DNA from: an uncultured bacterium | Lineage (GTDB): Bacteria; Bacillota_I; Bacilli_A; RF39; UBA660 | DNA length: 44,081 bases | Assembly: GCA_949291455.1 (NCBI GenBank) | Contig: CASEVQ010000006.1 | Span: forward strand, 1-44,081 | Reading direction: 5' to 3' | In this document: piece by piece, positions 1 through 44,081 of the stretch | Layout: every line of letters begins with the position of its first letter | How positions within the stretch are numbered: the stretch's first letter is position 1 | Notes under the pieces: generated by a model | The model's database searches: none | Seen by the model: the letters and a program-made list of their open reading frames with translations, nothing else | What the model was told of the DNA's origin: nothing | Made by a program: the position numbers and the translations under genes

Positions 1-357
<357 letters not shown>

Positions 358-427
358 TATTTGTTTATTTGATTAGATCATACACATTATCTAAGTTTTC
401 AGAGAACTATTGTTAATTGTTAGATTT

Positions 428-531
428 ATTGGTGACAATAGCTAAGAGGATACACCTGTTCCCATCCCGAACACAGAAGTTAAGCTCTTAAACGCCGACG
501 ATAGTGTATGCGAAAATAGGTAGTTGCCAAT
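428..531 (+). rRNA. rrf: 5S rRNA (short form)
   Basis: Contains CACCTGTTCCCATCCCGAACACAGAAGTTAAGC; terminal helix TTGGTG/TGCCAA; follows the 23S gene. Confidence 0.95.
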
Positions 532-643
532 ATTTTTTTTTGCGAAAAATTCATATATTAATGAATTTTTTTATTTTGAGTAAAATTTATATAATATTTT
601 AATAAATAGTTGAATTAAACAATTTAAATTTGCTATAATATTT

Positions 644-1108
644 TTGGTGATAAGGATGGAATATAAAATAACTACTAGAGATGAAAGAGAAACTATTCAA
701 ATTGCTCAAAATTTGGAATCAGAAAAATTTAAAAACATGATTATATGTTTAGATGGTGACTTAGGTAGTGGTAAAACAATTTTTACTAAAGGATTTGCTC
801 AAGCACTTGGTATTGATGAAAATATAACTTCACCAACTTTTAATATAATAAAGGAATATACTTCTGGAGAAATGCCATTGTATCACATGGATGTATATCG
901 TTTGGATGGAAAAATTGACGGTACTGGTATAGAAGATTATTTTAAAAAAAATGGTGTTGTTATTATAGAGTGGGCAGATACAATAAAAAAATATTTACCT
1001 GAAGAACGTTTGGATATAAAAATTAAAGTTATTGACGAAGATACAAGACTTTTTATTTTTACTCCTCATGGTAAAGTATACGAAGAAGTTTGTGATGCAG
1101 TATTATGA
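644..1108 (+). CDS. tsaE: tRNA t6A biosynthesis ATPase TsaE (probable start ATG 656)
   Basis: GDLGSGKT Walker A, SPTF, HMDVYRL and IEWA motifs; first gene of the tsaEB-rimI-tsaD cluster. Confidence 0.96.
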   Translation: MVIRMEYKITTRDERETIQIAQNLESEKFKNMIICLDGDLGSGKTIFTKGFAQALGIDENITSPTFNIIKEYTSGEMPLYHMDVYRLDGKIDGTGIEDYFKKNGVVIIEWADTIKKYLPEERLDIKIKVIDEDTRLFIFTPHGKVYEEVCDAVL

Positions 1109-1743
1109 AAATATTCTATCTAGATACTTCGTCAAATTTTTTATATACTGCTATTTTAGAAAATGAAGTAGTAATTGACGAAATTAAAGAAAAACTAGAG
1201 AAAGATTTGTCTAAATATACGCTATCAAAAATTAAGGAATTACTAGTAAAAAATAATATTTCTTTTGATAATATAGAAAAAATAATTGTTGTAAATGGTC
1301 CAGGTTCATTTACAGGAATTAGAATTGGTCTAACTATAGCTAAAACACTAGCCTGGGCAAAGAACATTCCAATTATTCAAATATCTAGCTTAGAAGCAAT
1401 GGCATTATCAAATAATATAGAAAATATAGATTATATTGTTCCAATAATCGATGCTAGACGTAATTTTGTATTTTCAACAATTTATGATAATAATAACAAG
1501 CAGTTTATACTTAAAGAACAATATATAAACTTAAATACATTATATGCAGTATTAGATAGCATTACTGGAAATATTTTGTTTGTAACAAATGATAACATTG
1601 AAACAAAATATAATAAGATAAATTATGAACCAAACATTTCTAGAATTGTTAAAGTAACAAAAAATAGATTAGAGATTAATCCACATAAAATTGATGCTAA
1701 TTATTTAAAATTAACGGAAGCTGAAGAAAAATATGATAATTGA
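1105..1743 (+). CDS. tsaB: tRNA t6A biosynthesis protein TsaB
   Basis: LDTS, GPGSFTGIRIG and IDARR motifs; ATGA overlap with tsaE. Confidence 0.96.
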   Translation: MKIFYLDTSSNFLYTAILENEVVIDEIKEKLEKDLSKYTLSKIKELLVKNNISFDNIEKIIVVNGPGSFTGIRIGLTIAKTLAWAKNIPIIQISSLEAMALSNNIENIDYIVPIIDARRNFVFSTIYDNNNKQFILKEQYINLNTLYAVLDSITGNILFVTNDNIETKYNKINYEPNISRIVKVTKNRLEINPHKIDANYLKLTEAEEKYDN

Positions 1744-2164
1744 TTTGACAATAAGTAATGTTGATTTAATAAATAGATTAGAAAAACAATTTCCTTATTT
1801 TTTTTTATCTAATAATGAAATAATTAAAGATTTAAATAATAATGTATTTAGTAAATACTTTATTTATGTTGAAGAAAGTAATATAATAGGATTTGTAAAT
1901 TATTTTGATATATACGATAGATTTGAAATTGTTAATATATTTGTAACTGAAACATATCGACATAAGAAAATTGGTTCTAAAATGCTTGAACATTTAATAA
2001 AATTAGGGGAAAAACAAAATATAAAAAATATCACTCTTGAAGTAAAAAAAGATAATATAGTAGCTATTAATTTATATAAAAAGTATAATTTTGAAATAGT
2101 AGCAATAAGAAAACTTTATTATCAAGGAATAGACGGATTATTAATGGAAAGAAAGATGATGTAA
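1733..2164 (+). CDS. rimI: RimI-like GNAT N-acetyltransferase
   Basis: V..YRHKKIGSK acetyl-CoA motif, TLEV..N..AINLYKK, RKLYY; canonical position between tsaB and tsaD. Confidence 0.88.
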   Translation: MIIDLTISNVDLINRLEKQFPYFFLSNNEIIKDLNNNVFSKYFIYVEESNIIGFVNYFDIYDRFEIVNIFVTETYRHKKIGSKMLEHLIKLGEKQNIKNITLEVKKDNIVAINLYKKYNFEIVAIRKLYYQGIDGLLMERKMM

Positions 2165-3166
2165 ATGAAAGATACTTACATATTAGCTATTGAAAGCAGT
2201 TGCGATGAAACCAGTTGCGCTATAGTAAAAAATGGTCAAGAAGATATTGCAACTGTTATACTGTCTCAAATTGATATACATACAAACTTTGGAGGTGTAG
2301 TGCCAGAAATTGCAAGTCGGCAACATATAAAAAATATAACGATAGTAATTGAAGATTGTTTGAAAAAAGCTAATATGAAAATTGAAGATATTGATGCGAT
2401 TGCCGTTACATATGGACCTGGTTTAGTTGGATCATTACTAGTAGGACTAGAAGCGGCTAAAACTTTATCATTAATTTATAATAAACCTTTAATTCCAGTA
2501 AATCATATAATTGGTCATATATATGCTAATAATATAGAGAAAAAAATGGAATATCCATTAATTGCATTAGTAATTAGTGGTGGACATACTGAATTGATTC
2601 TTATGAAAGATGAATATGAATTTGAAAAAATTGGTGGAACTCTAGATGATGCAGTTGGTGAAACCTATGATAAAGTAGCAAGGGTAATTGATGTTGGATA
2701 TCCAGGTGGACCAGTAATAGATAAGCTTTCAGCAAAAGGAAGCTATGAATATGATTTACCAATACCTTTAAATGATAACAGTTATAACTTTAGCTTTAGC
2801 GGCTTAAAAAGTGCTGTAATTAATTTAGCACATAAAATGAAACAAAGAAATGAAAAACTAAATAAAGAAAACTTAGCTAAATCATTTCAAGATGTCATAG
2901 TAGAATCTATTACAAAAAAGACAATTAAAGCATTAAAGGATAAAAATGTAAAAAGATTAATTTTAGCTGGTGGAGTAGCTGCTAATCAAGGTATTAGAAA
3001 TAAACTAGAAGAAATTTGTAAAAAAGAAAATATTGAGTATAATTTCCCTAATATTAAGTATTGTACAGATAATGCTACAATGATTGGAGCAGCAGCATAC
3101 TATGCATATAAGAAAGGAATAACAGCGACAATAGATTTAAATGCAGTTTCAAACGAAGAATTATAG
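2165..3166 (+). CDS. tsaD: tRNA t6A transferase TsaD
   Basis: IESSCDET, GGVVPEIASRQH, HIIGH, SGGHT, DDAVGE and CTDNA motifs. Confidence 0.98.
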   Translation: MKDTYILAIESSCDETSCAIVKNGQEDIATVILSQIDIHTNFGGVVPEIASRQHIKNITIVIEDCLKKANMKIEDIDAIAVTYGPGLVGSLLVGLEAAKTLSLIYNKPLIPVNHIIGHIYANNIEKKMEYPLIALVISGGHTELILMKDEYEFEKIGGTLDDAVGETYDKVARVIDVGYPGGPVIDKLSAKGSYEYDLPIPLNDNSYNFSFSGLKSAVINLAHKMKQRNEKLNKENLAKSFQDVIVESITKKTIKALKDKNVKRLILAGGVAANQGIRNKLEEICKKENIEYNFPNIKYCTDNATMIGAAAYYAYKKGITATIDLNAVSNEEL

Positions 3167-3177
3167 GAGGAATTTTT

Positions 3178-4239
3178 ATGAGTGAAAAGGAAAATTTAAA
3201 AAAAAGAATTAACATAAAAAATAAAAAAGATGCGATAAAAAAATTATCTCAGACTACTAAAAAAACAAAACAAAGTAAAAAAACACTTTCCAATAAAAAA
3301 GTAATCACTCATGAAAATAAAAAAACAAGTTCTAAAAGTATAAAAGACAAAAAAGAAAATATCATTTTACATAATACGGAAATTGATAAAAAAAATACTA
3401 ATAAAGAAAAAACAAATTCTAAAAAAGCAACTAAAAATAAAAAAGTAGAAAATTCAAAAAATAATATAAAGACAATTGTTAAAAAAGAAAACAATGAAAA
3501 TATAAAACAAAATAAAATAAAAAGAATTTCTAATAATTTAAGAAATAAATTAAAAGATAAAATTTTTGAAGAACTAAAAGATGAAGATTTAAAAAAATCA
3601 ACAAAAGATAATAAGAAAACAACAAAAAAGTCAAAACTAATAATATTTTTATTTATCTGCATAGTAATTATTGGCATTGTTATATTTGTTAAAAAAAATA
3701 ATATAATTGATGAAGAATTAAAAAAATACAAAGAATTCTCAATTGGTGAAAAAGTAATACTTTCTGATAATTCTATTTGGTATGTAATAGAAAACAGTAG
3801 CAGTAATACAAAGACTGTAAAACTTTTAAAAGAAAATCAAATAGATATAAATAACGATGGCAAATTTGATAATAATGACAAGACGAAATTCTATAATAAA
3901 AATGAGTATTTATTTGATTCAAGTGATAAAGCAAGTATAGCTTATTATCTTAATAATGAATACAAAAAATCAGTAAGTGAAAAAATAGTTGGTATTGAAT
4001 CAGTATCGTTATTAACATCGAAAGAATATGTAAATATACGAGAAAAGATGGGATATGATTATGAATGGACAACAGGAAATTGGTTGGCTAACGAGTCACT
4101 AGGCACTTGGTGGTTAGATTCATCTCAAAATGGAAAAATATATGTTGTAAATATAATAGGAAGCTATAAACTTTCTAATGCAACAGAAGTAAATTATGTA
4201 AGACCAGTTATTACTGTTAATAAAGATAGTTTAGAATAA
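3178..4239 (+). CDS. Membrane-anchored hypothetical protein (Lys-rich N-terminus, one TM, extracellular DUF6273-like domain)
   Basis: About 150 aa K/N-rich region, hydrophobic LIIFLFICIVIIGIVIFV, C-terminal WWL...VRPVI pattern; AGGAGG RBS. The domain call is tentative. Confidence 0.7.
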   Translation: MSEKENLKKRINIKNKKDAIKKLSQTTKKTKQSKKTLSNKKVITHENKKTSSKSIKDKKENIILHNTEIDKKNTNKEKTNSKKATKNKKVENSKNNIKTIVKKENNENIKQNKIKRISNNLRNKLKDKIFEELKDEDLKKSTKDNKKTTKKSKLIIFLFICIVIIGIVIFVKKNNIIDEELKKYKEFSIGEKVILSDNSIWYVIENSSSNTKTVKLLKENQIDINNDGKFDNNDKTKFYNKNEYLFDSSDKASIAYYLNNEYKKSVSEKIVGIESVSLLTSKEYVNIREKMGYDYEWTTGNWLANESLGTWWLDSSQNGKIYVVNIIGSYKLSNATEVNYVRPVITVNKDSLE

Positions 4240-4267
4240 AAGAGCTTTAATGATTTAAAGCTCTTTT
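4238..4267. terminator. Bidirectional intrinsic terminator
   Basis: Perfect 13-bp inverted repeat AAAAGAGCTTTAA-TGAT-TTAAAGCTCTTTT between convergent genes. Confidence 0.85.
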
Positions 4268-5237
4268 AAAATTTAAATTTTGGTTTTTTATTTTTTATTT
4301 TCCAGTTTAAACCTGTGGAATAAGATAAATTAAATTTAGATATGTCTATTTGTTTATTCTTTTCAAAATATAAAAAAACATCATAAATTAAATTGCAACA
4401 TTTTTCTACTGCAACATTATATAATTCATCAAAAGAAAAATTATATTTTTTATTAGTATCGTATGGATATAGCCAACTTTTCTTAGAATTATTTAAATAG
4501 TAATCAGGATTTTTATAACTGTAAGAATATGATAAAAATTTAGAATTTAATATTGTTTTAGGACTTAAAACATCAAAAAATTTGTAACATAATATTTTAT
4601 AACCATATGGATCATGTCTTAAATATTTAAATGAAAGTTTCATATCATAAATACTTTTTAGATAGTCTTTTGTAAAATTTTTATAATTAAAAACCTCTAA
4701 AAAAGTTTTATCCATAACTACTTGTAATTGATTTGAAAAATTTCTAATTTTAAAAACTTCGCTGTAAACCTTATATTTTTTGTTATTAAATCCCTTTTTA
4801 TTTAACATATAAATATCTAAAAAAGTTTCCATTTCATGATGCTTTGCATTATACTTAAAAGTTTCTTTTCTTTTTTTATCAAATATCCCACAATTATATT
4901 CAACATATGGATGAATGGTAGAATCTAAGATATAATGTGTAATTAATCCATATACAAAAGTCATAACAATAATATTTTTTTCTAGACCATAATCTTTAAT
5001 ATTTTTTAATAAAACATCGAAAAACATATCACATTTATTATGATGAAAAAATCCGGCAAAATCACGTTTATTCTTGCTTTTTTTTGTTATCGGAAAATAA
5101 ATATTAAAAAAGTTAAAAGGATCCATACTCTGTGCAAATATAGACAAATAATTACTATCAAAACTAATATTTTTTTCTTTTTTCAATTTATGCATAACAT
5201 CGTTAGCAAAGAAAAAATGCGTAACAGTTCCTGCCAT
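4266..5237 (-). CDS. Zinc-dependent phospholipase C family protein
   Basis: N-terminal THFFFA, GLITHYILDSTIHPYV and HHEMETFLD motifs typical of the Zn_dep_PLPC family. Confidence 0.8.
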   Translation of the reverse strand: MAGTVTHFFFANDVMHKLKKEKNISFDSNYLSIFAQSMDPFNFFNIYFPITKKSKNKRDFAGFFHHNKCDMFFDVLLKNIKDYGLEKNIIVMTFVYGLITHYILDSTIHPYVEYNCGIFDKKRKETFKYNAKHHEMETFLDIYMLNKKGFNNKKYKVYSEVFKIRNFSNQLQVVMDKTFLEVFNYKNFTKDYLKSIYDMKLSFKYLRHDPYGYKILCYKFFDVLSPKTILNSKFLSYSYSYKNPDYYLNNSKKSWLYPYDTNKKYNFSFDELYNVAVEKCCNLIYDVFLYFEKNKQIDISKFNLSYSTGLNWKIKNKKPKFKF

Positions 5238-5331
5238 ATTTACACCTCTTTCACAAAATTATATCATACTTTTCACTAGATTTTCATGTTATTATATTAA
5301 TATATGTGATATACTTATTTATGGTGATACT

Positions 5332-6270
5332 ATGAAAGATAAGCAGTTCAAGAATTTAGATGAACAAGTAGAAATATTTAAGTATAAGGGGTTAATAATA
5401 AATGATGAAAAATACGCTAAGGAAGTGTTACTAAGAGAAAATTATTTTTTCTTAAGTGGATACAGGCATTTATTTATGAATCCAGAAAATCCTAAATTTT
5501 ATTTAGAAGGTACAACTTTTGAAGAACTTTATAGCCTATTTCTTTTTGATAGACAATTTAGGAATATTATATTTAAAAATCTGTTGATAGTTGAAAACAA
5601 TGCAAAATCTATTTTTTCTTATCAGCTTTCTAAGAAATATGGATATAAAGAAAATGATTATTTAAAACCGAGTAATTTTGATATGTCACCAGATAAAAGT
5701 AGGCAAGTAAATGATTTAATTAAAAAGATGAAAAGACAAGTTAGAGTAAATGGATCACAACATACTGCTACAGCTCATTATATAAGTAATTATGGATATA
5801 TTCCTTTATGGGTTTTAGTAAAAGTTTTATCTTTTGGTATTATTAGTGAGTTTTATTCCATATTAAAAATGGATGATAGGGTTTCTATTGCTAAAATTTA
5901 TAATATAAATGTAGAAGATTTAACTAATTATTTATCTTTACTTGCAAATTATAGGAATGTATGTGCACACGAAGATATTCTTTACGAAAATAAAACACAA
6001 AGGGAAATTAATAATACTGTTTATCATGCTTTATTGGGAATAAAAAAAGTAGATAATGAATATGTACAAGGAAAAAATGATTTATTTGCTTTATTAATAA
6101 TATTAAGACAATTACTTAGAAATGAAGATGTAAAAAATTTAATATTAGAAATTGATAGGGCACTTGAAAATTTAAAACTTAATTTGCACACGATTCCTAT
6201 AGAAAAAGTATTGGATAGAATGGGATTTCCTTATAATTGGAAGGAAATTGCTAATATAGAAAAGAGGTAA
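5332..6270 (+). CDS. Abi family (Abi_2, AbiD/AbiF-like HEPN) protein
   Basis: FKNLDEQV, NYFFLSGY, LFLFDRQFR, IPLWVLV..LSFG and the HEPN motif RNVCAH. Confidence 0.88.
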   Translation: MKDKQFKNLDEQVEIFKYKGLIINDEKYAKEVLLRENYFFLSGYRHLFMNPENPKFYLEGTTFEELYSLFLFDRQFRNIIFKNLLIVENNAKSIFSYQLSKKYGYKENDYLKPSNFDMSPDKSRQVNDLIKKMKRQVRVNGSQHTATAHYISNYGYIPLWVLVKVLSFGIISEFYSILKMDDRVSIAKIYNINVEDLTNYLSLLANYRNVCAHEDILYENKTQREINNTVYHALLGIKKVDNEYVQGKNDLFALLIILRQLLRNEDVKNLILEIDRALENLKLNLHTIPIEKVLDRMGFPYNWKEIANIEKR

Positions 6271-6276
6271 TGTTAT

Positions 6277-7392
6277 TTGAAAAATAAAATATTAATTTTT
6301 ATAATTGTTTTTGTAGCATTTATATCTGGTGGTGGAATGATGTATCTTTTTGTAGGAGATCCTTTTACCACAACTAATAATTCGTCAAATGCTAGTACTA
6401 ATTACAATAGCTGTAGTAATTGTATGAGTGGAACAATGGTTGTTAACAATGGTGGTATAACTCAATCTGTTAATAAGGTTTATGATGCTGTTGTAATGGT
6501 AAAAAACTATCAAAAAAACACATTAGCAGGTTCTGGTAGTGGTTTTGTTTATAAAAAGGATGATAAATACGGTTATATAATGACTAACCAACACGTAGTA
6601 GAAGATGCTACTGCAGTAAAAGTAACTTTGGCTAGCGGTGAAACGATTGATGCAGATTTATTAGGTGGAGATGAATATTTAGATATAGCAATTGTAAGAA
6701 TTCCTGTATCGAAAGTTATTTCTGTAGCAACTATCGGAACAACAGAAAATTTAAGTTTAGGTGATACTGTATTTACAATTGGTACTCCTGTTGGAGAGAA
6801 CTATTTTAATTCTGTAACTGGCGGATATATATCAGGATTAGACAGAAAAGTAACTGTTAGTGTTCAAGCAAATTCTGATTGGGTACAAGAAGTAATTCAA
6901 ATTGATGCAGCAATAAATCCTGGAAATAGTGGAGGACCACTTGTTAATTTTAACGGAGAAGTAATTGGAGTAACATCGCTTAAATTAGTAGATTCGACAA
7001 TTGAAGGTATGGGATTTGCTATTAAAATTGAAGATGCAATGAAGCATGTAGAAGATTTAGAAAATGGTAAAAAGATTGAAAGACCATTATTAGGCATAAC
7101 TCACATAAATGCTACTGAAACATATACATTAAGACAATATGGAATATCACTTGATTCTGATATAACATCTGGAATAGTTGTATTATCTGTCGAAGAAGGC
7201 TCAGCTGCTGATAAAGCTGGATTGAAGAAAGGTGATGTAGTAATTGGTTTAAATAATGATGAAGTAACTAATACAGCATATCTAAAGTATTTATTATATA
7301 AATATAGTGTTGGTGATGAAATTAAAATTACTTATATAAGAGATAATGAAACAAAAACAGCAACCGTGACATTGACAGACGTAGCAGATTAG
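6277..7392 (+). CDS. htrA: HtrA/DegP serine protease with PDZ domain
   Basis: GSGSGFVY, TNQHVV, DIAIV, DAAINPGNSGGPL; N-terminal TM; C-terminal PDZ. Confidence 0.95.
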   Translation: MKNKILIFIIVFVAFISGGGMMYLFVGDPFTTTNNSSNASTNYNSCSNCMSGTMVVNNGGITQSVNKVYDAVVMVKNYQKNTLAGSGSGFVYKKDDKYGYIMTNQHVVEDATAVKVTLASGETIDADLLGGDEYLDIAIVRIPVSKVISVATIGTTENLSLGDTVFTIGTPVGENYFNSVTGGYISGLDRKVTVSVQANSDWVQEVIQIDAAINPGNSGGPLVNFNGEVIGVTSLKLVDSTIEGMGFAIKIEDAMKHVEDLENGKKIERPLLGITHINATETYTLRQYGISLDSDITSGIVVLSVEEGSAADKAGLKKGDVVIGLNNDEVTNTAYLKYLLYKYSVGDEIKITYIRDNETKTATVTLTDVAD

Positions 7393-7434
7393 TTATATTA
7401 TATAGTTAAACTTCAATAGAAAAGATGTGAACAT

Positions 7435-9078
7435 ATGAAACTTAAAAAGAATTCATTTATCCAAGGAGCATTTATTGCAACACTTGGAATAGTTATCAGT
7501 AAAATATTAGGAATTATTTACGTAATTCCTTTTTATGCTATTATAGGTGATCAAGGTGGAGCGTTATATGGTTATGCTTATAATATTTATTCAATATTTT
7601 TAGGGATATCACAAGCAGGATTACCACTTGCTATGAGTAAGTTAATAAGTGAATATAATACTCTAGGTTATTATGAAACAAAAGAAAAAATATATAAAGT
7701 TGGGAAAACTTTTTTAAATATTTTAGGTGTAATATGCTTTTTGATATTGTTTATCTTTGCACCACAAATTGCCGATTTGATAATTGGCGGCGTTACTGAT
7801 GGAAACTCACCAGAAGATATTGTTTTTGTTATAAGAATAATTTCAACAGCCATATTAGTTGTTCCAATTTTAAGCGTTTCTAGAGGATACTTGCAAGGGC
7901 ACAAGTTTATAACGCCTACTCCTGTAAGCCAAATAATTGAACAGGTAGTAAGAGTATTAATAATAGTAATAGGTAGCTATTTAATGTTAAGAGTTTTTAA
8001 TTTTCCACTTAGAACAGCAGTTGGATGTGCTGTATTTGCAGCTACTGTTGGAGCAATATGTTCATATCTATATATATATGTAAAAATTAAGAAAAATAAA
8101 GAACAATTTAATGTAAAAAGTATAAAAAAAGAACCAAATTTAAGTACAAAAAAAATATTAAAAATGTTAATAATCTATGCTATTCCTTTTGTAATGATTG
8201 ACTTATTTCGTTCTATTTATAATTCAGTTGACGTTATAACTCTTGTAAAATCATTAGTAAATAATTTTGGGTATCTTACAAAAGATGCAGAAACAGTAAT
8301 GAGTGTTATTTCAACATGGGGATTAAAATTAAATATGATAATAATATCAGTTGTATCAGGTATAATGACAAGTTTGATTCCAAATCTTACGAGTAGTTTT
8401 GTAAGTGGAGATATGAAAGATGTTAATAAAAAAATAAACCAAACTTTACAGATAATTCTTTGTATATCACTGCCTATGACAATTGGACTAAGTTTTATCA
8501 CAACTCCAGTATGGAATGTATTTTATGGAATGTCAACCTATGGTGAAATAACGTATAGATATCTTGTTTTTGTTGCATTTGCTACTACTTTATTTACAGC
8601 AACCACTACAACAATGCAATTATTAAAAGAATATAAAATGGTATTTTTTACTCTTATAGTAGGTCTTCTTATAAAAAGTACTTTAAATATTCCGTTGATG
8701 TATTTATTTAATAATCTAGGAATTTATCCATTTTATGGTGCAATAACAGCAACAATATTGGGATTTGTGACTTCAGCAATAATATCTACAATACATATAA
8801 AAAGAAAATTTAATATAAATTATAAAACAACTATATCAGAAGCTAAAAATATAATAATTGCTGTAACTTTAATGTTAGCAGTAATGTTTGCAACAACATA
8901 CATAATTCCATTAAAAGTAGAAGGAAGACTATTATCATTTGTTATTGCAGTAATATATGCTCTAATAGGAGGATCTGTATATCTTATATACACATATAAA
9001 ACTAAAATTTTAGAGAATGTTTTTGGGAAAAAGTTCTTAAATAAAATTACTAGTAAATTAAAAATAGTAAAACAATAA
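7435..9078 (+). CDS. MOP-superfamily flippase (MurJ/YtgP-like polysaccharide biosynthesis protein)
   Basis: SKILGIIYVIPF, GLPLAMSKLISEY, RGYLQG, SQIIEQVVRV; many TM helices; next to FemAB genes. Confidence 0.9.
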   Translation: MKLKKNSFIQGAFIATLGIVISKILGIIYVIPFYAIIGDQGGALYGYAYNIYSIFLGISQAGLPLAMSKLISEYNTLGYYETKEKIYKVGKTFLNILGVICFLILFIFAPQIADLIIGGVTDGNSPEDIVFVIRIISTAILVVPILSVSRGYLQGHKFITPTPVSQIIEQVVRVLIIVIGSYLMLRVFNFPLRTAVGCAVFAATVGAICSYLYIYVKIKKNKEQFNVKSIKKEPNLSTKKILKMLIIYAIPFVMIDLFRSIYNSVDVITLVKSLVNNFGYLTKDAETVMSVISTWGLKLNMIIISVVSGIMTSLIPNLTSSFVSGDMKDVNKKINQTLQIILCISLPMTIGLSFITTPVWNVFYGMSTYGEITYRYLVFVAFATTLFTATTTTMQLLKEYKMVFFTLIVGLLIKSTLNIPLMYLFNNLGIYPFYGAITATILGFVTSAIISTIHIKRKFNINYKTTISEAKNIIIAVTLMLAVMFATTYIIPLKVEGRLLSFVIAVIYALIGGSVYLIYTYKTKILENVFGKKFLNKITSKLKIVKQ

Positions 9079-9090
9079 GGAGAGCAAAAT

Positions 9091-10356
9091 ATGAAATTTA
9101 AAGTAATTACTGAAAACGAATTTAGTGAATTTTCAAGTAAGCATGAATATGAAAGCTTTATGCAAACAGTAGAACTTGGAAACTTAAAAAAAGAGTTAGG
9201 TAATGTAGTTTATTATGTAGGTGTGTCAAAAAGTAATAAAATTGTAGCAGCAACACTATTATTGGAAGAAAAAACTATATTTGACAAAAAAACGTTTTAT
9301 GCACCACGAGGCTTTTTAATTGATTATAATGATATAGAAGTTTTAAGTTTTTTTACTTCAGAATTAAAAAAATTTATTAAAGAAAAAAAAGGATTCATGC
9401 TAACAATTGATCCTAATGTAATATACAGAGTAAGAACAAGTGATGGTGAACTTATCGATAATGATAAAGTTAAAAATGATTTAGCAATAAGTAATTTAAA
9501 ATCTCTTGGTTATAAACATTTTGGTTTTAATAAGTATTTGGAAACAATTCAAGTTCGTTGGGGTTATAGATTACAACTAGATAAACCATACGAAGAAATT
9601 AAAGAGCATTTTTCTAAAAGTACTAGAAAAAATATTGATTCTTGTTATAAGAAAGGTTTACTTGTTAGAAAAGGAAAAATAGAAGATTTGCCAACAATGG
9701 AAGCAATCTTTGAAAGTACTTCTAGAAGAAAAGATTTTTTCTTTCGAAGTTTAGAATATTATCAAAAAATGTACAAACATATGAAAAATTTAATGACAAT
9801 TTATATTGCTTATTTAGATTCCAACGTATATTTGGAAAATACAAAGAAACTATTAGAAGAAGAAAAACAAAAAAATATAGAAATTGATAAAAAAATTAAA
9901 TCTAATTGTGTGGGAACAAAATTATTAACTCAAAAAGAAACTTCAGATAAACTGTTATTAAAGTATGAAGAAGAATTAGTTAAAGCTAAAGAATTTAAAA
10001 AAGATTATCCAAATGGTAAAGATATAGCTGTTTTATTATCAATGAAATCAGGCAATGAATACTTGACTTTGTCTAGTGGAACATTAGAAGAATATAAAAA
10101 TTTTACTCCAAAGTATGCTTTATATGACTATCATATAAAAGATGCTTATAAAATGGGGTATAAATATGTAAACTTTTATGGAATAACAGGCGACTTTGAA
10201 AAAGGAAATAAATATTATGGTATTTATGAATTTAAAAAAGGATTTAATGGCAATGTTATTGAATTAATAGGACAATTTTCATTAAAAATAACTAATTTCT
10301 ATGATGTTTACATGACAATGAAAAAAATAAAAAATAAGATAAAAAAAAGAAAGTAA
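9091..10356 (+). CDS. FemAB/MurM family peptidoglycan interpeptide-bridge transferase
   Basis: FMQT, YAPRGFLIDY, IDP, coiled-coil insert, NFYGITG, YEFKKGFNG. Confidence 0.92.
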   Translation: MKFKVITENEFSEFSSKHEYESFMQTVELGNLKKELGNVVYYVGVSKSNKIVAATLLLEEKTIFDKKTFYAPRGFLIDYNDIEVLSFFTSELKKFIKEKKGFMLTIDPNVIYRVRTSDGELIDNDKVKNDLAISNLKSLGYKHFGFNKYLETIQVRWGYRLQLDKPYEEIKEHFSKSTRKNIDSCYKKGLLVRKGKIEDLPTMEAIFESTSRRKDFFFRSLEYYQKMYKHMKNLMTIYIAYLDSNVYLENTKKLLEEEKQKNIEIDKKIKSNCVGTKLLTQKETSDKLLLKYEEELVKAKEFKKDYPNGKDIAVLLSMKSGNEYLTLSSGTLEEYKNFTPKYALYDYHIKDAYKMGYKYVNFYGITGDFEKGNKYYGIYEFKKGFNGNVIELIGQFSLKITNFYDVYMTMKKIKNKIKKRK

Positions 10357-10359
10357 TGA

Positions 10360-11664
10360 TTAATCACTATTTTCTTTTTTTCTTTTTTTAGCACGATTTT
10401 TAATAATATTTCTATATATTGGAACTAATTTAGTAAAAACAAAATACATAAATTTATGAGTAACTAAATCAAACTCACCAATAAATTCAATATAATCACC
10501 ACCAAATTTCTTCTTAAATTCATGAAGACCTAATTTAGGATTATCTTTAGATAAATCTCCAATAGTACCAAATTGATCATATATTTTAATACCCTTATCA
10601 TAACAATATTTTATATGTTCGTAATAAGTTTTATAATTAGAATAACTATCCATTAATATGTTATGATTACCAGCATATAAAACCCATGCTTTGTCACCAT
10701 ATTCCATCACGACATGACCATTTAAAATAATTTCATCTTGGTATTTATTTAAGGCTTCTTGATATTCTTCAATATAAGAATTGAGTTTATCTAAACGTTT
10801 ATCTAACTCATTCTTTTTTGTTTTAATACTAGTGCTTAAAGATTCTCTTTTATTAATTTCCTTTAATTCTTTTTCAACTTCTTTTTTTTCATTTTCATAA
10901 ATATTAATAATTTTTTTAGGATTCACAGAACCCATAAAAAGATTCATCTTATTATCTTTATTATATATTTCATATAGAGCTTTATAATACTCTAAATCAT
11001 GAGAAACAAAATCTTTTCTATTTTCAGTTAAATCCATAAGATGACTAAAAGTTGGAATATCTTCAATAGTACCAATTCTAACATTTGTTTTTAGTTTTTC
11101 AGCTTTATTGATTCTTTGCTTAGTAGTTTTTGAAAACTTATTCTTAAGAACATCAAAAGATTCGTTCATATCAATTCTAAAAGTATATCTTGGCTGCATT
11201 GTTTCAAAATTTTTAGTAAATCCTAAATGCTTAAATCCTAATTTTAATAGTCCATTATATACTAATTTTGGATTTTTTTCTAATTTAATCTCTTCACCTA
11301 GATAGTTTTCCTTATGCCAAATAATATCAGGATCAATTTTTATAAATATAGCTCTGCGTTTTTTAGCAAATTTTTTAATATAGTTAGTAAAAACTTTTAA
11401 TAATTTAAAATCATAAAAATTAATAACAAATCCACGTGGAGAATATAAATAACAATATCCAAAAGGAAGTTTTTTTTCTAGTAATAAAGCAGAAGCTTGA
11501 ATGTTATTATTATCATCAACTAAACCAACATAATGTGGTATAAGTTTTTTTTCTTTTTTAGAAAATTCTCCCCATGCATAACTTTGCAGAAAGTGTGATT
11601 TTTCTTTATGATTTTTAACAAAATTCTCATAGCGTTCTTTATCAATATTTTCAATAAATTTCAT
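10360..11664 (-). CDS. FemAB/MurM family peptidoglycan interpeptide-bridge transferase
   Basis: HFLQSYAW, YSPRGF, KIDPD, QPR, GLHEFKKKFGG, EFIGEFDL. Confidence 0.92.
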   Translation of the reverse strand: MKFIENIDKERYENFVKNHKEKSHFLQSYAWGEFSKKEKKLIPHYVGLVDDNNNIQASALLLEKKLPFGYCYLYSPRGFVINFYDFKLLKVFTNYIKKFAKKRRAIFIKIDPDIIWHKENYLGEEIKLEKNPKLVYNGLLKLGFKHLGFTKNFETMQPRYTFRIDMNESFDVLKNKFSKTTKQRINKAEKLKTNVRIGTIEDIPTFSHLMDLTENRKDFVSHDLEYYKALYEIYNKDNKMNLFMGSVNPKKIINIYENEKKEVEKELKEINKRESLSTSIKTKKNELDKRLDKLNSYIEEYQEALNKYQDEIILNGHVVMEYGDKAWVLYAGNHNILMDSYSNYKTYYEHIKYCYDKGIKIYDQFGTIGDLSKDNPKLGLHEFKKKFGGDYIEFIGEFDLVTHKFMYFVFTKLVPIYRNIIKNRAKKRKKENSD

Positions 11665-11778
11665 ATTATCATTATCCTTAATAATAAAAGTATAATATTT
11701 AATAATATAAAAGTCAAATACAGTAATTAATAAAATTGATGAAAGTTGACTATTTGAATTTAATATAATAAAATTAGT

Positions 11779-12063
11779 TTGGTGATATTTATGAAGAAAA
11801 TATTAAATTATTTTATTGCACTATTGGTTGTTTTATTAGTCGGATTAATAGTATTAAATATAGAAAATAATTTTCAATATAACAAGAAAATAAATAATAT
11901 GGAAGAAAAGATAAAAAATATAAAAAAGGAAAATGATAGTCTTCAAAATAAGAAAAATAAAATACAAAATGAATATGATGAGCTTGAAGAAAATAAAGGA
12001 AAGGAAATAGAGGAGTATAAAAAATGGCAGTTAAAAGTAGAGAAATTAAAAGAATTACTATAA
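11779..12063 (+). CDS. Small membrane-anchored coiled-coil protein
   Basis: N-terminal TM followed by a heptad-rich segment; overlaps the next gene. Confidence 0.65.
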   Translation: MVIFMKKILNYFIALLVVLLVGLIVLNIENNFQYNKKINNMEEKIKNIKKENDSLQNKKNKIQNEYDELEENKGKEIEEYKKWQLKVEKLKELL

Positions 12064-12944
12064 TACTTATTTTAATTATATTGGTTATAGTTAATATAAT
12101 GATTTACTTAGAAAGCAAAAGCTTAAATGATAAATATAAAAACTATAGCGAAGAATATCTTAATTTAAAAAAAGAAAATAAAGAAATTAATAAACAATTA
12201 TTTAATTTAAATAATGAATTAGACACTATTAAAAATATAGAACAAAAGACAAAAAATATAAAAAAAGAATATTTTGGCAATATAAAAATATTAGAAGACA
12301 AAATATTAAATAATCAGTCTAAACAAAAAATAGCCTATTTAACATTTGATGACGGTCCTTACTATAATACATATAAAATATTAGATATTTTAGATCAATA
12401 TGATGTTAAAGCAACTTTTTTTACTACTAACATTAATGGTGAAACCTGTTATGATAATAAACAAGCAAATTGTCATTTAATGTATCAAGAATATTTAAAA
12501 AGAGGTCATACCATTGCAAATCATACTTATTCTCATGGAATAAAAAGAGGACTATACAATAGTGAAAAAACTTTTATTGATTCAGTAAAGAAACAAGAAG
12601 ACCTTATAAATAGTCAAACTGGATATATAACAAATATTGTAAGATTTCCTGGTGGGAGTGCAACTGCTGGGAAATTAAAAAATTCAATAATTGAAGAATT
12701 AAGAAAAAATAATTATGGTTGGGTTGATTGGACCGCTCAGGATGGAGATGGAGGAAGTTTATCTTCTAAAGAGCAAGCTTGGCAGATATTTACAAATTCA
12801 ATAGATAGTAATATTGAAGTTATTTTATTACATGATTACAATGGCATAACTACTTCTATTCTGCCAGATATTATTCAATATTTAAAAGATAATAATTATC
12901 TTCTATTACCTCTTTTTTATGAGAGTAATATGGTAAATAAATAA
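12024..12944 (+). CDS. Polysaccharide (peptidoglycan) deacetylase, NodB/CE4 family
   Basis: YLTFDDGP, ATFF, HTIANHTYSH, RFPGGS, ILLHD; N-terminal TM plus coiled coil. Confidence 0.92.
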   Translation: MAVKSREIKRITIILILIILVIVNIMIYLESKSLNDKYKNYSEEYLNLKKENKEINKQLFNLNNELDTIKNIEQKTKNIKKEYFGNIKILEDKILNNQSKQKIAYLTFDDGPYYNTYKILDILDQYDVKATFFTTNINGETCYDNKQANCHLMYQEYLKRGHTIANHTYSHGIKRGLYNSEKTFIDSVKKQEDLINSQTGYITNIVRFPGGSATAGKLKNSIIEELRKNNYGWVDWTAQDGDGGSLSSKEQAWQIFTNSIDSNIEVILLHDYNGITTSILPDIIQYLKDNNYLLLPLFYESNMVNK

Positions 12945-12948
12945 AAAA

Positions 12949-12965
12949 AATCCTTTTAAAGGATT
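12949..12965. terminator. Putative terminator between convergent genes
   Basis: Inverted repeat AATCCTTT-T-AAAGGATT preceded by an A-run (U-tract on the minus strand). Confidence 0.6.
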
Positions 12966-12972
12966 AACCATT

Positions 12973-13782
12973 TTATCCGAGTGCTACGTCCAAAATCATC
13001 ATTACTGAAAAACCTATTAAAGTGAAGAGTGCCATTTTCTCTTTTTTTTCATTTGCCTGACTAGCTGGAATTAATTCTTGGACAACTACATATATCATAG
13101 CACCAGCAGCAAAAGCTAATAAAAATGGTAAAATAAATCTAATTTTTAAAACTAGTAATGCTCCAATAACTCCAGAAATAGGTTCGACAATACCACTTAA
13201 TTGTCCCCAAAAAAATGCTTGTTTTCGAGAAAATCCTTCACGCCTAAGTGGGACACTTACTGCTGTACCTTCTGGAAAGTTTTGTAGACCAATACCTAAT
13301 GCTAAAATAGAAGCCGAAGCAACAGTAGCACCCTCTAAACCATAAAAAATAGAACCAAATGCAACTCCAACTGCAAGACCTTCTGGAATATTATGCAATG
13401 TAATTGAAAAAATTAGCATTAGAACACGTTTAAAACTGCTATTGTCTTTTTTATTATTTTTAGATAATTTGCTATCAAAATAATCAAAAATTCTATCGCC
13501 TAAAAATAACAATAATCCACCAGCAAAGAAACCAGCAAAAACGACTAACCATGAAACCATTTTTAAATTTTCTGCCATTTCTATTGCAGGTGATAATAGT
13601 GACCAGAAAGATGCAGCAATCATAACACCAGCAGCAAAGCCTAACATACCATCCATAATATTTTTATTGACTTTTTTGAAAAAAAATACTAAAGCAGCGC
13701 CTAATAACGTTATTCCCCATGTAGAGCAAGTTGCAATTAATGCCTGAATAATGGGATTTAAATTATTAAAAAAATCTATCAT
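12973..13782 (-). CDS. ZIP family divalent metal transporter (ZupT/GufA-like)
   Basis: GFAAGVMIAASFWSLL, ITLHNIPEGLAVGV, QNFPEG, AGAMIYVVVQELIP. Confidence 0.93.
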   Translation of the reverse strand: MIDFFNNLNPIIQALIATCSTWGITLLGAALVFFFKKVNKNIMDGMLGFAAGVMIAASFWSLLSPAIEMAENLKMVSWLVVFAGFFAGGLLLFLGDRIFDYFDSKLSKNNKKDNSSFKRVLMLIFSITLHNIPEGLAVGVAFGSIFYGLEGATVASASILALGIGLQNFPEGTAVSVPLRREGFSRKQAFFWGQLSGIVEPISGVIGALLVLKIRFILPFLLAFAAGAMIYVVVQELIPASQANEKKEKMALFTLIGFSVMMILDVALG

Positions 13783-13876
13783 ATATACTCCTTACCTGTA
13801 TTTATCGTATGTTTTTTAATTATCTATGTATAGGCTAATAACTAAGAAGGTTATAATTTAATTTAAGGTTTATATG

Positions 13877-13905
13877 ACAATATTATTAAGCTAACATATT
13901 ATAAT
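13877..13905 (+). promoter_or_regulatory. Putative promoter of the amidase gene (sigma-K-like; overlapping TATAAT)
   Basis: AC(13877-78)-N16-CATATTATA(13895-13903) fits AC-N16-CATANNNTA. TATAAT at 13900-13905 allows a sigma-A reading, and the AT-rich background weakens the match. Confidence 0.35.
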
Positions 13906-13921
13906 ATAGAGGAGTGATATT

Positions 13922-14212
13922 TTGAGCAATAATAATTTTAGGGCAACTAAAAAAGTAGTAGTAGATGCTGGGCACGGTGGTAGCGACCCAGGTGCTATTA
14001 ACGGAAATGTGTATGAAAAAGATTTCAATTTAGAAGTTGCTAATTATATTTATAATCGTTTGAAAGAGTTAGGTGTTCCTGTTTATATCACAAGAGACAC
14101 AGATGAAACTCTGGATAGAAATGAAAGAGTAAGTAGAATTTTAAATGCTTTTGGAAATAATAGTGATGTTATCGTGTTATCTAATCACATAAATGCAGGA
14201 GGTGGCGAAGGT
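13922..14212 (+). CDS. N-acetylmuramoyl-L-alanine amidase (Amidase_3), 5' part of interrupted gene
   Basis: VVVDAGHGGSDPGA, EKDFNL, TRDTD, SNHINAGGGEG. Similarity ends exactly at the 14-bp repeat; the ORF then runs 12 foreign codons to a stop at 14251. Confidence 0.93.
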
Positions 14213-14223
14213 CAAAGTGTAAC
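14199..14223 (+). repeat. attL: 14-bp core GAGGTGGCGAAGGT (14199-14212) plus arm CAAAGTGTAAC
   Basis: Core identical to 31527-31540; GTGTAAC is the reverse complement of GTTACAC at 31508-31514. Confidence 0.92.
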
Positions 14224-14276
14224 AAATAAATGTATAACAATTAAAGCCTAAATATAAAAAGAAATGAGGAAATGTT

Positions 14277-14627
14277 ATGAATATTAGTTACACTAGAAAA
14301 GGTGATTATTTATTACCTAATTTGATATTAGAAAATAAAGAACAATATAATATAAGAAAATATGGGTTATTAAGATTAAATTATATTAAAAATAATAAGA
14401 AAAGTTTATATATTAAATTACTTATGAATGATGAATTAAATAAATATTTACATGATATAGATGAATTAGTAGAAGATAAAGTAAACGAATTAATAAAGTT
14501 ACTAGCTGAAAAAGAAAATATAAATGAAAAAATGAAATGTAATCAACAATTACTGTGGATAAAAAATATGAATAATATAAAAAATAGAGCTGAAGAAATT
14601 ATATTAAAGGAGTATATCTATGTGTGA
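14277..14627 (+). CDS. tnpV: TnpV family protein (Tn4451-type)
   Basis: SYTRKGDYLLPNL, KYGLLR, WIKNMNNIKNRAEEII..EYIY signature. Confidence 0.88.
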   Translation: MNISYTRKGDYLLPNLILENKEQYNIRKYGLLRLNYIKNNKKSLYIKLLMNDELNKYLHDIDELVEDKVNELIKLLAEKENINEKMKCNQQLLWIKNMNNIKNRAEEIILKEYIYV

Positions 14628-14919
14628 TATAACAGAAAAAGAATGGAATCAGAAATATCTACCTTTTTATAATAATTTTAGTAAGTATATGATTAATTAT
14701 ATTATTCCTGATGTAGTAGCATTTTATATAGCAAATAGTTATAATAGAAAATGTTTATGTGATTCACCACTTTATAATCATATTAATTCTGCAAAAGATG
14801 TATTTAATATAAACTGTGATACTAAAAAATTAATACCTAAAATAGAACAAATATTAAGAATAAAATATAATCTAAAAATAGTAAATAATAATCCATTAAA
14901 ATTAAAAAGATATTATTAA
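14620..14919 (+). CDS. Hypothetical protein
   Basis: AAGGAG RBS, overlaps the tnpV stop, followed by a terminator. Confidence 0.65.
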   Translation: MCDITEKEWNQKYLPFYNNFSKYMINYIIPDVVAFYIANSYNRKCLCDSPLYNHINSAKDVFNINCDTKKLIPKIEQILRIKYNLKIVNNNPLKLKRYY

Positions 14920-14926
14920 AGGGATA

Positions 14927-14957
14927 AACACTATCTGAAATATGGTAGTGTTTTTTG
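14927..14957 (+). terminator. Intrinsic terminator
   Basis: Hairpin AAACACTATC/GGTAGTGTTT followed by a T-run. Confidence 0.65.
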
Positions 14958-15142
14958 TTTATGTGATTATTTTTCTTGTCTAGCCAGCACTGAATTTGTA
15001 CTCCCGTACGAAAATCTTTAGTGGGAAATATCCCAAACCCTATCATTACTATTACAAAAATTGAAAATCTATAAGTAAATCAATCATAAAATCCAAAAAT
15101 TGACAAAATATATGGTATAATTATACAAGGAGATTACTTGTA

Positions 15143-15373
15143 ATGGAGTGTGAGTACATGAATGATAAATTAATTGAATTATTAAATATGTCTTCTACAG
15201 AATTATTAAATGAGATAGCAAAACAAAATTATAATATGAAAGAGCTAGAGACCTTTAACAAAGGAAAAGAATTGGTTGATAAACTTTCGGAATTAAATAG
15301 TGAAGAATCTTATAGAAAAGTTTCAATAGGTGTAATAGCTTATATTTTATATAAAAGAAATGGTGGTAAGTAA
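15143..15373 (+). CDS. Small hypothetical protein leading the hsd operon
   Basis: Preceded by extended -10 TGGTATAAT (15113-15121); stop abuts hsdM. Confidence 0.6.
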   Translation: MECEYMNDKLIELLNMSSTELLNEIAKQNYNMKELETFNKGKELVDKLSELNSEESYRKVSIGVIAYILYKRNGGK

Positions 15374-16874
15374 AATGGGAAAAGATATGCAAGAGATGGA
15401 AAAAACATTATGGGCAGCTGCCGATAAAATGATAGGTGGTTTGTCTGTATCAAATTATAAATTTGTAGTATTAGGTATAATATTTTTAAAATACATTTCT
15501 GATAGTTTTGAAGAAAAGTATAATGAACTTGTAAAAGAAGGTTATGGCTTAGAAGAAGTAAGAGATGCTTATGAAGAAGATAATATATTTTTTGTCCCTG
15601 AAAAAGCAAGATGGTCTTTTTTAGTAGCACATTCTAAAGATTATAATATTGGAGAAATATTAGATAATGCTTTAGGTTTAATTGAAAAAGAGAACTCTTC
15701 TTTAAAAGGTGTATTATTTAAAATTTACAATAGTCCAGATTTTAGGAATGTTAATCTTGGAGAAATAATTGATTTGTTTACTAATATGAATTTAGGGACT
15801 AAAGAAGCATCAGAAAAAGATATGCTAGGAAGAGTATATGAATATTTCTTAGCTCAATTTGCATCTAAGGATGGTCAAAAAGGTGGAGAATTTTATACAC
15901 CAGCTTGTATAGTTAAAACAATGGTAGAAATGATAGAACCATATAGTGGTAGAGTATATGATCCAGCATGTGGTTCAGGTGGAATGTTTGTTCAATCATT
16001 AAAATTTATAGAGAATCATCAAGGTAATGTTAGAAATGTTTCTATATACGGTCAAGAAAAAAATCCTACAACTTGGAAATTAGCTAAAATGAATTTAGCA
16101 ATTAGATCAATTGATGGAGATTTAGGAAAATTTGCGGCAGATACATTCCATGAAGATTTACATAAAGATTTAAAAGCAGATTATATATTAGCAAATCCAC
16201 CATTTAACATAAGTGACTGGGGTCAAGAAAAACTAGTTGATGATTATAGATGGAAATACGGGGTTCCACCAAAAGGAAATGCAAACTATGCTTGGTTACA
16301 ACATATGATATCTAAGTTATCAGTAAATGGTAAAGCAGCTATAATTCTTGCTAATGGGTCTCTTTCAGCAGGTGGACAAGAAGGAGAAATCAGAAAAAAC
16401 ATTATTGAAGCAGATTTAGTTGATTGTATAGTAGCAATGCCATCTAATTTATTTTATACAGTAACTATTCCTTGCTCAGTTTGGATAATAAATAGAAATA
16501 AAAAACAAAAAAGGAATACTTTATTTATAAATGCTTCAAATATGGGGACTATGGTTACAAGAAAATTGAGAGAATTAACAGAAGAAGATATTTATAAAAT
16601 AGCGGATACATATCATAATTATCAAAATAATATAAATTATGATGACGTTTTAGGATATTGTAAGAAATCTACAATAGATGAAATTAAATTAAATAATTAT
16701 ATCTTAACTCCAGGAAGATATGTAGGCACTGAAAAGATTGAAGATGATGGTATTCCATTTGAAGAAAAAATAAAAACTTTATCAGAAAAATTGAAAAATC
16801 AAATACAAGAATCTAAGGAATTAGATGAAAAAATAAAAATTATATTGGAAAATATACTTAATGAAAAGAAATAA
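15360..16874 (+). CDS. hsdM: Type I restriction-modification methyltransferase subunit (probable start 15375)
   Basis: LWAAAD, FLKYISD, GEFYTP, YDPACGSGG (motif I), ANPPFN (motif IV). Confidence 0.97.
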   Translation: MVVSKMGKDMQEMEKTLWAAADKMIGGLSVSNYKFVVLGIIFLKYISDSFEEKYNELVKEGYGLEEVRDAYEEDNIFFVPEKARWSFLVAHSKDYNIGEILDNALGLIEKENSSLKGVLFKIYNSPDFRNVNLGEIIDLFTNMNLGTKEASEKDMLGRVYEYFLAQFASKDGQKGGEFYTPACIVKTMVEMIEPYSGRVYDPACGSGGMFVQSLKFIENHQGNVRNVSIYGQEKNPTTWKLAKMNLAIRSIDGDLGKFAADTFHEDLHKDLKADYILANPPFNISDWGQEKLVDDYRWKYGVPPKGNANYAWLQHMISKLSVNGKAAIILANGSLSAGGQEGEIRKNIIEADLVDCIVAMPSNLFYTVTIPCSVWIINRNKKQKRNTLFINASNMGTMVTRKLRELTEEDIYKIADTYHNYQNNINYDDVLGYCKKSTIDEIKLNNYILTPGRYVGTEKIEDDGIPFEEKIKTLSEKLKNQIQESKELDEKIKIILENILNEKK

Positions 16875-17829
16875 AAAAAGTAATAAAATATTGTTGTTTT
16901 TTGATACAAACATATTGTATGATACAACAGAAAATTGTACAAAATTTGATTTTGGTAATATTTATGATAGAGTGAAAGAATATATTAAGATTAATAACTA
17001 TGACAAATTTAAAATAGTAATCCCGAGAATTGTTATAGAAGAATTAACTAAACATAAAATTGAGAACTTTAATTTAAAAAATGATTTTATAGAAGGTAAA
17101 TCCAAAGAAAAGGGTTCAGAAAATTTTCATGAATTTATTAGACAATTAGGCTATGAATGTAAAATTATAAAAAATAACTATAAAAATGAAAAAGAATATA
17201 AAAACTATATAAGAAGAATTAGAGATGAATATGTAAGGAGCGAAAAAGAAAATTTTGAAATAGCCGAATTTAGTAATATTGTTAATATGAATACAATCGT
17301 TAGATGTGCAATTAATAAGAAAAAACCTTTCTTTAAAGGACATTACAATCAAAAAGAATTTAGTGATGCTGGATTTAAAGATGCTATTTTTATAGAAAGT
17401 ATAAAAAAATATCTGCAATTTCAAAATTGTGATTATATTATTTTTACGAACGACAAATATATATTAGAGATAAATATCAATAAATTGATTAATAACCGCA
17501 ATGGTGAAATTAAAGATATAGTAGATGGAGATACTGTAATTCAATATTTAACTGATAAGTATGGTTTAAAAGATTACTCTGAATTTATTAAATTCATTGA
17601 TAGTGAGTATTTTGATAATACCGTAAATGAAGCGTTTAATTGTGAAATATTAAAAAAGACTTATGGGTTAATAGAGGATAAAGATGAATATGACAATATT
17701 TTATATGGAATAAGCTTGAGAATATTAAAAGATAATACTGAAATGGAAATAATTGTTTATATTGACGAAAATAAAAACTTTATAGAAATTTATGATAAAG
17801 AAAATCAAGAATTGATTTTTTCTTGGTAG
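16861..17829 (+). CDS. PIN-domain protein (DUF4935/PIN_8-like putative ribonuclease)
   Basis: Acidic PIN motifs FFDTNIL, IPRIVIEEL, GFKDAIFIES, FTND; overlaps the hsdM end. Confidence 0.8.
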   Translation: MKRNKKSNKILLFFDTNILYDTTENCTKFDFGNIYDRVKEYIKINNYDKFKIVIPRIVIEELTKHKIENFNLKNDFIEGKSKEKGSENFHEFIRQLGYECKIIKNNYKNEKEYKNYIRRIRDEYVRSEKENFEIAEFSNIVNMNTIVRCAINKKKPFFKGHYNQKEFSDAGFKDAIFIESIKKYLQFQNCDYIIFTNDKYILEININKLINNRNGEIKDIVDGDTVIQYLTDKYGLKDYSEFIKFIDSEYFDNTVNEAFNCEILKKTYGLIEDKDEYDNILYGISLRILKDNTEMEIIVYIDENKNFIEIYDKENQELIFSW

Positions 17830-17841
17830 AAAGGAGTAAAT

Positions 17842-19023
17842 ATGAAATTAAAGGAATTATGCAATGTTACTTCTAGTAAAAGAATATTTGCATCTCAGTA
17901 TCAAAATAGTGGTATACCTTTTTATAGGGGAAAAGAGATTTCTCTATTAAGTAATAATGAGAAAATAGAACAAGAGTTGTATATTAGCGAAGCATTATAT
18001 CAAGAAATTAATAAAAAATATGGAGTACCTAAAAAAGATGATATATTAATGACAGCAGTAGGGACTATTGGAAATTGTTATATTGTAAAAGATGAAAAAA
18101 TTTATTTTAAAGATGGAAATATTATTTGGTTAAAGGATATTGACAGCAAAAAAATTTTACCTAAATATTTATATTATTATTTAAATTTAAATAGTACCAA
18201 AAACACAATTGATTCATTACTAATTGGGTCAACTCAGAAAGCATTAACTATAGAAAGTTTTAAAAATGTTGAAATCGATGTACCAAATATAGAAATTCAA
18301 TCTAAAATAGTTAAATTATTAAATATTTTGAGTAATAAAATAAGATTAAATACTGATGTAAATAATAATTTGTATGAAATAGGTAAAACATTATTTGAAA
18401 ATCTATTTGAACTAGAAAATTTTGAAAATAAAAATCTGAATGATGTATGTGATGAAATAACAAGGGGATACACAAAAAATTATGTTGAAAAAAGTAATAT
18501 TATTAACTTAAATCAAAAAGTTAACAAAGGGAAAACTTTGGAAAAACAATATTTTAAATATTTAGATGAAAAGCAAGAAATTCCCGTAAATAGATTTGTT
18601 AAAAAGAATGATATTTTATTAAATTCTTTAGGACAAGGAACTCTAGGTAGAGTTCATCTATTCTTAGAGAATACTGACAATGTTGTAGTTGATCAACATA
18701 TAACAATAATTAGAACAGATAATAATATAATAAATCCCTATTATCTATATTATTTATTAGTTTCTAAAAAATACCAAGATAAATTAGTGGAATTAGTAAC
18801 TGGAACAACTGGAATGCAGATGTTAAATATTTCAGCAATCAGAGAGTTAAAAATTCCGATTCCTATGAAAAAAAACAGTGATAACTTTGAAAAAAATGTA
18901 AAATTGATATTTGAAAAAATAAATATTAATAATTTAGAAAATGAAAATTTAATAAAACTACAAGACACATTACTACCGAAGTTAATGAATGGAGAAGTTA
19001 ATATAGATAATGTAGAAATTTAG
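17842..19023 (+). CDS. hsdS: Type I RM specificity subunit
   Basis: Two TRDs with conserved regions (P.IEIQSKIV; C-terminal LQDTLLPKLMNGE). Confidence 0.95.
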   Translation: MKLKELCNVTSSKRIFASQYQNSGIPFYRGKEISLLSNNEKIEQELYISEALYQEINKKYGVPKKDDILMTAVGTIGNCYIVKDEKIYFKDGNIIWLKDIDSKKILPKYLYYYLNLNSTKNTIDSLLIGSTQKALTIESFKNVEIDVPNIEIQSKIVKLLNILSNKIRLNTDVNNNLYEIGKTLFENLFELENFENKNLNDVCDEITRGYTKNYVEKSNIINLNQKVNKGKTLEKQYFKYLDEKQEIPVNRFVKKNDILLNSLGQGTLGRVHLFLENTDNVVVDQHITIIRTDNNIINPYYLYYLLVSKKYQDKLVELVTGTTGMQMLNISAIRELKIPIPMKKNSDNFEKNVKLIFEKININNLENENLIKLQDTLLPKLMNGEVNIDNVEI

Positions 19024-19064
19024 TCATACAAATAGTTGTTTGCATACTAAAGGAGGATAAAATA

Positions 19065-19715
19065 GTGAATGTTATTGATATTTTAAAAGAAAATATTTTT
19101 TCTGTTATTACTGCTATAGTTGCAATAATAGCGATATTTCAAGCATCGCAACAATTAAAAATGAGTAACAAGCAATTTCTATTTAATAAAAGAATAGAAA
19201 ACTACTTAATTTTTTATGGGATTTATGAGTTGTATATGGATAATATAAAATTATTAGATTATAGTGATGAAAAAAGTGATGAAGCTATAATAGTGGATAT
19301 TCAGTTTTCTCAGTTAACTAATAATTCTTATTTAAAAGATATTACAAAAATAATAAATAATCCTAAAAATAATGATTACAAAACAGAATTTTGAATAAAA
19401 CTTGAAGATATGAAAAGAGTTGCAACTGAAATTTCATTTTTATTTAAAAATAAATATGGTTTAGCGTTACATGATTTTATTGTTTGTTATCAAAATGTAT
19501 TATTGGAAATGTATAAATACCAGATATTATCTGATATGATGCGTAATAATAAACAATTTTTTAATAAAAAAACATATAAAGAGTTACAAAAAGAATATGG
19601 CGAACTAAATCACAGAACTGAATTATATAAATCTTTTGATAAATTAAAAGCTAGTTATAATAAAATAATTGATGAAAAAATTATTGATAAAATAAAGAAG
19701 GAAATGAGATTGTAA
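19065..19715 (+). pseudogene. N-terminal-TM hypothetical gene broken by one in-frame TGA (19392-19394)
   Basis: ORFs 19065-19394 and 19410-19715 share a frame (TTT TGA ATA AAA CTT GAA GAT ATG). Strong AAGGAGG RBS only before the first. Confidence 0.75.
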
Positions 19716-19730
19716 AGGTAGTGATAAATA

Positions 19731-22700
19731 ATGTTGACTGAAGAAGGATTAGAGTTAATGACAGTAGATATGTTAAAAGAGTTGGGATATGAATATGAGC
19801 CTGGAGAGTCTATTGGTAGAGATTATTCTGAAGTTATATTAGAACCTAATTTAACTATGTCATTATATAAATTAAATAGAAATTTAAAAGATGAAACTAT
19901 AAGAGAAGCTGTAAGAATAGTTAAGAATTTAGAACAAAATAATTTAGTAAAGAATAATAAACAATTTACTAAGTATTTGCACACGGGGATTAGTGTTCCT
20001 GAATATACAAAAGATGGTGTTATTTATCACACGGTAAAATTAATAGATTTTGATAATATTAATAATAATGAATTTTTAGTAACTAATCAATTTACTATAG
20101 ACGAAAATAGTGTTAAAAGACCAGATATGATTATTTATATTAATGGTATGCCTTTAGTTGTATTTGAATTAAAAAGTATGACACGTGAAGAAGTTGATTT
20201 AGAAAGTGCATATAATCAATTAAAGGGGTATATGAATGTTCATATTCCAAGTTTATTTTATTATAACCAGATATTAGTAATAAGTGATGGAGTAAGTGCT
20301 AAGGCTGGAACTATTACTTGTAATTATTCTAGATTTAATGAGTGGAAAAAGACTGGAATTAATGATGCTACAAGAAAAAATAATACACATGAATCTTTAA
20401 TTAATGGGATGTTTAATAAAAAAACATTATTGGATTTAATAGATAATTACATTTTATACAGTGATGATAATAAAATACTTCCTGCATATCATCAATATTA
20501 TGGTGTAGAAAAAGCTATTGATAGAACTTTAAAGGCTAAAGATGGTAAAGCTGGAATTATTTGGCATACCCAGGGTTCAGGAAAAAGCTTTAGCATGGTT
20601 TTCTATGTAGGAAATATGATTAAAGAATTAAATAATCCCACTATAGTAGTAGTAACTGATAGAAATGATTTAGATAATCAGTTATTTGCGACTTTTTCTA
20701 AGTGTAGTGATTATTTAAGACAAAGTCCTGAACAAGTAGAATCAAGAGAAGGATTAAAGAAACGTTTAGAAGCAAGAATAGCTGGTGGAATAATATTTAC
20801 AACACTTCAAAAATTCGAAGAAGAAACAGGATTATTAAGTGAAAGAAATGATATATTAGTCATCGCTGATGAAGCACATAGAAGTCATTATGGAATAGAT
20901 GCTGTAATGAAGTTTGACATGAATAAATTTGAAGCAGTAAAAAAATATGGTACTGCAAAATATTTACATGACGCTTTACCAAATGCTAAATATATTGGAT
21001 TTACTGGAACGCCTGTTGAAACAAAAGACCATTCTACAACTAATGTATTTGGTAATATTATTGATGTTTATGACATGACACAAGCCATTGAAGATGGGGC
21101 AACTGTTCCAATTTTATATGAAGCTAGAATGGCTAAAGTTGGTCTAAATGATAGAATTCTTGAAGCCATAGATGAATATTATAATGCTTTAGAAGAAGAT
21201 GGAAAAGCCGATACTGATGAAATTAGAAAAAGTCAAATTGAAATGGCTAACATGAAACAGATACTAGAAGACCCAGACAGATTAGGTATGATTGTAGAAG
21301 ATATATTAAAGCATTATGAAGATAGAAAAGATTTGGTAGCAAATAAAGCAATGATAGTTGCTTATTCAAGAAATGCTGCTTATACAATGTATAAAAAAAT
21401 ATTAGAGTTAAGACCGGATTATAAAGATGTAGTTCATATGATTATTACACCTTCAAATAATGACCCGGAAGAAATGCAAATTGCTATTGGATCGAAAAGT
21501 GATAAGCAAATTTACGAAACAGAATTTAAAGATCCTAATAGTTCATTTAAAATAGCTATTGTTGTAGATATGTGGCTAACTGGTTTTGATGTTCCTTGTC
21601 TTGGAACAATGTATGTAGATAAACCAATGAAAGCACATAATTTAATGCAAGCAATAGCTAGAGTAAATAGGGTTTATAAAGATAAAACGGGTGGATTAAT
21701 AGTAGATTATATTGGCTTAAAAAGATGGCTGTTAGAAGCATTAAAAACATATACAGAAAGAGATCAAGGTAAAATAGTTGATAATGAAGAAGTAGTTGTT
21801 TTATTAAAAGATAAAGTTGAATTAATCAGAAACTTATTTCATCATTTTAATTATAGTAATTTTTCTTCTTTAGATAATAGAGGAAAATATGATTTAATTA
21901 ATGAAGGTGCTAATTTTATTTTAGAGACAGAAGAATCTAAAAAGAGATTTATGAGATATAGCTATGATATCAAGGGTCTATATTCAATTTGTACTGGACA
22001 ATTAGATCGTGATTTAAAAGAAGAAATACTATATATTATTTCTGTTAGAAGTTTTATATCTAAAATATCTGGAAACGGAAAGATAGATGTTAAAGAAATA
22101 AATTCTAAAGTATCAAAAATGTTAGAAGATGCAATTAATGATGATGAATTAATTAATATTGGAACTATAAAGAAAAGTAATGCTTTAAGTTTGTTAAATG
22201 ATGATATTTTAAATAAACTAGCTAAAATGAAATCTAAGAATGTAGCAGTAGAAGTATTAAATCATGCATTAAAAGAGTATATTATGAAGATAGGTCAAAC
22301 AAACTTAATTTTAATGGAAAAATTTTCAACAAGATTTAAAAAAATAGCTGATTCTTATAATGAAAGAACTAATTTAGCAGATATTGAACAAATGATAGAA
22401 GAAATGATTGCTTTAAAAAAAGAAATTGAAAAAGAAATAGAATCTGGTACTGAATATAATCTGTCATCAGAAGAAAGAGCCTTCTTTGATGCTTTAGGAA
22501 ATGATCCAGAAGTTAAAGAATTAATGAAAGATGAAATATTAGTTCAAATTGCTAGAGAATTAGTAGAGGTTGTTAATTCTAATATGACAATAGACTGGGA
22601 TATTAAGAAATCATCAAAAGCGCATATGAGAATGGAAATTAGAAAATTATTAATTAAATATAATTATCCACCAAATAAGAGTGAACAAGCAGTTCAAACA

Positions 22701-22745
22701 GTAATAAAACAAGCGGAGTTAAATTGTAAGAATATGGTAAGTTAA
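19731..22745 (+). CDS. hsdR: Type I RM restriction/motor subunit
   Basis: RPD...ELK nuclease motif, HTQGSGKS, DEAH, FTGTP, MWLTGFD, QAIARVNR. Confidence 0.97.
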   Translation: MLTEEGLELMTVDMLKELGYEYEPGESIGRDYSEVILEPNLTMSLYKLNRNLKDETIREAVRIVKNLEQNNLVKNNKQFTKYLHTGISVPEYTKDGVIYHTVKLIDFDNINNNEFLVTNQFTIDENSVKRPDMIIYINGMPLVVFELKSMTREEVDLESAYNQLKGYMNVHIPSLFYYNQILVISDGVSAKAGTITCNYSRFNEWKKTGINDATRKNNTHESLINGMFNKKTLLDLIDNYILYSDDNKILPAYHQYYGVEKAIDRTLKAKDGKAGIIWHTQGSGKSFSMVFYVGNMIKELNNPTIVVVTDRNDLDNQLFATFSKCSDYLRQSPEQVESREGLKKRLEARIAGGIIFTTLQKFEEETGLLSERNDILVIADEAHRSHYGIDAVMKFDMNKFEAVKKYGTAKYLHDALPNAKYIGFTGTPVETKDHSTTNVFGNIIDVYDMTQAIEDGATVPILYEARMAKVGLNDRILEAIDEYYNALEEDGKADTDEIRKSQIEMANMKQILEDPDRLGMIVEDILKHYEDRKDLVANKAMIVAYSRNAAYTMYKKILELRPDYKDVVHMIITPSNNDPEEMQIAIGSKSDKQIYETEFKDPNSSFKIAIVVDMWLTGFDVPCLGTMYVDKPMKAHNLMQAIARVNRVYKDKTGGLIVDYIGLKRWLLEALKTYTERDQGKIVDNEEVVVLLKDKVELIRNLFHHFNYSNFSSLDNRGKYDLINEGANFILETEESKKRFMRYSYDIKGLYSICTGQLDRDLKEEILYIISVRSFISKISGNGKIDVKEINSKVSKMLEDAINDDELINIGTIKKSNALSLLNDDILNKLAKMKSKNVAVEVLNHALKEYIMKIGQTNLILMEKFSTRFKKIADSYNERTNLADIEQMIEEMIALKKEIEKEIESGTEYNLSSEERAFFDALGNDPEVKELMKDEILVQIARELVEVVNSNMTIDWDIKKSSKAHMRMEIRKLLIKYNYPPNKSEQAVQTVIKQAELNCKNMVS

Positions 22746-22773
22746 AAGATCAAATTTATTAGGAGGATTTGTA

Positions 22774-23706
22774 ATGAACTATAATTTAGGTAGATTAGAA
22801 AAAATTAGTAATTTAAGAGAAGTATGGAAGAATGAAGCTACTGATTTTACTAAATGGTTGGCTAAAGAAAATAATATTAAACTATTAAGCGAAGAATTAG
22901 GATTTAATATAACTGCTGATGAAACAGAGGCTTCAACAGGAAGATATAATGTTGATATTAAAGCACATGAAGAAGAAACAGATAAAACTATAATAATTGA
23001 AAATCAACTTGAAATGACTAACCATGACCATTTAGGAAAGGTAATTGTTTATTCAGCGGGATTTGATGCAGATATTCAAATTTGGATAGTTAAAGATGTA
23101 AGAGATGAACATAAACAAGCTGTTGATTGGTTAAATGAACATTCTGATGAACATATTAATATATTTTTAGTACAAATTGAATTATGGAAAATTGATGATT
23201 CACAAATTGCTCCTAAATTTCAAATAATAAGTAAACCTAATAATTGGGCAAAAGCAATTAGAAAAAGTATATCTAAAAATATGAGTAATGCTTCAACAAT
23301 ACAATTAAATTTTTGGGAAGATTTTAAAAGCTATTGTGAAGAAAAGAAAGTTAGTTTTTCTTTAATTAAACCACTACCTCAGCATTGGTATAATGTATTT
23401 ATAGGTAGAAGTGATTGTAATTTAGCATTAACTTATAATACAAAGAAAAAACAAGTTGCTTGTGAATTATATATAAATGATAATAAAGATTTGTATTATT
23501 CATTAGAAAAGTATAAAGATGAAATAAATGAAAAGATATCTTTTGATTTACAATGGATGCCTTTAGAAAATAAAAAAGCAAGTAGAATTAAATTGGTTTC
23601 TAAATTAGATGTTGATCCTAATTCTGAATCATGGGATAATGCTTTTGAGTGGTTAAGTGAGAATGTAGAATTATTTAAAAATACATTTAAGAAGTATTTA
23701 AAGTAA
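22774..23706 (+). CDS. DUF4268-domain protein with N-terminal PD-(D/E)xK-like endonuclease domain
   Basis: LREVWKNEA.DFT.WL, VDI...IIIENQL..TNHDHLGK, FWEDF, KKASRI. Confidence 0.82.
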   Translation: MNYNLGRLEKISNLREVWKNEATDFTKWLAKENNIKLLSEELGFNITADETEASTGRYNVDIKAHEEETDKTIIIENQLEMTNHDHLGKVIVYSAGFDADIQIWIVKDVRDEHKQAVDWLNEHSDEHINIFLVQIELWKIDDSQIAPKFQIISKPNNWAKAIRKSISKNMSNASTIQLNFWEDFKSYCEEKKVSFSLIKPLPQHWYNVFIGRSDCNLALTYNTKKKQVACELYINDNKDLYYSLEKYKDEINEKISFDLQWMPLENKKASRIKLVSKLDVDPNSESWDNAFEWLSENVELFKNTFKKYLK

Positions 23707-23743
23707 TAAGAAAGAATAGTAAAAATTTATAAGGATAAAAGAG

Positions 23744-23784
23744 GCGCTAGTACAGGCTAATATGGTTTTGTGCCGCGCTTTTTT
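23744..23784 (+). terminator. Terminator-like hairpin after the hsd operon
   Basis: GCGC-TAGTACAGGCTA...GGTTTTGTGCC-GCGC followed by TTTTTT; imperfect stem. Confidence 0.45.
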
Positions 23785-23800
23785 GGTAGTAGGAGGAATT

Positions 23801-25396
23801 ATGCAGTATAATATTTTTAGAGTAAAAGATGAAAAAGGGCTTTTAGAAGAAATGAAAATAAAAAATTACATTAAAAGTAATAATGAAAAACAGGTAGATA
23901 ATTATAAATTGTCATTATATTATTGTAAAAACGATAGTTCGAAAATATCATGGCAAAACATATTAAATGAGTTTAATGTTGATATAACAATAGATAAAGA
24001 TAATTTGAAAGGGATATTATTAATATCTTCTGATATGGACTTTTATGCAGTTACATATGGTATGAGCAGTTCATTGGTGCAAAAGTATTGTGATACAGAT
24101 TTTGCTATGAATATCGCTAAACGTGTAGAAGTTTCAAAAATAAAAAGAAAAGCAGCAAAGTTTTTAAATGGAAGTACTAGTAGTTTAGTAAAAACTATGT
24201 CTAATGCAAATATAATTGTTTTGGACAGGGGAGAGTCTGTTGTTAATTTAGAAATTATACCTGATGAGTGTGAAAATTTAGGAAAGTGTATTGTTATTGG
24301 AAAATCCTTAAAATTAAATTTAGATAAAAATATCGATAATATATCTGAAGTTATATCAATAATAAAAAATATTGAGAATAGAGAAGATAAAAGACCGATA
24401 CCTTTATTCGTAAAAGTGACTGATGATGACTTAAAATCTAGAATATGGGAGACATTAAATTCTGAGTTTATGCAAAATATAAAAAACCTGAATTTTTCAT
24501 TGGATGAAATGAATGTTTTGGGGAGTTCAATATATTTTGATGATAATTTTAGGTTAGAGTTAGCATATTTAAATAAAAAAGAAGAAATATCAATTTTAAG
24601 TACTGATGTAGTGAGAAATTTTATTGAAAAAAATGATATAAAAATCGATAAAATTTTAGATTATATAAAAATAAAATATATTTCTGATAGTGGTAATTTT
24701 GTACGTTCTTTAAAAGAAGTTGTAACTTTTGATTTTAGTTATGAGGATACAAATTACGTTGTTTATGATGGTGATATTTACTACTATAATGATGATTTTT
24801 ATCAAAATATTAAAGACGGATTAAGATTGATAGAATTTAAACCATATGATAAAGCGGATGATAAAAGTATTATTTGGTATAAAAACTATTTAAGTGAAAA
24901 TAACCTTGTTGACGTAAAAGATAACAAGTCAAAGAAAGATGAAAATAAAATAACTTATAGAGAAAAAGCAATAAATGAAGTATTAAGTAAAAAATACCAG
25001 TATGATAATTTAGATAGAAATCTTGTTAACATAAATAAAGATTTGATTTATAAAATAGAGATAGCAGATTTAGGTAAAAAGGATGAAATAATTTATGCTG
25101 TAAAAGTAGGTAGCCCTAGAGATTTTTGTTATGCTATAGATCAGTCAAATTTAACGATCGACGCTTTTTTATCTAGAACCTACGATAAAGATGAACTTAT
25201 AGAAGAATATAAAAATGTTAAATATATTGGATTATGGTTATATCTCAAAGGAAAGAAAAAAATTCATGACCAAAACAATAATATCGATGTATCACAATTA
25301 GATTCTATAATGTTTTTAAATAAATTGGTTGACTGGGCTAACAAAGTAGTTTCTGCTAATTATAAACCTATTGTGGTAATTAATTATTATGATTAA
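23801..25396 (+). CDS. DUF6119 / TIGR04141-like sporadically distributed protein
   Basis: AGGAGG RBS before ATG 23801; YAVTYG, DTDFA..IAKR, C-terminal LDR...IEIADL....YAVKVG...QS nuclease-like motif. Family assigned from motif recall. Confidence 0.7.
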   Translation: MQYNIFRVKDEKGLLEEMKIKNYIKSNNEKQVDNYKLSLYYCKNDSSKISWQNILNEFNVDITIDKDNLKGILLISSDMDFYAVTYGMSSSLVQKYCDTDFAMNIAKRVEVSKIKRKAAKFLNGSTSSLVKTMSNANIIVLDRGESVVNLEIIPDECENLGKCIVIGKSLKLNLDKNIDNISEVISIIKNIENREDKRPIPLFVKVTDDDLKSRIWETLNSEFMQNIKNLNFSLDEMNVLGSSIYFDDNFRLELAYLNKKEEISILSTDVVRNFIEKNDIKIDKILDYIKIKYISDSGNFVRSLKEVVTFDFSYEDTNYVVYDGDIYYYNDDFYQNIKDGLRLIEFKPYDKADDKSIIWYKNYLSENNLVDVKDNKSKKDENKITYREKAINEVLSKKYQYDNLDRNLVNINKDLIYKIEIADLGKKDEIIYAVKVGSPRDFCYAIDQSNLTIDAFLSRTYDKDELIEEYKNVKYIGLWLYLKGKKKIHDQNNNIDVSQLDSIMFLNKLVDWANKVVSANYKPIVVINYYD

Positions 25397-25413
25397 TATT
25401 TAATTTAAATTGG

Positions 25414-25437
25414 GAGTACGTTTAGGTACTCTTTTTT
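25414..25437 (+). terminator. Intrinsic terminator
   Basis: GAGTAC-GTTTAG-GTACTC-TTTTTT. Confidence 0.7.
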
Positions 25438-25560
25438 CATATTTCGTACAATTAAACTTTATTTTTATTTGTTGTAAGATATAGATACCTAGGGAAAATA
25501 GTATGTAAAAGTGCACTTTTATAAAGATATATTTTATTTATAATTCTATATAAGGATAAT

Positions 25561-26043
25561 ATGGAAGAATATATAAAACCAATTATACCATTATCAGTAT
25601 TTAGCGATAATAGAATATCATCTTTAGAAAAGTTATTATTAATACACATAATTTCTTTGTGTAATAATAAAGGATATTGTTGGGCAACTAATAGCTATTT
25701 TATGAAAGTTCATGGCTATAGCAAACAAACAATTTCTAAATGTATTAACAATCTCGCCTCTTTTGGTTATATAAAGTTGAAATATGAAAAAGAAAGTACT
25801 AATAATTCAAAGCGTACAATTACACTTGACCAAGTATTAAAAAAAGAAATACAAGATATTAAAAATAATTTGAATACCAGTGTTCAATCTAACTTTAATC
25901 ATTATAATAAAAATAAGATAAATGAAATATATTATAAAGATAAATTAGGTAATGAATATTGGAATGGAAAGTTAATTGAAAAAGAAGAAGCAACTAAACA
26001 AGAAATAGAAGAATTAGAAAATTTATTAAAAGAATATAAGTAA
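25561..26043 (+). CDS. Winged HTH (HTH_36) protein, phage replication-initiator N-terminal-like
   Basis: KLL...ISLCNNKGYCWATNSYF...TISKCINNL...GYI pattern. Confidence 0.75.
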   Translation: MEEYIKPIIPLSVFSDNRISSLEKLLLIHIISLCNNKGYCWATNSYFMKVHGYSKQTISKCINNLASFGYIKLKYEKESTNNSKRTITLDQVLKKEIQDIKNNLNTSVQSNFNHYNKNKINEIYYKDKLGNEYWNGKLIEKEEATKQEIEELENLLKEYK

Positions 26044-26108
26044 AAGAGATTAGGAGGTTTTAAAATAATATGCAAGAATTTATCATAAGATTTTTTAAGA
26101 GGTGAGAT

Positions 26109-26204
26109 ATGTTTAATATTAAAGAAACCTTTAAAAAAGATGATAATTCTACTATTAATGATTTGATAATTGGATATATAATGTGCGTTTTAGTAAAATC
26201 GTAG
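26109..26204 (+). CDS. 31-aa peptide upstream of the recombinase
   Basis: GAGGTG RBS; MFNIKETFKKDDNSTINDLIIGYIMCVLVKS; below the ORF-track cutoff. Confidence 0.4.
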   Translation: MFNIKETFKKDDNSTINDLIIGYIMCVLVKS

Positions 26205-26279
26205 ATTTGTTATACGGCTATATTAATGATAGACTGAATCTAGGCTTTAAATGTTATACAAAAGAAAGGAGAAAAAGCC

Positions 26280-27863
26280 GTGTATAACACTGTGTTACAG
26301 CACCCTAGTTATTATAGAGTAGGATTATATATAAGATTATCTGAATCAGATTCTGATAAAAGTTATGAATCAGAAAGTGAAAGTATTATTAATCAAAGAA
26401 ATTTATTAATGAGCTTTGTAAAACAAAATGAATTTACTTTTGTTGATGAATATATTGATGATGGATTTACCGGTACTAATTTTGATAGACCTGGATTTAA
26501 AAGATTAATTGATGATATAGAAAAAGGTAGAATTAATTGTGTTATAACTAAAGATTTATCTAGATTAGGTAGAAATTATGTAACATGTGGATATTATGTA
26601 GATGAATATTTTCTTTTAAAGAAAGTTAGATATATTGCTGTATTAGATCAGGTGGATACTTTTTTAAATAATGTTGGTAATGAAATGATACCTTTTAAAT
26701 CAGTATTTAATGATATGACTAGTAGGGATAATTCAAAAAAAATTCGTTCTATTTTAAGAAATAAAAAAGAAATAGGGAAATTTATTGGAAGTGAATCTAG
26801 TTTTGGATATATGAGAGATCCAGAAGATAAAGGACATTTATTACCTAATCCAGAAACTGCATTTATTGTGAAAAAAATATTTGAAATGGCAAATAATGGA
26901 ACAAGTGTAAGTGATATAGCAAGTTATCTTAATGATTGTAAATATCCTACACCAAGTCTATACAAGAAAAAAGAGGGTTCTAAACAAAAGGTTAATCCAA
27001 TATGGTCTATTTCATCAGTGAAAAAAATATTAAAAAATCAGATGTATACTGGAGATATGGTCCAAAATGTTCAAACTAAATTATCATATAAATCACCTAA
27101 GAAAGTAACACTTAATAAAGAAGCATGGATAATTGTACCTAATACTCATGAACCTTTAGTTAGTAAAGAAGTATTTTTTAAAGTACAAAATAATGTTAAA
27201 AGAAAACCTAAAACACAGTCTAATAGGGAAAAAAGACTATTTGAAAATCTTATTTACTGCAAAGAATGTGGAAACACTTTAACAGTTACTTACCGAAAGA
27301 AACAAGATTATTGGACTGTTAATTGTAATAGGTATTCGAGAGATCCAAGAAGACATTTATGTTATCCACATTTTATGCCATATGATAAGTTAGAAGAAGC
27401 ATTACTAGATACAATAAAAAATACTTGTAAAAAATATTTAGACAAGTTAGATATTAAGTCATTAGCAAAATTAGTTAATGATAAAAATAGTAAAAAAGAA
27501 AGTAATATGGAAGAAATTAATTATCTAAATAAAAGGATTAAAGAATGTAATTCTAAAATTGATATGTTATATGATGATAAATTTAAAGGTAATATTTCGG
27601 AAGATACTTATAAAAGATTATCTAGAGAAACAGAAATATTATTAAATCAATCTAAAGCAAGGTTGGAAGAATTACAAAGTATAGACAAAAAGAAAATTGA
27701 TTCTGCTAAAGAAATTAAAAAATATGAACAAAAAATTAAAGAATTAATTAATCTTGATAAACCAAGTAGAGAATTATTACAATCCATCATTGATAAAATA
27801 ATTATAAATAAAGATAGAAATATTGAAATCTTTTATAAATTCAGTTTGTTAAATAATATTTGA
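26280..27863 (+). CDS. Large serine recombinase (resolvase + recombinase + Zn ribbon + coiled coil; TnpX/SpoIVCA class)
   Basis: YIRLS catalytic Ser, DDGFTGTNFDRPG, KDLSRLGRN, YTGDMVQ, HEPLVS, CKECG; intact frame; AAAGGAG RBS. Confidence 0.96.
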   Translation: MYNTVLQHPSYYRVGLYIRLSESDSDKSYESESESIINQRNLLMSFVKQNEFTFVDEYIDDGFTGTNFDRPGFKRLIDDIEKGRINCVITKDLSRLGRNYVTCGYYVDEYFLLKKVRYIAVLDQVDTFLNNVGNEMIPFKSVFNDMTSRDNSKKIRSILRNKKEIGKFIGSESSFGYMRDPEDKGHLLPNPETAFIVKKIFEMANNGTSVSDIASYLNDCKYPTPSLYKKKEGSKQKVNPIWSISSVKKILKNQMYTGDMVQNVQTKLSYKSPKKVTLNKEAWIIVPNTHEPLVSKEVFFKVQNNVKRKPKTQSNREKRLFENLIYCKECGNTLTVTYRKKQDYWTVNCNRYSRDPRRHLCYPHFMPYDKLEEALLDTIKNTCKKYLDKLDIKSLAKLVNDKNSKKESNMEEINYLNKRIKECNSKIDMLYDDKFKGNISEDTYKRLSRETEILLNQSKARLEELQSIDKKKIDSAKEIKKYEQKIKELINLDKPSRELLQSIIDKIIINKDRNIEIFYKFSLLNNI

Positions 27864-27869
27864 TTCATA

Positions 27870-28208
27870 GAAGTTAGTTCTATACTAACTTCATACATTT
27901 AAAGGCGAGATAATGAAGTTTAGTTGCTAATTAACTTTGTGGTAGAATGGCACAAAGTTAGTAATATAAAAATTCAATTAACTATTTTTAGTAAATTTTA
28001 AAAAGTTCCCACCGACTTGGTGGGAAGTTTATAGTAAATATTAACTTGTGACCATGTTGGGTACAAGTAATATTTAAAAAAATAATAACTTAAATCTAAT
28101 TTGAAACAAAAATATAAAATTAAATTTTATTATACCTCTATTATAAAACTTATGCACACAATGTGCATAAGTAAAAATATTAACTTCCCGACAGGCTGTC
28201 GAGAAGTA
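27870..28208. repeat. Array of palindromes including five 27-bp AA(C/G)TT-N17-AAGT(T/A) units
   Basis: Units at 27933-27959, 28003-28029, 28043-28069, 28147-28173, 28182-28208, plus hairpin GAAGTTAGT/ACTAACTTC at 27870-27892. Confidence 0.85.
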
Positions 28209-28308
28209 GTTGATTTAATAACATGTACCAAGTTGTTAGTTCTATTATAAATAATTAAATTAAAAATCAGTGATATAATAGTAATTATCAATTTTAGGCG
28301 GTGATAAT

Positions 28309-29151
28309 ATGCAAATAAATATTAAAACTATTAATAGAGCTATTAATCGAAAATTTCATAGGCCATTGAAAGATGGATGTATTTATAATGTTTCAAAATT
28401 AAATAATGAAAGAAGAGCAAAGCATAACGAAACAATCAGTTTATTAAAACAAGCTCACGAAACATTAATAAATGTTGAATATAATCTAAATATATATAAT
28501 TTAGTTGATGCTAATACTTTGTTAAGATCTTCATTTGAATATGTAATGATGGCTATGATGATTCAATTTGATGAGAATGTCTATAATGAATTCACAACAC
28601 TTGGGATTGAACGTGATAAAACTAGAGTTTGTGAAATAATTGATAAATTTAGAACACACATGAATGAAATTTCTGAAACAGCTTTTAAAGATATAAATCG
28701 TAAAGAAAAACTATCTATGTTAACAGAATTATATGATAAATTATGTAATTTTACACATAGTACTTTAATAGTAAGTACTATGATAGAAATTAACAGTAAA
28801 AAAGAAAAAGAAATATTTCAATTACTAATGTATCAAAATTATTATTTTTTAAAAATGCTTTTATTTCTATGTTTGAAATATTTTACGAATGATAATAAGC
28901 ATTATTTAGAATTAAGAAATGTCGGCTTTACTTATTTATTTTTAATGTTTATTATTAATAATAAAATAAAAGATTATAAGTTGGATTTATCAAAGTATAA
29001 TGAATTATTATATTTTGATAAAAATACTAAATATTTCGAAAATGATAAAAAAAATATGGAAAAACTTAGTTTTGAATTAAATGAGCTAAAAGTAGCTATA
29101 GAAGAAAATAGAGATAGTTTTATAAAAGAGTTATTAGAATTTTTAAAATAA
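28309..29151 (+). CDS. Hypothetical helical protein, DUF5677/HEPN-like
   Basis: A..LLRSSFE and LYDKLCNFTH motifs; own extended -10 (TGATATAAT) and RBS upstream. Confidence 0.55.
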   Translation: MQINIKTINRAINRKFHRPLKDGCIYNVSKLNNERRAKHNETISLLKQAHETLINVEYNLNIYNLVDANTLLRSSFEYVMMAMMIQFDENVYNEFTTLGIERDKTRVCEIIDKFRTHMNEISETAFKDINRKEKLSMLTELYDKLCNFTHSTLIVSTMIEINSKKEKEIFQLLMYQNYYFLKMLLFLCLKYFTNDNKHYLELRNVGFTYLFLMFIINNKIKDYKLDLSKYNELLYFDKNTKYFENDKKNMEKLSFELNELKVAIEENRDSFIKELLEFLK

Positions 29152-29202
29152 ATTTATTATGGGTTAGTTTTATATAATAGTTTAAATAATTAAGTAAGTC
29201 AG

Positions 29203-29231
29203 TTGACATAAACTACCGTTTGCGGTATAAT
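29203..29231 (+). promoter_or_regulatory. Consensus sigma-A promoter with overlapping palindromic operator
   Basis: TTGACA-N17-TATAAT; TACCG-TTTG-CGGTA at 29214-29227. Confidence 0.85.
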
Positions 29232-29250
29232 TGTAACAGAGGTGAAAATT

Positions 29251-44081: not shown

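Follow-up and report, generated by a model that had tools for sequence, protein, structure and literature searches.

A variable palindrome array beside a large serine recombinase in a gut Bacillota island: candidate orphan parS-like sites

Canonical ParB-parS systems, both the chromosomal Spo0J/ParB type and plasmid types Ia and Ib, rely on a dyad-symmetric site read by the helix-turn-helix (HTH) of a ParB dimer; one copy of the site often lies inside parB, and specificity shifts with the recognition helix. The chromosomal parS measures 16 bp. Hijacking of such sites has been described for the integrative element SGI1, which lacks a ParB of its own and carries two copies mimicking the parS of one plasmid type: these mimics are reported to bind the ParB of IncC plasmids in experiments, stabilise SGI1 and expel the plasmid (PMC10954446). 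That paper was the only close match in a literature search on parS and ParB hijacking; neither arrays nor a parS lying within parB in Bacillota ICEs turned up there. Other well-known palindromes are the attC sites of integrons, imperfect, with conserved ends (AAC...GTT) and a variable interior, and arrayed beside a recombinase gene, as well as intrinsic terminators and REP/BIME elements, which place GC-rich stems in AT-rich intergenic DNA 3' of a gene. These features of attC and of the GC-rich stems recur in the locus described here. A second literature search, on serine recombinase stem-loops, gene cassettes and integron-like palindromes, found nothing on arrays of this kind.

The window, that is, the whole stretch of DNA that was analysed, spans 44,081 nt of an uncultured bacterium of the RF39 lineage UBA660 (contig CASEVQ010000006.1), whose assembled genome comprises 1.09 Mb in 72 contigs with 24.9% GC and is 88% complete. 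The array belongs to a 17.3-kb element that has inserted into an amidase-LysM gene, and both junctions of the element were read directly. The main features are as follows; the array units and junctions have no assigned strand.

14199..14212, no strand: left junction (attL core), a 14-bp sequence (GAGGTGGCGAAGGT) that recurs at the right junction; the Amidase_3 gene (13922-14251) is interrupted here
25561..26043, + strand: HTH_36 protein of 160 aa (phrog_270, E 6.7e-16)
26280..27863, + strand: large serine recombinase (LSR; Resolvase, Recombinase and Zn_ribbon_recom)
27870..27892, no strand: opening hairpin or palindrome of opposite polarity (GAAGTTAGT-N5-ACTAACTTC), then ATACAT (sequence read)
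27933..27959, no strand: unit 1, AACTT TGTGGT AGAAT GGCACA AAGTT (sequence read)
28003..28029, no strand: unit 2, AAGTT CCCACC GACTT GGTGGG AAGTT (sequence read)
28043..28069, no strand: unit 3, AACTT GTGACC ATGTT GGGTAC AAGTA (sequence read)
28070..28146, no strand: AT-rich spacer of 77 bp between units 3 and 4, with a decayed unit-like stretch near 28087 (sequence read)
28147..28173, no strand: unit 4, AACTT ATGCAC ACAAT GTGCAT AAGTA (sequence read)
28182..28208, no strand: unit 5 (terminal), AACTT CCCGAC AGGCT GTCGAG AAGTA (sequence read)
28216..28231, no strand: left half-unit AACATGTACCAAGTTG, lacking a complementary right arm (sequence read)
28309..31504, + strand: variable cargo, namely ORF280, an HTH-Fic gene (29242-30036) and a SIR2_2 protein gene (30140-31504)
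31527..31540, no strand: right junction (attR core), GAGGTGGCGAAGGT (direct reading)

The element-side arm at attR is GTTACAC, inverted relative to the GTGTAAC of the left end, and the amidase-LysM reading frame picks up again at 31541, after the right junction. The closest annotated relatives of the LSR are TndX-type proteins (about 39% identity). The HTH_36 protein resembles phage replication initiators (DnaD/O-like) only in their N-terminal, DNA-binding winged-helix portion, and no origin, helicase or primase was identified. The HTH_36 gene belongs to a conserved module (25411-27908), and the array directly follows the HTH_36 and LSR module. Downstream, the cargo is swapped as blocks among relatives; ORF280 matched no family in Pfam, NCBIfam, PADLOC or PHROGs, and in the atlas it falls only in unnamed clusters, with weak DUF6988/DUF5677 leads. 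The array was also considered as a set of recombinase attachment sites and rejected, the true junctions lying in the amidase gene and looking different. The conserved motif GATAAACTACTT has a 10-mer in common, possibly by chance, with the attB arm GAAGTAGTTTAC in reverse complement.

On direct reading of the sequence, the five units of identical geometry that a previous sequence-only reading had described are present at 27933, 28003, 28043, 28147 and 28182, with the start-to-start gaps it gave (70, 40, 104 and 35 bp) and with the opening hairpin, which occupies the position held by the single unit in related elements. Each unit is 27 bp long and follows the pattern AACTT-N6-N5-N6-AAGT(T/A); the geometry is kept while the cores vary, as had been proposed. 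From unit 1 to unit 5 the cores self-pair at four positions plus one wobble, six, four plus one wobble, six, and five of six, so that a dyad of 4-6 paired core positions is flanked by the 5-bp ends. Two further degenerate starts had been suggested: a left half-unit does exist at 28216-28231, and the stretch at 28087 (AACTT...AATTTG) has no complementary arms. The array region folds far more stably than shuffled sequence (+ strand, z = -7.4; - strand, z = -6.9).

The frequency of the motif was compared with that in shuffled sequence. AASTT-N17-AAGT occurs ten times in the window against 2.34 +/- 1.91 in 100 shuffles (maximum 9; none reaches 10), and six of these ten matches are the five units, unit 1 being counted on both strands. 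Across the 1.09-Mb genome there are 73 matches, 20 of them with at least four of six core pairs; six of the 20 are the array and the other 14 are scattered singly, outside any unit cluster. The cores printed for these 14 are mostly AT-rich, a few not, and one of the 14 lies in the window at 27423. Constant-ended units with GC-rich self-pairing cores are therefore found only at 27933-28208, and a genome-wide repeat family was discarded as an explanation, the units, unlike REP/BIME, not being dispersed. That the array is no CRISPR, attC or canonical terminator, and that no gene in the window accounts for it, also held. In contrast to integrons, there is no tyrosine integrase IntI, the only recombinase being a serine recombinase, and the units are 27 bp long, perfectly stacked, devoid of extrahelical bases and clustered with no genes between them. 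Unlike intrinsic terminators, only unit 2 is flagged with a U-tract on the + strand, three units being flagged on the - strand only. At gathering thresholds Rfam matched only rRNA and tRNA in the window and nothing in the array region, a tRNA search was equally empty there, and a promoter scan gave four promoter-like sites against 6.5 in shuffles. In single-unit elements the conserved motif holds a possible extended -10 (TGATAAACT), which was dismissed as a promoter, its spacing being variable and no -35 conserved.

Comparison with related elements shows how the units behave in evolution. All 27 related HTH_36-LSR loci examined carry at least one unit at or adjoining the LSR stop codon (18 found by strict scan, the remainder by inspection); most have a single unit and some have arrays of three to nine, while LSR relatives devoid of both HTH_36 and the cargo region have none, barring two matches (L074, with truncated upstream sequence, and L089) in a strict scan of 43 other LSR loci. 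Homologous LSRs of 89-90% identity are followed by arrays with other cores, and those of 58-60% identity by arrays or single units. The consensus of 75 distinct units, derived with the ends left unconstrained, is AACTT-N5-C-A-N3-T-G-N5-AAGT; ends and centre keep their sequence even where the recombinases are no more than 56-60% identical, and unit length ranges from 25 to 27 in distant relatives. Compensated variants were observed for unit 2 (TCCACC/GGTGGA, in G172) and unit 4 (CTGCAC/GTGCAG, in L052). One locus (L182) has a multi-core array of at least ten units in 700 bp adjoining LSR genes. Gain and loss of units as blocks, which the earlier reading had proposed to look for by aligning homologues, was indeed seen.

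Such blockwise changes bear on the idea that the units are recombination sites for the capture and exchange of cargo cassettes, with the serine recombinase driving an integron-like platform. Breakpoints of cargo blocks do fall at or near unit borders: at 28182 in G011, which lacks both unit 5 and ORF280, and about 14 bp past unit 5, where the cargo of relatives diverges, in L058, L060 and L062, the last of which has lost units in register; the left half-unit after unit 5 would also fit. Nevertheless, in five elements scanned end to end no unit lies between cargo genes, which also leaves the suggestion that the palindromes are scars of serial cassette insertion without support; the true att sites of the recombinase look different, and conserved flanks on both sides of the cargo permit ordinary homologous exchange. 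A fixed linkage between cassette and unit was looked for and rejected, because the same cargo sits behind different units, and a given terminal unit can stand before different cargo. Cassette exchange is thus very improbable as the function of the array.

The constant company of HTH_36 raises another explanation, in which the units are iterons or operators of the element's own HTH_36 protein and, along with the AT-rich spacer, make up an origin of replication or a control region of the excised circle. HTH_36 matches phage replication-initiator families, with annotated phage matches; a close homologue accompanies the units in every one of the 27 loci and units are missing from the LSR clade without it; moreover, arrays of types A and B consist of two unit clusters either side of a 63-77-bp AT-rich stretch. 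The co-occurrence may, on the other hand, merely mirror clade membership, and most elements carry a single unit. The cores also speak against it, since nearly identical HTH_36 proteins sit beside different ones (e.g., GTGACC vs TGTCGC), so that core specificity read by HTH_36 was rejected. In L036 and L066 the LSR 3' ends are 97% identical and HTH_36 is nearly identical, and the cores are swapped, which argues that the element's own proteins do not read the core. The same palindromes also occur in ParB-bearing elements, most of them with no HTH_36 match; tblastn (E<=1e-5) listed none among the 80 viral loci described below. We consider a role as HTH_36 sites unlikely.

When viral contigs were scanned with the unit consensus, 80 loci were recovered, 32 of them with all five positions of the free N5 arms paired and 16 with four of five. 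In 37 of these 48 well-paired matches the palindrome lies within an ORF of about 300 aa, always in phase 2, and this ORF is ParB (TIGR00180, 86.6 bits; ParB_N), coming after ParA and a RepA_N gene in ICE- or plasmid-like elements. The consensus of the parB-internal palindromes is AACTT-N5-CA-N3-TG-N5-AAGTT. The ParB family is very large, with 2418 representative clusters at E<=1e-30. Within the bacterial family of the window, ICE-type ParB was found in 35 of 301 genomes, and internal units in 11 of 30 parB loci by scan and in four more by peptide; in G379 the ParB-type genes lie within an ICE-like island. The link of similar palindromes to DUF1016/RhuM-type genes that the earlier reading suggested was not confirmed as such, the palindromes lying in ParB-family genes. 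A related palindrome was also noticed within a Bro-N cargo gene. The cores, which had been called mutually unrelated, belong instead to limited families that recur in the parB genes of other elements and track the ParB recognition helix.

This tracking was measured as mutual information (MI). Between bases 9-10 of the palindrome and the three residues before the V/I of the helix, MI is 2.576 against a shuffled mean of 1.855 (40 distinct pairs; shuffled maximum 2.220; 0/5000), and between the codon-3 residue and helix residue -2 it is 2.128 against 0.905 (49 distinct proteins, 50%-identity representatives; shuffled maximum 1.286; 0/3000), both tests ignoring shared ancestry; a control helix residue gave 0.175 against 0.163. 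From these data a helix-to-parS code may be tentatively read, in which CC goes with [RK]NQ, GC with [AS]RQ, GA with GRQ, CA with RE[QNT], CG with [GK]DT and AC with K[ST]Q, and which would span thousands of ParB clusters with parS inside parB. One ParB lacking an internal site (L122, helix SGRT) is an independent case in agreement with the code, having two GA|C palindromes outside the gene but close to it.

The arms of the LSR-element units lead back to the same sites: of 63 distinct units, 46% have an arm that matches a parB-internal half-site at 5/5, against 18% +/- 4 (maximum 38%) for column-shuffled palindromes (0/2000). Compared with parB-internal arms from the same bacterial family, the 3' arm of unit 1 is of the TGTGCC/GGCACA type and matches L224, L215 and L156 at 6/6, while unit 3 has an arm identical at 6/6 to those of L223 and L220, and unit 5 one identical at 6/6 to those of L227 and L120. 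Unit 4 matches L217 at 5/6, and its variant CTGCAC/GTGCAG lies inside the parB fragment of L241; for unit 2 the best parB-internal arm in the sets examined reaches only 4/6. Arm identity thus ties the window units, indirectly, to the co-variation with the ParB helix.

On these in silico grounds, namely the kinship of the palindromes, their co-variation with the ParB helix and their identical arms, we propose with a probability of roughly 0.55 that the array consists of orphan parS-type sites of different specificities, acting like the parS mimics of SGI1. The units would be double-stranded, dyad-symmetric parS (centromere) sites for the ICE/plasmid ParB family of Bacillota. Their self-complementarity is best explained by a ParB dimer reading two identical half-sites, and their diversity by each unit matching a different ParB specificity class, set mainly by the two bases beside the conserved C-A...T-G centre. 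Homology in ParB_N and HTH_ParB supports the comparison with canonical ParB. Since the element, an LSR island with an initiator-like HTH_36 protein and defence-type cargo, encodes no ParB_N protein, and since the array adjoins no parAB, its copies would be orphan and heterologous. They differ from chromosomal parS in their 27-bp length, their conserved outer pentamers and their variable inner core, and from canonical parS generally in lying away from parAB and in being mutually different instead of repeats of one sequence.

Some of the evidence does not sit easily with parS sites. Units 1 and 3 pair at only four of six core positions, and mismatches on the + strand are skewed (G.T/T.G 49 vs A.C/C.A 17), a bias that a duplex site does not account for and that fits a hairpin in the sense strand. 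The units might accordingly act as single-stranded hairpins in the sense transcript, forming either the 3' UTR of the recombinase mRNA or a spacer that separates recombinase from cargo. There they would stabilise 3' ends, serve as processing sites or insulate, and the duplicated copies of an array would be kept different against misfolding. The orthologous single unit shows covariation: it has 88.1% paired cells (shuffles 74.2%), 25 cells changed on both sides (shuffles 9.3) and a score of 0.368 (shuffles 0.157; 0/500; slid controls <=0.139); U.G is the commonest pair at one position, and loop length varies from 3 to 6 nt. Furthermore, the unit adjoins a stop codon, and several cargo genes begin 60-70 nt on with no obvious promoter. 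The RNA-library contig X17 covers 27786-28766, from the end of the LSR through the array into the first part of ORF280, a weak indication given possible DNA carry-over and given that strand, ends and level are unreadable in Logan contigs, which were accorded little weight. Among the other contigs, X18 contributes a 151-nt piece over units 1-3 and X16 nothing over the array; joints in the DNA run X4, with sides of 20-31 letters at 90% likeness, were set aside.

A hairpin function is at odds with the presence of the same palindromes within parB reading frames of unrelated elements, where they follow the ParB recognition helix, as would not be expected of sequences that stabilise mRNA. The symmetry of the conserved AACTT, C-A..T-G and AAGTT is also explained by a duplex site, four of the five units have no U-tract on the + strand, Rfam offers no match, and a core has been swapped between the 97%-identical backbones mentioned above. 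The earlier suggestion of a multi-hairpin ncRNA is thus no longer needed for the self-complementarity, and survives as a weaker rival which we regard as rather unlikely.

The one-strand G.T skew would also suit a transferred strand, and the units could mimic transfer origins, or another cis site within parB, so that the relaxosome of a helper would act in trans to mobilise the element. Although it lacks a relaxase, the element is present at 95-98% identity in a different genus, and its units match sites on ICE-like elements. The co-variation found is, however, with the ParB helix; the sequence after the units shows no conserved nick-like motif, information being low at flank positions 28-35, and to our knowledge arrays of 5-9 transfer origins are without precedent. 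We hold this possibility to be improbable.

Returning to orphan parS-type sites, the closest parallel remains SGI1. Here too an integrative element without its own ParB would bear ParB sites of helper type, and the proposed outcomes are the same as for SGI1, namely that the excised element is stabilised, the helper destabilised, or both (PMC10954446). SGI1 has two copies mimicking one parS, with ParB binding shown by experiment, whereas here one to nine differing units are predicted from sequence. Other differences are the low-GC gut Bacillota host, the large serine recombinase as integrase, and the presumed helpers, which are ICE- or plasmid-like elements with RepA_N-ParA-ParB. A matching helper was not found in the same genomes: in a search of 15 of the 28 LSR-element genomes, all metagenome bins in which absence is weak evidence, ICE-type ParB was present in four, and in none of these four does the internal palindrome of the resident parB equal a unit of the LSR element. 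In the genome of the window the best ParB matches are only 32-39% identical and lie outside the window, on contig C4.

By analogy with SGI1, the ParB of a co-resident or incoming conjugative element would load onto the array sites, with two possible consequences. The helper ParABS might segregate the excised, possibly replicating element, which would thus hitch-hike; alternatively, the helper partition complex might be titrated and mis-paired, leading to incompatibility. Several specificities would widen the range of elements exploited or antagonised. Of the four functions first guessed for the array, a library of decoys or variable operator sites came nearest. A bolder version, which together with the recognition code we put forward as a conjecture with odds below even, is a centromere-decoy library holding one parS mimic per ParB class and capturing the partition machinery of any incoming conjugative element. 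Should that be so, the island would be inherited and spread with the incomer or would expel it through partition incompatibility, and in the latter case it would amount to a sequence-only, protein-free defence against plasmids.

If the proposed reading is right, parS hijacking, which has so far been shown for SGI1 and IncC plasmids, would extend to gut Bacillota, and in a multi-specificity form. It would also define the centromere of a very large ICE/plasmid-like ParB family and provide a simple recognition code from which incompatibility groups could be predicted from sequence. Finally, it would mean that non-coding DNA in defence islands may itself act against plasmids.

The stretch directly downstream of the large serine recombinase (LSR) gene carries five 27-bp palindromes (units 1-5, the array), whose coordinates and geometry agree with the sequence-only reading: AACTT (AAGTT in unit 2), a 6-nt arm, a 5-nt loop, a second 6-nt arm and AAGT(T/A). 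The pattern AASTT-N17-AAGT exceeds its frequency in shuffled sequence, with 10 matches in the window, six of them supplied by the array, against 2.34 ± 1.91, and 0 of 100 shuffles reaching 10. Genome-wide (1,092,608 bp in 72 contigs, 24.9% GC) there are 73 matches, of which 20 have at least 4/6 core pairs; the array accounts for six of these, and the remainder are lone, dispersed sites with mostly AT-rich cores among those printed. The array region also folds far better than shuffles (z of -7.4 and -6.9 for the two strands), and Rfam and ARAGORN scans gave no match within it. The array is real and beyond chance. The conserved HTH_36-LSR module is bordered on its left, at 25411-25437, by GAGTAC-GTTTAG-GTACTC with a TTTTTT run after it, a terminator of canonical type; U-tract terminators are therefore in use in this host, in contrast to the units.

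An Amidase_3-LysM gene is interrupted by the 17.3-kb insertion that contains the array; the frame of this gene breaks at 14212 and resumes at 31541. GAGGTGGCGAAGGT is present at both element junctions and an inverted GTGTAAC/GTTACAC at the element ends. The features are as follows.

13922-14251 and 31541-32665: Amidase_3-LysM cell-wall hydrolase gene, split by the element
Element genes before HTH_36, in order: TnpV; type I restriction-modification system with PIN protein; PDC-S11/DUF4268 protein; DUF6119
25561-26043 (+): HTH_36 protein
26280-27863 (+): LSR
27870-27892: opening hairpin
27933, 28003, 28043, 28147 and 28182: units 1-5
28309-29151: ORF280, no family
After ORF280, in order: HTH-Fic; SIR2 protein

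By family match and phage annotations, the HTH_36 protein is similar to the DNA-binding N-terminal part of initiators of phage replication, and the closest annotated relatives of the LSR are TndX-type proteins (about 39% identity). ORF280 follows the array directly on its 3' side in 5/10 type A arrays (which, like type B arrays, have two unit clusters flanking an AT-rich stretch); it matched no family in four libraries, and the protein atlas returned only unnamed or weak DUF6988/DUF5677 look-alikes. The amidase-gene target, GGAGGTGG.GA.GGTGC.GAAGT, is common to several LSR clades, one of them without units. Flanking the region (1-532; 33029-33102) are the 23S rRNA 3' end, 5S rRNA and tRNA-Trp(CCA). 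Near-identical copies of the LSR-array region (25300-31700) occur in contigs from sequencing runs X2-X14 of chicken-gut and other metagenomes, from 13 studies; in many of them about 0.6 of the sampled words are present, which would agree with different cargo on one shared backbone.

The module at 25411-27908 (HTH_36, LSR and opening hairpin, whose polarity in the window's clade is opposite to that of the units) recurs at the same amidase site in four genomes at 86-96% identity, among which the DNA from array to attR is swapped as blocks. Block-wise change of units, as earlier proposed, is borne out by in-register losses and gains in nineteen further arrays retrieved via the opening hairpin and by one genome (G011) in which unit 5 and ORF280 are both missing. 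The nineteen arrays have the same core families in differing order and show compensated core changes (CCCACC/GGTGGG to TCCACC/GGTGGA; ATGCAC/GTGCAT to CTGCAC/GTGCAG).

LSR homologues were found in 264 of the 401 genomes of the order searched, and 70 loci were inspected. Wherever a close HTH_36 homologue is present (27/27 loci), a unit of the same kind is present either at the LSR stop codon or overlapping it; a strict scan recovers 18 of these 27, and the other nine, off by 2-3 letters or one base of length, were found by eye. In distant relatives unit length differs by one or two bases. Most HTH_36-LSR elements have a single unit, then RTACATAAAA(N0-4)GATAAACTACTTATA, variable cargo and attR, and three lineages have arrays of 3-9 units instead. 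Among the loci examined of a sister LSR clade (62-64% identical), HTH_36 and units are both absent, and attR lies merely 100-140 bp past the stop codon, leaving no cargo region.

The non-coding motif RTACATAAAA(N0-4)GATAAACTACTTATA is strongly conserved directly before the cargo, in the first 60-70 nt past the LSR stop (loci L027, L030, L064-L066, L070 and others). The 10-mer TAAACTACTT is common, perhaps by chance, to this post-unit motif and the attB arm of the window in reverse complement. A Bro-N cargo gene (peptide EGNETVTNC[HN]ALKLK) has an internal palindrome of similar build, GAAACC-GTTAC-AAATT-GTAAC-GCTTTG, at about +293 to +328 past the LSR stop in L027 and L030 and in cargo gene c5 of L051, L057 and L058, with a compensated change between L027 and L030 (GTTAC/GTAAC vs GTGAC/GTCAC); it may be what lies behind the mention, in the sequence-only reading, of palindromes in RhuM-type genes. 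Upstream of this gene (L027, L030, L051, L064-L066), TTGA.. and a TATAAT-like box enclose AGAACAAATGTTTGATA, which resembles a GAAC-N4-GTTC (LexA-type) operator.

The suggestion that structure is kept while sequence varies holds for the consensus of 75 distinct units with unconstrained ends, AACTT-N5-C-A-N3-T-G-N5-AAGT(T), in which both N5 arms are free, and for the clear covariation in the orthologous single unit. In the latter, 88.1% of cells are paired (74.2% in shuffles), changes on both sides number 25 (9.3 in shuffles), and the covariation score of 0.368 compares with 0.157 in shuffles, 0/500 of which equal it; slid controls stay at or below 0.139. Between L036 and L066 the core is replaced despite LSR 3' ends that are 97% identical and nearly identical HTH_36, so the core is not read by the element's own proteins. 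The same swap counts against the units being iterons or an origin for HTH_36, a reading of lower odds that would explain the strict unit-HTH_36 association, which a parS reading leaves unaccounted for. Sense-strand RNA hairpins, also given lower odds, fit the mismatch skew on that strand (G.T 49 vs 17), the frequent U.G in the single unit and the variation in unit length, none of which a duplex parS site accounts for; the units may thus have a dual role, acting also as the structured 3' end of the mRNA for the recombinase.

The parS reading comes from palindromes inside parB genes. Scanning viral contigs with the consensus, both N5 arms free, gave 107 stretches; among the 80 loci analysed from these, arm pairing is 5/5 in 32 (chance about 0.1%) and 4/5 in 16. 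In 37 of these 48 well-paired loci the palindrome lies within an ORF of about 300 aa, in phase 2 every time, where it codes for (D)LTSxQVGxKL. The ORF is a ParB (TIGR00180, 86.6 bits, cut-off 58.45; ParB_N) with ParA and RepA_N/DUF6017 genes upstream and DUF3846 and DUF3801 genes downstream. The family comprises 2418 representative clusters at E<=1e-30, and full-text literature searches yielded no description of such a parS-within-parB family. Within the bacterial family to which the window belongs, 35 of 301 genomes encode a ParB of this type, the internal unit being found in 11/30 of the parB loci by scan and in four more by the encoded peptide. In one genome (G379) parAB opens an island adjoining secA, the cargo of which (thioester-domain adhesin, sortase, 2367-aa SNF2 protein, DUF3991/Toprim primase-like protein and tyrosine integrase) marks it as ICE-like.

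The identity of the two bases beside the conserved centre changes together with that of the first three residues of the presumed recognition helix, which in the G379 ParB falls within the stretch matched by Pfam HTH_ParB.

Base classes and the helix residues paired with them
CC: [RK][NS]Q
GC: [ASE]RQ
GA: GRQ
CA: RE[QT]
CG: [GK]DT
AC: K[ST]Q

For 40 distinct pairs, with kinship ignored, the mutual information (MI) between bases and helix reaches 2.576, whereas shuffles average 1.855 (maximum 2.220; 0/5000). In a second, independent and more diverse set (the 150 best 50%-identity representatives; 69 with the motif, 49 distinct), the pairings agree at the protein level: codon-3 residue and helix residue -2 give an MI of 2.128 against 0.905 (maximum 1.286; 0/3000; kinship ignored), and the neighbouring helix residue, as a control, is flat. 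Close backbones can nevertheless differ in both core and helix residues, as L169 and L109 do, for example, and in L122 a ParB without the internal insert (helix SGRT) has two GA-class external palindromes nearby. From this in-silico co-variation and from its position, we take the palindrome to be the probable parS of this ParB family. Same-core palindromes in two or three copies, as expected of an element's own centromere, occur in L119 (735, 1852, 2366), L132 (5, 311), L137 (4550, 4838) and L122 (4108, 5257).

The window units belong to classes GC, AC, AC, CA and GA (units 1-5). Units 1, 3 and 5 each have one arm that matches, at 6/6 positions, parB-internal arms found in genomes of this same family; the best match is 5/6 for unit 4 and only 4/6 for unit 2. 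Overall, 46% of 63 distinct LSR-element units have a 5/5 arm in common with 43 parB-internal half-sites, against 18% ± 4 for column-shuffled palindromes (maximum 38%; 0/2000 reach 46%). Self-complementarity would reflect a dimer reading two equal half-sites, and the differences between units would reflect different ParB specificities. Protein family and genome searches found no ParB of this type in the element or the genome bin, and the window sites are therefore orphan. Among 15 LSR-element genomes searched, four have an ICE-type ParB and 0/4 internal sites equal the resident units, a sample of metagenome bins too small to separate avoidance from chance. An unrelated, GC-richer viral-collection contig (L182, 5960-6660) has at least 10 different-core units within a non-coding stretch of about 700 bp that separates two LSR genes from a gene for a UvrD-like helicase.

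The nearest precedent is Salmonella genomic island 1 (SGI1), which is reported to carry two mimics of the parS of IncC plasmids, bound by plasmid ParB, that stabilise SGI1 and destabilise the IncC plasmid (PMC10954446). The same logic is proposed here with several specificities: at slightly better than even odds (about 0.55), the array would represent a new form of parS mimicry, one with multiple specificities and practised by an integrative element, a reading that rests on the parS-within-parB family; oriT mimics or cassette sites are given lower odds. The ParB of a resident or incoming ICE or plasmid-like element would load on the units; the island, once excised and replicating (a hypothetical step suggested by the initiator-like HTH_36), would be partitioned by the helper, and/or the extra centromeres, whatever the state of the island, would vie with those of the helper and cause incompatibility. 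Both the place of the array at the head of a defence-gene hot spot and the turnover of the single unit between near-identical backbones agree with selection for matching or countering partners that are common locally.
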